Source: an uncultured Acidobacteriota bacterium
Lineage (GTDB): Bacteria; Acidobacteriota; Polarisedimenticolia; Polarisedimenticolales; DASRJG01
DNA length: 64,000 nt
NCBI GenBank assembly: GCA_964383585.1
Contig: CAYLHQ010000013.1
Span: 16,944-80,943 of the forward strand
Reading direction: 5' to 3'
In this document: in pieces, positions 1-64,000 of the stretch
How positions within the stretch are numbered: position 1 is the first letter of the stretch
How the letters are laid out: every line of letters begins with the position of its first letter
Notes under the pieces: model-generated
Database searches by the model: none
What the model was told of the DNA's origin: nothing
Seen by the model: the letters and a program-made list of their open reading frames with translations, nothing else
Made by a program: the position numbers and the translations under genes

Positions 1-1
1 C

Positions 2-328
2 GTCCAGATGGCGAGGGCGGCGGGGGCGCGGCGTGTCCTCTTCGCGTCGATGTCGCCTCCCCTCGTGCATCCCTGCGTCTACGGGATCGACATGAGCACC
101 CGGCGGGAATTCATCGCGCGCGACCTCACGGTCGACGAGATCGCGCGGCAGATCCACGCCGACGCCCTGATCTACCAGTCCCTCGACGACCTGGTCGACG
201 CGGTCGCGGGCGACCGCCCCGGAATCGACCGGATGTGCACCGCGTGTTTCTCTGGCAACTACCCGACGGGGGACATCACCCCGAAGATGCTCCTCCAGAT
301 CGAGGAGGAGCGCGCCGCCGTCCGCTGA
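2..328 (+). CDS. purF: amidophosphoribosyltransferase, C-terminal fragment (5' end outside window)
   Basis: Frame of ORF 8..328 is open to the window edge. The C-terminal sequence VHPCVYGIDMSTRREFIA...CTACFSGNYPTGD is typical of PurF. Confidence 0.85.
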   Translation, partial: VQMARAAGARRVLFASMSPPLVHPCVYGIDMSTRREFIARDLTVDEIARQIHADALIYQSLDDLVDAVAGDRPGIDRMCTACFSGNYPTGDITPKMLLQIEEERAAVR

Positions 329-416
329 GCGCGGGAGGGAAGTTGGAGGCGGCGCGCCGGGAGAGGCCCACGACGCGCCGCATCCGGCCCCCGGGAGAGG
401 AGGGCCCAAGACACGT

Positions 417-998
417 TCACTTCCGACCGGTGATCACGAACGCCGCACGACGGTTTTTGGACCAGCAGTCCTCGCGGCTCTCGAAGCAGACCGGGCGTTC
501 CTTCCCGTAGCTGACGGCCCGGAGCGTTCCCGCCGCGACCCCGGACTCCTCGAGGAACCGCTTCGCGGCGGAGGCCCTTCGGTCGCCGAGCGCGATGTTG
601 TACTCGATCGTCCCCCGCTCGTCGCAGTGTCCTTCGATCGTCACCACGAACTGCGGGTGCTCTTTGAGGAACCGGGCGTTCGCCTCGAGACGGGTCCGCG
701 CCTCCGGCCTGAGTTCGGAGCGGTCGTAGTCGAAGTACACGTCGCCCAGAAGGCCCTGCGCGTGCACATAGTCGTTCACCCGTGCCAGGTCTCCCGCGAG
801 CGGGTCGACCTTCTCGGCCGGCGGCTCGGGAGGGGGAGGGGGAGGGGGAGGGGGAGGCGGAGGCGGAGGGGGAGGGGGAGGCGGAGGCGGCGCGGGGGCC
901 GGGGGGGGCGGCTCGGGGATCGGAGCCGGCTCTTTCTTGGCGCATCCGACGGTGACGACCAGGGCCAAGAGAAGCAGGACGAGTACGGACCTTCGCAT
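417..998 (-). CDS. pal: peptidoglycan-associated lipoprotein (OmpA_C domain) with poly-proline linker
   Basis: Internal ATG at 998 of ORF 417..1670. Signal peptide plus lipobox (LVVTVGC). OmpA-like C-terminal domain (VTIEGHCDERGTIEYNIALGDRRA). The upstream part of the ORF is Arg/Gly junk. Confidence 0.88.
   Translation of the reverse strand: MRRSVLVLLLLALVVTVGCAKKEPAPIPEPPPPAPAPPPPPPPPPPPPPPPPPPPPPEPPAEKVDPLAGDLARVNDYVHAQGLLGDVYFDYDRSELRPEARTRLEANARFLKEHPQFVVTIEGHCDERGTIEYNIALGDRRASAAKRFLEESGVAAGTLRAVSYGKERPVCFESREDCWSKNRRAAFVITGRK
828..912 (-). repeat. G-rich (GGGAGG/CGGAGG)n tract on the plus strand encoding 21 consecutive prolines of Pal
   Basis: Codon-by-codon reading of 828-890 gives 21 CCN codons. 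They are flanked by further Pro/Ala codons up to 911. Confidence 0.9.
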
Positions 999-1154
999 GG
1001 CGTGATCTCCTCGGTGCCGCGAGCCCGAGACGGGGCGCACCGATCGACGATGGTATGCCACCGACAGCGATTCCGGAATAGACCGATGGATAGGTTTCTC
1101 TCTATCGAATGATATACGGCCGTCACGAGACCGTGGGGTTACACTGGCCCGGTC

Positions 1155-2858
1155 TTGGAATCGCTCTATTCTCCCCAGAGCCGGGCTGAGCGCCTGATCG
1201 CCGCCGGACGTGTCGTGCTCGCGGGGGCCTCGCTTCTCGCGGTGTGGCTCGACCCCACGGAACCCGCGAAGAACGCGGGGACGGTCTACTCGCTGATGGC
1301 CGCCTATCTCGCGTTCGGCGGGGTCGTGGCCGTTCTGGTCTGGCGTTCGTGGGCTCCTCTCGGTTTCCAGCGCCTGGTCACTCAGGCGATCGACCTCGCG
1401 ATCTTCACCGTCTTCGTCTTCCTGACGGAGGGGATCTCGAGCCCCTTCATCGCCTTCTACGTCTTCGCGGTGGTCTGCGCCACCGTCCGCTGGCAGTGGA
1501 AGGGAACGCTCTGGACGGCCTCCGCGGCGCTCGCGCTGATCGTCGCGATCGGGCTGCACGTCGCCGAGAACGATCCCCGCGGGAGGCTCGAGCTGAACCC
1601 GTTCATCATCCGGGCCGTCTACCTCGCGGTGGTCGCCGTCCTCCTCGGGTACATGGGCTTCCACGAGCAACGGGCGCGGCTCGAGATCTCGCGCCTCGCC
1701 GCGCGGCCGCGGAGCGAGGGGCCGTCACGGGATCTTCCGGTCGCGGAGCTCCTCGACTGGGCCCGCGAGGCGGTCGGGGCGCCCCGCGCGGCGATCGTCT
1801 GGGAGGAGCGGGAGGAGCCCGGGCCGAGGTTTGCGCGAACCGCTCGGAACGGGATTGCGGTCGAGCGCCTCGCACCCGGGGAGATGCGCCCGCTCGTCGA
1901 CGCCGCCCTCGACGCGGCTTCCTTTCTCACGGACGACGCGTCGGCGTCCCTCGCGACGGTTCTCCGGCGCGACGAACAGGGGAGCCGGCTGTGGCACGGC
2001 CGGCCGCTCCACGAGCGGCTCGTCGAGCGCCTCGCCGCCACCGCCTGCCTCTCGGCGCCGCTCGGGGGGGAGACGTTTTCCGGACGCCTCTTCCTCCTCG
2101 ACAAACGCGGAATGACCTCGGATGACCTGGACCTCGCGGAAGTCGCCGCGGGGGTGGTCGCGGCGCGCCTCGACCAGCACACCTTCGTCGCGAGTCTCGC
2201 GGCGGCGGCGGCGACCGAGGAGCGGATCCGCCTCGCGCGCGACCTGCACGATGGGGTGCTCCAGTCGCTGACGGGGATCGCGCTCCGGCTCGCGGCAGCC
2301 GCGCGGCGACTCGACGAGGACCCGTCCGCCGCGCGACGCGAGCTCGACGACGTGAGGCGGTTGATCGGTCTCGAACAGCGCGACCTCCGGCTCTTCATCC
2401 GCGAGCTCCGTCCCGTCCCTCTCGGGGCGTCTTCCGGCGGCCCGGGCCTCGCGGAGCGCTTGCGGGACCTCGCCTCGAGGGCGGAGATCGAGTGGTCGCT
2501 CTCCACCCGGCTCGAGCTCGCGATCGACGACGCCGGCGTCCCCGACGACGTCGGCCGCGAGATGTACCTCCTCGCCCGGGAGGCCGTGGTGAACGCCGTC
2601 CGGCACGGGGGCGCGACCGAGATCGGCATCGACGTGCAGGGCGGCGCGCAGGGCGGGGTGGATCTGCGCGTGACCGATAACGGTCGTGGGTTCCCCTTTT
2701 CCGGGCGCTTCACCGGGGAGCAACTCGCCGCGGACGAGCGGGGGCCCGCATCGCTCCGCGAGCGGGTGGCGGCGCTCGGCGGGAGCCTCGTCCTGACGAG
2801 CGGTCCCGGCGGGACCGTCCTGGAGATGCGGATCCCGTCGCCGGGTGGAGGACGGTGA
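1155..2858 (+). CDS. membrane sensor histidine kinase, NarX/LiaS type (HisKA_3 + HATPase_c)
   Basis: Multi-TM N-terminus. H-box RLARDLHDGVLQSLTGI. ATPase motifs (REAVVNAVRHG, DNGRGF). The stop overlaps the next gene's start (GTGA). Confidence 0.88.
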   Translation: MESLYSPQSRAERLIAAGRVVLAGASLLAVWLDPTEPAKNAGTVYSLMAAYLAFGGVVAVLVWRSWAPLGFQRLVTQAIDLAIFTVFVFLTEGISSPFIAFYVFAVVCATVRWQWKGTLWTASAALALIVAIGLHVAENDPRGRLELNPFIIRAVYLAVVAVLLGYMGFHEQRARLEISRLAARPRSEGPSRDLPVAELLDWAREAVGAPRAAIVWEEREEPGPRFARTARNGIAVERLAPGEMRPLVDAALDAASFLTDDASASLATVLRRDEQGSRLWHGRPLHERLVERLAATACLSAPLGGETFSGRLFLLDKRGMTSDDLDLAEVAAGVVAARLDQHTFVASLAAAAATEERIRLARDLHDGVLQSLTGIALRLAAAARRLDEDPSAARRELDDVRRLIGLEQRDLRLFIRELRPVPLGASSGGPGLAERLRDLASRAEIEWSLSTRLELAIDDAGVPDDVGREMYLLAREAVVNAVRHGGATEIGIDVQGGAQGGVDLRVTDNGRGFPFSGRFTGEQLAADERGPASLRERVAALGGSLVLTSGPGGTVLEMRIPSPGGGR

Positions 2859-3499
2859 CGGTGGCGATCTCGCTCGTCCTCGCCGACGACCATCCGATCG
2901 TCCTCGACGGTCTCGAGCGCCTGTTCGGTCTCGAGCCCGACTTCGTGGTCCGGGCGCGCTGCCGCGACGGCGAGCAGGCGATCCGGGCGGTGCGCCTCCA
3001 CCGCCCGGACGTTCTGGTCCTCGACGTGTCGATGCCGGGGAAGGACGGGATCGAGGTTCTGCGGACGCTCGCGAAGGAGGGAGGCGCGGTGCCGACCGTC
3101 CTCCTGACCGTCGCGATGGAGGAAGCGCAAATCCACGAGGCGGTCGCGCTCGGGGTGCGGGGGATCGTCCTCAAGGAAATGGCGCCGCAACTTCTCGTCG
3201 AGGCGATCCGCGAAGTGCACGCGGGGGGCCAGTGGCTCGAGATGGGGCCCGTCGGCCGCGCGCTCCGTGGCGCGCGGGAGCGCCGCGAGGCTGCCCGGGC
3301 GGTGGAGAGCCTGCTCACCCCCCGGGAAACCGAGATCGTGCGGATGGTCGCGTCGGGGATGCGGAATCGCGCGATCGCCGAGAAGCTCTTCATCACCGAG
3401 GGGACCGTCAAGATCCACCTGCACAACATCTACCAGAAGCTGCGTGTGACGGGTCGCGTCGAGTTGGCCGTCTATGCGCGCGGGAAAGGTCTCGCCTGA
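2855..3499 (+). CDS. response regulator, NarL/LuxR family
   Basis: Receiver domain (LVLADDHPIV...VLDVSMPGKDG). C-terminal LuxR HTH (LTPRETEIVRMVASGMRNRAIAEKLFITEGTVKIHLHNIY). Confidence 0.92.
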   Translation: MTVAISLVLADDHPIVLDGLERLFGLEPDFVVRARCRDGEQAIRAVRLHRPDVLVLDVSMPGKDGIEVLRTLAKEGGAVPTVLLTVAMEEAQIHEAVALGVRGIVLKEMAPQLLVEAIREVHAGGQWLEMGPVGRALRGARERREAARAVESLLTPRETEIVRMVASGMRNRAIAEKLFITEGTVKIHLHNIYQKLRVTGRVELAVYARGKGLA

Positions 3500-3503
3500 C
3501 CGC

Positions 3504-5003
3504 CTACCAGCGGAACGACGTCCTCGCCGCCGACTCCGCGAGGTCGGCGTGGAGAGCGGCCGCCGCCTCCCACGGAACGAACGGGACCGAGACCCGTGCC
3601 CCGCCGCCCGCGGCGGTGTCGACGGAGAGCCTCGCCGTCCCGTGCCTCCGGTCGAACGGGGTCCGGCGGAGCGAGACCGCCTGCACTTTCGCCTGCCGCG
3701 CGAGCGTGACGCGCCGCACCCACCACCCCGAGCGGGAAGCGACGGCGCGTGCGGTGCGCGCCCACGCGAGCCATCGGGCGTCGAGAATCGAGCGAAGGGC
3801 GTTCCACGCGAGGAGAGGGACGAGGACGGAGAGTCCCCACGGCCCGAACGCGTATCCCGCGAGCGACGTCCACACGAGGCCGAAGGGCAGCCGCCGGAGG
3901 AAGAGCCGTCGTGCCGCCTTCTCGTGGACGGCGTTCCACGAGATCCCCTCCGGGTCGAGGTCGGGGTGGACCTCGCGGAGGAGGGCCGCCGACTTCTCCC
4001 GCGGCCAGATCGGGGCGAGCCAAGGGGTCCGCGCGGTGCCGCGCCCCTCTTCGTCGCGGATCGCCCCGCCTGCCGTCTGGACCCTCAAGGAGACGCGCCC
4101 GAACAGGCGGTGGAGCGGCCCCTCGAGGATCGTGACGGTCTGGATGCGGTGGCGGGGGATCGTCGCGGAGACCCGGGTGAAGAGGCCGTGGGAAACGCGC
4201 AGGTCGTCTCCGCGCTCCTCCAGGGTGAAGCCGGCAAGCGTTGCCCAGGCGTGGAGGACCGAGAGGATCCGGATCAGGATCAGGACCCCGAGGATCGCGG
4301 CGGCGACGAGCGGCCACCCTCCCGCCGACTGGAAGGAGCCGATCCCCCGCACCACTCCTTCCGGATCGAACGGGGGTTCCGGTTTCCCCCGGTCGATCGT
4401 CAGTTGCCACCAGAGGCCGAGAGCCGCCGCGACCAAGACCATCCCGCGGTTCGCGGCGATTCCGTGGAGCGCGAGGTCGCCCCAGGAGAGGCGGGCCAAG
4501 ACACGCCCTTCGGGTTCCGGGGTGGGCTCCCTTTCCTCCTCCGCCCCCGGCTCGCGGCCGGCGAAGACCCTCCTCCGCATGTCCTCGACGGCGTCGACGG
4601 CGAGAACCCGGAAGACCGCCTCGACCTCCTCGCCGCTCGCGGTCTGCACCCGCACGTCCGCGACCCCGAAGGCCCGCTGGATCGGGTTCTGGACGAGGTC
4701 GATGCTCTGGATCCGCCGGTAGGGGATGTGGCGCTCGTTCGTGGAGATCAGTCCCTGCCGGACGACGAGCTCTTCCGCGTCGAAGCGGTAACGGAAGGTG
4801 AGGAACCGGAAGAGGGCCGTCAGGGCCGCCGGGATGAAGAGAATCGCGAAGAAGGCCTCGAAGCGGTCGCCGCGCGAGAAGACGAGGAACAGGAGGGCCG
4901 GAAGGAGGAGCCTCCACGCCGCCGAGCCCAGGGTGAAGAGGAGGGAGAGCGGGTGGAGGTGGCGGGAGTCTCCCGCGACGGAGGGAGGAGTCTCAGACGG
5001 CAT
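3504..5003 (-). CDS. YdbT-like membrane protein with repeated bacterial PH (bPH_2) domains
   Basis: Repeated modules of two TM helices followed by motifs such as RHIPYRRIQSIDLVQNPIQRAFGVADVRVQTA. It is paired with a YdbS-like gene upstream. Confidence 0.75.
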   Translation of the reverse strand: MPSETPPSVAGDSRHLHPLSLLFTLGSAAWRLLLPALLFLVFSRGDRFEAFFAILFIPAALTALFRFLTFRYRFDAEELVVRQGLISTNERHIPYRRIQSIDLVQNPIQRAFGVADVRVQTASGEEVEAVFRVLAVDAVEDMRRRVFAGREPGAEEEREPTPEPEGRVLARLSWGDLALHGIAANRGMVLVAAALGLWWQLTIDRGKPEPPFDPEGVVRGIGSFQSAGGWPLVAAAILGVLILIRILSVLHAWATLAGFTLEERGDDLRVSHGLFTRVSATIPRHRIQTVTILEGPLHRLFGRVSLRVQTAGGAIRDEEGRGTARTPWLAPIWPREKSAALLREVHPDLDPEGISWNAVHEKAARRLFLRRLPFGLVWTSLAGYAFGPWGLSVLVPLLAWNALRSILDARWLAWARTARAVASRSGWWVRRVTLARQAKVQAVSLRRTPFDRRHGTARLSVDTAAGGGARVSVPFVPWEAAAALHADLAESAARTSFRW

Positions 5004-5505
5004 CGTCGAGGCTCGCCGCGACGAAATGGTCTCGGATCCTGAGGGCCGTCTCGTGGGCGAGCCCTTCGAGTGGGACCGCGGCGTGATGGGTCCCCGCCGT
5101 GTGGAGGATCAAGGTCGCGAGTCCGAACTGTCGCTCGATCGGGCCCTGCGAGACGTCGGTGTGCTGGACTCGGGAGCGGGGCACGGTCACCACCTCGCGG
5201 ATCACGACCCCTCGACGGATCTCGATTCCGGCCGGACCGACCCGGTAGGAGGCGTGCTTCCAGACGAGCGGAGGCCAGGCGAGCGCGAAGATGCCGGCCG
5301 CCGCCACGAGGACGACCCACGCGCCGGCGAAGACGAGGGTGATCGCCGCGGGAGGTCGGATCACGAGGAGAAGAACGACCAGGGCGACGAACGACACGGC
5401 GGCGAGCACCGCCGCGCCGATCGTGCCGCCGATCCGGCCGAGCGCGATCGCGCGCGGATCGAGCTTCCGCTCGACCCCGTCGTCGATCCGATCCGTCGAC
5501 TCCAT
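4993..5505 (-). CDS. YdbS-like membrane protein with a single bPH_2 domain
   Basis: Start at the internal ATG (MESTDRIDD...). Two TM helices, then VPRSRVQHTDVSQGPIERQFGLATLILHTAG. 11-nt overlap with the downstream ydbT-like gene. Confidence 0.72.
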   Translation of the reverse strand: MESTDRIDDGVERKLDPRAIALGRIGGTIGAAVLAAVSFVALVVLLLVIRPPAAITLVFAGAWVVLVAAAGIFALAWPPLVWKHASYRVGPAGIEIRRGVVIREVVTVPRSRVQHTDVSQGPIERQFGLATLILHTAGTHHAAVPLEGLAHETALRIRDHFVAASLDDAV

Positions 5506-5559
5506 GGGCGGGTGAGTGTAGCAGGAGGCGAAGGGGGCGATCCGGGCTAGGATGACCGG

Positions 5560-6126
5560 GTGAACGTCTTCGACTGGATCGTCGTCGTGGCCGGCACCGT
5601 GTGGATCCTCCTCGGCTTCGCGAAGGGAGCGGCGCGGATCTCGTTCGGGCTCCTCGCGCTCGTCGCCGGGTTCTTCGTCGCGACCCGTTTCCAAGACCTG
5701 GTCGCGGCGAGGATCGTGAACGTCGGGATCGGAACGGGTCCCGCCGCGGTGCTGTCCTGGGCGGTGCTCTACCTCGGGACCGTCGCGGCCGGAGGCTTCG
5801 CGGGATGGGCCTTCTCGCGGGCGCTCCGGGCGGTGGAGCTCGGTTGGGCCGACCGGATCGGGGGGGCGTCGATCGGGGTCGTGGCGGGGGCGCTGTTCGC
5901 CGCCGCGCTCGTCCACGCACTCGCCGCGTCCCGCGACCTCGGCCCTCGCGCGCTCGGCGGGTCCCTCCTCGCTCCCTACGCGGCGGCCCTCGCCGATTTC
6001 GGGAACGCCGCCGTCCCCGAACGGCTGGCGGGGCGGTACCGGGAGGGGGTGGAGGCGGTGCGGGTCCTCTGGCGGGCCGAGCGCGAGCGGACCGACCGCA
6101 GCCCGGAAGCGGGGGCGCAGGAGTGA
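5560..6126 (+). CDS. cvpA: CvpA-family membrane protein
   Basis: N-terminus MNVFDWIVVVAGTVWILLGFAKGAARISF and four hydrophobic segments are typical of the colicin V production (CvpA) family. Confidence 0.75.
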   Translation: MNVFDWIVVVAGTVWILLGFAKGAARISFGLLALVAGFFVATRFQDLVAARIVNVGIGTGPAAVLSWAVLYLGTVAAGGFAGWAFSRALRAVELGWADRIGGASIGVVAGALFAAALVHALAASRDLGPRALGGSLLAPYAAALADFGNAAVPERLAGRYREGVEAVRVLWRAERERTDRSPEAGAQE

Positions 6127-7658
6127 TGGAACCGCGGGTGCGGATCACGCGGCACTTCCCCCGGCCGTTCGCGAGCATCCTGACCTCCGCCCGGACCTGC
6201 TACTCGGGGAAGGGGATCGTCGAGGACTCGGATCTCAAGCCGGGAAACGAACTCCTCGCGCGCGACCTCTACGAGGCGGGCCACCACACGACGATCCAGC
6301 ACGCCTACTTCCAGTTCGCGATCGAGAACGTCTCGAGGCAGTTCCTCTGGTCGTTCCTGCACGCGCACCCCTTCTACAACTCGGAGCAGGTCTCGCAGCG
6401 GTACGTCAAGGTGCGGCGGACGAACTGCTTCGTGCCGCCCCTTTCGGGGGAGGCCCTCGAGGTCTACCGGGAAGGTCTCGACGAGCAGACGGCCTTCTAC
6501 CGGGAGCTGATCGAGCGGCTCACCCCGCTCGCGGAACACGCCTACGACGCGCGCTTCCCCGCGCGGAAGGCAAAGCGCGAGAGATACGGGAAGGAGATCG
6601 AGAAGAAGGCCCAGGAGATCGCCCGCTACGTCTTGCCCGTTGCGACCTTCGCGGTCCTCTACCACACGGTCTCGGCGCTGACGATCCTGCGGTACTGGAG
6701 GATGTGCGAGCAACTCGACGCTCCGTACGAGCAGCGTCTCGTGGTGGGGAAGATGGTCGAGGCGCTTCTCGAGGTGGACGGCGAGTACCGGCGCCTCCTC
6801 GAAGACCCGATCCCGCTCGCGGATACTCCCGAGGCGCGTTTCTTCGACGAGCGGCCCGCCCTCGCGGCGCCCGCGAGCCGGGCGGCCTTCGTCGCCGAGT
6901 TCGACGCATCGCTCGAAGGGCGCGTGTCGAAGCTCGTCGACTGGAAGGTGCGGGGCGAAGAAGAAACGGCGCGCGCGGTGCGCGAGGTGCTCGGGGTTCC
7001 CTCTTCGGCCCTTTCCGACGACGAGGCGGTCGCGCTCGCCGCTTCTCCCGCCGCGAACCCGATGCTCGGCCAGGCGCTCAACGTCTCGACCTTCGACAAG
7101 CTGACCCGCGCGATGCACCACCCGGCGTACACGTTTCGGAAAAAGATCTCGCACGCGGCGGATAGCCAGGACCAGCGGCACCGCATGACGCCGGCCTCGC
7201 GCCCGATCCTCGCGGCGCACGCGACCGGAGAGCCCGATTTCGTCACGCCGCGCCTCGTCAAGGAGGACCCCGACGTCGAGCGCCGGTACGTCGAGATGAT
7301 GGGCCGGATCTGGGAGCGGATCGGCAGGCTCCGGCGGCTCGGGGCGGGGGCAGAGTTCGCGAACTACCTCCTTCCCAACGCGGTCGCGGTGCGGTTCACC
7401 GAGTCGTCCGACTTCCTGAACCTCCGCCACAAGCACGTGATGCGCCTGTGCTATCTCGCGCAGGAGGAGATCTGGCAGGCCTCGGTCGACGAGGCCGAGC
7501 AGGTTCGCGCCGTCCACCCACGCCTCGGCGCCTGGCTCCTCCCGCCCTGCTCGATGCGGAAGGCGGCCGGCACCAAGCCGTTCTGCCCCGAGGGGGCTCG
7601 GTTCTGCGGGGAGCCGGTGTGGAACTACCGGATGGACCAGTACCGGAGGGTGATCTGA
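6126..7658 (+). CDS. thyX: FAD-dependent thymidylate synthase-like protein, tandem ThyX-fold (about 510 aa)
   Basis: ATG overlaps the cvpA stop (TGATG). First half has GHHTTIQHAYFQFAIENVSRQFLWSFLHAHPFYNSEQVSQRY (ThyX signature with HAH in place of RHR). Second half has HHPAYTFRKKISHAADSQDQRHRM and LRHKHVMRLCYLAQEEIWQ. Confidence 0.7.
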   Translation: MEPRVRITRHFPRPFASILTSARTCYSGKGIVEDSDLKPGNELLARDLYEAGHHTTIQHAYFQFAIENVSRQFLWSFLHAHPFYNSEQVSQRYVKVRRTNCFVPPLSGEALEVYREGLDEQTAFYRELIERLTPLAEHAYDARFPARKAKRERYGKEIEKKAQEIARYVLPVATFAVLYHTVSALTILRYWRMCEQLDAPYEQRLVVGKMVEALLEVDGEYRRLLEDPIPLADTPEARFFDERPALAAPASRAAFVAEFDASLEGRVSKLVDWKVRGEEETARAVREVLGVPSSALSDDEAVALAASPAANPMLGQALNVSTFDKLTRAMHHPAYTFRKKISHAADSQDQRHRMTPASRPILAAHATGEPDFVTPRLVKEDPDVERRYVEMMGRIWERIGRLRRLGAGAEFANYLLPNAVAVRFTESSDFLNLRHKHVMRLCYLAQEEIWQASVDEAEQVRAVHPRLGAWLLPPCSMRKAAGTKPFCPEGARFCGEPVWNYRMDQYRRVI

Positions 7659-7660
7659 AC

Positions 7661-8700
7661 GGGGTCAAGTCTCGTTTCGGGACATTCCTCTAATTCCTGA
7701 GCCCGGCGAGTCAGAGCCCACCGAACGCCCTTGTCTTTCCCCGGTGCGCTCTCCATCTTACGTGCAGGTCCCGGCCTCCCCCACGGAGCCACGATGGCTC
7801 GACCTCTTCGACTGGAAGCCCCCGGCCACTTCTTCCACGTGTTGGCGCGCGGGAACGCCAAGCACCCCATCTTCCTCGACGACCGGGATCGAGAGCGTTT
7901 TTTGGACACCCTCGGCGAAGCCGTGTTCCGCTTCGAGGTGAGATGCCACGCCTACTGCCTCATGGCGAACCACTACCACCTCCTGCTTCAGCCGATGCGG
8001 GAAACCCTGTCGCGCGCGGTGCGCCACTTGAACGGCGTGTACTCGCAGCGGTTCAATCGGAGGCATGAGCGCGTGGGGCATGTGTTCGCGGGACGATTCA
8101 AAAGCCCTCTCGTGGACCGAGAGCATTACCTTCTGGCGCTCTGCCGTTACATCGCGCTCAATCCGGTCCGATCGGGTGCGGTCCGCGAGCCCGCGGACTG
8201 GAAATGGAGCGGTCACCGTGCCCTGGTGGGGATGGATACCGCTCCGGACTGGTTGACCGTGGATGAGGTGCTGCAGGCGTTCGATCCGCGCGGCGACGGT
8301 TTCGCTCGGCATGCCTACGCTCGTTTCGTCGAAGAGGGAATCCGCCCCGACCGCGCGTCGGAGTTCGCCGAGCTCGATCGAGCTGCGGATCTCGGCGGCA
8401 TCCTGGGGCGCTCGGAGTTTATCGCAGGTTTTTCCCGGAGACTCGATCGCTCACGACGCAATCGCGAGCATTCGAAGCGCGAGCGATTCGCGGACCGCCC
8501 CCCGCTCGAGCGGATTCTCGAGGCGAGCGAGTGCGCCGGCCTCGTCGGCCGCATCGAAGCGGCACGGTGCGACCACGGGTATTCGCTGGACGAGATCGGT
8601 CGCGTACTCGGCATTGATCGGAGAACGGTGGTTCGCCTCGTTCGAGCGTCGAAGGTCGAAGGAAGAATTGTCGAAATGTCCCACTTCAAGACTTGACCCC
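7661..8700 (+). mobile_element. RAYT / IS200-like unit bounded by 37-nt imperfect inverted repeats
   Basis: Left 7661-7697 is GGGGTCAAGTCTCGTTTCGGGACATTCCTCTAATTCC. The reverse complement of 8664-8700 is GGGGTCAAGTCTTGAAGTGGGACATTTCGACAATTCT. 25/37 positions are identical, in three blocks. The unit encloses the Y1 transposase gene. Confidence 0.7.
7794..8696 (+). CDS. REP-associated tyrosine transposase (RAYT) / IS200-like Y1 HUH transposase with C-terminal DnaA-C-like HTH
   Basis: HUH motif in CLMANHYHLLLQP. Catalytic Tyr motif LCRYIALNPVRSG. C-terminal GYSLDEIGRVLGIDRRTVVRLV. Noticeably more A/T-ending codons than the neighbouring genes. Confidence 0.85.
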   Translation: MARPLRLEAPGHFFHVLARGNAKHPIFLDDRDRERFLDTLGEAVFRFEVRCHAYCLMANHYHLLLQPMRETLSRAVRHLNGVYSQRFNRRHERVGHVFAGRFKSPLVDREHYLLALCRYIALNPVRSGAVREPADWKWSGHRALVGMDTAPDWLTVDEVLQAFDPRGDGFARHAYARFVEEGIRPDRASEFAELDRAADLGGILGRSEFIAGFSRRLDRSRRNREHSKRERFADRPPLERILEASECAGLVGRIEAARCDHGYSLDEIGRVLGIDRRTVVRLVRASKVEGRIVEMSHFKT

Positions 8701-8749
8701 CAACTCGGTCTCGCGTGTATTCTCCCGAGCAGTCGAGAGGAGGAACGCC

Positions 8750-10408
8750 ATGATTCGTTCGCATTCGGCCGTCCTGGCCCTCGCTCTGACCCTTTCCTGC
8801 GCGGGCCCCGCGGCGCCGCCGCCCGCGGAATCCCGGCCCGAGATCCCGCTCTACGAGGGGCTCGGCCCCCACGTCCGCAAGGTGACGACAGAATCCCCAA
8901 AGGCCCAACGGTACTTCGATCAGGGGCTGAACTTCCTCTATGGCTTCGACCACGACGAGGCGATCCGCGCCTTCAAGAAGGCCGCGGAGATCGATCCGTC
9001 GTGCGCGATGGCCCACTGGGGCGTCGCCTACGCGAACGGGCCCCACATCAACAACGCGGTCGTCCCCGAGTCGCGCGAGAAGGCCGCCTACGAGGCGGTC
9101 GCCGTCGCGCGGCAGCATCTCGACGGGGCGACGGCAATTGAGGAGGCCCTCGTGGAGGCGCTCGCCGCCCGCTACGCCTGGCCGCAGCCGGAGGACCGGG
9201 GGCCGCTCGACCGGGCGTTCGCCGAGGCGATGAAAGGGGTGTGGGCCGCCCACCCGGACGACCCCGACGTCGGCGCACTCTATGCCGAGGCGCTCATGGA
9301 TCTCCACCCGTGGGACCTGTGGAACCACGACGGCACGCCGAAGGAGTGGACGCCGCCGATCGTGGCGCTCCTCGAGGAGGTCCTCGCGAAGGCGCCCGCG
9401 CATCCGCTCGCGCTCCACCTTTACATCCACGCCGTCGAGGCGTCTTCCGCGCCGGGACGGGCCGACGTCGCCGCCGACAGCCTTCGCGACCTGATGCCCG
9501 GCCTCGGCCACATGGTCCACATGCCGTCGCACATCGACGTCCGCCGCGGCCGCTGGGAGGAGGCGATCGTCGCGAACACGAAGGCGATGGCGGCGGACCA
9601 CGCCTACCAGGAGAAGTCCCCCCAGCAGGATTTCTACCGCCTCTACATGGCGCACAACCACCACATGCGCGCCTTCGCCGCGATGATGGTGGGGAAGAGC
9701 GCCCTTGCCCTCGACTCGGTCCGCGAGATGGTCGCCGAGATGCCGGAGGACTGGCTCCGGGAGAACGCCCTGTGGGCCGACGGCTGGGTCGCGATGCCGA
9801 TCGAGGTCCTCATGCGCTTCGGGCGGTGGGAGGAGATCCTCGCGGAGCCGGAGCCGCCCGTGTACCTGCCGCACTCCCGCGCCCTCCGTCATTACGCGCG
9901 CGGGGTCGCGTACGCCGCGACGGACAGGGTCGTCGAGGCGCGCGCGGAGCAGGAGTTGTTTGTCGAGGCGCGCACGAAGGTGTCTCCCGACGCGACGTTC
10001 GGGAACAACAAGTCCTCGGACATCCTCGGGGTTGCCGAGGCTCTCCTCGAAGGGGAGATCCTCTACCGGGCGGGGGAGCAGGAGAAGGGGTTCGCCGTTC
10101 TGCGCGAGGCCGTGAAACGCGAAGACGCCCTCCGCTACGACGAGCCGCCCGACTGGATCCAGCCGGTTCGGCATCCCCTCGGAGCGGCGCTCCTCCAGTC
10201 GGGCCGGTACGAGGAGGCGGAGCAGGTGTTCCGCGAGGATCTCGCGAGACTTCCCGGAAACGGCTGGTCGCTCTTCGGCACGGGCCGCGCGCTGCGTCTC
10301 CAGGGGAAAGGAGCCGAAGCGGTGGTGTACGAGGCACAGTTCACCGACGCGTGGAAAGAGGCGGACGTGAAGATCGCCTCCCCGTGCTTCTGTCAAAGAG
10401 GGGTATAG
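8750..10408 (+). CDS. TPR-repeat lipoprotein
   Basis: GAGAGGAGG Shine-Dalgarno before ATG 8750. Lipobox LTLSC. TPR-like helices (YFDQGLNFLYGFDHDEAIRAFKKAAEIDP). Confidence 0.7.
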   Translation: MIRSHSAVLALALTLSCAGPAAPPPAESRPEIPLYEGLGPHVRKVTTESPKAQRYFDQGLNFLYGFDHDEAIRAFKKAAEIDPSCAMAHWGVAYANGPHINNAVVPESREKAAYEAVAVARQHLDGATAIEEALVEALAARYAWPQPEDRGPLDRAFAEAMKGVWAAHPDDPDVGALYAEALMDLHPWDLWNHDGTPKEWTPPIVALLEEVLAKAPAHPLALHLYIHAVEASSAPGRADVAADSLRDLMPGLGHMVHMPSHIDVRRGRWEEAIVANTKAMAADHAYQEKSPQQDFYRLYMAHNHHMRAFAAMMVGKSALALDSVREMVAEMPEDWLRENALWADGWVAMPIEVLMRFGRWEEILAEPEPPVYLPHSRALRHYARGVAYAATDRVVEARAEQELFVEARTKVSPDATFGNNKSSDILGVAEALLEGEILYRAGEQEKGFAVLREAVKREDALRYDEPPDWIQPVRHPLGAALLQSGRYEEAEQVFREDLARLPGNGWSLFGTGRALRLQGKGAEAVVYEAQFTDAWKEADVKIASPCFCQRGV

Positions 10409-10537
10409 GGGACATTCCGCTTTTAGAAAAAGTAGAAAAAGGGGACAGGCAACTTTTCCCAGCCGCCCGGGTTGCGGTACTTCCCGGGCGGCTGAGAAAA
10501 GGTGCCTGTCCCCTTTTTCTAAAAGCGGAATGTCCCC
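10408..10537. repeat. 130-bp AT-rich nested palindromic element (REP/MITE-like), termini GGGGACATTCCGCTTTTA
   Basis: Paired segments of 24+13+7+11 bp with 2 mismatches, a 9-nt bulge (duplicated TAGAAAAAG) and an 11-nt loop. It spans exactly from the G of the upstream TAG stop to the C of the downstream CTA (minus-strand TAG). Confidence 0.9.
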
Positions 10538-11820
10538 TAAGCCTTGATCGTTTCCAACCCATGGCCTCGCGGGCTCATCTCTTCGCGTCTGAGCATCCAC
10601 GCGAAAAAGAAGCCCAGGAAACCGAGCACGGAGAAGATCCACATTCCGAGCGCGTACCCGCCGGGGTTCTCGGCCGACGCGTGGGAGACGTCGTTCGCCC
10701 AGCCGATCGCCTGGTTCATTCCGGCGAGGCCGATCTGCTGGATGAGCGTCATGAGGGCGTAGGCGCTGCCGAGCCGCGTCGGGTCGACGATGTAGGCGAC
10801 CGACGGCCACATCACGGCCGGGATCAACGAGAACGCGACTCCCATGAGCGCCATCGGAACGATCGGCGGGATGTCGGTGTACACGAGCATGAGGTAGACC
10901 GGCATCAGGAGGAACGAGCCGACCATCATGAAGAGCGACCGCTTCCCGACGCGATCGACCAAAAGACCGAACAGCGGGGTCGCGAACATCGCGGCGAAGG
11001 GAAGGGCGCTGTTGAGCGCGCCGGCCGCCTCGCGCGTCATCCCGTGTCCTTCGATGAAGAACTTGATCGCGAACGATCGGAAGGGAAAAATCGCCGAGTA
11101 AAACGTGATGCAGAGAGCGACGATGAACCAGTACGAGCGGGAGAAGGAGAAGATCTCGCTCCAGACGAGTCGGTCCATCTCGCCCGCCGCCCCCAGGGAG
11201 TACCTCCGTTCCGCATGCTTCTCGAACGCCCAGTAAAGCACTCCGGCGACGACGCACAGGAGTCCGATCGCGGCTCCGATCCAGAGCGGACCCTGCCAGC
11301 CGCTCGCGTACGCGCGGCCGGCCCAGGTGGGGGAATTGTCGGCGGCGACCGACCCGAGGCGGGCGATCGTCAGGTTGACGCCGAAGGCGAAGCTCAGCTC
11401 CTTTCCGCGAAACCACTTGGCGAGCCCCGTCGTGACGGCGACGATCAGCGGCTCCGCCCCGATCCCGAGGAGAACGCGCCCCGCCGCCATCACGGGAAAC
11501 TCCGGGGAGATGGCGGTCACGACGCCGGCGACGGCGCAGATCGTGCCGAAAAGGACCGTCGAGAGGGCGGCCCCGAACCGGTCGATCAGGACGCCTCCGA
11601 TCAGCAGAACCACGATCGCCGCGACGCTGTAAACGGAGTAGAGCTGCCCGATCTGCGAATCGCTGAAGCCGAGGTCGGACTTGAGCATGTCCGCGACGGG
11701 GGCGATCGTGTCGTAGACGTAGTAATTCCCGAACATCGCGAGGCTGACGAGCAGGAGGACCGTCCACCGGAAGACCGTGGGCGGAGGAGGGCGAAGGGAA
11801 GGATCTGCGGTTCCGTTCAT
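10537..11820 (-). CDS. MFS transporter
   Basis: About 12 predicted TM segments. MFS-like loop motif GGVLIDRFG. Confidence 0.85.
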   Translation of the reverse strand: MNGTADPSLRPPPPTVFRWTVLLLVSLAMFGNYYVYDTIAPVADMLKSDLGFSDSQIGQLYSVYSVAAIVVLLIGGVLIDRFGAALSTVLFGTICAVAGVVTAISPEFPVMAAGRVLLGIGAEPLIVAVTTGLAKWFRGKELSFAFGVNLTIARLGSVAADNSPTWAGRAYASGWQGPLWIGAAIGLLCVVAGVLYWAFEKHAERRYSLGAAGEMDRLVWSEIFSFSRSYWFIVALCITFYSAIFPFRSFAIKFFIEGHGMTREAAGALNSALPFAAMFATPLFGLLVDRVGKRSLFMMVGSFLLMPVYLMLVYTDIPPIVPMALMGVAFSLIPAVMWPSVAYIVDPTRLGSAYALMTLIQQIGLAGMNQAIGWANDVSHASAENPGGYALGMWIFSVLGFLGFFFAWMLRREEMSPRGHGLETIKA

Positions 11821-11836
11821 CGTCGCTCCGCCGCCC

Positions 11837-13366
11837 TCAGCGGGCGTAGAACATCGGGGCTCCCGGCCCCAGTGGGAGTTCGAGCGCGTACCAGACCAAC
11901 AAAAGCGCGGTCCAGACGACCAGGAAGACGATCGTGTAGGGGAGCATCGTCGCGACGAGGGTCCCGATCCCCGCCTTCGGGACGTACCGCTGCAGGAAGG
12001 CCACGATCAGCGCGAAGTAGGACATGAGGGGGGAGATCACGTTCGCGGCGCTGTCGCCCACCCGGTACGCCGCCTGGGTGAGCTCCGGCGAGTAGCCGAG
12101 GAGCATCAGCATGGGGACGAAGACGGGAGCCATGATTGCCCACTTCGCCGACGCGCTCCCCATGAAGAGGTTCACGATCGCGGTGAGCACGATGAACCCG
12201 ACCAGGAGCGGTGGGCCCCCGAGGCCCACGGTTTGGAGCGCACGGGCGCCGTCGATGGCGAGGATGAGCCCCAGGTTCGTCCAGGCGAAGTAGGCGACGA
12301 ACTGCGCGGCGAAGAAGACGAGCACCAGGTAGGACGCGAGCACCGACATCGACTTCGACATCGCCTTCAGGACGTCGTCGTCGCTCCGGATCGTCCGCGC
12401 CCCGATCCCGTACGCCAGCCCGACAATCGCGCCCCCGAGGAAGATGAAGGCAACGATCCCCGAGAGGAACGGAGAGTGGAGGAGGCTCCCGGTCTCGGCG
12501 TCGCGGAGGAAGCCGTTCGAGGGGAGGGTGCCCCACAGGATCAGCCCCGTGAGGACCGCGGCCGCGATCCCCGCGAAGGCGAGGCCGCGCTTTTCGGCCG
12601 GCTCCACCCGGTCGGTCGCGCCGTCCGGTTTCTCGGGTCCGTCGTAGGTTCCGAGCCGCGGCTCGACGATCCGCTCGGTGACCCACGTCCCGGCGGCGGC
12701 GATCAGGAAGGTCGACGCCGCCATGAAGTAGTAGTTGCACGCCGGGTTGACCTCGTAGGCGGAGTCCACGAGGTGCGCGGCCTCCTGCGTGATCCCGGCG
12801 AGGAGCGGGTCGATCGTGCCCAAGAGGAGGTTCGCGCTGTACCCCCCCGAGACCCCGGCGAAGGCCGCCGCCATCCCCACGACCGGGTGGCGCTTGGCAC
12901 CCAGGAAGATGACGGCCCCGAGCGGGACCACGAGCACGTAGCCGATCTCGCTCGCCATGTTCGAGAGGATGCCGGCGAAGACGAGCGCGAACGTCAGGAG
13001 ACGCCTTGGGGCGGAAAGGACGAGGAGCTTGAGGGCGGCCGTCAGGAGGCCGCTCCCTTCGGCGACCGCGATTCCGAGCATCGCGACGAGGACCGTGCCG
13101 AGGGGCGCGAAGCCGGTGAAGCTCTTCACCATGCCGGTGAGGATGCGGTGGAGCCCTTCGACCGAGAGGAGGTTGACCGGCCGGATCGTCTCGCCGGTCG
13201 ACGGGTGGACCGCGGAGAGCCCCGCCCACGTGGCCACGGCCGACCCGACGATCACCGCGAGCGCGAGAATCGCGAAGAGGGTCGCCGGCTGCGGGAGGAG
13301 GTTCCCTCCCCGCTCGACGACGAGAAGGAACCGATCGGTGAGCGATCGTTTCTCCGCTCCGGCCAT
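11837..13366 (-). CDS. AbgT-family transporter (p-aminobenzoyl-glutamate transporter family)
   Basis: N-terminus [23 protein letters not shown] and overall polytopic sequence are typical of AbgT/MtrF. Confidence 0.85.
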
Positions 13367-13438
13367 CCGACCTCCGGCGGGCCGGCGCGGCCCACGACTA
13401 CCGGAGAGTATACGGGACCCCTCCCCGGTGCGTCCCGA

Positions 13439-14572
13439 TCAGGCGGGGGCCGCCGGGTAGGAACGTCCCTTCCAGGAAGGGGACCTCCCCGCGACCTTCC
13501 GGACGAGGGCCTGCCACTGGATCGCGAGCAGAAGGACGACGCCGGCCGGGTGGAGGAGCGCGCCGTCCCAAGCGTGGCGGAAGCGTCGGGCCGCGGCGAG
13601 CCTCACGAGGTACGAGAAGGCGATCGCGCACCCCGCGACGGTCGCGGCCGGGCCGCTGCCGCCCGTCGCGACGAGGACCCCCCAGGGAAGGACCTGCCCT
13701 CCGCCCAGGAGGAGGGTCCACGGGACGATCGCTCCCGGCGATGCGAGCCCCTCGGTCGCGTTCTTCCCGAGCCCCCTCCACACCTCGCCGGCGGAGCGGT
13801 ACATGCGGCAGGTCGCGAGCCCGGTCGCGTCGAAAAGGTCGGTCGCGAAGCCGGCGGCGCGGAAGGCGCGCGGGAGCCTCACGCCGTCGTGGAGCGACTC
13901 GCGGATCGCCCCGTGTCCTCCCGCGGCCTCGTAGGCGTCCCGCCGTGCGGCGAACAACTGCCCGCAGCCGGCGCCGAAGGCGGGGTTCACGCTCCTGCGC
14001 ATGAAGTCGACCGGGAGGAAGCCGAGCAGGAGGACGTGCATGAAGGGGAGGAGGAGTCGCTCGAGGAAGGTGACCGTCTCCTGTCGCGGAAATCCGCTCA
14101 CGAGCCCCGCCCCGGTCGCGCGGAGAAACCCGGCGATCTGTGCGAGGGCGTCGGGGGCGAGGCGGACGTCCGCGTCGACGAAGACGAGGACGTCGTGCCG
14201 CGCGTGCCGGGCGAGGACGGCGCAGGCGTGCTGCTTCCCGCACCACCCCGCGGGGAGAGCGGGCGCCCGCTCGAGGCGGACGCGGGGGTCGTGCGCAGCG
14301 TAGGACCCGACGATCGCTGCAGTCCCGTCGTCCGACGCATCGTCGAGGACGATCACCTCGAGGTCGACGCCCCGGCTTCGGAGAACGGCATCGAGGGCCG
14401 CGCCGATGGAGGCCTCCTCGTTCCGCGCGGGGATCAGGACGGAGAGCGAGGGTCGCCGACCGGGATCTGCCGGTGGGGGTGGCGCGTACGAGCGCAGGTT
14501 GCGGAAGAACAGGAGGAACGGGATCGCCGAGAGGGTGAACCCGGTCCAGGCGAGAACGAGCCCCGTCGACAT
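13439..14572 (-). CDS. family 2 glycosyltransferase (CrtQ-like candidate, carotenoid glycosylation)
   Basis: LSVLIPARNEE...VIVLDDASDDGT...VFVDADV GT2 motifs plus C-terminal TM region. Last gene of the carotenoid operon. Confidence 0.8.
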   Translation of the reverse strand: MSTGLVLAWTGFTLSAIPFLLFFRNLRSYAPPPPADPGRRPSLSVLIPARNEEASIGAALDAVLRSRGVDLEVIVLDDASDDGTAAIVGSYAAHDPRVRLERAPALPAGWCGKQHACAVLARHARHDVLVFVDADVRLAPDALAQIAGFLRATGAGLVSGFPRQETVTFLERLLLPFMHVLLLGFLPVDFMRRSVNPAFGAGCGQLFAARRDAYEAAGGHGAIRESLHDGVRLPRAFRAAGFATDLFDATGLATCRMYRSAGEVWRGLGKNATEGLASPGAIVPWTLLLGGGQVLPWGVLVATGGSGPAATVAGCAIAFSYLVRLAAARRFRHAWDGALLHPAGVVLLLAIQWQALVRKVAGRSPSWKGRSYPAAPA

Positions 14573-14581
14573 CCCGCCATC

Positions 14582-15769
14582 CTATCCGCGGCCATGCTCG
14601 CGATGGAACGTCTCTCCCCGAATACGCGCGCGGAGGGCCCGCCAGAGGTCGTACACACCTCCGACCCCCGCGGTTCCGCCCAGGATCGTCTCGAAGCGGG
14701 CGTGGTCTCGCGAGATCGACGCGCGTGCGAGGGCGTCCATCGCCGACTCGAGGCCCGCCGCGACCTCGGCCGTCCACGCCCTCGGTACGCGCGCGGCCCC
14801 GTCTTCGACGACGATCGGCTCCCCCCACAGGCAGAGTGCTTCCGGAGTGCGCTCCTCCCAGAAGGCGTACTCGATCGCGAGCGGGAGGATGGTCCCGCCG
14901 CGCAACCGTCGGGCGGCGTGGCCCACCCCGTCGAGGAGGGTGACCGGGCGCTCCCGGACGTCCGTGAAGCGTCCCTGGGGTGTGATCCAAAGGGCGGTGC
15001 CTGGCCGCGCGAAGATCTCCTCGGTCGCACGAAGGAACGCCGCGGCGCCGCGCCGGGTCCCCGGCTCCACGCCGAAGAAGCCGATCCTCGCGAAGAACCG
15101 GTAACGGGCGAGCATCGCCGCCTCGATCGGGGCGTAATGCTCCCGCTCAGGCAGATACCTCTCGGCCAGAATCAGCCCGACGAGAGGGTCCCACCATCCG
15201 GGATGGTTCGTGGCGACGAGAAGCGACCCGTCGGCGTGGATCGAGGGGAATCCCGGCTGCGCGACGCGCAACGCGTGGAAGCTCCTGCGAACGTAACGGC
15301 GCGCGTACCACCGGAACCACGCAAGGAGTCGCAGCGTGACGCGAATCGTGGGGACGGGAGGATCGAGGGACGTCGCCGAAGTCGCGGTGGGATTTGGGGA
15401 TTCCCTTTCCGCGCCGATCGGAACCTCCGGCTCGCGACTTCGCGGCACGGGCTTCGCGGCGGAACTCTCCGACCCAGCGCAACTTCGGCCCCGTGCGCGG
15501 CGCGAGTTCTCCCCACCGTTCGCGTCACCTTGAAGGAGCGGCAGCGTGACGCGAATCGTGGGGACGGGAGGATCGAGGGACGTCGCCGAAGTCGCGGTGG
15601 GATTTGGGGATTCCCTTTCCGCGCCGATCGGAACCTCCGGCTCGCGACTTCGCGGCACGGGCTTCGCGGCGGAACTCTCCGACCCAGCGCAACTTCGGCC
15701 CCGTGCGCGGCGCGAGTTCTCCCCACCGTTCGCGTCACCTTGAAGGAGCGGGGATTGAGGAATTTTCAT
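14582..15769 (-). CDS. PlsC-type acyltransferase (CrtO-like candidate) carrying a 140-codon in-frame repeat insertion after codon 6
   Basis: NHPGWWD acyltransferase motif and the following domain. The ATG at 15769 directly abuts the TAA of the upstream gene. Residues 7-146 are two identical 70-aa low-complexity units encoded by the 210-bp tandem repeat. Confidence 0.7.
   Translation of the reverse strand: MKIPQSPLLQGDANGGENSRRARGRSCAGSESSAAKPVPRSREPEVPIGAERESPNPTATSATSLDPPVPTIRVTLPLLQGDANGGENSRRARGRSCAGSESSAAKPVPRSREPEVPIGAERESPNPTATSATSLDPPVPTIRVTLRLLAWFRWYARRYVRRSFHALRVAQPGFPSIHADGSLLVATNHPGWWDPLVGLILAERYLPEREHYAPIEAAMLARYRFFARIGFFGVEPGTRRGAAAFLRATEEIFARPGTALWITPQGRFTDVRERPVTLLDGVGHAARRLRGGTILPLAIEYAFWEERTPEALCLWGEPIVVEDGAARVPRAWTAEVAAGLESAMDALARASISRDHARFETILGGTAGVGGVYDLWRALRARIRGETFHREHGRG
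15331..15540. repeat. 210-bp tandem repeat, copy 1 (MITE-like unit with 19-nt terminal inverted repeats)
   Basis: Nucleotide-identical to 15541-15750. Internal TIR: GTGACGCGAATCGTGGGGA (15336-15354) versus TCCCCACCGTTCGCGTCAC (15510-15528), 17/19 complementary. Confidence 0.92.
15541..15750. repeat. 210-bp tandem repeat, copy 2
   Basis: Perfect copy of 15331-15540. AAGGAG occurs at 15323-15328, 15533-15538 and 15743-15748. Confidence 0.92.
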
Positions 15770-15787
15770 TTATCGAGGAATGTCCCC
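15751..15787 (-). repeat. AT-rich junction element related to the RAYT left end (GGGGACATTCCTC...ATTCCTCA)
   Basis: The minus strand reads GGGGACATTCCTCGATAAATGAAAATTCCTCAATCCCC. Compare the RAYT left flank GGGACATTCCTCTAATTCCTGA. It supplies the last 5 codons and TAA of one gene and the ATG plus 6 codons of the next. Confidence 0.65.
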
Positions 15788-17290
15788 ATCCGCGGCGTCG
15801 GCCGCGATCCAGCCGGACATCAGGACCATCGGCATGCCGGGGCCGGGGTGGGCGGCGCCGCCGGAGAGGTAGAGCCCGCGGACGTCGGGGCTCCGGTTGA
15901 TCGGCTTGAACGCCCCCGTGAGGCGGCCGTGGCTCGCGAGGCCGTAGATCGCCCCCTCGAGGACCGAGTAGCGCTCGTGGATGTCCGCGGGTGTGAGCAC
16001 GCGCTCGACCTCGATGCGCTCCTCGATGTCCTCGCATCCTGCCGTGCGCTTCATCTTGTCGAGGATCGTCCTCCGGTAGGCCGGGAGCATCGTCTTCCAG
16101 TCGTGCCCCGCACGGAGGTGCGGCGTGTGGACCAAGACGTAGAGGGCCTCCCCTCCCTCGGGAGCGACCTCGGGCTCGGTGAGGGAAGGAGCGGCGACGT
16201 AGCAGGTCGGGTCGGGGGCGGGCTTCCCGCGGCGGTAGATCGCGTCGAACTCTTCCTCCGGGTCGCGGGAGAAGACGAAGTTGTGGTGGAGGAGGTGCTC
16301 GTAGCGTTCCCGGAGGCCGAGGTAGAGGACGACCCCCGAGCAGGCGGGCTCGTACGCGCGCCTCCGCTCGAAGCGCTCCGCCGCCTTTCCCCCCACCAGC
16401 TCCCGGTGCGTTCGAACGGCATCCATGTTCGACACGACCACGTCGAATGGATGGGCACGCCCGTCGTCGGTTTCGATTCCGGTCGCGCGGCCCGAGTCCA
16501 CCGTGATCCGCCGGACCCCGGCACCCTTGCGGTACTCGACGCCGAGGCGGCTTCCCAGATCGACGAGCGCGCGGGGGACCGCTCCGGTTCCGCCACGCGG
16601 GTACCAGACCCCTTCCCCGGCCTGCATGCTCGCGATGCCCGCGAGGACCGCGGGCGCGCGGTACGGGTCGGAGCCGATGTACTGAGTGTAGTGGTCGAGC
16701 ATCTGAGCGGCGCGCGCGTCGGGAACGTGCGACCGCACGGTCGCGGCGTACGTGCTCCACGACCGGAGGGCGAAGACGTCCTTGACCGTCCCGCCGCGGA
16801 ACGTCTCCTTCGCGCGGAACATGTCGGAGACCGACCCGATCGGTCTGTAGAAGAAGTAGCGGTCGGAGATGTCGTGGAGCCGCCGGGCGAGCGTTTGGAA
16901 CCGGACGAACCCCTCCCCCGCGCCGGTTCCCGGGGCGAGCCGGTCGAGGGAGGCCGCCATCTTCGCGACGTCCTCCTCGAGGTCGAGGACGGTGCCGTCC
17001 TCGAAGAAGCAGCGCCACTGCGGGTCGAGACGAACGAGCTCGAGGTCGGTCTCGAGCGGTGTTCGCGCCTCGGCCCAGATCCGGCGGAGCACCGACGGCA
17101 TCGTGAGGATCGTCGGCCCCATGTCGAAGCGGTAGCCCCCCTCCTCGAGGACGGCGGCCTTCCCCCCGAGCCAGCCGTTCCTCTCGAAGACGGTCACCTC
17201 GAAACCCCGGGCTGCGAGGACCGCGGCGGCGGAAAGCCCGCCGAGCCCGGCGCCGACCACGGCGGCGCGTCTCTTCTTGCCGTTCTTCAT
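15770..17290 (-). CDS. CrtI-family FAD-dependent carotenoid desaturase/oxidase (CrtP-like candidate)
   Basis: N-terminal dinucleotide fold AAVVGAGLGGLSAA. CrtI-family C-terminus LYLSGGAAHPGPGMPMV. ATGA overlap with the upstream aldehyde dehydrogenase. Confidence 0.85.
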   Translation of the reverse strand: MKNGKKRRAAVVGAGLGGLSAAAVLAARGFEVTVFERNGWLGGKAAVLEEGGYRFDMGPTILTMPSVLRRIWAEARTPLETDLELVRLDPQWRCFFEDGTVLDLEEDVAKMAASLDRLAPGTGAGEGFVRFQTLARRLHDISDRYFFYRPIGSVSDMFRAKETFRGGTVKDVFALRSWSTYAATVRSHVPDARAAQMLDHYTQYIGSDPYRAPAVLAGIASMQAGEGVWYPRGGTGAVPRALVDLGSRLGVEYRKGAGVRRITVDSGRATGIETDDGRAHPFDVVVSNMDAVRTHRELVGGKAAERFERRRAYEPACSGVVLYLGLRERYEHLLHHNFVFSRDPEEEFDAIYRRGKPAPDPTCYVAAPSLTEPEVAPEGGEALYVLVHTPHLRAGHDWKTMLPAYRRTILDKMKRTAGCEDIEERIEVERVLTPADIHERYSVLEGAIYGLASHGRLTGAFKPINRSPDVRGLYLSGGAAHPGPGMPMVLMSGWIAADAADGDIPR

Positions 17291-18681
17291 CGAGCGCTCT
17301 CCTGGACGATCCCTGCGATGGCGCGGAGGCGGCGGGCGAGTCCACGGCCGTGCGCGGCGCCGAGCCATGCGCGGAAGATCCGCTCTTCGCGGTCGCCGGG
17401 GGGGACGAGATGCCGGAGGGTTCGACCCTTCCTCACCGAGATCGTCTTCGAGGTCGTCATCGCGAGGAGTCCTTCCCCCCCGCGGGTCTTCCCGAAGCCG
17501 CTCCGCCCCCGGCCGCCGAAGGGGAGGCGCGGGTCGGCGGTCGGCACGATCAGATCGTTGATCGTCACCGACCCGGCGCGGATACGCCGGGCGATCGCGC
17601 GGGCCCGGCCCTCGTCTCCGAAGATCGAGGCCCCGAGGGCGTACGGGCACCGCGCGTCGGCCTCGATCGCCTCGTCGACCGAGCCGACGGGCACGAGCGA
17701 AAGGAACGGGGCGAAGACGTCCTCCCGGAGAAGGCGCATCGCGGGATTCGCGTCCGACAGCACCACCGGACGCATGGACGCGAGGACCCGTAACTCGCCG
17801 AAGACGAGGCGGGCGCCCCCGGCGACGGCCTCCCTCGCGCATTCGATCCCGAGGGCGGCGGCCCGGGGGTCGGCCGCGACCGCTCCCGCGCGCGAAAGTG
17901 CGGCGCCGAGACGTTCCTCGAGCGCGGCGAGCGATCGGGACGGAACGAAGACGCGTTTCGGGGCGATGCAGGTGGCGGCGCCGTTCCACCGCAGTCCGAA
18001 GGCGAGGCAGGAGGCGACGTGGGCGAGGTCGGCGTCCTCGAGGACGAAGACGGCGTCGCACCCCGAGGACTCCACGATCGCCGGAACGAGGCGGGAGGCG
18101 CAGCGTGCGAGGACCTCGCGGGCCGTGATGGCCGACCCCGTGAGCACGACGAGATCGGCCTCTTCGTCGATCGCGCGTCGGGCGGAGTCCGGATCCTCCG
18201 GCAGCACGCGGAGCGCCGCGGGGGGAAGACCCGCGTCGCGGAGCCACCCCTCGATCACCGCGGCCGCCGCCGTCCCCCCCGCTCCCGGCTTCCACAGGAC
18301 GTCGTTTCCCGCCGCGAGCGCCTGAAGCATCTGGACGCCCGGGAGGAAGAGAGGGTAATTCGAGGGGGCGATGACGAGGACCGTTCCATGGGGCTCGCGG
18401 ACGATTTCGGCGTGCACGCCCGCGAGCCAGGCGGGCCGGCCCCTTCGACCGAGCCGCCGGACGCGGAGGAGGTGCGGGGCCTCCCGTTCGAGGAATCGGA
18501 TCGCGTCGGCCAACGGGATGACCTCCGACGCGAGCGACTCCGCGTCGGCCGTGCGCGCGGGACGCCGCAACGCATCGATGAGGGGTCCCGGCTCGTCGGC
18601 GATCCGGCGGCGGAGTTTCGTCAGCACCGCAAGGCGCGCCGCCAGCGGCCGATCGGCCCAGCCGGACCGGCGCGCCTTCAC
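17287..18681 (-). CDS. aldehyde dehydrogenase family protein (carotenoid aldehyde dehydrogenase candidate)
   Basis: GTG start overlapping the stop of the upstream gene (GTGA). ALDH-like motifs ([16 protein letters not shown] with catalytic Cys context, REDVFAPF). Confidence 0.8.
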
Positions 18682-20222
18682 ACCGCCTCGGCCAGATCCG
18701 GATGCGGCCGGACCGAGGAGACGATCTCGGCCCAACGGTTGTCGAGGCCCATGTCCTCGAGCAGGAGCCGGGACGAGATCCGCGCCGATTCGAAGATGAC
18801 GGGAAGCCCGCTTCCGGGATGGGTTCCCCCGCCGACGAGGTACATCCCGTCGAGATCCTCGAACCGGTTGTGGGGGCGCAGGTGGAGCATTTGACCGAGA
18901 TTGTGCGCCAGGTTGAACGTCGCGCCTTTGTGAATCTCGAAGGAGGCGTCCCAGTCGTCGGGGGTGATGCACCGCTCGAAGCGAACGCGCTCCTCGACCC
19001 CGGGGAATCCGAGCCGCTCGACCTGCCGGAGCACGACGGAGCGGAAACGCTCCTTCTCCTTCGCCCAGTCGACGTTGGGGTGCCGGTGGGTGACCGGGGC
19101 GAGGACATAGAGGGTCGACATCCCCGCGGGCGCCAGGGTGGGGTCGGTCACAGAGGCGTTCTGCACGTACACCGACGGGTCGTCGCTCAGGACGTGGCGA
19201 CGCTCGATGTCGTCGAGATTCCTCCGGTAGTCTTCCGCGATGTAGATGTTGTGGTGGTGGGGGGCGTCGTAGCGCCCCTCGATCCCCAGGTAGAGCATGA
19301 AGGTCGAGCACGAGAATTTCTTCCGGGCGATCTTCCGTTTCGTCCAGCGGCGCCGGAGAGAGTCGGGAACGAGCCGCTCCATCGCCCGCGCGAAGTCGGC
19401 GTTGACCACGAGCGAATCCAACGCGTATTCGCCGGCGGGGGTCCGCACGCCGACTGCGCGGCGGCTGCGGAAGACGATCTCCACGACCGGCTCCCCGAGA
19501 CGGATCTCCACCCCGAGACGCTCGGCACATCGCGCCATCGCGTCGGAGACGGCGTTGCATCCTCCCATCGGATGGTACACGCCGTGCTCGTATTCGAGGA
19601 AGGACAGAATCGTGAAAAGGCTCGGGCAGCGGAACGGGGACATTCCGAGGTACTTCGACTGGAAGGAAAAGGCGAGCCGGATCCGCGGGTCGGAGAAGTA
19701 GCGCGAGAGGTCGGAGTCGACGCTCTTCGTCGGCCGGAGCCAAGGGAGGGCGCCGAGGAGGGAGGGGTCGAGGAGGGCGGTCCACGAATCGAACGGCCGC
19801 TCGAGAATCGGCCGGAAAGCCTCGAGCTTCGCGCGGTTGTCGGAGAGGAACGCTCGGAACCTCGGGGCGTCCCCGGGCGCGATCGCGGCGATCTCCGCCT
19901 CCATCCGGGCCACGTCGGCGGTCGCGAGGATCTCCCCCCCTCCGCCGAACACGAGGCGGTACTGCGGGTCGAGACGCTTCATTGGCATCTCGTCCCGGAG
20001 ACGGAAGCCGCACGCCTCGAAGATCTCGTTGAGGATCCTGGGATAGAGAAAAAACGTCGGCCCGACATCGAACCGAAAGCCATCTTCCTCGATCGCCGAG
20101 GTCCGGCCGCCGACCCGTTCGTTCCTCTCGAGGACCGTCACGTCGAGCCCGGCGCGGGCGAGGAGCATCGCCGAAGCGAGACCCCCCGGACCGGCACCCA
20201 CCACGACAACTTTTTTCGCCAT
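18678..20222 (-). CDS. CrtI-family desaturase (CrtN/phytoene-dehydrosqualene desaturase-like)
   Basis: [15 protein letters not shown] Rossmann motif. [31 protein letters not shown] and [14 protein letters not shown] are typical of CrtI/CrtN. Confidence 0.88.
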
Positions 20223-20261
20223 CCGTCACCTCGCGGGGCCGAATACGGCCGGATGGTACAT

Positions 20262-20295
20262 CTGTCCAAAAGTTGTCGCAAGTCTGTCCAAGACA
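20262..20295. promoter_or_regulatory. candidate operator in the divergent carotenoid/HDAC promoter: CTGTCCAA direct repeat, 22-bp period
   Basis: CTGTCCAA occurs at 20262-20269 and 20284-20291. The second copy is part of the palindrome TGTCCAAGACA. The site lies in the lower-GC intergenic region between divergent genes. Confidence 0.3.
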
Positions 20296-20339
20296 TTTTT
20301 CGCGGCCTGTGAAATCATGTGGGGCGGAGCGATCGGCGC

Positions 20340-21239
20340 GTGAAAGCCTTCTACAGCGACACCTTCGTCCTCCCCCTCCCCGCCGGCCACAAGTTCCCGA
20401 TGGCGAAATACACCCGCCTCCGGGAGCGTCTCCTGCTCGAGGGAATCGTCGACGCCGTCCGGATGCACATCCCCGACGCGGCGACCGACCTCGAACTCCA
20501 TCGGGTCCACGACCCCGCCTACGTCGCGCGGGTCGTCGAGGGCCGGCTCGATCCCGCGGAGGTCCGGAGGATCGGCTTCCCGTGGTCCGAGGCGATGGTC
20601 GAGCGCTCGCGACGGTCGGCGGGGGCGACGCTCGCCGCCTGCCGCGCGGCCCTCGTCGACGGCCTCGGGATCAACCTCGCGGGCGGGACCCACCACGCCT
20701 TCGCCGACCGCGGCGAGGGATTCTGCGTCTTCAACGACGCGGCGGTGGCGGCGCGCGGGATGCAAGCGGAAGGGCGTGCGCGTCGCGCCGTCGTCCTCGA
20801 TTGCGACGTGCATCAGGGGAACGGAACCGCGGCGATCTTCCGTGGCGACGACACCGTCTTCACCTTCTCGATCCACGGCGCGGGAAACTTCCCGTACCGG
20901 AAGGAGAACAGCGACCTCGACATCGCCCTCCCCGACGGGACGGGGGACGACGCCTACCTGGAGGCGCTCGACCGCGGAATCGCCGCGTCGATCGAAAGCG
21001 CCCGCGCCGATCTCGCGATCTACCTCTCGGGGGCCGACCCGCACGAGGGGGACCGCTTCGGGCGGCTGAAGCTGACGAAGGACGGCCTCAGGGAACGGGA
21101 TCGCCGCGTGTTCGAGGCGTGCCGCCGCGCCGGACTCCCGGTCGCCGTCGCGATGGCGGGAGGGTACGGCAGGGAGGTCGAGGACACCGTCGATGTGCAC
21201 GTTGCGACGGTGGAAGAGGCGCTCGAACGTTTCGCGTAG
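20340..21239 (+). CDS. histone deacetylase-family amidohydrolase
   Basis: GGTHHAFADRGEGFCVFND and VLDCDVHQGNGT motifs. Start taken at GTG 20340 (MKAFYSD-type N-terminus); GTG 20319 is an alternative. Confidence 0.88.
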   Translation: MKAFYSDTFVLPLPAGHKFPMAKYTRLRERLLLEGIVDAVRMHIPDAATDLELHRVHDPAYVARVVEGRLDPAEVRRIGFPWSEAMVERSRRSAGATLAACRAALVDGLGINLAGGTHHAFADRGEGFCVFNDAAVAARGMQAEGRARRAVVLDCDVHQGNGTAAIFRGDDTVFTFSIHGAGNFPYRKENSDLDIALPDGTGDDAYLEALDRGIAASIESARADLAIYLSGADPHEGDRFGRLKLTKDGLRERDRRVFEACRRAGLPVAVAMAGGYGREVEDTVDVHVATVEEALERFA

Positions 21240-21368
21240 TCCGGGCCGGTGCCGGGTTCTTGCTGCGACGGCATTTCTCGCCACGTCGCCTTTCCCCGCA
21301 CCGGTTCCCACGTATATTCCGCGCGATCCGTGGGGGATCCGCACGGTTCCGTGCGTGAGGGATGCACC

Positions 21369-23051
21369 ATGCGGTGGGTGCGGGTGGCCGCGTTCGCGGC
21401 CACGCTCGGGGTCTTGCTCCTGCATGCGTGGCACTACGCCTTCCTGACGGACGACGCGTTCATCTCCTTCCGTTACGCCCGCAACCTCGCCACGGGGCAC
21501 GGCCTCGTCTTCAACCCCGGGCTCGAGCCGGTCGAGGGGTACACGAACTTCCTCTGGGTCCTGATCCTCGCCGGATTCCGATGGTGGGGAGCCGCGCCCG
21601 AGGTCGTTGCCCCCGTTCTCTCGCTCGCGCTGACCGTCGTCCTGTGGATCCTCGTCGCGCGACGGTCCCTCGCCATCGCGGGTCCCCGCGAGCCCGCGTG
21701 GGTCGTCTTCCTGCCGTGCGCCTTCCTGGCCGCGACTCGAAGCGTCGCCGTATGGTCGAGCGGCGGTCTGGAAACGCGCCTCTTCGAGGTGCTGGTGGTG
21801 GCGGGGACCTTCCGCGTCCTCGCCGAGATCGAGTCGGACCGCCTCCGGACGTGGGCTTCGGGGGGCCTCTTCGCGCTCGCCTCCCTCACGAGGCCGGACG
21901 GCATCCTCGTCGGGGGATCGGTGCTCGCGGTCGCGGCCCTCTGGACGATGCGCCGCGGTCGCTTCGTCGCGCGGCAGTGGATCGTGCGCACCGCCGCCTT
22001 CTTCGTCCCCGTCGCGGCCCATCTCCTCTTCCGGCTCGCCTACTACGGCGACTGGGTTCCCAATACCTGGCACGCCAAGGTCGGGGGGAGGGTGTGGTGG
22101 GACATGGGCTTCACGTACTTGGGAGCGTTCGCCCTCGAGTACGGGCTCGTCTTCCTTGCACCGCTCGTCGGTCTCGGAGTCGCGAGTTGCCTTCGGAAAG
22201 GCGACGGGATCGTTCCCCTTGCCTACGCCGCCGTCGCTCTTCCGCATGCCCTCCACGTCGCTGCGGTCGGAGGCGACCACTTCGAGTACCGGCCGCTCGA
22301 CCTCTACTTCCCGTTCTTGTTCCTGCTCGCCACCGACGGCGTGCGGGAGGGGGTCGAGAGGACGAGGCGGACCTGGCCCTCCCTCGTCCTCGCGACCGCC
22401 GGGTTCGCCGGCCTCGTCTGGATCCCGCTCCAGTCGCACCTCCAGTACCCGACCGACCGATACCGTCCGACCTTCCCCGGGGGGGACACCGACGACGGTG
22501 CCGTCGAGCGTTACCTCGACCCCGCGCGCGACCCGGTGTTGCGTCTTCCGGGGCTCCGCCGGGCGGCGGAGCTTCACCGAGGTTGGTTGCGCTTGTTGAC
22601 CCAACATGCGGTCGGAATCCGGCAGGAGGACCACCGAGGATTCACGGCATCGGTCGTTCCGGAAGGGAAGAGGATCGCGGACCTGATCCGCGTCGGCCGG
22701 TTCCCGAGGGACGTCCCGATCGTGCTCACCTCCGTAGGGGCGATCCCGTATTACACCGATCTTCCGACGATCGACCGCGCGGGGCTCACCGACGCGACGG
22801 TCGCGCGGGCCCCGATCGCGGGGGGGGTCCGGGGGATGGCGCACGACTTCAGAAACGTCGGGGACTACGTGCGTCGGCGAGGGGCGGTCCTGTCCGCGGT
22901 CACCGCGGGCCATCTCCTCTTTCGCGCCGACGACCCCGATCTCGTCACGGTTCTCGCCTCCGCGATCGGCGCCGAGATCGTCCCCGCGTGGGCGGAGATC
23001 GCGCCGGGGGAGATCCTCCTCGCGCACCTTCCCTCGGGGATCGAAGCGGCG
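21369..23051 (+). CDS. GT-C-type polytopic membrane glycosyltransferase-like protein (arabinofuranosyltransferase-like); 3' end unresolved
   Basis: N-terminal AFLTDDAFISFRYARNLATGHG motif and many TM segments. This frame has no stop until 24437, but loses coding character near 23060, where coding signal moves to the +1 frame. Confidence 0.65.
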
Positions 23052-23052
23052 C

Positions 23053-23427
23053 GTGCCCGGCTCCCCGGGATCGCGCCGCGAGATTTCGGAGCCCGGAGCG
23101 CTCGACGCGCTCCTCGCGCGCGCCGATCTCGCGCTCCGTGCGCGGATCGACTCGTCGGCCGCGGACCTCGACGCGCGCATCGCGCTCGGCCAAGTGCTTC
23201 TCCTCACCTCCGATCCGGCGGAAGCGGCGCAGGTCTTCGACCGGGTGCTCCTCCCCGCCCCCGACCGGATCTCCGCGTGGGCCGGGCTCTCGGGGGCGCG
23301 ATTCGGGCTCGGCGATCGCGCGGGGGCTCTCGCCGCGGCCGACCGCGCCCTCGCTCTCGCCCGCAGGCGGGGCGCCGGCCGGATCCTGACGGACCTCGAG
23401 CGGGCACGGAGACGGATCCTCGGGTAG
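23053..23427 (+). CDS. TPR-like helical repeat ORF, probably the frameshifted C-terminus of the preceding glycosyltransferase
   Basis: High third-position GC. TPR-like sequence ALDALLARADLALRA...DARIALGQVLLLTSDPAEAAQVFDRVL. GTG start only. Confidence 0.5.
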   Translation: MPGSPGSRREISEPGALDALLARADLALRARIDSSAADLDARIALGQVLLLTSDPAEAAQVFDRVLLPAPDRISAWAGLSGARFGLGDRAGALAAADRALALARRRGAGRILTDLERARRRILG

Positions 23428-23489
23428 GTCCCCGCGGTTGCGGGGGCTCGGGCTCCTCGGATACAAGGGGGCTCTTTCGGGGGTCCGTC

Positions 23490-24437
23490 TTGATCCGATC
23501 CGGCGCCCACAGCAGCTACCCGAGGAACGACGAAGGCCCCCTCGATCGGGACGCGGCGGATCGTGCCGCGCAGGTCGCGGTCGCGGAACAGAGCCGCGCC
23601 TTCGTCGACATCGTCACGGACGGACTCGTCCGCGGGGAGGGACTGGTCGCCCGGTTCGCCGCTCGCCTCGACGGCGTCGAGCCGGGGCCGGCGATCCCCT
23701 GGTTCTCGATCGGGGCGCACGACTGCGCGCCGGTCGTGACCGGACCGATCCGCCGGAGAGGCCCCGTTCTCCTCGAGGAGTACCGCGTCGCCGCGCAGGT
23801 CGGTCCCAAGGCCCTCAAGATGGTCTTTCCGGGTCCGGTCACGTTCGCGAGGCTCGCCGAACGGCGAAGCGGCGTCCCCCTCGAGGCGGTCGCGAGGGAT
23901 CTCGCCGCCGCGCTCGCGGAGGAGGTGTCCGACCTCGCGGCCGCGGGCTGCCGGATTTTCCATCTCGAAGAGCCGGGGGTCTGCGTATGGCCCGAACTCC
24001 TTCCCCTCGCCGCGGAGACGGCGGCGACCGTCTTCGGCGCCGCCCCGGGCGGAGCGACGACGATCTTCTCGACTTCGTTCGGCGATCTCGCCCACGCGAA
24101 GGAGACGGTCGGCGACCTTCCGGGGACCCATGTCGGCCTCGATCTCGTCGAAGGGTCCGGCAACTGGGATCTCCTCCCCGAGGTCCCGGCGAGGAAGGGG
24201 CTCGTCCTCGGGCTCTTCGACGCGCGGTCGGCGACGGTCGAGGATCCCGACGACGTCCTCCGCCGTCTGACCCCGTACCGCGAGGCCTTGACGGCGCACG
24301 ACGTGATCGTCGGCTCGCACGCGGGGCTCGCAGGCCTCACGAGGGACGCCGCCTTCGAACACCTCCTGCACGCCCGCTATCTGGTCGAGGGGTTCTCCCG
24401 CGAGTGGGGGTGGGGTCCGGGAGCGCGACGGCGGTGA
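23490..24437 (+). CDS. cobalamin-independent methionine synthase (MetE C-terminal-like) family protein
   Basis: TTG start giving (M)IRSGAHSSYPR, followed by FVDIVTDGLVRGEG, VFPGPVTFARL and IFHLEEPG, typical of the MetE-like/URO-D-like family. Confidence 0.7.
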   Translation: MIRSGAHSSYPRNDEGPLDRDAADRAAQVAVAEQSRAFVDIVTDGLVRGEGLVARFAARLDGVEPGPAIPWFSIGAHDCAPVVTGPIRRRGPVLLEEYRVAAQVGPKALKMVFPGPVTFARLAERRSGVPLEAVARDLAAALAEEVSDLAAAGCRIFHLEEPGVCVWPELLPLAAETAATVFGAAPGGATTIFSTSFGDLAHAKETVGDLPGTHVGLDLVEGSGNWDLLPEVPARKGLVLGLFDARSATVEDPDDVLRRLTPYREALTAHDVIVGSHAGLAGLTRDAAFEHLLHARYLVEGFSREWGWGPGARRR

Positions 24438-25357
24438 CGGATCCGCGCTCTTCCGCCACCGTCCGCGCCGCGGCTCTTTCGGTCCTCGTCGCGATCCTCG
24501 TCCTCCTCTTCAAGGGGGCGGCCTGGATCCTCACGGGATCGGTCGCGCTCTACTCCGACGCGATGGAGTCCGTCGTGAACGTCGTCGCTGCGACCGCGGT
24601 GTGGGCGGCCCTGCGTTACGCCTCTCGGAAGCCCGACGAGAACCATCCGTACGGGCACGCGAAGGTCGAGTACCTCTCGGCGGTGCTCGAGGGGGTGCTG
24701 ATCGTCCTGGCCGCGGTCGCGATCCTGCGCGAGGCGGTTCCTCGCTTCGTGCTCCCGAAGCCGGCCGATCTCACGGGGATGGCGGTCGCGGCGTCGTTCG
24801 TCGCCTCCGGCCTCAACGCCGCGCTCGCCTGGTTCCTCGTGCGGTCGGGGCGCCTCCACCGATCTCCCGCCCTCGTCGCCGACGGCAGGCACGTGTTCTC
24901 GGACGTCGTGACCTCGCTCGGCGTCCTGATCGGGATCGGGGTCGCGTGGGCGACCGGGTTCTGGATCCTCGACCCGATTCTGGCCGGGTTGGTCGCCCTC
25001 TACGTCGTCTGGCTCGGGTGGAAGCTGATCCGGGGGTCGGTCGGCGGCCTGATGGACGAGGGGCTCGATCCCGGGGCGCTCGATGGGCTTCGGAAGAGGC
25101 TCGAGTCGTCGATGGAAGGGGCGATCGAGATCCACGACCTCCGGACCCGGCGGGCGGGGTGGAGCACCTTCGTCGAGTTCCATTTGATCGTTCCCGCCGG
25201 CATGAGCGTGGAGGACGCGCACCGGATCTGCGACCGCCTGGAGGCGGCGGTCGAGCGGGAGGTGCCGGGCGCAGAGGCCGCGATTCACGTCGAGCCGGAG
25301 GGGGAGGCCGGGCAGGGGCGTTTCATCATCGCCCCCCACGGGGAGGGGACCCGGTGA
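24434..25357 (+). CDS. cation diffusion facilitator (CDF) metal efflux transporter
   Basis: GTGA overlap start. LYSDAMESVVN and HVFSDVVTS motifs. C-terminal cytoplasmic domain IHDLRTRRAG...VEFHL. Confidence 0.88.
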   Translation: MTDPRSSATVRAAALSVLVAILVLLFKGAAWILTGSVALYSDAMESVVNVVAATAVWAALRYASRKPDENHPYGHAKVEYLSAVLEGVLIVLAAVAILREAVPRFVLPKPADLTGMAVAASFVASGLNAALAWFLVRSGRLHRSPALVADGRHVFSDVVTSLGVLIGIGVAWATGFWILDPILAGLVALYVVWLGWKLIRGSVGGLMDEGLDPGALDGLRKRLESSMEGAIEIHDLRTRRAGWSTFVEFHLIVPAGMSVEDAHRICDRLEAAVEREVPGAEAAIHVEPEGEAGQGRFIIAPHGEGTR

Positions 25358-26127
25358 GCGCCCTGGCGGACCGTTTCGAAGCCGCGCCGCTGGTCTGGCA
25401 GGTGTTCGGGGCGGCTCTGGGAACGGCGCTCGCGACCGGTCTCGGTGCGATCCCCTTCGCGTTCATGCGCAGGCTCTCCCTTCGATGGCAGGGGATCCTC
25501 GCGGCGGCCGCGGGCGGGATGATGATCTCGGCGTCGGTCTTCGCCCTCGCGGAGCAAGCGCTCCGGCGCGGCGCGTCGTGGGAAGTCGCGGGCGGGATGC
25601 TGATCGGCGCCGCCTTCTTCGCATGGACGGCGCGTCTCGTGGGGGATCAGGAGATCCGGGTCGCGGGGCTCGCGACCGACGAGTCGCGGAGGGCGGTCCT
25701 CATCATCCTCGCGATGTTCATCCACTCGATCCCGGAGGGGGTTGCGATCGGCGTCGGGTACGCGACGGGGGAAATCCGCTTCGGGTTTCTCCTCGCCCTC
25801 GCGATCGCGGTCCACAACGTTCCCGAAGGGATGGCGGTCACCCTCCCTCTGCGCTCTCGGGGGGTGTCGCTCTGGGTCTGCGCCGGCTACGCGATCCTGA
25901 CGAGCATGCCGCAGCCGATTTTCGCGGTCCCTTCGTTCCTGCTCGTTCAGTGGTTCCAGCCGCTCCTCCCCTCGGGGCTCGGGTTCGCGGGGGGGGCGAT
26001 GATCTACCTGGTCGTCGCGGAACTCGTTCCCGAGGGGCTCGAGCACGCCTCGAGGAAGGCGACGGCGTGGGCCTTCCTCCTCGGTCTTCTCGCGATGCTC
26101 ATGATGACGGCGGGGGTCGGGTTGTGA
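25354..26127 (+). CDS. ZIP-family metal transporter (ZupT-like)
   Basis: GTGA overlap start. HSIPEGVAIG and HNVPEGMAV motifs. Confidence 0.88.
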   Translation: MSALADRFEAAPLVWQVFGAALGTALATGLGAIPFAFMRRLSLRWQGILAAAAGGMMISASVFALAEQALRRGASWEVAGGMLIGAAFFAWTARLVGDQEIRVAGLATDESRRAVLIILAMFIHSIPEGVAIGVGYATGEIRFGFLLALAIAVHNVPEGMAVTLPLRSRGVSLWVCAGYAILTSMPQPIFAVPSFLLVQWFQPLLPSGLGFAGGAMIYLVVAELVPEGLEHASRKATAWAFLLGLLAMLMMTAGVGL

Positions 26128-26134
26128 TGTCGGG

Positions 26135-28174
26135 TCAGTCGGCCCCCAACCCCTCCATCGCCTTCCGGGCCGCGGCGAGGAGCGCTTTCGCCGAGATCGG
26201 CTCGCCGACGGCCCCCTTCATCCACGCGTCGGGAGTGAGCCGCCCCTGACGCGAGACCCGCTCGAATTCCGCCCCGAACGCCTTCCCGTGGAGCTTCTCG
26301 CCGAGTTGGAAGGCGATGACGTGGCCGATCGCGTAGTCCGGGAGGTACAGCGGGTAGGCGACCATGTGGGAGTAGATCGCGAGGATCTCGGAGTCCTTCA
26401 CCCCGAAGACCGGAGCGTAGAAGCGGTTCCAGACGTCCCGCGCGATCGCGAGCGTCGCCTCGCGCAGCTCCGCGGGGGTCGCCTCGGGATGGTCGTACAT
26501 CCACCGCCAGACCCGCATGTCGACGAGCGAGACCCCCCCGATTTCGTAGGTCGCCCACAGGGTCGAAAGGGCCTCGAGGTTCCGGGATTCCGCGCTCGGC
26601 CCCGCGAGACCGAGCAGTTCCATGTCGCGCTGCTGGAAGGTGAACGCGAGCGCCTCGGTGAAGGCGTTGTTCGGGACGCCGGAGAGGGTCCACCAGTCGA
26701 TGGCATGGAGCGAGAACACCTGCTCGACGTTGTGGCCGAGTTCGTGGATCGCGATGTTGTACCCCTTGTAGAGCATCCCCCCTTCCGGGATCCGTGTCCT
26801 CAGGTGCGCCTTGTCCTCCCTCCGGACCGCTCCCATCGCGTGGCCCGCGCCGCGCGATGGGTCGACGACGATCCGCTCCGAGAGGAACGCCGCCTTCTCC
26901 GCCGAGAAGCCGAGACCGGACAGGATCGCGGGGAGGTCCTCCTGGAACGCCGCGACCGTCGGGTACTTCTCCGTCATGATCGCGTCGAGCTCGGCCTCGC
27001 TCCGCCCGGAGCGAGGCTGGAACCCCGCGTACCAGATGTCGAACGGCTCCAGCGGACGGCCGAGGCGCTTCTCCACGATCTTCCCGAGACGCTTCACCTC
27101 CGGCGATTCGAGGACGGAGATCAAGAGCCCCTCGACCTCCGCCTCCGGGATCTGCCGGTCGATCTCGAATCGGCGCTTCGAGAAGGTCGGAGCGGTCGGG
27201 ACGTACGGGTCGGCGGCCTTCACGGCGCGGAAGGTGTCGAGGATCTTCGCGTAGCGGGTGTCGGGCTCGCGGGGCGCCGTTTCCCACGATCCGTTCCGGA
27301 CGGCGTTCGTCTCCGGGCACCAGAGAAGCTCGCCGTTCCCCCGCACCGCCTCGGGAATCTCCTGCCGGACGATCCGCTCCATCACCTTCAGGATGATCCG
27401 CTGCTTCTTCAGCCCTTCGACCCCCTGACCGTAGTGGGACTTGAGTTCGTCGCGCAGTCCCCAGTGCGTGATGAGACGGAGCCCCTCGGGAAACGGCTTC
27501 GTCCCGTCCGCGCAGACGAGGCGGTCCATCCGGATGTCGTACTCGTCGATGTAGCGGCTCGCGGCGGTGACCGCCTGGGAGATCCTCGCGGAAACTTCCG
27601 CCGGGATGCGCGCGGCGAAGCGGTCCATCAGGCGCGACCGGGCCCACGTCTCCCGGTCCCAAGAGGGTCCGAGGCGGAGGCGCTCGTCGAGGGTGTGGAC
27701 CGGGAAGTTGAGCAGGGCGAGGAAGGCGACTTTGGTCCGGTAGAGGTTCTCGTCGACCAAGGTCGCGAGGTCGAGGTTCGCGAGCAGATCGTCGACCTTC
27801 CCGACCGGCCCGGTGTCGAGGTCGATCGGGCTCAGGAGGCCGCGGCGGACCTCGTGGAGATGGCCGTCGATCTGCTCGAGCGCCTCCGAAAGGCGCCGGA
27901 AGGTCGCCGCGCGCTCGGCCGGGTCGGCGAGGAACCGATCGGTCACGAACGTCAGGAGTGCGGCGGCGTCCCCGTCCTCGGCGCGCCAACGCTCGACGAC
28001 CTGGCGGACGCCGCGCTCGATCCGTTCTCGCTCGGCGGCTCCGTAACGCTCGACCAGGAGGCGCACCCCCTCCTGGGCGGCGGGGTCGTACGGGCCGGGC
28101 GATGCCGTTCTCGCCGCGGAGACGGCGAGCGGAGCGAGGAGGAGAACGAGGGGGAGAGCGGTGCGGAGCGACAT
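26135..28174 (-). CDS. secreted zinc metallopeptidase (HExxH)
   Basis: Internal ATG 28174 with a signal peptide (MSLRTALPLVLLLAPLAVSAA). HELGHNVEQ zinc-binding motif. Confidence 0.7.
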   Translation of the reverse strand: MSLRTALPLVLLLAPLAVSAARTASPGPYDPAAQEGVRLLVERYGAAERERIERGVRQVVERWRAEDGDAAALLTFVTDRFLADPAERAATFRRLSEALEQIDGHLHEVRRGLLSPIDLDTGPVGKVDDLLANLDLATLVDENLYRTKVAFLALLNFPVHTLDERLRLGPSWDRETWARSRLMDRFAARIPAEVSARISQAVTAASRYIDEYDIRMDRLVCADGTKPFPEGLRLITHWGLRDELKSHYGQGVEGLKKQRIILKVMERIVRQEIPEAVRGNGELLWCPETNAVRNGSWETAPREPDTRYAKILDTFRAVKAADPYVPTAPTFSKRRFEIDRQIPEAEVEGLLISVLESPEVKRLGKIVEKRLGRPLEPFDIWYAGFQPRSGRSEAELDAIMTEKYPTVAAFQEDLPAILSGLGFSAEKAAFLSERIVVDPSRGAGHAMGAVRREDKAHLRTRIPEGGMLYKGYNIAIHELGHNVEQVFSLHAIDWWTLSGVPNNAFTEALAFTFQQRDMELLGLAGPSAESRNLEALSTLWATYEIGGVSLVDMRVWRWMYDHPEATPAELREATLAIARDVWNRFYAPVFGVKDSEILAIYSHMVAYPLYLPDYAIGHVIAFQLGEKLHGKAFGAEFERVSRQGRLTPDAWMKGAVGEPISAKALLAAARKAMEGLGAD

Positions 28175-28185
28175 GGGACCTCCGT

Positions 28186-29058
28186 TCAGTCGCGGCCCGC
28201 GAGCGAGAGCAGGCGCTTGAAGGCGCGGTCGAGGAGCCGCTCGGCCTCGCGCTCGTCCGCGGCGAACGTCTCGAGAATGACGCCGACGTTCCGGCGACGG
28301 CGGCCGAGACCGGAAGAGCGGGTGTGGATCCAAACGGCGGGGAACTCCTCGCGAAGGGTGTCGAGGATGGGCCGGAGGACCGACTCGTCGGGAGAAGGGG
28401 CCTCGAGATCGCGCCGTGCCGCCGCTCCGGGCGGGAAGAGGTCCCGAAGCGACGGGATCGCCGCCTCGAGAACGCTCTTCGCTTCCTCGGGGACACCGGG
28501 AAGGCAGAGAATCGCCCCTCCTCCGGTCCGGCGGACGAGGACCCCGGGAACCACCCCGTCTGCGTTTTCGATCACGTCGGCGCCGACCGGGAGGGTCGCC
28601 ATTTTCTCGCGGACCGCGGTCAGCCCTCCGGTCGGAACGACCCCGCGGTCGGCGAGCCGCACGTAAGCGGCCTCGACCATCCGGCGCGCGCCCGGGTGGA
28701 GCGCGAGGGGGAGGCGCAGAGCGTCCGAGATCCCGGCGAGCGTACGGTCGTCCTGGGTCGGGCCGAGCCCGCCGCTCGTGACCAGGAGGTGGGCCCCCCG
28801 CTCGAGCGCTTCGACGATCGCGGCGGCGATCGCCCTCTCGGAGTCGTCGACCGCGGTGATCCGGTGGACGATCGCCCCGCGCAGACTGAGCTGGGCGGCG
28901 ATTTCCGACGCGTTCCGGTCCTGCACGCGTCCGCGGAGGACGTCGCGGCCCACGACGAGGATTTCGGCGTGGAGCGGCTCTCGCCGGTCGCGGACGACCT
29001 TCGGCGCGGGAGAGGCCGAAGGACGCCTCCTCGGCGATCTGGGCGGAGTTCGTTTCAC
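28186..29058 (-). CDS. CinA-like / molybdopterin-binding (MoCF) domain protein
   Basis: AEILVVGRDVLRGRVQDRNASEI...LLVTSGGLGPTQDDRT is the CinA N-terminal/MoaB-like signature. The true start may be downstream of the Arg/Pro-rich N-terminus. Confidence 0.7.
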   Translation of the reverse strand: MKRTPPRSPRRRPSASPAPKVVRDRREPLHAEILVVGRDVLRGRVQDRNASEIAAQLSLRGAIVHRITAVDDSERAIAAAIVEALERGAHLLVTSGGLGPTQDDRTLAGISDALRLPLALHPGARRMVEAAYVRLADRGVVPTGGLTAVREKMATLPVGADVIENADGVVPGVLVRRTGGGAILCLPGVPEEAKSVLEAAIPSLRDLFPPGAAARRDLEAPSPDESVLRPILDTLREEFPAVWIHTRSSGLGRRRRNVGVILETFAADEREAERLLDRAFKRLLSLAGRD

Positions 29059-29165
29059 GTCGAGCCTCGGGTCCGGGAGGACCGGCGGCCGACCATAGCA
29101 CAGCCCCGGCCGGCGGGGCGGAAACCGAACCGCGCCGGTATCATCGAACGGTCGAGGGAGAGACG

Positions 29166-29777
29166 ATGGGACGACGATTCGGTTTGCTGGTCGCGGCGGC
29201 GTTTGTCGCGGCGCCCGCCCTCGGGGAGGTCAAGAACGGCATGGAGCGGGAAACGATCGTCCTTGGGGGGGGCTGTTTCTGGTGCATCGAAGCGGTCTTC
29301 GAGGAACTCCGCGGCGTGGACGCGGTCGTGTCGGGGTACGCGGGAGGCCACGTCCCCAACCCCACCTACGCGCAGGTTTGCGACGGCGAGACCGGACACG
29401 CGGAGGTGGTTCAGGTCACCTTCGATCCGAAGGTCATCCCGCTCCGGAAGATCCTCGAGGTCTTCTTCACCGTCCACGACCCGACGACTCCGAACCGGCA
29501 GGGGCCCGACGTGGGGACGCAGTACCGTTCCGTGGCCTTCTACCGGAACGAGGAGCAGAAGCGAGCGATCGAGGAGACGATCGCCGATTTCGCCGCGCGA
29601 AAGGTCTGGCGGGGGACGATCGTCACGGAGGTCGCTGCCCTGACGACCTTCTGGCCCGCCGAGGACTACCACCAGGAGTACTTCGAGCGGAACGGCTCGC
29701 AGCCCTATTGCCGGGCGGTCGTCGCCCCGAAGGTCGCGAAGTTCCGGAAGGAGTTCAAGGACTGGCTCAAGCGCTGA
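29166..29777 (+). CDS. msrA: peptide-methionine (S)-S-oxide reductase
   Basis: GGGCFWCIEAVF active-site motif with an N-terminal signal-like segment. Confidence 0.92.
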   Translation: MGRRFGLLVAAAFVAAPALGEVKNGMERETIVLGGGCFWCIEAVFEELRGVDAVVSGYAGGHVPNPTYAQVCDGETGHAEVVQVTFDPKVIPLRKILEVFFTVHDPTTPNRQGPDVGTQYRSVAFYRNEEQKRAIEETIADFAARKVWRGTIVTEVAALTTFWPAEDYHQEYFERNGSQPYCRAVVAPKVAKFRKEFKDWLKR

Positions 29778-30999
29778 GCGCGATCCCGCGCAGCGAGGCG
29801 ACGCGGCGGATCACCGCCTCGATCTCGCCGTTCGGGGTCGACGCACCGGCGGTGACGCCGATCTCGAGGGGTCCGGGAGGGAGCCAACCCGACGCCGTCT
29901 CCTCTCTGTGGAGGTGAAGCGGCTGGTGGCGGAGCCGCTCGGCGCTCTCGACGCACTCGGCCGACTGGATGTGGAACGTCGCGACCCCCTTTTCGAGACC
30001 GATCTCGAGGAGGTGCCCGGTGTTCGAGGAGTTGTACCCCCCGATCACGAGGAGCAGGTCGAGACGGTGGGCGGCGAGCAACGCGTAGAGGGCGTCCTGA
30101 CGGTCTTGGGTGGCGCTGCAGATCGTGTCGAACGTGCGGAAACGCGCCGCGGCCTCGGCCTCGCCGAATCGACGGACCATCGCCTGCCGGACGGTCTCCG
30201 CGATCTCGAGCGATTCGCTCGAGAGCATGGTCGTCTGGTTCGCGCAACCGATGCGCTCGAGGTCCCGGTCGGGATCGAACCCCGGGGACAGCGCGGGCGC
30301 GAGCCGCCGCAGGAACTCCTCGCGGTCCCCCTTCCCCTCGATCCGGTCGCACAGCGTTCGGGCCTCTTCCATGTCCCGCACGACGACGTACCGACCTCCC
30401 GGGTACTGGAGGGCCCTCGACGCGGTCGCCCGGGTCTCCTCGTGGGCGTACTTGCCGTGGATCAGGGCGGTGAAACCGTCGCGGGCGTAGCGCTCGACGT
30501 TCTTCCAAACGTTCAAGACGGAGCCGCAGGTCGTGTCGACGAGGATCACGTTCTTCTCGCGGAGCCGCGCCATGTCCTCGACCGGGACGCCGAAGGCCGG
30601 CAGGAGGACCACGTCGTCCTCGCGCAATCCGTCGATCGAGGCCCCGTCGTCCGATCCGTCGAGGAAACGGATCCCCATCTCGACGAGCCGACCGTTCACG
30701 CCTGGGTTGTGGATGATCTCTCCCGTGATGAAGAGGCGCTTGCCGGGGAATTTCTCCCGGGTCTCGTAGGCATACTCGATCGCGCGGTCGACGCCGTAGC
30801 AGAAACCGAACTCCTGGGCGAGGCGGAAGGTGACGTCTCCCGCACGCAGCGCGAACCCATCCGCGCGCATCCGCTCGATGAGGGGGCTGTGGTAGTGCCG
30901 GACGAGCTGCCCGCCGATCACCTGCTTGAGGCCGAAGCCCCGATTGACGTACCGCGTCTCCGCCATGCCGCCTCTCTCCACCGGGGCACTATAGGCCAC
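29767..30999 (-). CDS. ispH: 4-hydroxy-3-methylbut-2-enyl diphosphate reductase (long form)
   Basis: FGFCYGVDRAI, TGEIIHNP and DTTCGSVLNVW motifs. Confidence 0.9.
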   Translation of the reverse strand: MAYSAPVERGGMAETRYVNRGFGLKQVIGGQLVRHYHSPLIERMRADGFALRAGDVTFRLAQEFGFCYGVDRAIEYAYETREKFPGKRLFITGEIIHNPGVNGRLVEMGIRFLDGSDDGASIDGLREDDVVLLPAFGVPVEDMARLREKNVILVDTTCGSVLNVWKNVERYARDGFTALIHGKYAHEETRATASRALQYPGGRYVVVRDMEEARTLCDRIEGKGDREEFLRRLAPALSPGFDPDRDLERIGCANQTTMLSSESLEIAETVRQAMVRRFGEAEAAARFRTFDTICSATQDRQDALYALLAAHRLDLLLVIGGYNSSNTGHLLEIGLEKGVATFHIQSAECVESAERLRHQPLHLHREETASGWLPPGPLEIGVTAGASTPNGEIEAVIRRVASLRGIALSA

Positions 31000-31062
31000 G
31001 AGGTGGAGGGCGTCACGCGGGGGCGGGTGCTATCGTGCACGGCGTTCCGGGGGCCAGTCGAG

Positions 31063-32247
31063 ATGCCGCTCATCCGCGCCGGGGTCGGACTCTCCACCGC
31101 GGCCGAAACCGAAGTCGCAGCGAACGAGGCGTCCCGGCGGGCGATGTCTGCCCTCGGGGGGCAGCCGGCCGATTGGTGCCTCGCCTTCACGACCGTGCCC
31201 CACTGCAAGCGCCTCGACGACCTCCTCACCGGTGTCTCCCTCGCGTGCGGCACGCCGTACGTCGCGGGGTGTTCCGGCTGGGGGGTCATCGCCGAGGGTC
31301 GCGAGGTCGAACGTGGCGCGGCGGTGGGCGTGCTCGCCGTCGCCTCGGATTCCCTCCGCGCGACCCCCTTCCTGTTCCACGACGAGGGAGGCCGGGGGCT
31401 CACCGCCGGGATCCGGGTCGGGCAGAGACTCCAGAGTTCGCGGGGGACGCGTGATCTCGTCCTCGTGTGGCCCGACCCGTTCCGCATCCGGCCCGACCGG
31501 CTCCTTCAAGGGCTCGGATCGACGCTCGGCGGGATCCCCGTGTGCGGCGCGGCGGCCGCGGGGGACGCACCCGACGGCCCGACCTTCCAGTTTTGCGGGA
31601 TCGAGGCGGCAACCGGGGCCGTCTCAGGGGTCCGACTCGGAGGGGAGTTCCGGCACCGCGTGGCGATCAGCCAGGGGTGCCGCCCCGCCGGTCGGCCGGT
31701 CCGCGTCACCCGCGCGCACGACAACTTGATCCTCGAACTCGACGGACGCTCGCCGTACGAGGTCCTCGAGTCCTCGGTCCCGGCCGAGTGCCTCCGCGCG
31801 CCGGAGCACACGGTCGCCTGCGTGAGCGTCGGCTTGATTCCCGACCCCACGCAGGCGATTTTCCGGCCCGGCGAGTACCTGATCCGGAACCTCGTCGCCG
31901 CCGACCCCGACACGGGGATCCTGGCGATCGCCGATTCGATCGAGGAGGGTCAATCGCTCGTCTTCGCGGTGCGCGAGCCGCGCGCGGCGAGGGAGGACCT
32001 GACCACGGTCGTCTCGCGGGTCGCCGCGGAGAGCGCCGGAGAAACCCACCGGTTCGGGCTCTACTTCAACTGCCTCGCGCGCGGCGAGTCGCTGTACGGA
32101 TCGCCGGGGGTCGACGCGGAGATCCTCGGCCGCGCGTTTCCGGGGCTCCCGATCCTCGGCTTCTTCGGAAACGCGGAGATCGCCCCTTTGCGAGGGGCGA
32201 GCCACCTCTTCACCTATACCGGGGTCCTCCTCCTCGTGGGGGAGTGA
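31063..32247 (+). CDS. FIST N/C domain signal-transduction protein
   Basis: Internal ATG 31063. Overall FIST-like sequence ending GFFGNAEIAP. Confidence 0.7.
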   Translation: MPLIRAGVGLSTAAETEVAANEASRRAMSALGGQPADWCLAFTTVPHCKRLDDLLTGVSLACGTPYVAGCSGWGVIAEGREVERGAAVGVLAVASDSLRATPFLFHDEGGRGLTAGIRVGQRLQSSRGTRDLVLVWPDPFRIRPDRLLQGLGSTLGGIPVCGAAAAGDAPDGPTFQFCGIEAATGAVSGVRLGGEFRHRVAISQGCRPAGRPVRVTRAHDNLILELDGRSPYEVLESSVPAECLRAPEHTVACVSVGLIPDPTQAIFRPGEYLIRNLVAADPDTGILAIADSIEEGQSLVFAVREPRAAREDLTTVVSRVAAESAGETHRFGLYFNCLARGESLYGSPGVDAEILGRAFPGLPILGFFGNAEIAPLRGASHLFTYTGVLLLVGE

Positions 32248-33184
32248 TCGCCCCGGCCGCGCGGCGTAGAGCCCGGACCAGCTTCCGGAAATCGGAAGGC
32301 GGGTCCGCCTGGAACCGGAGGCTTTCTCCGGAGACCGGGTGGGTGAGCGAGAGCCTCCAGGCGTGGAGCGCGACCCGTCCGATGAGTGGGGAGTCGGTTC
32401 CGTACGTGCGGTCTCCGATGAGGGGATGGCGCTCCGCCGCGAACTGCACGCGGATCTGGTTCCTCCGTCCGGTCTCGAGCCTCACCTCGACGAGCGCGGC
32501 GTCGTCGAAGCGTTCCTTCACGCGGTAGCGGAGCGTCGCAGGGCGAGCACCCGGGGCGGGAGGGACGACGCGGACCTTGAGGCTTCGAGGGTCCTCGTGG
32601 AGTGCGTGCGCGAGGCGTCCCGCCGGCGGTTGCGGGACGCCGTGGACCACCGCGAGGTAGACGCGCTGCGGTTCCCCCGAGGCGAAGGCCCGGCGAAGTG
32701 CGCTCCACGTCCGGGAATCGCGCGCGTAGGCGACGAGTCCCGACGTGAAGCGGTCGATCCGGTGGACCGCGCGCACCCGATCCCTGCGTCCGCGGAGGCG
32801 CTCGCGGGCGGAGAGCAGATCCTGGAGCGATTCTCCGCGGAGCGAGGGGACGGGAACGGTGAGGAACCCCGCTTCCTTGTCGACGACGATCAAGTGGTCG
32901 TCCTCGAAGACGACGCGGAAGCCGGGGCCCGACGATCGGTTCCGTTTCGGCGTCCGGTAGCCGCGTTCCGCCTCGAAGGCCGCCTCGACGCGGTCTCCCT
33001 CGGAGAGCCGTTCGTCGACTCGGACGACCCGCTCTCCGTTCCGTCGGACCGCGCCGGCGGCGATGAGCCCTTTCGCGAGGGCGTGGCTCATGCCTCCCCG
33101 GTCGTGAAGGAGACGCGCGACGGTCTTCCCCGCGTCGTCCGCCGAGGCGTCGAGGCGGAGGCGTCCCGCGGCGCGGTCGGTCAC
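32210..33184 (-). CDS. RluA-family pseudouridine synthase (S4 domain + catalytic domain)
   Basis: GTG start in a GTGA overlap. Catalytic motif HRIDRFTSGLV. ETGRRNQIRVQ. Confidence 0.85.
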   Translation of the reverse strand: MTDRAAGRLRLDASADDAGKTVARLLHDRGGMSHALAKGLIAAGAVRRNGERVVRVDERLSEGDRVEAAFEAERGYRTPKRNRSSGPGFRVVFEDDHLIVVDKEAGFLTVPVPSLRGESLQDLLSARERLRGRRDRVRAVHRIDRFTSGLVAYARDSRTWSALRRAFASGEPQRVYLAVVHGVPQPPAGRLAHALHEDPRSLKVRVVPPAPGARPATLRYRVKERFDDAALVEVRLETGRRNQIRVQFAAERHPLIGDRTYGTDSPLIGRVALHAWRLSLTHPVSGESLRFQADPPSDFRKLVRALRRAAGAITPPRGGGPRYR

Positions 33185-33774
33185 GTGGACGTTCTCCTGC
33201 GAATCACGCGGGCCTCGCGCACGACGATCGCCGGTACCTCGAGGCAGGTCCGCCGGAACTGGACGATCCCGAACGGCTCTCCACGGACCGTTCCGCGTCC
33301 GTGGAGCTCGAAACGGTGGACCCGCGCGTACATCCCACCGGCGTCCTCGTCCTCGCTGCGTCGCTCCTCGAACTCCTCCTCGGGTTCGAGGACGACGCCG
33401 GCGGGCAACGCGGCGAAAACGGCCCGGATGCGGGCGGCGAGGTCCGGGGCGAAGACCCGGACCTCGTACTCGAAGCGCGCCTCGGCGAGATTCCGCTCCC
33501 GCAGGATCCTCGTCTCGATCTCTTGCGCGTTCGCTTCGGCGACCGCCTCGCGCAGGGCCGGAAGGTCGGCGGCCGACACGAGCAGGTGCGACACGTTGTG
33601 GCCCGGACGGAGGATCTCGCCGATGCGCTCCTTCACGCTCTCGCAGTCGAACCCCTCGCGCTCGAGGTCGACGACGGGGTCCGTCGTCCCTCGCCCGCGG
33701 AGGAAGGCGATCACGAAGGCCTTCGCGATCTCCTTCGGGCCCTCCATCAGTACCTCGATGCTCGAAGAGGCCAT
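33181..33774 (-). CDS. hypothetical cytoplasmic protein (197 aa), two beta-alpha-beta-like halves
   Basis: High GC3 and acidic, non-repetitive sequence. Translationally coupled to the downstream rluA-like gene and 9 nt downstream of the permease gene. Confidence 0.6.
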   Translation of the reverse strand: MASSSIEVLMEGPKEIAKAFVIAFLRGRGTTDPVVDLEREGFDCESVKERIGEILRPGHNVSHLLVSAADLPALREAVAEANAQEIETRILRERNLAEARFEYEVRVFAPDLAARIRAVFAALPAGVVLEPEEEFEERRSEDEDAGGMYARVHRFELHGRGTVRGEPFGIVQFRRTCLEVPAIVVREARVIRRRTST

Positions 33775-33783
33775 GGTGTCCTC

Positions 33784-35172
33784 CTACCTCAGGATCAACG
33801 TCAACACCAGGAAGATCGGGAAGAGGACCGGGAGCGACCAGCGAAACACGTACCCGAAGAACGACGGCATCGGGACGCCGCGGTCCTCCGCGATCGACTT
33901 CACCATGAAGTTGGGGGCGTTGCCGATGTAGGTGTTCGCCCCCATGAACACGGCGCCCAGCGAGACCGCGGCCAGGTGCAGCGGGTGTTCGGTCACGAGA
34001 CGCGCAACCGCGTGCGCCTCCGCGAGGCCGGGGTAGAAGCGCCCCAACTCCAGGGTGAAGAAGCTGAGATACGTCGGCGCGTTGTCGAGGAAAGACGAGA
34101 GGAACCCGCTCGCCCAGAAGTACTGCCACGGTTCCTCGACGCGCGTGAAGAGCGGACCGAGCGGGCCTTCGGTACCCGCGCGGAGGATCGAGAGCGCCGG
34201 GATGATCGTGACGAAGATCCCGGCGAAGAGGATCGCGACCTCACGGATCGGCTCCCACGAAAAGTCGTTCCGGCGTCTCAAGTCCGTGGGGGTCGCGAGG
34301 AGCGAGAGTCCCCCGCAGGCGAGCACCAGAAGGTCCCGCACGATCCCCGCCGGCGAGAGGGAGACGCCCAGGAGCGGGATGGGTTCCGGCCGCCAGACCC
34401 CCGAGAGGAAAACCGCGCCGAGGATTCCCGCGAGAAAGATCAGATTGACGAGGCCGTCCGCCCCGAACGGCTCGTCGGAGAGGGGCGGCTCCTCGTCCTC
34501 GCGGGCGTAGTAACGGCGGTCGAGGAAGTAGAAGACGACAAGGAGGTAACCGACCGTGAGCGCCGTTTCGGGAAAGAGCTGCAACGTCCACTCGAACGGC
34601 ACCCCGTGGAGGAAACCGAGGAAGAGAGGGGGGTCGCCGAGCGGCGTCAGGCTTCCCCCGACGTTCGCGACGAGGAAAATGAAAAAGACGACGGTGTGGA
34701 CCCGGTAGCGCCTCCAAGCGTTCGAACGCAGGAGCGGCCGGATGAGGAGCATCGCGGCACCGGTCGTTCCGACGAACGAGGCGATCGACGTTCCGACCGC
34801 GAGGATCGCGACATTGGTTCCGGGACTGCCGGCGAGACCGCCGCGGAGGACGATCCCGCCGGATACGGTGAAGAGCCCCCAGAGCAGGATCACGAAAGGA
34901 ACGTAGTCGAGGAGCCCGATGTGCAAGATCTCGTGCAGCGCCGCGCCGCGATGGACGGCGAGGAAGGGCGCCGCGAAGAGGACGGCCCAGGCGAGGGACA
35001 CCTTCGGATAGTGGCGATGCCAGAAGTGCGGCGCGAGGAGGGGAAAGAGGGCGATCGAGAGGAGGATCCCCGTGAAGGGGATCGTCGTCCAGAGCGGGAG
35101 GGCCCCGTCGAGTCCGGTCCCAGTCCCGGACGAGGGTGCTGCGGTAAGGAGCAGGGAGGAAATCGGCGTCAA
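33784..35172 (-). CDS. ArsB/NhaD-superfamily ion permease (sodium:proton antiporter-like)
   Basis: Polytopic membrane protein with LIRPLLRSN, VANVGGSLTPLGDPPLFLGF and YIGNAPNFMV motifs. Start placed at TTG 35172 (GAGG 7 nt upstream); ATG 35247 is an alternative. Confidence 0.75.
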   Translation of the reverse strand: MTPISSLLLTAAPSSGTGTGLDGALPLWTTIPFTGILLSIALFPLLAPHFWHRHYPKVSLAWAVLFAAPFLAVHRGAALHEILHIGLLDYVPFVILLWGLFTVSGGIVLRGGLAGSPGTNVAILAVGTSIASFVGTTGAAMLLIRPLLRSNAWRRYRVHTVVFFIFLVANVGGSLTPLGDPPLFLGFLHGVPFEWTLQLFPETALTVGYLLVVFYFLDRRYYAREDEEPPLSDEPFGADGLVNLIFLAGILGAVFLSGVWRPEPIPLLGVSLSPAGIVRDLLVLACGGLSLLATPTDLRRRNDFSWEPIREVAILFAGIFVTIIPALSILRAGTEGPLGPLFTRVEEPWQYFWASGFLSSFLDNAPTYLSFFTLELGRFYPGLAEAHAVARLVTEHPLHLAAVSLGAVFMGANTYIGNAPNFMVKSIAEDRGVPMPSFFGYVFRWSLPVLFPIFLVLTLILR

Positions 35173-35197
35173 GGACGACCTCGGCCCGCGGAGGGTA

Positions 35198-37282
35198 TCA
35201 CGGAGGCGGCGCGCCCCCGGCGGCGCCCACCGTGAGACCCGCGACACGGTCGAGATCCACCGTCTTCCCGAGCAGCACCAGGTGGTCTCCGGGTCCGATC
35301 TTCCAGTCGGGTCCGACCGGTGCGAACTCGCGCTTCAGCTCGCCCTCGGTGCGCCGAACCGCAAGGACGAAGACCCCGTACTTCCCGTACGGGTCGGCGT
35401 CGCCGAGCGTCTTGCCTTTCCAGTGCTCCGGGACTGCGACCTCGCGGATGTTCAGGTCTCCCGCGCGGCGCGCGCTCTCGGCTTCCCCCGCACTCCCCGC
35501 CTCGAGGAAACGTGCGAGGAGCACGCGGCGGCGGACGACCTCCCGGTCGAGCGCGGCGACGACGTCCCTTCGCGCGACGGTTCCGAGGAGACGGTCGGGG
35601 TCCTGGGCGCTGACGACCGGAAGCTGCGCCAGCTCGAGACGGGAGAACCGGCGCATCACGTCGTCGAGCGGGGTGCGCGGCGTCAGGCGCGGGACGTCGC
35701 GTACGAGGTCCATGGCGGTCCTCTCGCGCCGGAGCGAAGGGTCTCCCGCGACCTGGAAGGCGTCGCGGAGGTCGATCGCTCCGACGAGCCGGTCCTGGGC
35801 GTCGAGCGCGTAGACGGCAGTCTGGCGGGTGGAGCCGAACCGGTCCAGTACCTCGCCGAGAGGGGCGTCCGCGCGGACCGTCATCGGGTCCGTGCGGATC
35901 AGGTCCTCGGCGCGGAGCGTGGCGAGGGCCATTTCCTCGAAGGCGAGGTCGAAGTCGATGCCGCGGCGCCTCAACGACTCGGTGTAGATGGAATCCCGCC
36001 GGAGCTGCCTCGCGACCCAGGTCGAGGTCACGACGACCGCCGCGAGCGGCATGACCGAGCCGTAGTTCTGGCTCGTCTCGAAGACGATGACGAGGGCCGT
36101 GATCGGCGCGAACGTCGTAGACGCGATCGCGGCGCTCATCCCACCGAGCGCCCAGAAGACCGAGGAGACGCCGAGGGCGGGGAAGACCGCTTCGACGCCG
36201 AGCCCGAACAGGGTCCCGCCGGCCGCCCCGACGAGGAGGGCGGGGGTGAACACTCCGCCCGATCCTCCCGACCCGAGCGAGGCCGAGGTCGCCGCGATCT
36301 TCGCGAGCACGAGGGGGAGGAGCATCGCGGGCAGGACCCCGCCGGAGACCACCTCCCGCACCGCGTCGTAGCCGTTCCCCCAGACCTCGGGGATGAAGAC
36401 GGCGAGGATGCCCACCACGAGCCCCCCGAGCGCCGTCTTCACCGGGAGCGGCGCCCGCAGGCGGGCCGCCGCGCTCGACACCCCCTCGATCCCCGAGCGG
36501 AGCAGGAGGCCGGTCCACGCGACCAGGGCGCCGAGGAGGGCGAAGAGCGGGAGGGAGAGGAGGGACGGGGCGTGCTCCGACGGGACCGGGTAGAGTGGAG
36601 CCGAACCGAACGCGCCCCACGAGATCATCGTCGACGTGACGGCGGACATCACGACCGGGCCGAAGACCTCGAGAGCGAAGTTCCCGTGCACCACCTCCAT
36701 CACGAACATCGCGGCGCCGAGCGGTGCGTTGTACGAGGCGGCCATCGCGGCCGCAACGCCGCACCCGATCAGGATCCGCCGCCGCTCGACCGGGGCCTTC
36801 AGCTTCGAAGCGAGCCGCGAGGCGGCGGCCGCGGCGATCTGCACGATCGGTCCTTCCCTCCCGACCGAGCCTCCGGTCGCGTTGAGGAAGACCGAGGCCA
36901 CCGACTTCCCGACCGTCCGACCGAGATGGAGGCGCCCCGACCCGCGCAGGGAGACCGCCTCCATGATCTCGGAGACTCCCTCTCCGGTGGAACCCGTTCT
37001 TCTCCGGATCGAGGAGACGATGAGTCCCGCGACGAGTCCCCCGGCGGCGGGTCCCAGGATGCGCCGAGGGATCCCGAGCCTTCCGGCGACCTCGAGCGGC
37101 TCGCCCGTGTCCCAGAAGACGAGGGCCTGGAAGCCGAGCCCGAGATACCGGACCCCCACGGCGACGAGCGACCCGAGGAGACCGGCCCCGACGACGAGCG
37201 CGATCGCGTACATCCGCTCGTCGGTCCGGAAGCGGATCCGAACCCGTTGCCAGAGGTCGGCCGCTCGGCGCAAAGGGGTCAA
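35198..37282 (-). CDS. ClC chloride channel with C-terminal CBS pair and TrkA-C-like domain
   Basis: GSVGREGP, GLPAM-like and GGVFTP selectivity motifs. CBS-like repeats. TTG start in a TTGA overlap with the upstream stop. Confidence 0.88.
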   Translation of the reverse strand: MTPLRRAADLWQRVRIRFRTDERMYAIALVVGAGLLGSLVAVGVRYLGLGFQALVFWDTGEPLEVAGRLGIPRRILGPAAGGLVAGLIVSSIRRRTGSTGEGVSEIMEAVSLRGSGRLHLGRTVGKSVASVFLNATGGSVGREGPIVQIAAAAASRLASKLKAPVERRRILIGCGVAAAMAASYNAPLGAAMFVMEVVHGNFALEVFGPVVMSAVTSTMISWGAFGSAPLYPVPSEHAPSLLSLPLFALLGALVAWTGLLLRSGIEGVSSAAARLRAPLPVKTALGGLVVGILAVFIPEVWGNGYDAVREVVSGGVLPAMLLPLVLAKIAATSASLGSGGSGGVFTPALLVGAAGGTLFGLGVEAVFPALGVSSVFWALGGMSAAIASTTFAPITALVIVFETSQNYGSVMPLAAVVVTSTWVARQLRRDSIYTESLRRRGIDFDLAFEEMALATLRAEDLIRTDPMTVRADAPLGEVLDRFGSTRQTAVYALDAQDRLVGAIDLRDAFQVAGDPSLRRERTAMDLVRDVPRLTPRTPLDDVMRRFSRLELAQLPVVSAQDPDRLLGTVARRDVVAALDREVVRRRVLLARFLEAGSAGEAESARRAGDLNIREVAVPEHWKGKTLGDADPYGKYGVFVLAVRRTEGELKREFAPVGPDWKIGPGDHLVLLGKTVDLDRVAGLTVGAAGGAPPP

Positions 37283-38088
37283 GCCTCGTCGTCCCCCTCG
37301 CCGCCGAGCCAACGCGCGGTCAGCTCGGCGCGAAGGTGTTCGAACGCCTCGTCGACCGTGTCGGTGATTCGGAACAGCTCGAGATCTCCGGGCGAGATCG
37401 TTCCCCACTTCACGAGCGCGTCGAACCGGAGGACGTCCTCCCAGAACTCCCGGCCGTAGAGGACGATCGGCACCTTCTTCGTGCTCTTCCGCGTCTGCAC
37501 GAGAGTGAGGAGCTCCACGAGTTCGTCGAGCGTGCCGAACCCGCCGGGGAAGACGACGAGCGCCTTCGCGAGGTAGACGAACCAGAACTTCCGCATGAAG
37601 AAGTAGTGGAATTCGAAGGCGAGCTCGCGCGTGATGTAGGGATTCATCGTCGGCTCGACGGGGAGGCTGATCCCGAGTCCGATCGAGATTCCCGAGGCCT
37701 CGGACGCGCCGCGGTTCGCGGCCTCCATGATTCCGGGCCCTCCGCCGGAGCAGACGATGAACCGCCGGTGGTTGTTCGGCGCGAGCCCTTTCGACCATTC
37801 CGTCATCCGGCGGGCAAGTTGCCGCGCGTCCTCGTAATACCGGGCGAGGCGAAGCGCGGCCTCGGCGCGGGAGATCGTGTCCCGGTCCCCTCCCGCGCGG
37901 GCGGCGCGCATCCGCTCCTCCGCCTGTTCGGGAGGGAGCGCGCGCGCGGAGCCGAAGAAGACCACCGTGTCCTTGACGCGGTAACGGGCAAAACGGGCCT
38001 GCGGCTCGAGGTACTCCGAGAGGATGCGGAGGGTGCGCGCGTCTCGGCTGTTCAGGAAGTCGAGGTTCTTGTACGCCTTCTCTACCAT
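37279..38088 (-). CDS. LOG-family (TIGR00730) nucleotide phosphoribohydrolase
   Basis: GGGPGIMEAANRGA and PGGFGTLDEL motifs. Internal ATG 38088. Confidence 0.88.
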   Translation of the reverse strand: MVEKAYKNLDFLNSRDARTLRILSEYLEPQARFARYRVKDTVVFFGSARALPPEQAEERMRAARAGGDRDTISRAEAALRLARYYEDARQLARRMTEWSKGLAPNNHRRFIVCSGGGPGIMEAANRGASEASGISIGLGISLPVEPTMNPYITRELAFEFHYFFMRKFWFVYLAKALVVFPGGFGTLDELVELLTLVQTRKSTKKVPIVLYGREFWEDVLRFDALVKWGTISPGDLELFRITDTVDEAFEHLRAELTARWLGGEGDDEA

Positions 38089-38188
38089 CGGGACTCCAGG
38101 CCCGGGGAAGGTTCGGGCCAGGGCATCATTCCACAGGCGGGAGCGCGAGCCCACCTGCTATGCTCTCCGTTCTCGAGGGGGAAACGCG

Positions 38189-38719
38189 ATGCGACTTCGT
38201 ACATGGGCTCTCGCGGCATTCGGTTTCGGCGCCGCCTTCGCCGCCGACGGGGCGGGGGGGGCGGCCGGGAAGGTGCAGGCCCCGTCGTTCGAGCTCCGAG
38301 GCTCGGACGGCGCGATCCACCGGCTATCCGACCACGCCGGCAAGCGTGCGGTCGTCCTCGCCTGGTTTCCGAAAGCGTTCACCGGCGGTTGCACGGCCGA
38401 ATGCAAGTCGCTCCGTGAGAGCGGCGCCGCGATCCGTGAGTTCGAGGTTGCCCTGTACGCGGCAAGTTGTGACGACGCGGAAACGAACCGGAAATTCGCC
38501 GCGTCGCTCGATCTCGACTACCCGATCCTCAGCGATCCCGGCTGCGCGATTGCCCGCGCCTACGGGGTGGCGACGGAGGGGTCGAGCTACGCCCAGCGCG
38601 TCACCTTCTACATCGGCCCGGACGGGACGATTCTCGACGTCGACCGGTCCGTGAAAGCCTCGACTGCCGGAAACGACATCGCCGAACGCCTCACTGCCCT
38701 GGAGGTCAAGAGGAAATAG
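38189..38719 (+). CDS. secreted peroxiredoxin (Bcp/AhpC-TSA family)
   Basis: Signal peptide, then WFPKAFTGGCTAEC peroxidatic Cys motif. Confidence 0.85.
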   Translation: MRLRTWALAAFGFGAAFAADGAGGAAGKVQAPSFELRGSDGAIHRLSDHAGKRAVVLAWFPKAFTGGCTAECKSLRESGAAIREFEVALYAASCDDAETNRKFAASLDLDYPILSDPGCAIARAYGVATEGSSYAQRVTFYIGPDGTILDVDRSVKASTAGNDIAERLTALEVKRK

Positions 38720-38871
38720 GGGACATTCCGCTTTTACTTCTAAAGGTTGAATAGAAAAAGCGGGAGCGAAAAAGGGACTGGCACCTTTTCCGGTCTCCGG
38801 AAAAGGTGCCAGTCCCTTTTTCGCTCCCGCTTTTTCTATTCAACCTTTAGAAGTAAAAGCGGAATGTCCCC
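38719..38871. repeat. 153-bp perfect palindromic AT-rich element (75-bp arms, 3-nt loop), termini GGGGACATTCCGCTTTTA
   Basis: Base-by-base pairing was checked from 38719/38871 inward to 38793/38797 with no mismatch. It fills the gap between convergent genes, starting with the G of the TAG stop. Confidence 0.93.
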
Positions 38872-38872
38872 A

Positions 38873-41050
38873 TCACGGACACGGGTTCGGTCGAGGGGTG
38901 CCCGAGCTGTCGTTCCCCAACGGACCCGCTCCGCCGCATCCCGCATCCCGTCCGCCGATCAGGTACCAGTACCCTTCGTCGGTGGCTGGGGTCTCCGGTT
39001 CGTCGAACTCGGTTCCCGCGAGCCCCAGGACGAGGCAGCTTCCGTCCGTGGAACCGAGATTGCCGCGGACCACGTCATAACTGTCGGCACGCAAGGCCGC
39101 GGACCACGTGAGCCGCGTGGGCGTCGAGCCGTCGAGCATGAGGTTCGTGACCTCGCCCGGCGCACCGGCGGAGGGATCCAGGGGCGCGCAGTCGGTCCCG
39201 TCGAGCAGCCCGTCGTTGTCGTCGTCGAGATCGCAGGCGTCCCCCGCGGTGTCGAGATCCGCGTCGCCCTGTGCGGGGTTCGGGGTCGCGAGACAGTTGT
39301 CGTTCCGGTCGGGGACCCCGTCCCCGTCGGAGTCGTTGAGGGGGACGAAGGTCTCGGTCGACTTGAGAATCCAGTCGTCCGCGTCGAAGAGGACGTCGAC
39401 GACCGGGAGCGAGCTCTCGAGGACGAAGTCCTGATCGCTTCCGTCGTTCCAGACGGTTCGCACGTCGGCGCCCGCGGAGGTGATCAGGGTCAAACGGACC
39501 GGCATGGTGAAGACGGGTTGGGACGACTGGGTCTGGCGAATCCGCACGTAGACCCGGAAGAGGCCGCCTCCCGCATCGGCCTGGCTCCAACCGACCTCAT
39601 ACGCCGGCTGTCCCTCTCCGTAGACCCATTCCGCGAAGAACCAGTCGAGGAGCGCACCGTGGACGGCCTCCATCGTGTTCCGGTACATCTGGGTGTCGCC
39701 GACGCCGTCCCGGTTCTGGACGTACCAATTCCTGAGGCCTTGAAAGAACGCTGCGTCGCCGACTACGCCGCGAAGCATGTGCTGCACCCACGCGCCCTTG
39801 TCGTAGACGGTCGCACCGAAGGTGTCCGGGTTGTCGTAGAGAGGGCCGCTGAAGCTCGCGCGCCAGAGCGAGTTCATGTACGCCTTGTAGCCGGAGAAGC
39901 CTTCCAGGTGTTCCTTCCAAAGCGCCTCGGAGTGCGTCGCGAACCCCTCGTTGAGCCAGATCTCCCGCCAATCACGCGGGCTGACGCTGTCCCCCCACCA
40001 CTGGTGGGCGAGTTCGTGCGCGACGACGTAATCGTAGCCGTGTCCGCCGTTGATCAGCGAATACCCGTACGAGGTGTTCGTGGTGTGCTCCATGGCCCCC
40101 GAGAATGGGAAGGCGCTCATTCCGTACTTGTCCTCGACGAACGGGTACTCTCCGAAGGTCTGCGCGTAGAAGGTGATCATCGCGGGAGTGACGTTGAAGG
40201 ACTCCTCCGCGTCGGCGAGGTCTTCCGGGTAGACGTAGTAATCGACCGGCATCGTCCCGCCCGAGAGGGTCGTGTAGGAGTCGGAAAAGGTCTCGTAGAC
40301 GGTCGCGGCTACCGAGACGAGGTAGGTCGTCAGCGGCCGCGTCGGTTTCCACCGAAACTGCTTGCGTTTCCGGGGGAGATCCGCGGTTCCGATCCGCCGG
40401 CCGTTTCCGGTCGCGATCCAGGTGTTCGGAACGGTCCACCACATCTCGACCTCGGCCTTGTCGTCGGGGCGGTCCTTGCAGGGCCACCACGAGCGCGCCC
40501 CTTCGGGCTCCGAGAGAGACCACGCCATCTGGCCCTGCCCCTGGCCGTAGAGGTACTTGTTCCAACCGAAGGAGCCGAGCCCCGTCGATTGGGGCGCCCC
40601 CGAGTACTCGACGACCACCTCGAAGGTCTCTCCCGCGGCGTACGCGCGGTCGAGGGTGATGTCGAGAAGGTCCCCGGGGCGCGCGAAAGCCCGGGCGGAA
40701 CCGTTCTGCGTCACGCGGCTCACGGTCATGTTCGAAAGGAGATCGAGAACCAGGTGCTGAAACCCCCCGACGAGGCTCCGCCCCGTCACCGTCACCTTGC
40801 CCGAGACCGTCCGGGCGGCGGGGTCGAACTCGAGGTCGAGGAAGTACCGGGTCACATCGACATCGTCCTGAGCGACCAGAATGGAGTTCTCCTCGAGCGT
40901 CTTCGGCGCCCCCATCCCCGAGAGGCGGACGTGGCTCTTCCGCAGGAGATCCCGCTCCTCCCGGGTCGGAACCGGCATCGACTCGGTTCGCCCGGGAAGC
41001 GGGACGAGCGCGATGGCGAAGGCGATGGCTGCGGCGGCGAGGTGTCTCAT
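38873..41050 (-). CDS. M1-family aminopeptidase with C-terminal thrombospondin-type-3-like calcium-binding repeats
   Basis: GAMEHTT exopeptidase motif. HELAHQWWGD...WLNEGFATH zinc site. C-terminal DSDGDGVPDRNDNC...DLDDDNDGLLDG. Confidence 0.9.
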   Translation of the reverse strand: MRHLAAAAIAFAIALVPLPGRTESMPVPTREERDLLRKSHVRLSGMGAPKTLEENSILVAQDDVDVTRYFLDLEFDPAARTVSGKVTVTGRSLVGGFQHLVLDLLSNMTVSRVTQNGSARAFARPGDLLDITLDRAYAAGETFEVVVEYSGAPQSTGLGSFGWNKYLYGQGQGQMAWSLSEPEGARSWWPCKDRPDDKAEVEMWWTVPNTWIATGNGRRIGTADLPRKRKQFRWKPTRPLTTYLVSVAATVYETFSDSYTTLSGGTMPVDYYVYPEDLADAEESFNVTPAMITFYAQTFGEYPFVEDKYGMSAFPFSGAMEHTTNTSYGYSLINGGHGYDYVVAHELAHQWWGDSVSPRDWREIWLNEGFATHSEALWKEHLEGFSGYKAYMNSLWRASFSGPLYDNPDTFGATVYDKGAWVQHMLRGVVGDAAFFQGLRNWYVQNRDGVGDTQMYRNTMEAVHGALLDWFFAEWVYGEGQPAYEVGWSQADAGGGLFRVYVRIRQTQSSQPVFTMPVRLTLITSAGADVRTVWNDGSDQDFVLESSLPVVDVLFDADDWILKSTETFVPLNDSDGDGVPDRNDNCLATPNPAQGDADLDTAGDACDLDDDNDGLLDGTDCAPLDPSAGAPGEVTNLMLDGSTPTRLTWSAALRADSYDVVRGNLGSTDGSCLVLGLAGTEFDEPETPATDEGYWYLIGGRDAGCGGAGPLGNDSSGTPRPNPCP

Positions 41051-41997
41051 CGGGGCCCCCCGAAAGGAACGGAAGGCCTGTTATACCGCGTGCCCTGGAC
41101 CAGGGCGACCCCGAAGACGGCGACGAATCCCCCGGCGAGCGCTCCGGGACGGATCGCCTCCCCGAGGACCGAGGCGGCGACGAAGACGGTCACGATCGGT
41201 TGCACGTACTGAAAGGTCGTGAGGGTCCCCGGCTCGAGGATCTCGAGGGCCCGGGCCCAAGCGAGAAACGCGATCCCGGTGCACCCGACGCCCAGGAACG
41301 CGAGCGCGGCCCAACCCGTCCACGAGATCAGCGCGAGCTCGGCGACCCGGCCGGTCGCGAGGTAGAGCAGAACGGCTCCGGCGGTCCCCGCGGCGAGGAT
41401 CCGTACCGTCGTGCGAAGCGCCCCGCGCCGCAGGAAAAGCCCGCGCGAGATCAAGGTGTAGACCGCCCAGTTGAACGCGGAGAGGAGCATCAGGAGGTCG
41501 CCTTGCGTCGACGGGAGGGCGATCGAGCCGGCGCCGGGGCCGGAGAGCGTGACGACGAGTGCGCCCGAGAAGCCGAGGGTGACGCCGGCGAGCTTGAGCG
41601 GCGGGAACCGCTCCCGCAGGAACAGAGCCGACAGGATCCCCGTGAAGATCGGAATCAGAGTCACGAGCCACCCGGCGTTCTGCGCGGACGTCAAGCGAAG
41701 CGCGAAGGCCTGGAGTCCCGTTTGGACGACGACGCCGAGCAATCCGAGGAAGATCAATCGGCTCCCGTCCCCCGGTCGCTCGTTCCCCGTTCGGGGCGGC
41801 CGGAGAGCCGCGAGGACGACCCCCAGGGCCGCGAGGCCGAGCACCCCCCGCAGCGCGACGACTCCGAGCGGGGAGACCTCACGGAGCGCGACCTTCACCG
41901 CGATGAACGAGGAGCCCCAGAAGAGGATCGGCACGACCGCGAGGAGATAGAGGGACGCCGTCGATCGGCCTCTCAACGATTCTCCCGGGCGGTCCAT
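41047..41997 (-). CDS. EamA/DMT-family transporter
   Basis: Ten hydrophobic segments in two EamA-like halves. ATGA overlap with the downstream gene. Confidence 0.82.
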   Translation of the reverse strand: MDRPGESLRGRSTASLYLLAVVPILFWGSSFIAVKVALREVSPLGVVALRGVLGLAALGVVLAALRPPRTGNERPGDGSRLIFLGLLGVVVQTGLQAFALRLTSAQNAGWLVTLIPIFTGILSALFLRERFPPLKLAGVTLGFSGALVVTLSGPGAGSIALPSTQGDLLMLLSAFNWAVYTLISRGLFLRRGALRTTVRILAAGTAGAVLLYLATGRVAELALISWTGWAALAFLGVGCTGIAFLAWARALEILEPGTLTTFQYVQPIVTVFVAASVLGEAIRPGALAGGFVAVFGVALVQGTRYNRPSVPFGGPR

Positions 41998-43487
41998 CGG
42001 TAGACCGAGAGACGATCCCTCCGCTTCGCGTCGAGCCGCACGATCTCGGCGATCCCGTCCCCGTCGAGATCGACCGGCCGAGGCGCGAAGAACGGGGCGA
42101 GATCGGAGCCTCCCTGCACCCCCTCGGCGCCGACGCCGACCCAGGGCGATCCGAGCGACGCGACTCCTTCCGGGAGCGCGAGGACCGCCGAGGGCTCGGA
42201 TTCGACCGGGAGGCCCCGTCGCGCGCGCGCCAACCCGCGGTGGATCCGGAGCGCGCCCTTCCCCGAAACGAGCAGGTCCATGAATCCGTCCCCGTCGAGG
42301 TCGGATCCGAAGGAGAGAAACGACCGGTCTCCGTCGGGGACGTCGACACTCCCCGAGACGGGTTTCGACGGCCAGCGCCCTTCCGTGTCCCGGCTCCAGA
42401 TCTCGAACTCCACCTTCTCGTCCTCGAGCCCCTTCCAGTAGACGAGGACGAGGTCGTCGCGCCCGTCGCCGTCGACATCGGCCACCCGCGCCTGGACCGG
42501 CTGCCAGAGATTCGCCCCGGTTTCCGCGGCGAGGAAGGGCGCGATCCCGGTCCGCGTCCGGTCCGGCTCGAGCCGGAAGACCCGGAGCCGTTTCTCCCCG
42601 AAGAACTGCATCTTGTCCGCGCGGATCGTCGTGAGGACGAGTGCGGGCCTCCCGTCGAGGACGACAAAGTCCGAGTCGATCGTGCGTTCCTGGCCGGGGA
42701 GGCGGGCCCAGCACTCGACCGCCTCCGCGCCGGTCGTCTTCGGTTCGGCGAGCCAGACCCTCAGTCGCTCGTCTCCGACCGGCTCCGGGTCGGCGGCCAG
42801 CAGATCTCCCCCCGACGACGAGCGGCCGACCGGAACGTAAGGCGGCGTGTGAACCCACGCCGAGCGCGACCCCGCGCGGACGAGGACGGGGAGCGAACTC
42901 GAACCCAGCGCGGCGAACCCCTCCTCCTCGCGCGGTCCGAACGACGTCACGCCCCCCGCTTCGAAGACGTGGAGGCGGCTCGGCGCGATCGGCCCTCCGG
43001 GGGAGCCGTGGTCGCTTCCGAACCACCCCCCCGGGATCGTCACGATCGCCCGCGACCCGGCGGAAGGACTCCAGACTTCGAGCGTCCCACGTCGTCCGAG
43101 GAGGATCTCGTCGTTCCCGTCCCCGTCGAGGTCGAACGCGCCGACGCGGGAGGTCGAACGGGGGAGGTCGTCTCGAAGGACCCGGAACGGCGGGTCCGCA
43201 CCCGGCGAGTAGGTCGCGAGTTTCCGGGCAGGGCCGTCTCCCGGTCCTTCGTCCGGTTCCCGCATGCGGCACGCCCCGTCGGTCCTCGCCGGTTCGACGG
43301 GAACCGGGTCGAGGAGCAGCACGACCGTGCGCCGTCCGCCGGCATCCCGCGGGGTCGCCAGATCGAGCACGTACGATCCCGCGGAGATCTCGATCCGCTC
43401 GCCGCCGGGGAGCGCCACCACCCGGACGGGCGGGGTCTCCCCCGTCGCCGCGGCGGCGAGGAGGAGACGGGCGATGGTCCTCGTCAC
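41973..43487 (-). CDS. FG-GAP/VCBS-repeat protein
   Basis: GTG start in a GTGA overlap. Repeated DxDGDGxxD motifs (FDLDGDGNDEILL, VADVDGDGRDDLVL, SDLDGDGFMDLLV, VDLDGDGIAEIV). Confidence 0.75.
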   Translation of the reverse strand: MTRTIARLLLAAAATGETPPVRVVALPGGERIEISAGSYVLDLATPRDAGGRRTVVLLLDPVPVEPARTDGACRMREPDEGPGDGPARKLATYSPGADPPFRVLRDDLPRSTSRVGAFDLDGDGNDEILLGRRGTLEVWSPSAGSRAIVTIPGGWFGSDHGSPGGPIAPSRLHVFEAGGVTSFGPREEEGFAALGSSSLPVLVRAGSRSAWVHTPPYVPVGRSSSGGDLLAADPEPVGDERLRVWLAEPKTTGAEAVECWARLPGQERTIDSDFVVLDGRPALVLTTIRADKMQFFGEKRLRVFRLEPDRTRTGIAPFLAAETGANLWQPVQARVADVDGDGRDDLVLVYWKGLEDEKVEFEIWSRDTEGRWPSKPVSGSVDVPDGDRSFLSFGSDLDGDGFMDLLVSGKGALRIHRGLARARRGLPVESEPSAVLALPEGVASLGSPWVGVGAEGVQGGSDLAPFFAPRPVDLDGDGIAEIVRLDAKRRDRLSVYRWTARENR

Positions 43488-45073
43488 CGTGTCCCTCCCG
43501 AGAGGAGCAACTCGACCCGGGCGGGGGCGGAGATCGATTCGTCCTCGGGGGACCCGACCCGGGTGACGGCGAGGTCGGCGCGGCCGTCTCCGTCGAGATC
43601 GCGCACCTGCACGAGCGCCAGGTCCTGCGGCTCCTCCGCGAGATCGATCGCGAAATCGGGGCGCTGCGGGTAGACCCCGCCCGGTTTTCCGAGGTGGATC
43701 GTGAGAGTGCGCCCGCGGCCGAGGTGAACGAAGTCGATCCGCCCGTCCCCGTCGAAATCCCCGGCGAATTGCGCCATCCGCGCGATTCGGAGGTCGTCGA
43801 GGTCGAACTTGAGCTTCTCGTCGAGCCCCTTGTTCGGCGCCCTCCTGAAGGAGCCGTCCGGTTGCTGGACGCGGACCTCGAAATCGACCCCGATCGAGAT
43901 CCGCTTCGTCGTGAGCACGCGGAGCGCCTGGAGGACGGAGAAGTCGAGGGTGAGGGTCACGAGGTCCTTCCGGCCGTCCCCGTCGAGATCGCGGAAATCG
44001 GGTTCGTCGCCGGTGAACCCTCCCGAAGAGGCGTACCCGGGTGCCTCGAATCGCAGATAGGGCTCGTGCCCGACTTCGAACCCCTTCCCGACCCTGTGGA
44101 ACGAGTACGCCCACCGCGGCTCCCGGGCCTTCTTCAGCTGCCCACGGTCGGTGTCGACCTCCTTGCGGAGGACCACCTCGGGAAGTCCGTCCCCGTCGAG
44201 GTCGCCGAAGTGGCTCAGCGCGGCCGGGGACTCCCCGTTGCCGAAGCGGAGACAACCGAGGTGAAGGACACGAAAAGGGGCGAACCGGCCGCCGCCCTTC
44301 CCCTCCGCGATCCAGACGGTCGGGGGGATCCTTCCCTCCACGGCGACGAGGTCGAGGATGCCGTCTCCCGTCGTGTCTTCGACCGTCGGGAGCAGGAATT
44401 CCCGCGTCGCGCCGAGGCCGGAGAAGGTCCGGTCCCCCGGAAGGCCGAGCCGCGCGAGCGGCTCTCCGGCGATCGACTCCCTCCGCGCGCGCAACACGAC
44501 GAGATCGCGTCGTCCCGGGAGGAGCACCTCGCGGATCCCGTCGCCGTCGACGTCCGCGGTCAGGCGGAGGGCGGGAAGGAACGCCCCGGAACCGTCGAAC
44601 GCCCCGGCCTCCTCGCGGAGGGGCTCCGCGCGAAGGACCGCTTCCCCCTCCTCGCGAATCGCGCGGATTCCCCAAAGACCTCCGTCGCGGATCACGAAGA
44701 CGGGGAGGTCGTCTTCCCCTTCGTCGATCGCGTGCACCGACGCGTCGAGAGGGAGGGGGGCCGCGACCGGGACGAAGCCGCCCCGCTCCTCGCCGAGCCA
44801 CGCGCGGGCCTCGAGCCGCTCGAAGAGAGCGGGGACGACCTCCGTGATCATCACGGCGTCTTCGACGCGGTCGGACGAAACCTGGCCCCATCGGGTGTAG
44901 GCGACGACGGCGAGGAGATCGCGGCGGCCGTCGCCGTCGAGGTCGGGCGAGAGGATGCGTGACGGGGCCGCCGGGAGGGGAATCTCCGTCCGGCGGAATC
45001 CGAACGGTTCCCCGTGGGCGGGGAACCACACGGCGGCGAGGAAGGCGGCGGAGATCGCGACCCGTCCCGACAC
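43484..45073 (-). CDS. FG-GAP/VCBS-repeat protein with signal peptide
   Basis: Repeated DLDGDGRRDLL, ADVDGDGIREVLL, GDLDGDGLPEVVL, RDLDGDGRKDLV, GDFDGDGRIDFV and RDLDGDGRADLAV. The start (GTG 45073) is uncertain. Confidence 0.72.
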   Translation of the reverse strand: MSGRVAISAAFLAAVWFPAHGEPFGFRRTEIPLPAAPSRILSPDLDGDGRRDLLAVVAYTRWGQVSSDRVEDAVMITEVVPALFERLEARAWLGEERGGFVPVAAPLPLDASVHAIDEGEDDLPVFVIRDGGLWGIRAIREEGEAVLRAEPLREEAGAFDGSGAFLPALRLTADVDGDGIREVLLPGRRDLVVLRARRESIAGEPLARLGLPGDRTFSGLGATREFLLPTVEDTTGDGILDLVAVEGRIPPTVWIAEGKGGGRFAPFRVLHLGCLRFGNGESPAALSHFGDLDGDGLPEVVLRKEVDTDRGQLKKAREPRWAYSFHRVGKGFEVGHEPYLRFEAPGYASSGGFTGDEPDFRDLDGDGRKDLVTLTLDFSVLQALRVLTTKRISIGVDFEVRVQQPDGSFRRAPNKGLDEKLKFDLDDLRIARMAQFAGDFDGDGRIDFVHLGRGRTLTIHLGKPGGVYPQRPDFAIDLAEEPQDLALVQVRDLDGDGRADLAVTRVGSPEDESISAPARVELLLSGGTR

Positions 45074-45099
45074 GCGGGGAAGTATGGACGAGAACCGGG

Positions 45100-46443
45100 T
45101 CAGCCGGTCACCGGTCCGGTTCCCGCTTCCGCCACCGGAGGGGGAGCGGCCGGCGCCGCAGGGGCCGGCGTGCGACGCGCGAGCCGATGGTCGCGCGCCC
45201 CGAGAACGATCGCCCCGAGACCGAGGAGCGACGTCAGGAACCAAATCCACGTGCCGACGACCGGGAGGGCGTAGATCAGGTAGAGCCCGAACAGGCCCGC
45301 GACGAACGCCCAGCCGTCGGAGGCCGAAGCCCGTCCGATCCGGCCGAGGCCGAAACGGCCGACCCACACCGCAACGGGGATCTTGCCCAGGTAGAAGGCG
45401 ATCAGGAGGAGGAGCCAGTAGATCAAGACGAGCGGGATCGTGACGATGAGGATCGCGGCGAAGACCGCCGCGATGCCGCTCAGGATCGTCAGGAACCCGA
45501 CCCCCAGGCTCTTGAGCGGGTCGGAGCCGACGTAGTCGGTGACGGCCGGGGCGGCGGCGCGGAAAGTCCGCAGGGCCAGGAGGCCGACGACAAGCGCCGC
45601 GAAAAACGCGAAGATCTTCGTGCCGAAGCCGCGGGAGCCTTTCTCCTCATGCACGACGCGCGCCTTCTCGGCCATCGAGCGGCCATTCTCGAAGTCGACG
45701 TCGACGTCGACGGTCTTCCCCCCCTTTTCGCCGAATCGGACGGTGCCCCCGACGATCGGAGCGAGGACGGCATCGTCCAGCTTCCTGCGCGCCTGGTAGT
45801 CGAGGTCCCCGCGTACCCGCGCGTCGGGGCCGACCTCGAGGAGGTCGCACGTGATCGAGGAGTCGCCGCCGATCTTGCCGAGGAGACGAACGACCCCTCC
45901 GGCCGCCGTGAGGTCCCGTTCGACGTTCCCCTCCACGATGATCTCGCTGGCGTAGAGGCGGGCGTCGCCGCGGATCACCGACTTGGGACCGATCCGGACG
46001 CGTCCCCCCGAGGCGATCAACTCGCCGTCGACGAGGCCGTCGATCCGGACGTCGGCCGCCCAGATCCGCACCGCGTCGTCGGCGTACCCGTCGAACTCGA
46101 AGCTGCGGCCGACGAACCCGACGTCGCCGAGGACCTTTCCGGAGATCGTCGCGGTTGCGGCGAGCGCGAAGAGGTCTCCGTCGAGTGTCCCGTCGACCCG
46201 GACGGATGGGGTGATCAGGTACGCGTTTCCCTTGTGGACGTCCCCCTTGGCGACCTCGAAGCTCCCGGCGATCGCCGTGGTCCCGAGCGGCGGCGATGGG
46301 GGTGGGGGAGCCTCCGGTACGGGGGGAGGCGCGGGAACAGGGGGGGGTTCCTGGGCTCGGGCCGGGATCGCGGCCGAAAGAAGGAGGGCGGCGCAGAGGA
46401 CCGCGGGGACCCAACGTGCGCGATGGAGTGTCCTACGGGCCAT
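45100..46443 (-). CDS. bactofilin-like (polymer-forming beta-helix) protein with signal peptide, Pro-rich linker and C-terminal multi-TM anchor
   Basis: GGAGGAGG Shine-Dalgarno before ATG 46443. Repetitive V/I-x-G-x-V beta-helical segment (VRVDGTLDGDLF...ISGKVLGDV...VRIDGLVDGELI...IIVEGNVERDL). Four C-terminal hydrophobic helices. Confidence 0.65.
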   Translation of the reverse strand: MARRTLHRARWVPAVLCAALLLSAAIPARAQEPPPVPAPPPVPEAPPPPSPPLGTTAIAGSFEVAKGDVHKGNAYLITPSVRVDGTLDGDLFALAATATISGKVLGDVGFVGRSFEFDGYADDAVRIWAADVRIDGLVDGELIASGGRVRIGPKSVIRGDARLYASEIIVEGNVERDLTAAGGVVRLLGKIGGDSSITCDLLEVGPDARVRGDLDYQARRKLDDAVLAPIVGGTVRFGEKGGKTVDVDVDFENGRSMAEKARVVHEEKGSRGFGTKIFAFFAALVVGLLALRTFRAAAPAVTDYVGSDPLKSLGVGFLTILSGIAAVFAAILIVTIPLVLIYWLLLLIAFYLGKIPVAVWVGRFGLGRIGRASASDGWAFVAGLFGLYLIYALPVVGTWIWFLTSLLGLGAIVLGARDHRLARRTPAPAAPAAPPPVAEAGTGPVTG

Positions 46444-46531
46444 CACGGTCGCCTCCTCCGGACTGTGACACGGGAAGGATGTCGAGCCGGTTCCGCGCGA
46501 GCAACGCAAAAAACGTGAGCGGATGGCATGC

Positions 46532-46569
46532 GTGGGCGAGCGGCGGTACGCGCCTCCGCAGTGGGCGAG
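46532..46569. promoter_or_regulatory. direct repeat GTGGGCGAG(G)CGGCGG x2 (29-bp period) upstream of the bactofilin-like gene
   Basis: Copies at 46532-46540 and 46561-46569, within the 137-bp gap between the LytTR regulator stop and the next gene's start. Confidence 0.3.
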
Positions 46570-46580
46570 GCGGCGGGGGC

Positions 46581-47366
46581 TCACCATGACAGGATCTCCC
46601 TCAGCTTCTGAGCTTGGCGCCGGGAAAGGGGGACCGAGGAGCGGGCCTCGTCGCGGAGGACGACCCGGTAGGTTCCGCCGTCCCCCGGGACGATCTCCGC
46701 CACGTGGGCGAGGTTGAGGAGGATGCTTCGGTGGGACCGGAAGAAACCGGTTCCAAGCAACGCCTCGAGGTCGGCGAGCGGCCGCTCGACGAGATAGCGC
46801 CCTCCCGCCGTGCGGGCGTGCACGATCGTGTCCTCGGCCTCGAACCAGAGGACCTCGCCCGGATCGAGAAGGATGATCTTCGCCCCCCGCTTCGCCGGGA
46901 GCCGGAAGGGGGGCGTCGCGGGGCCCTTCGGCGGGGGGGCTCCCGAGATCTCCGCCCGGATCGCCTCGAGCAGGCGTAGGACCTGGTCCGGGGTCGTCGC
47001 CGTTCCCCGCGCCAGCGACATGCGGACGCGCTCGAGCGCCGCGGCGAACCGCTCCCGGTCGAACGGCTTGAGGAGATAGTCGACCGACCGCACCTCGAAG
47101 GCGCGCACGGCGTACTGATCGAACGCCGTCGTGAAGACCACCGCCGGGCGCTGCCGGATGCGGGACAGGACCTCGAACCCGTCGCCGCCGGGCATCCGGA
47201 CGTCGAGGAAGATCAGGTCGGGAGCGAGCGAGTCGATCGCTTCGACCGCGCCCGGCACGTCGGCCGCCTCTCCGACGACCTCCGTGTCGGGGTGATCCCG
47301 GAGGAGCCGTCGCAACCGGTCGCGCGCGGGCTTCTCGTCGTCGACCAGCACCACACGCATCGTCAT
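46581..47366 (-). CDS. LytR/AlgR-family response regulator (receiver + LytTR DNA-binding domain)
   Basis: VVLVDDEKPARDRL...FLDVRMPGGDGF receiver. C-terminal LytTR (FFRSHRSILLNLAHV). Confidence 0.92.
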   Translation of the reverse strand: MTMRVVLVDDEKPARDRLRRLLRDHPDTEVVGEAADVPGAVEAIDSLAPDLIFLDVRMPGGDGFEVLSRIRQRPAVVFTTAFDQYAVRAFEVRSVDYLLKPFDRERFAAALERVRMSLARGTATTPDQVLRLLEAIRAEISGAPPPKGPATPPFRLPAKRGAKIILLDPGEVLWFEAEDTIVHARTAGGRYLVERPLADLEALLGTGFFRSHRSILLNLAHVAEIVPGDGGTYRVVLRDEARSSVPLSRRQAQKLREILSW

Positions 47367-48457
47367 GCCGCTTTTCCCTCCTCGGTTCGTGCGATCGGAA
47401 TCCGGAGCCTCGAGAGGACGCCGCGCCCCTCGGACGCCGGTCCGAGCTCGAGGCGCCCCTCGCCCCCGTACTGCGCCGCCAGCCGCCGGCGCACGTTGCC
47501 CAGGCCGTGATCGTCCTCGATCAGCGCGGCGGCGGGGGCGCGAAGGCCGACCCCGTCGTCCTCGACCTCGACCACCAGGAATCCGTTCTCGACCCGCGCT
47601 GCGATGCGGACCGTTCCCCCCTCCGGCAGGGGCGCAAGGCCGTGCCCGACCGCGTTCTCGACGAGCGGCTGCAGGATCAGTCCCGGGACCGCGAGTTCCC
47701 GGGTTTCGGGGGAGATGTCCCACGACGCGCACAGGCGCTCTCCGAACCGCGCCTGCTCGATCGACAGGTACCGTTTCACGAAGTCGAGTTCCTCCGCGAG
47801 GCGGACCGGCCCCGATTCCGCCGACCGGAGGGTGTAACGGAAAAGGTCGGCGAGAGTCTGCACGAGGGCCTCCGCCTTCCGCGGATCGTCCTCGAGCAGG
47901 GAGGAAATCGTGTTCAACGTGTTGAAGAAGAAGTGCGGGTTGATCCTCGCCTGCAAGGCGGCGAGCTCCGCCCGCGCGGCCTCCGCACGGAGCCGGGCCT
48001 CCACCAGACGGACCTCCTCGACCTCGCGGAGACTCTCCGCGAGACGCCAGCGCATCCCTTCGTAGACGTAGGCAACGGTTCCGACGAGAACGGCAACGAT
48101 CCCGTTCACGGCCACGACTGCCGCCGTCCGTCGGGGGTCGGCGAGCACGAAGAGAGGGAAGAGAAGGAGGGCGAGCGCGCTTCCGGCCGTGGAACCCGCG
48201 AGCAGGCCTGCGAGCAGGATGCCGAACCGGAGGGTCGGCGACAACGCCCGGAGCCGCGGGTAGAGCGCCACCGACACCGAGAGGACCGTGAGCCCGGCGA
48301 CGTTCGCGAAGACGACGCTCAACCGGAGGATCTCCGGGTCGAGCCCGTCCTTCTGGAAGAACCCGACCACGACGCCGGTGGCGGCGCCGGCGACGGTGCT
48401 CCCCGCGATCCAGACCAGAACCTGAAGCGGCAGGGACAGCTGCGTACGGCCGCTCAT
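47363..48457 (-). CDS. LytS/YehU-type sensor histidine kinase
   Basis: Membrane N-terminus, then the His_kinase motif INPHFFFNTLNTISSL and the HATPase region (VENAVGHG, DDGVG). ATGA overlaps on both sides. Confidence 0.9.
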   Translation of the reverse strand: MSGRTQLSLPLQVLVWIAGSTVAGAATGVVVGFFQKDGLDPEILRLSVVFANVAGLTVLSVSVALYPRLRALSPTLRFGILLAGLLAGSTAGSALALLLFPLFVLADPRRTAAVVAVNGIVAVLVGTVAYVYEGMRWRLAESLREVEEVRLVEARLRAEAARAELAALQARINPHFFFNTLNTISSLLEDDPRKAEALVQTLADLFRYTLRSAESGPVRLAEELDFVKRYLSIEQARFGERLCASWDISPETRELAVPGLILQPLVENAVGHGLAPLPEGGTVRIAARVENGFLVVEVEDDGVGLRAPAAALIEDDHGLGNVRRRLAAQYGGEGRLELGPASEGRGVLSRLRIPIARTEEGKAA

Positions 48458-49707
48458 CGGGCCCTCGCGAGGACGACGGTCACGTCGTCGTGCTGAGGCC
48501 CGTGCCGCGTCCAATCCTTCACCTCGCGCACGACGCGGTCCAGGATCTCCGTCAACTCGCCGCCGCGACTCCGCTCGAGGATCTCGATGAGGCGCCCCTC
48601 GCCGAATTCGAGGCCGGCCGTATCGGGGGCCTCGAGGAGGCCGTCGGTGCAGAGGACCAGCAGGTCACCGGGGGCCATCGCGCGCCGCCCCTCTCCGTAG
48701 GTCGCCTCGCCGAAGAGGCCGAGCGGGAGCCCACCTTGGGTGAGGCGCACCGCGCCCGTAGGACCGAGCAGGATCGGGGGGAAATGGCCGGCGTTGCTGT
48801 ACCGGATCTCCCGGAGGTGCGGGTCGTAGAGGGCGAAGAAGAGGGTCGCGTAGCGCGCATCGGAGGTGGTGTCGTGGAGGAGGGCGTTGACCCGCCGGTT
48901 CACCTCCGCCGGTCCGCATCCGGAGAGCGAGACGCTGCGTACCGAGGCCTGGAGCCCCGCCATCAGGAGCGCCGCCGGAATCCCTTTTCCGGAGACGTCG
49001 GCCACGACGAGGCCCAGGCGGTCTTCCGGCAAGGCGAGGAAATCGAAGTAGTCCCCCCCGACGCCCACCGCCGGAAGGCAGACCCCCGCGACCTCGAGAC
49101 CGGCAAGGCGCGGGAACGCCCGCGGGAGGAGTTCGCGCTGGACCTCTCGGGCGATCGCCAATTCGCGTTCGAGAGCTTCCTTTTCCCGGAGCGCGCGGAA
49201 GCTGGCCTCGATCTGGTTCCGCATCGTGTCGTAGGTGTGGAGGACGATCCCGACGAGGACGGCGAGGATCGCGTTGATCGCGACGATGACCGACACGAGC
49301 CGGATGTTCGCCAGGCTGAAGAGCGGCTGCGCCGCCAGGACGGCCACCGAGCCGAAGATCGTCCCCGAGCAGAGGGTGACGATCTGAAGGCCGAGCCGGA
49401 CGGGAAAGGCCAGGCGCGAGAAGAGCGGGAAGACCTGCCGGGCGGAAAGGAGCGCGGTGAAACCGACGACCTCCGCGAAGAGGACGCTCGTCGTGACGAG
49501 AGGGCCGAGGTCGGTCGAGGGCACGGCGAAGTGGATCCCCGCCGCAACGACCGCTCCCGTCAGTGCCCACCCCGCGGCCCAGAGGGCCAGGAATCGGTTC
49601 CCGAGCGTCCCCGGGTTGACCGAGGAAAAAGACACCTCGGGAGTTCCTTCGTGAAGAGGCGCACGAGCGCCCGCCGCGCTCGTCCCGGAATCGAGGGTCG
49701 TTTGCAC
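48454..49707 (-). CDS. membrane-anchored PP2C/SpoIIE-family serine phosphatase
   Basis: GGDYFDF, VVADVSGKGIPAAL and LVLCTDGLLEA motifs. The N-terminal membrane module is paralogous to that of the adjacent kinase. GTG start. Confidence 0.88.
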   Translation of the reverse strand: MQTTLDSGTSAAGARAPLHEGTPEVSFSSVNPGTLGNRFLALWAAGWALTGAVVAAGIHFAVPSTDLGPLVTTSVLFAEVVGFTALLSARQVFPLFSRLAFPVRLGLQIVTLCSGTIFGSVAVLAAQPLFSLANIRLVSVIVAINAILAVLVGIVLHTYDTMRNQIEASFRALREKEALERELAIAREVQRELLPRAFPRLAGLEVAGVCLPAVGVGGDYFDFLALPEDRLGLVVADVSGKGIPAALLMAGLQASVRSVSLSGCGPAEVNRRVNALLHDTTSDARYATLFFALYDPHLREIRYSNAGHFPPILLGPTGAVRLTQGGLPLGLFGEATYGEGRRAMAPGDLLVLCTDGLLEAPDTAGLEFGEGRLIEILERSRGGELTEILDRVVREVKDWTRHGPQHDDVTVVLARAR

Positions 49708-49724
49708 CGCCCTATAATACGAGG

Positions 49725-50717
49725 ATGGTCCTCATCGACGGCTTCGGACGCGTCCACGACGACCTTCGGGTATCGGTGACCGATCGTTGCAATCTCCGCT
49801 GCGCCTACTGCATGCCGGTGACCCCCGTCTGGTTTCCCCGGGAGGAAATCCTGCGGTACGAAGAGACCGAGAGGATCGTCCGGATCGCGGCGGGGCTCGG
49901 GATCCGGCGCGTCCGGGTGACCGGGGGGGAGCCCCTCGTCCGCCGCGATCTCGACCGGTTGATCGCGATGCTTGCCGCGGTCCCGGGGATCGACGACCTC
50001 TCCCTCACGACGAACGGAATCCTCCTCGCCGAGTGGGCGGCGCGCCTCCGTGCCGCGGGGCTTCGCCGCGTCAACGTCTCGCTCGACACGCTCGACCGCG
50101 ACCGGTTCCACCGGGTGGCGGGCAGGGACGGGCTCGAACGGACCCTCGCCGGCCTCGAGGCGGCGGAGAAGGCGGGGCTCTCCCCGCTCAAGATCAACAC
50201 GGTCCTCCTGCGGGGTCTGAACGACGAGGAGATCGAGCCGATGGTCGCCCTCGCGCGCGAGCGCGGGTGGGAGATCCGGTTCATCGAGTTCATGCCGCTC
50301 GAAAACGGTGGGACCTGGGATCTCGGCCGCGTCGTCACGGGGGACGAGGTGAGACACCGCATCCACGCTCGCTGGCCGATCGCGCCCGTCGACCCCGATC
50401 CCCCGCACGCGCCCGCGTCGCGCTGGCGGTTCGAGGACGGGGCCGGCTTCGTCGGCTTCATCGACTCGGTCAGCGCGCCGTTCTGCGGGGACTGCTCGCG
50501 CCTGCGGCTCACCTCCGACGGGAAGCTCCGGGTCTGTCTTTACGACGCTTCGGAAACCGACCTCAAGGGACCGCTCCGCGCGGGAGAGCCGGACGCGGCG
50601 ATCGCCTTCCGGATCGAGCGGGCGGTCGCAAGGAAAGGAAGGGGGGGCGCTCTCGACGTGCTCGAGCGGAAGGCCCCCGACCTCCGCGGCCGAACGATGC
50701 ACCAGATCGGCGGCTGA
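49725..50717 (+). CDS. moaA: GTP 3',8-cyclase (molybdenum cofactor biosynthesis protein A)
   Basis: Radical-SAM motif CNLRCAYCMP. C-terminal cluster motif CGDCSRLRLTSDGKLRVCL. Confidence 0.93.
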   Translation: MVLIDGFGRVHDDLRVSVTDRCNLRCAYCMPVTPVWFPREEILRYEETERIVRIAAGLGIRRVRVTGGEPLVRRDLDRLIAMLAAVPGIDDLSLTTNGILLAEWAARLRAAGLRRVNVSLDTLDRDRFHRVAGRDGLERTLAGLEAAEKAGLSPLKINTVLLRGLNDEEIEPMVALARERGWEIRFIEFMPLENGGTWDLGRVVTGDEVRHRIHARWPIAPVDPDPPHAPASRWRFEDGAGFVGFIDSVSAPFCGDCSRLRLTSDGKLRVCLYDASETDLKGPLRAGEPDAAIAFRIERAVARKGRGGALDVLERKAPDLRGRTMHQIGG

Positions 50718-50727
50718 ACCGCACCGC

Positions 50728-50763
50728 AAAAAACGAACCCCCGGGCCGGAGCCCGGGGGTTCG
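50728..50763 (-). terminator. Rho-independent terminator of the OmpA-like gene (possibly bidirectional)
   Basis: 13-bp GC stem CGAACCCCCGGGC/GCCCGGGGGTTCG with a 4-nt loop, followed on the minus strand by TTTTTT. It lies 22 nt past the TAG at 50785-50787. Confidence 0.85.
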
Positions 50764-50784
50764 CGCATCGTTCCCGAAACCGGA

Positions 50785-52182
50785 CTACGGCCGCTTGAGC
50801 TCGACGCGGCGGTTCCGCGCGCGGCCTTCCTCGGTGTCGTTCGTCGCGGTCGGGCGGGTCTCCCCGTACCCCTTCACCGTCAGCTGGGAAGCGGGCACGC
50901 CCTGGGCGATCAGGTAGTCGGCTACCGCCTGGGCACGCTTTTCGGAGAGCTTCTGGTTGTAGGCGTTGCTTCCCTTCGAGTCGGTATGACCGCCGACTTC
51001 GATCTTGACGTCCGGGTTCGCCTTGAGGCCGCGAGCGACCTTATCGAGGGTCTCCTTGGTACCGGCCGCCAGTTCGGCGCTGTTGAACTCGAAGAGAGCC
51101 CCCTCGAGGACGAGGACCTCCTGGGGCTTGATCACGATCGCCTCCTCCTTCGGGAGGCTGCAGCCCTTTTCGTCGATCTTGTCGCCGGCAGGCGTGCTCA
51201 GGCACTGATCGAGGCCGTCGCAGACGCCGTCCCTGTCGCCGTCGACCGGGCAGCCCTTCGCGTCGACCTTGCATCCCTTGACCGTGTTCGCGCACTGGTC
51301 GAGACCGTCGCAGACTCCGTCTCCGTCCGCATCGGACGGGCAGCCCTTCGCGTCGACCTTGCATCCCTTTGCGGTGCTCGGACAGCTGTCCATCTTGTCG
51401 CAGACACCGTCGCCGTCCGCGTCGATCGGACAGCCGTTCACGTCCACCGAGCAATCCTTGGGGCTGCCGGCGCAGCGATCGAGGCCGTCGCAGACGCCGT
51501 CGCCGTCCGCGTCCCGCGGGCAGCCGGCCTCATCGACGATGCAGCCCGCGGGGGTACCGGGGCACTTGTCCTTCTTGTTCGGAACCCCGTCGCCGTCGTC
51601 GTCCTTGGGAATCGAAGCCGCTCCCCAGGAGAGGCCCATCAGGAACTGCCCGTTCAGGACGTCCTCCTCGTTGAGGCCGGAGGATCCGTAAACCGACTGG
51701 TCGGCGCGGAGCTCCCAACGGAAGGAGCGGTTCTCGGTCTGCTGGTAGCGGCGCCCGACTCCGAGAGAGACCATCCCGCGGCTGAAGTCGTCGCCGGAAT
51801 CGGGGTAGAAGCCCATCCACCCGACGGCGCCCGAGAGGAACCACCGATTCGTCTTCTCCGGGGAGAAGAGATACTCGAGGCCGGTGCGGGCGGTGAGGTT
51901 CGTGACGTCGCCCAGGGCGGTTACGCCGTTGTAAGGAACCGCCGTCCCGTCGAGAAACCATGCGAGCCGCTCGTTCTCCATGAGGTGCGCGAGCCGCAGC
52001 CCGAGTAGCAGGTTCGGCCGGTAGTCCTTCGACTCCCCGACGAACTCCTTGTCCGGGAACCCGAACCCGAGCAGGATCCCGGCCTCGTTCTTCGGCTCGT
52101 CCGCGGCGAGCGCCGCGCTCGCTCCGATCGTCATGACCAGCGCCACCACGGCCAACGCGCGAATCGATTGGGTGATTTTCAC
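50785..52182 (-). CDS. outer-membrane protein: N-terminal beta-barrel-like region, Cys-rich thrombospondin-type-3 repeats, OmpA_C domain
   Basis: AAGGAGGA Shine-Dalgarno before GTG 52182. Signal peptide. Five CPxDADGDGVCDxxDxC units. C-terminal GHTDSKGSNAYNQKLSEKRA. Confidence 0.88.
   Translation of the reverse strand: MKITQSIRALAVVALVMTIGASAALAADEPKNEAGILLGFGFPDKEFVGESKDYRPNLLLGLRLAHLMENERLAWFLDGTAVPYNGVTALGDVTNLTARTGLEYLFSPEKTNRWFLSGAVGWMGFYPDSGDDFSRGMVSLGVGRRYQQTENRSFRWELRADQSVYGSSGLNEEDVLNGQFLMGLSWGAASIPKDDDGDGVPNKKDKCPGTPAGCIVDEAGCPRDADGDGVCDGLDRCAGSPKDCSVDVNGCPIDADGDGVCDKMDSCPSTAKGCKVDAKGCPSDADGDGVCDGLDQCANTVKGCKVDAKGCPVDGDRDGVCDGLDQCLSTPAGDKIDEKGCSLPKEEAIVIKPQEVLVLEGALFEFNSAELAAGTKETLDKVARGLKANPDVKIEVGGHTDSKGSNAYNQKLSEKRAQAVADYLIAQGVPASQLTVKGYGETRPTATNDTEEGRARNRRVELKRP
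51160..51612 (-). repeat. intragenic tandem repeats (about 30 codons each) encoding TSP3-like Ca-binding Cys-rich units
   Basis: Recurrent GTCGCAGAC(G/T)CCGTC...GCAGCCCTTCGCGTCGACCTTGCATCCCTT blocks. The protein repeats CP(S/I/R)DADGDGVCD(G/K)(L/M)D. Confidence 0.8.
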
Positions 52183-52273
52183 GGTTTCCTCCTTCTGAGT
52201 CACCAGCGATTCGGGCCCATGGTAGCCGCGTCCCGCTGCACTGTCGATGCATTTCCTCGAGATTCGAGGGGGG

Positions 52274-52981
52274 TCAGTTGAGACCGCTTTCCCCCTCTCC
52301 CGCCCCTCGGAGCGACTTGAGACGGAGCACCCGCTCCAGGACCTCGTCGAGGAGGGCGACCGTGCGCGAGAGGCGCCGTCCGAGGTCGGTTTCCTCGAGG
52401 AGGGACTGGCGCACGGCCGGGTCGACCGGGAGCCCCGCGCTCGCCCCATTGACCGCATCGGCGAGGCCGATCGCCTCGTCGAGGACGAGCCCAGGAGACG
52501 ATTCGCCCGACAGCTCCCGAAGGAGACAGCCGTGGGACGCGAGGAGGTCGAGCTTGGCCGCGCGCGTCCCGGGGTCGTGCTCGTCCGGGATCGTCTCCGG
52601 GAGCGTGGTGTAGCGCGCGGTCCGGTACGGGGAAGCCGATACGATCTCGCCGAAGCGGACCCGCGCGAGGCCTTGCAGTCTCAGGTGGAACCTCCCGTCG
52701 GGAAGGGGCTCGAGATCCTCGATCCGTCCGATCGTCCCGACGTCGTGAAACGGGGGGTTCCCCTCGTAGTCGGACTCCCAGCCCGGCCGGAGGAGGGAGA
52801 CGGCGAGCAAACGGTTCCCCGCGACGGCGTCCCGGACCATCGTCCGGTAGCGGGGCTCGAACACGTGGAGCGGTAGGGAGGTGCGAGGGAAGAAGACCAC
52901 CCCGGGGAGCGGAAAGACGGGGACGACCCCGATCGGCCCGCACTCCGGCGACGACGAGGCTGGGCGGTCTCGACGGGCCAT
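52274..52981 (-). CDS. LON N-terminal (substrate-binding) domain protein
   Basis: Internal ATG 52981. VPVFPLPGVVFFPRTSLPLHVFEPRYRTMV is the Lon N-domain signature. Confidence 0.8.
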   Translation of the reverse strand: MARRDRPASSSPECGPIGVVPVFPLPGVVFFPRTSLPLHVFEPRYRTMVRDAVAGNRLLAVSLLRPGWESDYEGNPPFHDVGTIGRIEDLEPLPDGRFHLRLQGLARVRFGEIVSASPYRTARYTTLPETIPDEHDPGTRAAKLDLLASHGCLLRELSGESSPGLVLDEAIGLADAVNGASAGLPVDPAVRQSLLEETDLGRRLSRTVALLDEVLERVLRLKSLRGAGEGESGLN

Positions 52982-53090
52982 GGAGGGAGTATAGCGGGCG
53001 GCGTGGACGCCGACCTGCCGCCTCGATCGGTACGGCGGCTCGCGGGTTCTCACTCCCGAACACGCGGTCTTCCGGGAGGTTCCCTTCGAC

Positions 53091-53410
53091 ATGGCCCTGC
53101 GGAGCGTCACCGACAACGGGTCGTTCGGGTACCGGCCGGGGAGTCCGTGGGAGTTGGTCTACGCCATCGACGGCGATCCGGACGGGTGTGGTTCCATGCG
53201 GAACTCGCGATCCCCGCCGGTCCGCTCCCCGTGAGGGCCGCCGCGCTCGAAGGCGGACTCGACAACCTCGCCGTCGCGGAAAATCGAGGGGGAGGGCCGG
53301 GGGATGCGCCGTCCCTCGAGGAGGGCCTCTACGCGGGCTTTCTCGCGACGATCCCCGCGAGGGCCTTCGGCGAGTCGCCGGGGAGGCCGGGGTCGACGCC
53401 TTCCCGATGA
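53091..53410 (+). pseudogene. unannotated small ORF split by an apparent -1 frame change near 53186 (or two short ORFs)
   Basis: GGGAGG lies 12 nt before ATG 53091. That 47-codon frame has high GC3 and ends at TGA 53232-53234. From GTG 53186 the -1 frame carries the coding signal (VWFHAELAIPAGPLPVRAAALEGGLDNLAVAEN...) to TGA 53408-53410. Confidence 0.3.
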
Positions 53411-54177
53411 TGCAGGATCTCCCAGTCGGAGAAGACGTCGAGAAGTTCTCCGGGCCGCAGCAGAAACGCGGGGTTGTCGGGCTTCCCGAAGCGCGGCTGG
53501 TCGGCGGTGAAGGTCTGGAAGACCACGGTGCCCCCGCGGCGGACGCCGTCCTTGATGTCGCGGAAGAGGGGACGGTGGAGGTAATTGAACACCGTGATCA
53601 GGTCGTACGCGTCGATCGGGATGATGTAGGTCCCGTCCTCGACGTTTCCGACGACCGCGCGGATCGGTGCGCCGAGCCTCCTCGCCGCCACCCGCGCGCG
53701 CTCGACCACCGCGGGGTCGACGTCGACGCCGTCGACGTCGAAGCCGCGCGTGGCGAGGTAGATCGCGTTCCGACCGTTTCCCATCGCGACGTCGAGCGCC
53801 GTGCCGCGGCGAAGGAGATGGAAGTGGTCGACGAGGAATCGCGACGGGGCGACCAGCTGGTGGGGATGATGGACGTCGGCACCCGCGGAGAGCGGGCCCG
53901 GCCATGCGGCGAGCCCGCCGTCGACGTGGAACAGGGGTTCGAAGCCGCGCTCCGCGAGGAAGCGGCAGGCCGCGATGCTCCGGAAGCCGTGCTCGCAGAT
54001 CACCGCGATCGGTGTGCCGTGGTTCGGAATTTCCTCGAGCGACGACTCGATTTCGTGGAGTGGTACGAGGACGGACCCCGGAATGTGGGCGAGCGCGTAT
54101 TCCTGCTCGGTTCGGACGTCCAGGACGACGAGCGGCTCGCCCATCGCGAGCCGGCGATAGAGTCCGTCTCCGTCCAT
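53329..54177 (-). CDS. rhodanese domain fused to a TehB-like SAM-dependent methyltransferase
   Basis: Rhodanese region LVVLDVRTEQEYALAHIPGSV...AVICEHGFRS with active-site Cys. Methyltransferase motif ALDVAMGNGRNAIYLA. Start taken at ATG 54177; upstream ATGs would overlap nth. Confidence 0.78.
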   Translation of the reverse strand: MDGDGLYRRLAMGEPLVVLDVRTEQEYALAHIPGSVLVPLHEIESSLEEIPNHGTPIAVICEHGFRSIAACRFLAERGFEPLFHVDGGLAAWPGPLSAGADVHHPHQLVAPSRFLVDHFHLLRRGTALDVAMGNGRNAIYLATRGFDVDGVDVDPAVVERARVAARRLGAPIRAVVGNVEDGTYIIPIDAYDLITVFNYLHRPLFRDIKDGVRRGGTVVFQTFTADQPRFGKPDNPAFLLRPGELLDVFSDWEILHHREGVDPGLPGDSPKALAGIVARKPA

Positions 54178-54232
54178 CCTCCCGTACCGCGCGTCGATCC
54201 GCACTTCCGCGCCCCTCACTGGTCCGAGCGCA

Positions 54233-54907
54233 CTATAGCGAACCGCGGCGGACTTGGCCCGCCGGACAGTCGGGACGCAGGGGGCAGCGGTCACAGGCGG
54301 GTTTGCGCGCGGAACAGACGCGCCGCCCGTGCCAGATGAGCGCGTGGGACGCGAAGGTCCAGTCGGACTCGGGAAGGAGGTCCATGAGGGCGAACTCGAT
54401 CCTCACGGGGTCGGTTTCGCGGGTGAGATCGAGGCGCCCCGCGAGGCGCTGCACGTGGGTGTCGACCGGGATCGCGGCGTTTCCGAACCAGGTGCCCGAG
54501 ACGACGTTCGCCGTCTTGCGGCCGACGCCGGGAAGCGCGACGAGGGCCTCCATCGTTCGGGGGACCTCCCCGCCGTGTCGCTCGACGAGTGCTTTCCCGA
54601 GTCCGACGAGGGCTTTCGCCTTGTTCTGGTAAAAGCCGGTGGAGCGAATCTCCTCCCGGAGCGTCGCGAGGTCCGCGGATGCGTAGTCGGCGGCGGTCCG
54701 GTACTTGGCGAAGAGCGCCGGGGTCACACGGTTCACCCGCTCGTCCGTGCACTGCGCGGAGAGGATCGTCGCGACGAGGAGTTCGAGCGCGCTCCGGTGA
54801 TGGAGCGCGCAGTCGGCGTCGAAGTAGAGACGCCGCAACCCGTCGACGATCCGTCCGGCACGCTCCCGTTTCGCCGTCTTCGACTCGCGCGCGCTAGGCC
54901 TTCGCAC
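54233..54907 (-). CDS. nth: endonuclease III
   Basis: HhH-GPD motif LVALPGVGRKTANVV, PVDTHVQRL, and the C-terminal 4Fe-4S cluster CSARKPACDRCPLRPDC. Confidence 0.93.
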   Translation of the reverse strand: MRRPSARESKTAKRERAGRIVDGLRRLYFDADCALHHRSALELLVATILSAQCTDERVNRVTPALFAKYRTAADYASADLATLREEIRSTGFYQNKAKALVGLGKALVERHGGEVPRTMEALVALPGVGRKTANVVSGTWFGNAAIPVDTHVQRLAGRLDLTRETDPVRIEFALMDLLPESDWTFASHALIWHGRRVCSARKPACDRCPLRPDCPAGQVRRGSL

Positions 54908-56648
54908 CGCGCCTCCGCGCGCGTCTCTTGCGTTCCTCGAACCAACGGAGCAGACGCTCGAGGGGCCAGGCGTTGAGGACGTCGTCGGCCGTGCACCAAC
55001 CGCGACGCGCGACCCCGACCCCCCACCGGACGTCGTCGAGACCGGCGGTCTCGTGGGCGTCGGGGTCGATGCTCGTCTTCATCCCCTTCGGAATGCCGTA
55101 GCGAAGGGCCGCCGTGTCGAGGTCGAGCCGCATCGGGTGGGCGTTGATCTCGACGGCGACCCCTTCCTCGATCGCCGCGTCGAGCACGCGGAAGAGGTCC
55201 ACCGGATACGGATCCCGCTCGAGCAGGAGTCGGCCCGTCGGATGCCCGAGGATGTCGACCCAAGGGTTTCGGAGCGCACGAACGATCCGGGCGGTCTGCT
55301 CCTGCTCCGACCTATGGAAGCGGGAATGGACGGAGGCGATCACGAAATCGAAGGAGGCGAGGACCTCGTCGGGATAGTCCAGGGCCCCCTCGGCGAGGAT
55401 GTCGCACTCGATACCCTTCAGGATCCGGAATCCGCCCCTTTCCTTCGCGTTCCAGGCGTCGATCTCCGCGTGCTGCTCGCGGACTCGATCGATCGTCAGC
55501 CCGCGAGCGTAGGTCGCCGACCTCGAATGGTCGGTCAGGCCGAGGTAGTCCATGCCCCGCTCGCGCGCCGCATCCGCCATGCGCGCGACCGAGTCCTGCC
55601 CGTCGGACCAGGTCGAGTGGCAGTGCAAGACTCCGCGCAGGTCGCCGTCCTCGAGGAGCACGGGGAGGCGACCCTCCTCGGCCGCCTCGATCTCGCCGCG
55701 GTCCTCACGGAGCTCGGGGGGGATGAAACCGAGGCCGAGTTCCCGGTAGATCCCCTCCTCGTCGGCGCACGGAATCTCCTCGCCGTTCGCTTCGCGGACG
55801 AGGGCGTACTCGTTCAACTTGAGACCGCGCTTCTGCGCGCGGCTTCGGAGGGCGACGTTGTGGGCCTTGCTCCCCGTGAAGTAGCACAGAGCGAAGGGGA
55901 ACGACCGCTCGGGCACGACCCGGAGGTCCGACGAGAGTCCCGAGGCGAGGCGGAGGCTGCACTTCGTCTCGCCACGCCCCGTCACCTCGACGACGCCCCC
56001 GGCGGAGACGAACGCGTCCATGGCCGTTTCCGCGTCTTCCGCGACCACGACGAGGTCGATGTCCTTCGAAGTCTCGGCCCGGCGGCGGACGGAGCCCGCC
56101 GCCTCGACCCGATGGACGCCTCGAACTCCGCGGAGGAGAGCGACGAGGCGGTCGGCCTCCGCGCGGGCGACCGGCATCAGGAAGCGGCCGGCGTGGGAAC
56201 GGACACGCGCGATCCCTTCCAGGATTCTCTTCTCGCTCGTTTCCCCGAACCCCTCGAGGACGCGGATCTTCCCCGCCCGCGCCGCTTCCTCCAGCTCGTC
56301 GAGCGTTTCGATGCCGAGCGCGACGTGGATCGTCCGCGCCTTCTTCGGACCGAGTCCGGGGATGTCGAGCCACGCGAGCAGCCCCGGCGGGACCTCGCGC
56401 CGGAGTTTCTCCAGGTAGGGGAGGGAACCGGTCTCGTGAAGTACCGTGACCTTCTCGACGAGCGCCTCACCGAACCCCTTGATCGTCCCCAGTTCCTTCG
56501 TGCGGATCAACTCGCCGAGATCGCGGTCGAGACCGCGCAGGATCCGCGCCCCGTTGGCGTAAGCTCGCGTCTTGAAGGGGTTCTCGCCGAGCAGCTCGAG
56601 GAGGAGGCCGATCTCCTCGAGAGCATCGGCGACCTTCGCACGGTCCAC
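54894..56648 (-). CDS. polX: DNA polymerase X family protein with C-terminal PHP domain
   Basis: N-terminal LEEIGLLLELLGENPFKTRAYANGAR. HhH and nucleotidyltransferase region. PHP motif GVLHCHSTWSDG. Confidence 0.9.
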   Translation of the reverse strand: MDRAKVADALEEIGLLLELLGENPFKTRAYANGARILRGLDRDLGELIRTKELGTIKGFGEALVEKVTVLHETGSLPYLEKLRREVPPGLLAWLDIPGLGPKKARTIHVALGIETLDELEEAARAGKIRVLEGFGETSEKRILEGIARVRSHAGRFLMPVARAEADRLVALLRGVRGVHRVEAAGSVRRRAETSKDIDLVVVAEDAETAMDAFVSAGGVVEVTGRGETKCSLRLASGLSSDLRVVPERSFPFALCYFTGSKAHNVALRSRAQKRGLKLNEYALVREANGEEIPCADEEGIYRELGLGFIPPELREDRGEIEAAEEGRLPVLLEDGDLRGVLHCHSTWSDGQDSVARMADAARERGMDYLGLTDHSRSATYARGLTIDRVREQHAEIDAWNAKERGGFRILKGIECDILAEGALDYPDEVLASFDFVIASVHSRFHRSEQEQTARIVRALRNPWVDILGHPTGRLLLERDPYPVDLFRVLDAAIEEGVAVEINAHPMRLDLDTAALRYGIPKGMKTSIDPDAHETAGLDDVRWGVGVARRGWCTADDVLNAWPLERLLRWFEERKRRARRRGAKA

Positions 56649-56649
56649 G

Positions 56650-57336
56650 TCATTCCCCCCTCACGACGGCCCAGCGCGTGTAGATCTCGTCTCCGGCGAC
56701 TTCCGTCGAGACCAGACGCAGTCGCCGCCGCTCCGCCATGCGGAGACCCGTACCCTCGCAGAGGGTCGGTGCGTCGCGGCCGCCGAGGAGGGCGGGGCCG
56801 ACCGTGATGAAAAGCTCGTCGACGAGGTCGTCCCGGACGAACGCCCAGTTCGTCTCGCCCCCTCCTTCCAGGAGGAGGCGCTCCACTCCGCGCGCGCGGA
56901 GCCGGCGAAGCAGCTCCGACAGGTCGACCGAGCCGGAGCCGACCTTCCAGACTTCGGCTTTCCCGTCGAGCGCGGCGAGCCGCTGGGGCGGGGCTTCCTC
57001 GACGGTGGCGACGATCCGTCCGGCGGCGTGGGCGTCCGAGAAGAAGCGTGAGTCGGGATCGAGGGAGAGGCTCGCGCTGACGACGACGTTCAGGAGGCCG
57101 GGGGGTTTCCCGAGCGATCGCCGGTAGGCCTGCATCTCGGCGTCGCGCACGTGGAGCGGAGGGTCGTCGGCCCGCAGCGTTCCCGCGCCCACGACGAGCG
57201 CGTCCGCCTCTGCGCGCAGGCGGTCCATCGTCTTCCGGTCGAGCGCCGAGGTGAACTTCGGGTACTCCCGGCTGGCGGACGTGATTTTTCCGTCGGCGGT
57301 CATCGCCATGTTGAGATAGACGAAGGGACGGTCCAT
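56650..57336 (-). CDS. RibD C-terminal domain reductase (dihydrofolate reductase-like fold)
   Basis: MDRPFVYLNMAMTADGKIT...LVVGAGTLRADDPPL...LLLEGGGETNWAF. The ATG lies 2 nt downstream of the 44-bp hairpin element. Confidence 0.82.
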   Translation of the reverse strand: MDRPFVYLNMAMTADGKITSASREYPKFTSALDRKTMDRLRAEADALVVGAGTLRADDPPLHVRDAEMQAYRRSLGKPPGLLNVVVSASLSLDPDSRFFSDAHAAGRIVATVEEAPPQRLAALDGKAEVWKVGSGSVDLSELLRRLRARGVERLLLEGGGETNWAFVRDDLVDELFITVGPALLGGRDAPTLCEGTGLRMAERRRLRLVSTEVAGDEIYTRWAVVRGE

Positions 57337-57338
57337 AC

Positions 57339-57382
57339 GGGGACAGGTTACTTTTTTTGGGCTCAAAAAGTAACCTGTCCCC
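57339..57382. repeat. 44-bp perfect hairpin GGGGACAGGTTACTTTTT-loop-AAAAAGTAACCTGTCCCC, related to the inner module of the 10408 element
   Basis: 18-bp perfect stem with an 8-nt loop. Compare GGGGACAGGCAACTTTTCC inside 10408-10537. The loop contains the stop of the upstream small ORF. Confidence 0.85.
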
Positions 57383-57656
57383 GATGCCTTCGGCGGTGCC
57401 CCGCGATCTCCCGGCGGCGGATCGCGAGGACGGCGCGGAGCCCGGTGAAGAGCCAGACCACCGCGAGACACGCGAACCCCGACTTCGAAACGATCCCGCC
57501 GAACGGGTGGAGGGCCATGGGAAAGCCGGCGCTTCCACCCACGAGCGCGCCGACTCCGTAGACGATGGCACGCGGCCGTTCTTCGCCTCGGACACTCTCG
57601 TGAGCGAGCCCGGCACGTCCGATCGTCGAACCGGCCGGCCGATGCTCGGGCGCCAT
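57363..57656 (-). CDS. small membrane protein (about 97 aa), C-terminus and stop encoded by the hairpin element
   Basis: High GC3. Two hydrophobic helices (IVYGVGALVGGSAGFPMAL, GFACLAVVWLFTGLRAVLAI). The last codons GGG GAC AGG TTA CTT TTT TGA lie in the element. The start is uncertain (57656 or 57689). Confidence 0.5.
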   Translation of the reverse strand: MAPEHRPAGSTIGRAGLAHESVRGEERPRAIVYGVGALVGGSAGFPMALHPFGGIVSKSGFACLAVVWLFTGLRAVLAIRRREIAGHRRRHRGQVTF

Positions 57657-57737
57657 CGCGGGTCGGCCCGTTCCAAGCCGGGGCCCCACGCCGGTACGCC
57701 GGCGAACGCTGCGACCGAGGATCAGCCCGACGAAAGC

Positions 57738-58241
57738 CTACACCCGATCGACCGGGGGTTCGACCCGTATCGTCTCCAACGCCTCCTCGAGGGGCGCCCG
57801 GTCGAACTGGTTCGACCCGACGCGCACGAAGCGGAGCACGCCGTCACCTCCGACGACGAACGACGCCGGCCGCGCGATGTGCACCGACTCGAAGTTCAAG
57901 CGAACGTACACGTCCCAGCGCTTCGCGATCGAACGGTCCTGATCGGCGACCACGGGGAAAGGAACCGGCCGCCGCGCGAACCAAGACGCGAGCGCCTCCC
58001 GCTTCTGGCAGTAGACCGCGATCACCTCGGCCCCCGCCTCGCGGAACTTCGGATGCCATTCGCGCAACTGCGCGATGCGCTTCGCGCAGTTCGGACACCA
58101 GGTGCCGCGGAGGAATTCCAGCAGCACCGGCTTGGGCCGGAAATCGACGAGATCGATGGGGCGACCGTCGATCGCCTCCCCCCGCATCTCGGGAGCCGGC
58201 ATCCCGGCCTCGAGGGAGTTCGTCCGTGCCACGCGAGTCAC
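57738..58241 (-). CDS. thioredoxin-fold redoxin (AhpC/TSA-like, CxxC)
   Basis: LLEFLRGTWCPNCAKR motif. GTG start in a GTGA overlap with the upstream stop (ATG 58202 is an alternative). Confidence 0.8.
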   Translation of the reverse strand: MTRVARTNSLEAGMPAPEMRGEAIDGRPIDLVDFRPKPVLLEFLRGTWCPNCAKRIAQLREWHPKFREAGAEVIAVYCQKREALASWFARRPVPFPVVADQDRSIAKRWDVYVRLNFESVHIARPASFVVGGDGVLRFVRVGSNQFDRAPLEEALETIRVEPPVDRV

Positions 58242-58858
58242 CGCACCCGGTAGGAAACCATCACCCCGTCCCGCACGGGGAGAAGCGTCGACACGAAGTC
58301 GGAATCGCTCTTGATCTTCCGCGTCAGCTCGAGCACCGCGGTGGTCGACGGATCGTCGGGCGACGGCTCGGCGACCTTCCCTTTCCAGAGCATGTTGTCC
58401 GAGATGAGGAGTCCTCCGACCCGCAAGAGGCGCTTCGCGACCTCGTGGACCCGTGCGTAATCGTGCTTGTCGACGTCGTTGAAGAGGACGTCGAATCGCT
58501 CCGTGAACGTCTCGGCGATCGCGAACGCGTCCCCGACCTGGACCCGGAACCGGCCCTCGTAACCGGATCGCGAGAGGAAGACGCGCGCCTTGGCCGCGCG
58601 CTCCTCCGAGCCCTCCGTCATCTCGACGAAGCCGTCGGGAGCGGTCGCGCGGAGGAACCACCAGGCGCTGTAACCGAACCCGGAACCGAGCTCGAGCACC
58701 CGCCGCGCCCGCGCCGCCCGTGTCACCACGTCGAGGAGGCGGCCGACCTGCGGACCGACGATCGGGAAGTCGCGTTCCTTCGCGAGCGCTTCCATCTCCA
58801 GGACGACCGGGTGTTCGACCCGCGCCACGCGCTCGAGATACGCTCCCAGGGTGTCCAA
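58238..58858 (-). CDS. class I SAM-dependent O-methyltransferase (caffeoyl-CoA OMT-like)
   Basis: VLELGSGFGYSAWW SAM-binding motif. DVLFNDVDKHDY and LLRVGGLLISDN are typical of the family. Confidence 0.85.
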   Translation of the reverse strand: MDTLGAYLERVARVEHPVVLEMEALAKERDFPIVGPQVGRLLDVVTRAARARRVLELGSGFGYSAWWFLRATAPDGFVEMTEGSEERAAKARVFLSRSGYEGRFRVQVGDAFAIAETFTERFDVLFNDVDKHDYARVHEVAKRLLRVGGLLISDNMLWKGKVAEPSPDDPSTTAVLELTRKIKSDSDFVSTLLPVRDGVMVSYRVR

Positions 58859-58879
58859 CGAGACCTCCGCCGGAAGCGA

Positions 58880-60142
58880 TCAGGATAGCGCAGTTGCGCG
58901 CGGGGGGAGTCGGAAGGCCGCCGCGCGGGCCAAGAGCGCGGCGGCTGCGAGCCCGAGAACGAAGCACCCCCCCCAGAGAACGACCGGGCCGAACCGCTCG
59001 AGGACGAGCGTCCCGGTCGAAGGGCCGAACGTGAAGGCGAGCCCCCAGGTCATCGTGTAGAAGCCCATCGCCTCCCCCCGCCGGCTCGGGTGGGCGACCT
59101 CCGCGACGAAGTCCGACATCGAGGGGAGGAGAACCATCTCTCCGAAGGTCCAGATCAGGACGGTCGCCACGACGGCCCAGGGGGTGCGGGCGACGGCGAG
59201 CGCGCCGAAGCCCACGGCCGTCCACACGGCACCCAGCGCGAGCGAACGGGCGTGGGTCCAGTGCGAGATCGCGAAATTGATCCGTACCTCGAGGAAGACG
59301 ATCACGAGCGTGTTGACGGTGAATAGCGCTCCGAAGAAGGCGGTCGAGAGCCCGAGGTTCCCCACCAGGTCGAGCGGCATCGCACCGACGTGCTGGAAAA
59401 AAACGACGATGATCGGAAGGCAGGCGAGCAGGAACGAGGTGAGCCGGCGGTTCTTCCACGCCGGCACGTCCGGGGGAAGAGCGATCGCGGCGGCGGGGAC
59501 GGTCTCGCCCTCGACGCTCCCGCTCGCCTCCGGCTCCGCCGTCCGCGTCGCCGCGCGCGGCGGCCGGACGAAGACGAGGGCCGCCGCGAGCAGCGAGGTG
59601 ATCCCGTCGGTCCAGAAGAGCCAGGAGAACGACACGGCCGCGAGGACCCCCCCGAGCGCCGGGCCGACGCTCATCCCGAGGTTCACCGCGAGCCGAATCA
59701 TCGCGAAGGCCGCCTTGCGCTTCCCATGGGGGGCGAGCTCGACGAGCGCGGTCATGCTCGCCGGGCGGAACGCCTCGGAGGTGGCGGCGTAGGCGACGGT
59801 CGCCGCGAGGATCCATCCCCAGGACGGGGCGAGGGGGAAGAGGACGAGGACGATCCCCGAGGTGAGGAGGGAGAGACGCATCACCGGCACCGAGCCGAAG
59901 AGATCGCAGAGCCTCCCTCCGACCGGAGAGGCGAAGAGGCTCGACACGCCGTAGACGGCGAGGAGCAGAGCGGCCCGCGAGGCGGGAAGATCGAGTTCCT
60001 GGGTCACGTAGAGGGCGAGGAAGGGGAGGACCATCGTCCCCGCGCGGTTCACGAGCGAGGCGAAGAAGAGGATCCAGAGAGGCCGGGGAAGGTCGCCCAG
60101 GCCCCTCCAGGGGTTCCATCGGGAGAGGTTCGCTCCGTTCAT
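58880..60142 (-). CDS. MFS transporter
   Basis: Internal ATG 60142. About 12 TM segments. GGRLCDLFG motif. Confidence 0.85.
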   Translation of the reverse strand: MNGANLSRWNPWRGLGDLPRPLWILFFASLVNRAGTMVLPFLALYVTQELDLPASRAALLLAVYGVSSLFASPVGGRLCDLFGSVPVMRLSLLTSGIVLVLFPLAPSWGWILAATVAYAATSEAFRPASMTALVELAPHGKRKAAFAMIRLAVNLGMSVGPALGGVLAAVSFSWLFWTDGITSLLAAALVFVRPPRAATRTAEPEASGSVEGETVPAAAIALPPDVPAWKNRRLTSFLLACLPIIVVFFQHVGAMPLDLVGNLGLSTAFFGALFTVNTLVIVFLEVRINFAISHWTHARSLALGAVWTAVGFGALAVARTPWAVVATVLIWTFGEMVLLPSMSDFVAEVAHPSRRGEAMGFYTMTWGLAFTFGPSTGTLVLERFGPVVLWGGCFVLGLAAAALLARAAAFRLPPRATALS

Positions 60143-60196
60143 GGCGTGAGGCGCTATCCTGGTCCGCGGCCGGCCGACCCGGCAAGGAGGAATCCG

Positions 60197-60793
60197 ATGA
60201 ACGGCGGAACCGCTCGGGGAACGCTCCCCTCGCGGGAAGAGGCGCTCGCACTCCTCCACGAGTGGACCCGGAACCCGAACCTGAGGAAACATGCCTACTC
60301 CGTCGAGGCGGCGATGCGCGCCCACGCGGCGCGAACGGGTGGAGACGTCCACGCCTACGGCCTCGCCGGCCTCCTCCACGACTTCGACTACGAGCGTTAC
60401 CCGACGCTCGACGACCACCCGTTCCGCGGGAGCGAGGCGCTCGAGGCGGAGGGATACCCGGAGTGGTTCCGGCGGGCGATCCTCGCCCACGCCCCCCACA
60501 CCGGCGTCGTGCCGGAGACCGATTTGGAAAAGGCGCTCTTCGCGGTCGACGAGCTTTGCGGCTTCCTGACCGCCTGTACGCTCGTCCTGCCGACGAAGTC
60601 GATCCGCGACCTCAGGGTCTCTTCGGTCCGCAAGCGCATGAAGGACAAGGCGTTCGCGCGGAACGTCGTGCGGGAGGACATCGTGAAGGGGGCCGATCTC
60701 GTCGGGATGGACCTCGACGCTCACATCGAGTTCGTCCGGGCCGCGATGGCGGAGATCGCCGAGGATCTGGGCCTCGCGGGCTCGCCGTCGTGA
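60197..60793 (+). CDS. HD-domain phosphohydrolase
   Basis: AAGGAGGA Shine-Dalgarno before ATG 60197. LAGLLHDFDY metal-binding HD motif. Confidence 0.8.
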   Translation: MNGGTARGTLPSREEALALLHEWTRNPNLRKHAYSVEAAMRAHAARTGGDVHAYGLAGLLHDFDYERYPTLDDHPFRGSEALEAEGYPEWFRRAILAHAPHTGVVPETDLEKALFAVDELCGFLTACTLVLPTKSIRDLRVSSVRKRMKDKAFARNVVREDIVKGADLVGMDLDAHIEFVRAAMAEIAEDLGLAGSPS

Positions 60794-61956
60794 CCGAAGC
60801 GGAGATCCGCGCCCTTTGGCCGGGTGCTTCGAAGGTCCGCTACTTCAACGCCGCCTCGCAGGCTCTCCTGCCCGTTCCGGTCGCGGACGCGGTTCGGAGG
60901 ACCCTCGATCGGTGGGTCGAGGGCGGGATCCACGCGTGGCCCGAGGACATGCGGGAGGTGGAAGGGGCGCGTTCCCTCCTTGCGCGCCTCGTCGGGGCCG
61001 ACCCTCGCGACGTCGCCTTCACCGCGAATACCGCCGACGCGGTCGCACGCGTCGCGCTGGGACTCGGCCTCCGAGAGGGAGACGAAATCGTCCTCTCCGA
61101 CCTCGAGTATCCCGCGAACGTCTACCCGTGGACGACGCGAGGGGCCCGGCTCCGCCTCGTCCCCTCCTCGGGGGGGCGCGTCGATCCGGAGCGGCTCGTC
61201 GACGCGATCGGCCCGCGGACGCGAGTGCTCGCGCTGTCGATGGTCCAATTCTCGAGCGGCTTCCGCTCCGATCTCGCTCCGCTCGGCGAGGCTTGCCGGA
61301 GGCGCGGGGTCCTCTTCTTCGTCGACGTGATCCAGGGGCTCGGCGTTTTCCCCGTCGACATGCGCGCGATGGGGATCGGCGCGCTCGCGGGAGAGGGGAG
61401 GAAATGGCTCGCGGCTCCGCCGGGGACGGGCTTCCTCGCCGTCGGGCCGGAGTGGATCGCCCGGATCCGCCCATCGTCGATCGGGGCGATGTCGGTCTCG
61501 CCGGACTTCGGGATGCTCGGATGGGTGCCTCGTGTCGCGCGCGAGGGAGACCTCGATCTCGACCCCGTGTACCGGGAAGGGGCCGGCCGCTACGAGGCGG
61601 GGTACTACAACGTGGCGGGGCTCGCGGGGCTCGCCGCGGCGCTCGCGCTCCACCGTTCGATCGGGCCCGAGACGGTGCGGTCTCGCGTCGAAGCGCGCGT
61701 GGACGAGATCGTTCGGGGCGTCGAGTCCCTGGGACTCCCCGTCTTCGGCCCGCGCGCGAGGGAGGAGCGCTCCGGCATCGTCTCGATCGAGGTCGCCGGC
61801 GACGCGGAGGTGTGGCGCCGGCAACTCGCGGGCGCGGGGATCTCCGTCGGGGTGCGCGACGGGAGGCTCCGCGCCGCACCCCACGTTTACAACGAAGGCC
61901 GGGACGTGGAGGCTCTTCTCGAGGCCCTCGACCGTCTGCGGTCGGCCCGCGTATGA
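60790..61956 (+). CDS. class V aminotransferase-fold PLP enzyme (cysteine desulfurase/SufS-like)
   Basis: GTG start in a GTGA overlap. YFNAASQALLP, LFFVDVIQGLG and the Lys context AGEGRKWLAAPPGTGFL. Confidence 0.8.
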   Translation: MTEAEIRALWPGASKVRYFNAASQALLPVPVADAVRRTLDRWVEGGIHAWPEDMREVEGARSLLARLVGADPRDVAFTANTADAVARVALGLGLREGDEIVLSDLEYPANVYPWTTRGARLRLVPSSGGRVDPERLVDAIGPRTRVLALSMVQFSSGFRSDLAPLGEACRRRGVLFFVDVIQGLGVFPVDMRAMGIGALAGEGRKWLAAPPGTGFLAVGPEWIARIRPSSIGAMSVSPDFGMLGWVPRVAREGDLDLDPVYREGAGRYEAGYYNVAGLAGLAAALALHRSIGPETVRSRVEARVDEIVRGVESLGLPVFGPRAREERSGIVSIEVAGDAEVWRRQLAGAGISVGVRDGRLRAAPHVYNEGRDVEALLEALDRLRSARV

Positions 61957-61963
61957 TCCCGGT

Positions 61964-62233
61964 ATGCCGAACTTTGCCGGGGGAAGTGCGTACGCCATGG
62001 CTCGGGATATCGGGGAGGGCTTTCAGCTCGTCACCGAGCGGACGTTCAAAGGGTACACGCTCGCCGAACTCGACCAACTCGGATTCGAGATGGACCGTTA
62101 CCTGCGGGAACTCCGCGGCGAGTCGCAGGGAGGGGAGTCCACCCAGGAGATCCAGGCTCGCAACCGGAAGATCCAGCGCCTGAACACGGCGCTCGTCGTG
62201 CTGCGCGGGTACCGGGCGAAGTCCCGGCGGTAG
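61964..62233 (+). CDS. hypothetical small protein (89 aa)
   Basis: High GC3 and non-repetitive sequence with a basic C-terminus. The ATG lies 8 nt after the upstream stop. Confidence 0.5.
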   Translation: MPNFAGGSAYAMARDIGEGFQLVTERTFKGYTLAELDQLGFEMDRYLRELRGESQGGESTQEIQARNRKIQRLNTALVVLRGYRAKSRR

Positions 62234-62237
62234 GCGA

Positions 62238-62843
62238 TCAGAAGGCGAGGCCGAGGCGGAAGCGAGCCGTCCGCTCCCGCCTGTCCCATTCGGCGCCGAC
62301 CGTGGGCGCGAATCTCGAATCGGGCTTGAAGTCGGCTTCGGCGCGCCCGTCGAGCGTCGCGGCGAACCGGAAGGCACCCGAAGCGAACGGCCGCTCCACG
62401 GTGACCCGCGGGTAGAGGCGGGAAAAGCCGAGACGGATCTGCGTGTCGTCGCCCGAGTTCCCGGGGGTCAGCCGCTCCCCCGCCCGCTCGACCGCCTCGG
62501 CGAACGGACGGAAGGTCAGTGTGAAGCGTTCCGCACCGGTCGCCTCGACGAGCCAGTCTCGCGCGGCTCTCCGGACCGCGCGGATCGTGTTCCGCTCGAT
62601 CCCTTCTACCGTCTCGAAGTAGCCGTTCGAGCCGGCCTCGCGGTGAAGACCGTACGAAGGCGATCCGACGTAAGAGCGGAACGCTTCGGTCTGCCGCGCA
62701 AGTTCGGGAGCGAGATAGGCGTCGACGAATGCGGGCGCGGCGGCCAGCGTTCGGAGCGGAACGCCGGGTCGTGCCGGGTGTTCCGCGGCGAAGGCCGGCA
62801 CGACCGCGACGAGCACCGAGGCTGCGAACGCAAACCACCGCAT
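62238..62843 (-). CDS. secreted hypothetical protein ending in aromatic residue (outer-membrane-like C-terminus)
   Basis: Signal peptide MRWFAFAASVLVAVVPAFAA. C-terminal ...RFRLGLAF. Lower-GC putative promoter region upstream (62844-62928). Confidence 0.6.
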   Translation of the reverse strand: MRWFAFAASVLVAVVPAFAAEHPARPGVPLRTLAAAPAFVDAYLAPELARQTEAFRSYVGSPSYGLHREAGSNGYFETVEGIERNTIRAVRRAARDWLVEATGAERFTLTFRPFAEAVERAGERLTPGNSGDDTQIRLGFSRLYPRVTVERPFASGAFRFAATLDGRAEADFKPDSRFAPTVGAEWDRRERTARFRLGLAF

Positions 62844-62928
62844 CAGGCGAACCTCACCCGGTTTCTACGTACGCGCAGCCAGCCTCCGATTCAAGCGCCC
62901 ATTTTCGGCCGAGAAGAATTATAAGAAA

Positions 62929-63429
62929 TCAGCGTTCCCAGACCATCTGGGTGTACTTCCCGTCACGGTCGCAGCGGACCTCCAGGGCGCCCCCTCCCGC
63001 GCGTGAAAGAGCTTCGGCCAAACGACGGGCCAGATGCCCGTCGGTCGTCGTCAGCTGCGTCGAGCCGTCGTCCTGCGTCGAGATCCCCATCACCCGGGAC
63101 AGCGGATGGGCCTCTCGGGCGAGCCGCGCTTCCCGATCGATCAACGAGAGGATCTCGTCCCGATGGGCGGCGAACCACTCGCCGCGGAGGGTGAGCGCCG
63201 CCTTCGGGGCGCGGCCGCGAATCCTCACGCAGGCGGGACAGAGGTGCTTCGAAGCCTCAGGAGGTGCCGGTTCCCAACTCCAGCGGCCGCGGTGGAAGGC
63301 GGCACCGCAATCGGGACACGTGCAGGGGGCGGTCGGCTTCCGCGCCGTCGAGAAGTTGTCGTGGGGACGCGGCCGCAAGGTTCGATCGCGGCGCGTCTGT
63401 CCGGCGTTCGCGTGGCTCGATCGGATCAT
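62929..63429 (-). CDS. zinc-ribbon protein (two CxxC pairs), function unknown
   Basis: Internal ATG 63429. CTCPDCGAAFHRGRWSW...CPACVRI, followed by a conserved-looking C-terminal domain. Confidence 0.6.
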   Translation of the reverse strand: MIRSSHANAGQTRRDRTLRPRPHDNFSTARKPTAPCTCPDCGAAFHRGRWSWEPAPPEASKHLCPACVRIRGRAPKAALTLRGEWFAAHRDEILSLIDREARLAREAHPLSRVMGISTQDDGSTQLTTTDGHLARRLAEALSRAGGGALEVRCDRDGKYTQMVWER

Positions 63430-63598
63430 GCTCGGTCCTCCCGTCGGAGCCGTCGTCGGCCCGGGGGGACCGCGGGGCGCGGCCCCGAGGGTCGGACGGA
63501 AGATCCCGACACCACGAGCATACGCTCCTCCACGGCCGGTGTCACGGCGGGAACGTCGTTTGCAGACGACCGTACCCGGATCGCGCCGCGGGGACCGC

Positions 63599-64000
63599 AT
63601 GCGACTGCCAAGCCGACGGAGTCTCGCCGAGTACCTGGGATCCCTCCGCGGCTTACCGGTCGCCGTTCGCGAGGTGACCCCGCTCCACGGAGTGGAGGCG
63701 CTCCGAGCGACCAAGGGGTTCACCTACGGCGATCGGTTCCTCGTCGAGTACGAGGCCCGGGGGCGGACGCATCGTGCGGTCTTCGAGGCGGTCAGGCCGG
63801 GGCCGTACGGCCACGAGCACATGGCCGATCGAGCCAGCGCGATCCTCCGAGCCCACCGGGCATACAACCGCCTTCCCCGCCATGCCCGATCCCTCGACGT
63901 GGGTGCGGTCGTTCGCGGGGGGACGCTCGAGTCGCTCGGCGACGTGGAAGAGGTCTTCCTCGTCCGCGACTTCGTGTCGGGGTCCCCGTACTTCGAGGAC
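63599..64000 (+). CDS. phosphotransferase (APH/kinase-like) family protein, N-terminal fragment (3' end outside window)
   Basis: ATG 63599 opens a frame with high GC3 that runs to the window edge with no stop (MRLPSRRSLAEYLGSLRGLPVAVREVTPL...FLVRDFVSGSPYFED). It is absent from the ORF track because it has no stop. Confidence 0.5.
   Translation, partial: MRLPSRRSLAEYLGSLRGLPVAVREVTPLHGVEALRATKGFTYGDRFLVEYEARGRTHRAVFEAVRPGPYGHEHMADRASAILRAHRAYNRLPRHARSLDVGAVVRGGTLESLGDVEEVFLVRDFVSGSPYFED

Follow-up and report, generated by a model that had tools for sequence, protein, structure and literature searches.

A 153-bp palindrome between two convergent acidobacterial genes is probably a REPIN-like TIR dimer of the TIRYT repeat family

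In a 64,000-nucleotide stretch of DNA from an uncultured Acidobacteriota bacterium (the window), the gap between two convergent genes is filled by a 153-bp palindrome that is probably a non-coding member of the repeat family (motif GGGGWSAS) making up the TIRs of TIRYT / TnpA-Y1 subclass 2.1 transposases, in the form of a REPIN-like 'TIR dimer'. It comprises an outer layer, a pair of type-1 TIRs (GGGGACATTCCGCTTTT) with a 33-nt subterminal module, and an inner layer, a type-2 TIR hairpin (GGGACTGGCACCTTTTCC) set between A5 and T5. By sequence comparison, each layer has identical counterparts on both sides of Y1 transposase genes elsewhere. The family prefers gene 3′ ends, and direct target duplications are absent. 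The palindrome is an unusually clean example of an already known element type; with it, the known class reaches into uncultured lineages, and current understanding is not overturned.

The palindrome occupies positions 38719–38871. Its 75-nt arms (38719–38793 and 38797–38871) are 100% complementary and enclose a TCT loop at 38794–38796, so that the perfect 75+3+75 nt symmetry reported by an earlier sequence-only reading was found again with no mismatch. The same reading had described an AT-rich element in a GC-rich context that reaches the stop codons of both neighbors, and these statements hold: the palindrome has ∼48% GC as compared to 69.6% for the window, its first base is the G of the TAG stop codon (38717–38719) of an AhpC/TSA peroxiredoxin gene (38189–38719, plus strand; PF00578, E = 1.8e-28), in agreement with the ORF coordinates, and a single base (38872) separates its end from the stop codon of a convergent M1 aminopeptidase gene (38873–41050, minus strand). 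The flanks read GAAATA and ATCACG and contain no direct target duplication. The RNA fold of the whole palindrome reaches −153.1 kcal/mol (shuffled sequences −55 ± 4.7 kcal/mol, z = −20.9), and fold computation bears out the two alternative structures that had been proposed, a single long hairpin and a clover. No Rfam 15 family matched anywhere in the window at its gathering score.

The outer layer consists of a left type-1 TIR of 17 nt (GGGGACATTCCGCTTTT; 38719–38735, plus strand), which occurs four times in the window as compared to 0.13 expected, and its inverted copy on the right (38855–38871, minus strand). Between the left TIR and the inner layer lies a 33-nt spacer module (ACTTCTAAAGGTTGAATAGAAAAAGCGGGAGCG; 38736–38768, plus strand) whose mirror image is at 38822–38854. 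Positions 38728–38735 fold together with the left spacer into an arm-internal sub-hairpin (CCGCTTTT/AAAAGCGG). The sub-hairpins that had been noted within the arms are present but weak, with DNA folds of −12.4 and −12.9 kcal/mol (z = −2.5 and −3.7). A GTAG or GTGG tag is absent from the termini, which read GGGGACATTCCGC, and the unit by itself gives weak A/T stems only. Two earlier observations about the termini were upheld: their 18 terminal bases (GGGGACATTCCGCTTTTA) match both ends of a second element at 10408–10537, and the 10-mer GGGACATTCC is common to the palindrome ends and to the flanks of a RAYT-like gene in the window. This 10-mer occurs seven times in the window as compared to ∼0.1 expected from base composition.

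The sister element at 10408–10537 lies 28 kb from the palindrome and is likewise composite. Its parts are type-1 ends, a AGAAAAAG linker, a type-2 stem and, at the center, a GC-rich hairpin with A5/T5. This element, too, spans the whole interval between two convergent stop codons, and it is imperfect, with two mismatches and a 9-nt asymmetry. A solo TIR (GGGGACATTCCTC; 15775–15787, minus strand) ends in the 12 nt GGGACATTCCTC, which match the inner part of the upstream repeat of the window transposase gene at 12/12 positions, and a 44-bp hairpin of the GGGGACA type (GGGGACAGGTTACTTTTT...AAAAAGTAACCTGTCCCC) is found at 57339–57382. Within the 64 kb of this genome that were scanned, there are two composite dimers (10408 and 38719), one solo TIR and one variant hairpin (57339).

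The RAYT-like, or TIRYT, gene of the window (7794–8696, plus strand) encodes a Y1 (HUH) transposase with the motifs NHYH and YIALNP and a C-terminal HTH (PF01797, E = 6e-11; HTH_23). Its product is named RayT in the JGI annotation, and it scores 72.9 bits against NF047646, under the equivalog cut-off of 80. TnpA-Y1 subclass 2.1 combines NH[YF]H and Y[IV]xLNP with a C-terminal HTH, and is listed as lacking REPs (Quentin et al. 2018, PMC6006769); the motifs of the window transposase fit this subclass (Table 1 of PMC6006769). A PDB sequence search with the window transposase gave no match. The gene is flanked by inverted repeats, GGGGTCAAGTCT-N6-GGGACATTCCTCTAATTCC upstream (7661–7697, plus strand) and GGGGTCAAGTCT-N6-GGGACATTTCGACAATTC downstream (8665–8700, minus strand, overlapping the 3′ end of the gene), and these flanks contain GGGACATTCC and GGGACATTTC. 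The upstream repeat is conserved in an 87%-identical relative and co-varies in relatives at 56% and 49% identity. We rejected GGGGTCAAGTCT as a dispersed family, as it is present only at the flanks of this transposase gene.

The gene flanked by exact copies of the type-1 TIR belongs to another MAG, and around the window TIRYT the outer repeat differs (GGGGTCAAGTCT, not dispersed). At locus L102, from another Acidobacteria MAG, the exact 17-mer GGGGACATTCCGCTTTT stands inverted on both sides of a gene encoding a 228-aa PF01797 protein. Together with the ends shared with the 10408 element, this supports the earlier proposal that the palindrome belongs to a repeat family and is not a private local hairpin. 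Homologues of the L102 gene at 73% (L125), 59% (L123) and 54% (L124) identity all have inverted GGGGACATT... flanks, the distal part of which co-varies. L102, L125 and L123 are acidobacterial and syntenic, while L124 is gammaproteobacterial with a different gene neighborhood. The mode of bracketing varies: single TIRs at L102, L123 and L125, whole hairpins at L124, and a type-2 variant at L037, where the motif is GGGGACAGGCACC. Two further transposase genes (L120 and L122) are bracketed by GGGGTCAGGTCT. Bracketing of a transposase gene by GGGGWSAS-type TIRs was thus found at the window gene, L120, L122, L037, L102 and L123–L125, and no gene other than Y1/HUH (PF01797) ones was found between such repeats.

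We identified 50 GGGGAC-type hairpins of 25–247 bp in Acidobacteriota and Gammaproteobacteria MAGs. Among the 38 whose setting could be evaluated, 16 lie between two convergent stop codons, 18 beside one and 4 beside none; a stop codon is ≤60 nt away in 34/38. A direct target duplication was found in 0/38. We rejected target duplication for the family, as the flanks are reverse-complementary (AA..TT, AT..AT, TT..AA) and prolong the palindrome instead of forming direct repeats. The nested double-pair architecture recurs in L066, and arm mismatches are present in other family hairpins. Copy numbers reach, for instance, ∼15–25 in CAYGWQ, which holds multiple copies of a 69-bp version whose interior is conserved, and ∼10 in JAGOXN. 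Copies inside one MAG often have unrelated interiors, which a simple model of copying the whole hairpin does not predict.

Searches of the window and of 125 fetched loci turned up neither another 75-nt arm nor another 33-nt spacer module, and the spacer module is only partly similar to the arms at L011 (90% over arm positions 1–30). Two metagenome scans, one with a composite type-1...type-2 arm and one with the extended arm shared with L011, gave 0 returns, the source contig likewise not being returned, and these zero counts therefore carry little weight. Single matches to the 17-mer in Streptococcus, Treponema, Oscillospiraceae and others were set aside as noise, as they fall in coding sequence and ∼70 chance matches are expected in 596 Gb. 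The viral contigs searched for the repeat yielded four single matches and zero paired ones, and therefore no phage link. The repeat words matched only unrelated primers in full-text literature, and neither GGGGACATTCCGC nor GGGGACAGGCACC had an exact match in the article text open to searching, figures excluded.

The closest known systems are the TIRtron/TIRYT repeats, with a GGGGWSAS motif and a REPIN- or BIME-like organization. TIRtrons and TIRYTs carry GGGGWSAS, and members of their TIR families are found singly, as dimers and in clusters (Di Nocera 2013, PMC3733652). A TIRYT group specific to Acidobacteria exists (PMC3733652), and the TIRYT/TIRtron class corresponds to TnpA-Y1 subclass 2.1 (PMC3733652, PMC6006769). 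The repeats described here resemble this class in their GGGGWSAS start, with GGGGACAG and GGGGTCAG matching at 8/8 positions and GGGGACAT and GGGGTCAA at 7/8 (the palindrome's own ends, GGGGACAT, thus fit 7/8 motif positions), in the presence of a window protein with NHYH, YIALNP and a C-terminal HTH, and, as seen in other MAGs, in their scattering as singles, dimers and clusters; the known class is likewise present in Acidobacteria. They differ in that a single perfect 153-bp hairpin here nests two TIR types, and in that the inner layer has A5/T5 and the look of a bidirectional terminator.

REPINs adopt the same two folds, a long hairpin or a clover (Bertels and Rainey 2011, PMC3116915, Fig. 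S11 legend). The palindrome shares with them two inverted units and a spacer that yield these folds, units that recur at the flanks of a Y1 transposase gene present once per genome and inherited vertically, and a location outside genes with no target duplication. In contrast to REPINs, its repeat unit has no GT[AG]G tag and is not a strong palindrome by itself, the interiors vary greatly between copies, and the 75-nt arms are perfect where those of REPINs are typically imperfect. Because the tag is absent, the classical REP definition fails, and a TIR repeat of the TIRYT/TIRtron kind is the more precise label. The E. coli BIMEs are similarly mosaics of more than one repeat subtype, inverted, at gene 3′ ends, but in these Y and Z REPs alternate in tandem, together with linker motifs, whereas the palindrome is a nested symmetrical hairpin.

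The inner type-2 hairpin (38769–38821) consists of A5 (38769–38773), a 20-bp stem (GGGACTGGCACCTTTTCCGG), TCT, the complementary stem and T5 (38817–38821). The stem-loop at 38774–38816 has 20 pairs, 13 of them G-C, and is followed by TTTTT on both strands. A terminator-like site was called on both strands of the 38769–38821 core, and the 53-nt core alone has an RNA fold of −45.8 kcal/mol (z = −11.5). The inner 53 nt thus have the shape of a bidirectional intrinsic terminator between convergent genes. The statement of the sequence-only reading that neither strand has a U-tract is wrong, since A5, a 20-bp stem and T5 at the center give a U-tract on both strands. Its contrast between a recent dimer and a terminator also fails: with a canonical A5-stem-T5 center, the palindrome is both a repeat element and terminator-like. 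The inner stem, GGGAC(T/A)GGCACCTTTT, represents the second repeat type, and a near-identical stand-alone A5-hairpin-T5 element occurs in another MAG (L049, 17–59).

In RNA, the inner hairpin and its U5 tract would end both convergent transcripts. Each mRNA would then receive an identical 3′ tail of ∼105 nt, with a small hairpin followed by a terminator hairpin of ∼28 bp, a count that includes the flanking GCGAAAAA/UUUUUCGC pairs. The hairpin may also affect translation termination, because the structure begins 0–1 nt past each stop codon; such an effect has reportedly been seen for REPs lying no more than 15 nt from a stop codon.

The pairing of the arms was compared between assemblies. The full-length perfect palindrome is present in one assembly only. 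The contig of a second JGI sample departs from symmetry at a single right-arm base (CCCATTTT in place of CCCTTTTT), the contigs of two other assemblies end inside the palindrome, and the Logan contigs end after precisely 30 nt of each arm, agreeing over these outer 30 nt. The palindrome is real, and a pairing of 75/75 as opposed to 74/75 rests on the one full-length assembly. An assembly artefact, in which bubble-popping collapsed imperfect arms and so produced the perfect symmetry or the palindrome as a whole, is unlikely. Such a collapse is conceivable because inverted-repeat arms share canonical k-mers; two of three assemblies break within the palindrome, the assemblies appear from their contig break points to be of the short-read de Bruijn type, and the Logan break points and the single asymmetric JGI base point the same way. 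However, the flanks are two different genes, which excludes a contig-end foldback, and the TCT orientation and both arms agree in two JGI samples. The 10408 element stayed imperfect in this same assembly, which therefore does not automatically symmetrize palindromes.

The terminator shape raises the alternative of an ordinary, locally evolved bidirectional intrinsic terminator with no link to mobile or transposase-associated repeats. The palindrome has the A-tract, GC-containing stem and T-tract of such a terminator, the same on both strands and between two stop codons, and its spacer module has no other copy in the sequences searched. We nevertheless consider this reading quite unlikely. The stem belongs to a cross-genome repeat family, as the inner stem is found again at L037 and L049 and the 17-mer forms inverted pairs in >40 hairpins of other MAGs and also around Y1 transposase genes. 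A further 50 bp of perfect pairing on each side, beyond the U-tract, is unneeded for termination. The sharing of the outer 18 nt with both ends of an element 28 kb away largely refutes a purely local terminator.

The junction as it stands in relatives also speaks against a local terminator. No clean empty-site allele of the peroxiredoxin/aminopeptidase junction was found among the four relatives examined, the nearest aminopeptidases being 57–63% identical. Gene order is partly kept, with the LOG and CLC genes in 2/4 relatives (L108 and L111) and the upstream EamA gene only in L108. The small convergent gene varies (YbjQ, DUF190, or DUF190 and CrcB, as compared to peroxiredoxin here). The junction gaps of the relatives are 2–52 nt, GC-rich and free of the repeat, which speaks against the palindrome being an ancestral part of this junction. 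As first suggested from the perfect symmetry, the palindrome may be of recent head-to-head or foldback origin. Such an origin is plausible because other family members have arm mismatches, although the searches gave no further copy of the arm or of its spacer module. A perfect palindrome of 153 bp is of a length that bacteria generally find hard to keep.

A conventional MITE, that is, a deletion derivative of an IS with a DDE transposase moved by cut-and-paste, would share with the TIR dimer its terminal inverted repeats, small size, AT-richness, intergenic location and interiors that vary between copies. We regard it as very improbable. Direct target-site duplications are absent here and family-wide, the flanks being palindromic extensions. 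The bracketed genes at L102, L123, L125, L124 and L037 are all Y1/HUH (PF01797), and among acidobacterial relatives they are single and syntenic, unlike an active IS. Inverted pairs of DNA uptake sequences (the DUS of Neisseria and the USS of Haemophilus) form terminators, an analogy only, and resemble the present repeats as short conserved words that recur past gene ends, paired in inverted orientation around variable loops; the palindrome differs in having no competence link and in that its word is the end of a transposase-bracketing repeat. It is likewise highly unlikely that the repeats are paired sites for a DNA-binding protein (GGGGACATTCC) or uptake-signal-like sequences in a chance inverted arrangement, for although the short core GGGGACATT with A/T-rich flanks forms inverted pairs at gene ends and is conserved across phyla, the half-site spacing of 4 to >200 nt argues against a fixed operator, competence genes or regulators are not linked, and the consistent bracketing of Y1 transposase genes with distal co-variation is the signature of transposase ends.

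For a REPIN-like TIR dimer, the palindrome may have been made or moved by a TIRYT acting on its single-stranded hairpin form, by analogy with the E. coli TnpA-REP, which acts on REPs in vitro. Nesting could have arisen by entry of one hairpin into the apex of another, or by the addition of paired TIRs around an existing hairpin. The perfect arms suggest that the nesting is recent or that the arms were homogenized. To our knowledge, almost no dispersed repeat families and no biochemistry have been documented for TIRYT / subclass 2.1 Y1 transposases, and the palindrome ties a striking structure to this poorly studied RAYT branch. It indicates that two TIR types, each of a different transposase clade, can nest within one element, and the two-way terminator form of its inner layer is a specific example of regulatory structure provided by repeat DNA where convergent genes end.

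More tentatively, and on balance doubtfully, the GGGGACATT and GGGGACAGG hairpins might be built in place by TIRYT-type Y1 transposases rather than copied whole. Paired ends could be placed around existing terminator hairpins, hairpins could be placed into their apex, or extension could be templated by a hairpin. Building in place would account for interiors that are unique to a locus yet palindromic, for the nested layers and for the very long perfect arms. If so, a transposase lineage common to Acidobacteriota and Gammaproteobacteria would make or upgrade bidirectional terminators at gene ends. REPIN-RAYT systems are held to be inherited almost only vertically, a view on which the presence of the exact 17-mer in both Acidobacteriota and Gammaproteobacteria MAGs bears.

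The palindrome at 38719-38871 consists of two 75 nt arms that are 100% complementary around a TCT loop, and its predicted RNA fold reaches −153 kcal/mol as compared to −55 ± 4.7 in shuffled sequence (z = −21). It is AT-rich for its context, with ∼48% GC against 69.6% for the window as a whole. The first base is the G of the TAG that ends the AhpC/TSA peroxiredoxin gene (38189-38719, + strand), and the far end lies 1 base before the stop codon of the M1 aminopeptidase gene (38873-41050, − strand). The sequence-only reading is confirmed on the arms, the loop, the AT-richness and the position of both ends. The two sub-hairpins it described within each arm are present but weak (z = −2.5 and −3.7), and its statement that neither strand carries a U-tract was in error: the central 53 nt (38769-38821) read AAAAA-GGGACTGGCACCTTTTCCGG-TCT-CCGGAAAAGGTGCCAGTCCC-TTTTT and give a terminator-like call on both strands. 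The anatomy is that of two nested layers. Each arm is composed of the 17 nt terminal inverted repeat (TIR) GGGGACATTCCGCTTTT (type 1), a 33-nt module ACTTCTAAAGGTTGAATAGAAAAAGCGGGAGCG, and AAAAA followed by the inner stem motif GGGACTGGCACCTTTTCCGG (type 2). Neither the 75-nt arm nor the 33-nt module recurred in the window or in 125 retrieved loci, and two metagenome scans yielded zero matches; the source is evidently absent from the scanned data.

The palindrome is real, because its flanks are two different genes and because the same assembly left a sister composite repeat, the 10408 element (10408-10537), imperfect. Three data sets contain the peroxiredoxin/aminopeptidase junction. JGI 3300043177 holds the whole palindrome within a 101-kb contig, and in JGI 3300043267 two contigs with an overlap of ∼70 nt both pass through the loop, the orientation of which is unchanged. 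The Logan assembly of SRR12686701 ends exactly 30 nt into each arm, as a k=31 graph would behave at an inverted repeat. One right-arm base differs in a JGI 3300043267 contig (L106, ∼3620-3625, corresponding to window 38817; CCCATTTT vs CCCTTTTT in the window), which is either a symmetry-breaking population variant or an error close to the contig end; the arms pair at either 75/75 or 74/75 positions.

The termini are common to the 10408 element, as previously noted: the 18 terminal bases of the palindrome form both ends of this 130-bp repeat. The 10408 element likewise runs from type 1 through a linker (AGAAAAAG) to type 2 (GGGGACAGGCAACTTTTCC). It has A5/T5 tracts and a central GC-rich hairpin, and it spans a convergent gap from stop to stop, both stop codons overlapping the terminal TA|GGGG. 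In its left arm, 9 nt are duplicated in tandem (AGAAAAAGT); the right arm has no such duplication. Two further repeats lie in the window: GGGGACAGGTTACTTTTT..., a hairpin of 44 bp (57339-57382), and GGGGACATTCCTC, which stands alone (15775-15787). The shared 10-mer GGGACATTCC occurs 7 times in the window vs ∼0.1 expected from base composition. An AT-rich intergenic region at 20255-20300 carries the direct repeat TCTGTCCAA(A/G)A, 24 nt apart (CATCTGTCCAAAAGTTGTCGCAAGTCTGTCCAAGACA), a possible operator or promoter element that is unrelated to the palindrome.

The window has its own RAYT-like (TIRYT) gene at 7794-8696, named RayT by JGI. Its product is a PF01797 protein of 300 aa with the motifs NHYH and YIALNP and an HTH at the C-terminus. 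The gene is flanked (within 7661-8700) by ∼36-nt inverted repeats GGGGTCAAGTCT-N6-GGGACATT(C/T)C..., and the last residues of the protein are encoded by the downstream repeat. The ThyX, transposase, TPR-protein context is kept in the 87% and 56% relatives (L118 and L120), with the ThyX domain confirmed in the 87% relative only, and in the 49% relative (L122) the neighbours of the transposase are NDK and an ABC-transporter gene. The outer GGGGTCA(A/G)GTCT is constant in all three relatives, and within each lineage the inner part co-varies between the two sides.

Both layers of the palindrome match repeats that bracket such genes. We searched for the type 1 17-mer in one genome per GTDB species (596 Gb). 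Among the matches listed, there are at least dozens of inverted pairs, with spacings from 4 to >200 nt, in Acidobacteriota MAGs (CAYGWQ, CALZKF, CAZVOE, Polarisedimenticola) and in Gammaproteobacteria MAGs (Steroidobacteraceae, Woeseiaceae, and CAVOVT, on a 675-kb long-read contig). Single matches (Streptococcus, Treponema and others) were set aside; they lie inside genes, and ∼70 chance matches are expected in 596 Gb. In CALZKF (L102), inverted 17-mers enclose an 871-bp segment whose sole convincing gene encodes a 228-aa PF01797 (Y1/HUH, IS200-like) protein. Homologues in L125 (73% identity), a Polarisedimenticola-like MAG (L123, 59%) and Gammaproteobacteria (L124, 54%) each have inverted GGGGACATT... 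repeats on both sides, the distal part of which co-varies between the two sides (CCGCTTTT, CTGCTTTT, GCACGTT, CCTGATTT). The gene order DUF1570, transposase, glycosyltransferase is common to the three acidobacterial loci (L102, L125, L123). In L037, from a Polarisedimenticolaceae MAG, another PF01797 gene has type 2 repeats, TTCGGGGACAGGCACC..., on both sides, and type 2 occurs alone in CAZVOE (L049, 17-59) as gaaaaaGGGGACTGGCACCTTTTCCTAGTCGGAAAAGATGCCAGTCCCCtttttc, nearly identical to the palindrome core. A Planctomycetota contig (QWOS01000084; L009, L023) has two copies of a ∼200-nt repeat ending in AAAAGCGGAATGTCCCCTTTTTT; directly upstream of the repeat end, at 74-241 of L009, tblastn with the L102 transposase matched 59 aa (42% identity, E = 5e-4).

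RAYT-like genes flanked by TIRs that share GGGGWSAS, and not by GTAG REPs, have been named TIRtrons/TIRYTs; their TIR families are moderately abundant as singles, dimers and clusters, and Acidobacteria have a distinct TIRYT group (Di Nocera et al. 2013, PMC3733652). TIRYTs have been equated with TnpA-Y1 subclass 2.1, which has NH[YF]H, Y[IV]xLNP and a C-terminal HTH_23 or Bac_DnaA_C and is given as without REPs (Quentin et al. 2018, PMC6006769). The repeats described here agree with GGGGWSAS at 8/8 positions (GGGGACAG, GGGGTCAG) or 7/8 (GGGGACAT, GGGGTCAA). All three proteins match the NCBIfam REP-associated tyrosine transposase model with E ∼1e-20, below the equivalog cut-off, which fits RAYT-like but not canonical RAYT proteins. 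As it lacks the GT[AG]G tag by which REPs are defined, the palindrome is not classed here as a classical REP. We place it in the TIRYT repeat class, as a nested TIR dimer whose core has the form of a bidirectional terminator. Its hairpin of two inverted units, with an alternative 'clover' fold, follows the design of REPINs (PMC3116915). The palindrome is unusually long and clean for a kind of element that is already known; the main points are its two-layer architecture, the length of its perfect arms, and the same 17-mer across phyla.

A census identified 50 GGGGAC-type hairpins of 25-247 bp, 38 of which had enough flank to evaluate. These are biased towards gene 3' ends: 16 of the 38 lie between convergent ORFs (≥120 aa), ≤60 nt from both stop codons, 18 adjoin one stop codon, and 4 adjoin none. 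The distance to the stop is often 0-30 nt, with the first G forming part of the TAG in several cases. In ∼60%, the 5' flank is A-rich and the 3' flank is T-rich. Flanks prolong the palindrome (AA..TT, TT..AA, AT..AT) and contain no direct repeats, and therefore there is no target duplication at these hairpins. Nested double pairs occur elsewhere (e.g. L066). The 75 bp perfect arms of the window element are by far the longest among the census hairpins, followed by 42 bp (L080) and 23 bp (L085, L089), and older-looking copies have 1-3 uncompensated mismatches in the outer stems. In the Steroidobacteraceae MAG JAGOXN (L085, L088, L089, L059, L066, L080), the copies share outer GGGGACATTCCGCTTTTCG stems, and their interiors are unrelated, 4-50 nt long and themselves mostly palindromic. 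Simple whole-unit copying does not explain unrelated yet palindromic interiors in some MAGs.

We compared Gammaproteobacteria loci (L012, L020, L026, L031, L039, L043, L048, L059, L062, L066, L076, L080, L081, L085, L088, L089, L094, L124) with the Acidobacteriota loci in L004-L104. Hairpins made from the exact 17-mer GGGGACATTCCGCTTTT, or from GGGGACATTCC with variant tails, are present in MAGs of both phyla, and the L124 transposase has such hairpins on both sides. The repeat/transposase system appears to have crossed phyla, whereas the REPIN-RAYT picture is mostly vertical.

The E. coli TnpA-REP cuts REPs and joins them again (cited in PMC6006769). By analogy, a TIRYT acting on the single-stranded hairpin form would create or move such elements. 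The nesting could have arisen by entry of a type 2 hairpin at the apex of a type 1 hairpin, or by addition of paired ends around a pre-existing hairpin. Perfect arms imply that the event was recent or that the arms have been kept identical. Long perfect palindromes are among the substrates of E. coli SbcCD, and the persistence of one of 153 bp therefore suggests a young element. Transcription from either gene would meet the inner hairpin (−45.8 kcal/mol) and then U5. Apart from the loop, the RNAs predicted to end there have the same sequence, and each folds into a small hairpin and a terminator hairpin that reaches ∼28 bp when the flanking GCGAAAAA/UUUUUCGC pairs are included. REPs ≤15 nt from a stop codon have been reported to impede terminating ribosomes, and the present structure, which starts 0-1 nt past each stop, may do so too.

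The nearest relatives are too distant to supply an empty site for the palindrome, and their gaps beside the aminopeptidase gene are short, GC-rich and repeat-free. The aminopeptidase junction is a variable spot within the family. Between the aminopeptidase and a LOG-family gene, the small convergent gene is YbjQ, DUF190, or DUF190 with CrcB in relatives (L108, L111, L113) and the peroxiredoxin in the window. The LOG and CLC neighbours recur in L108 and L111 only.
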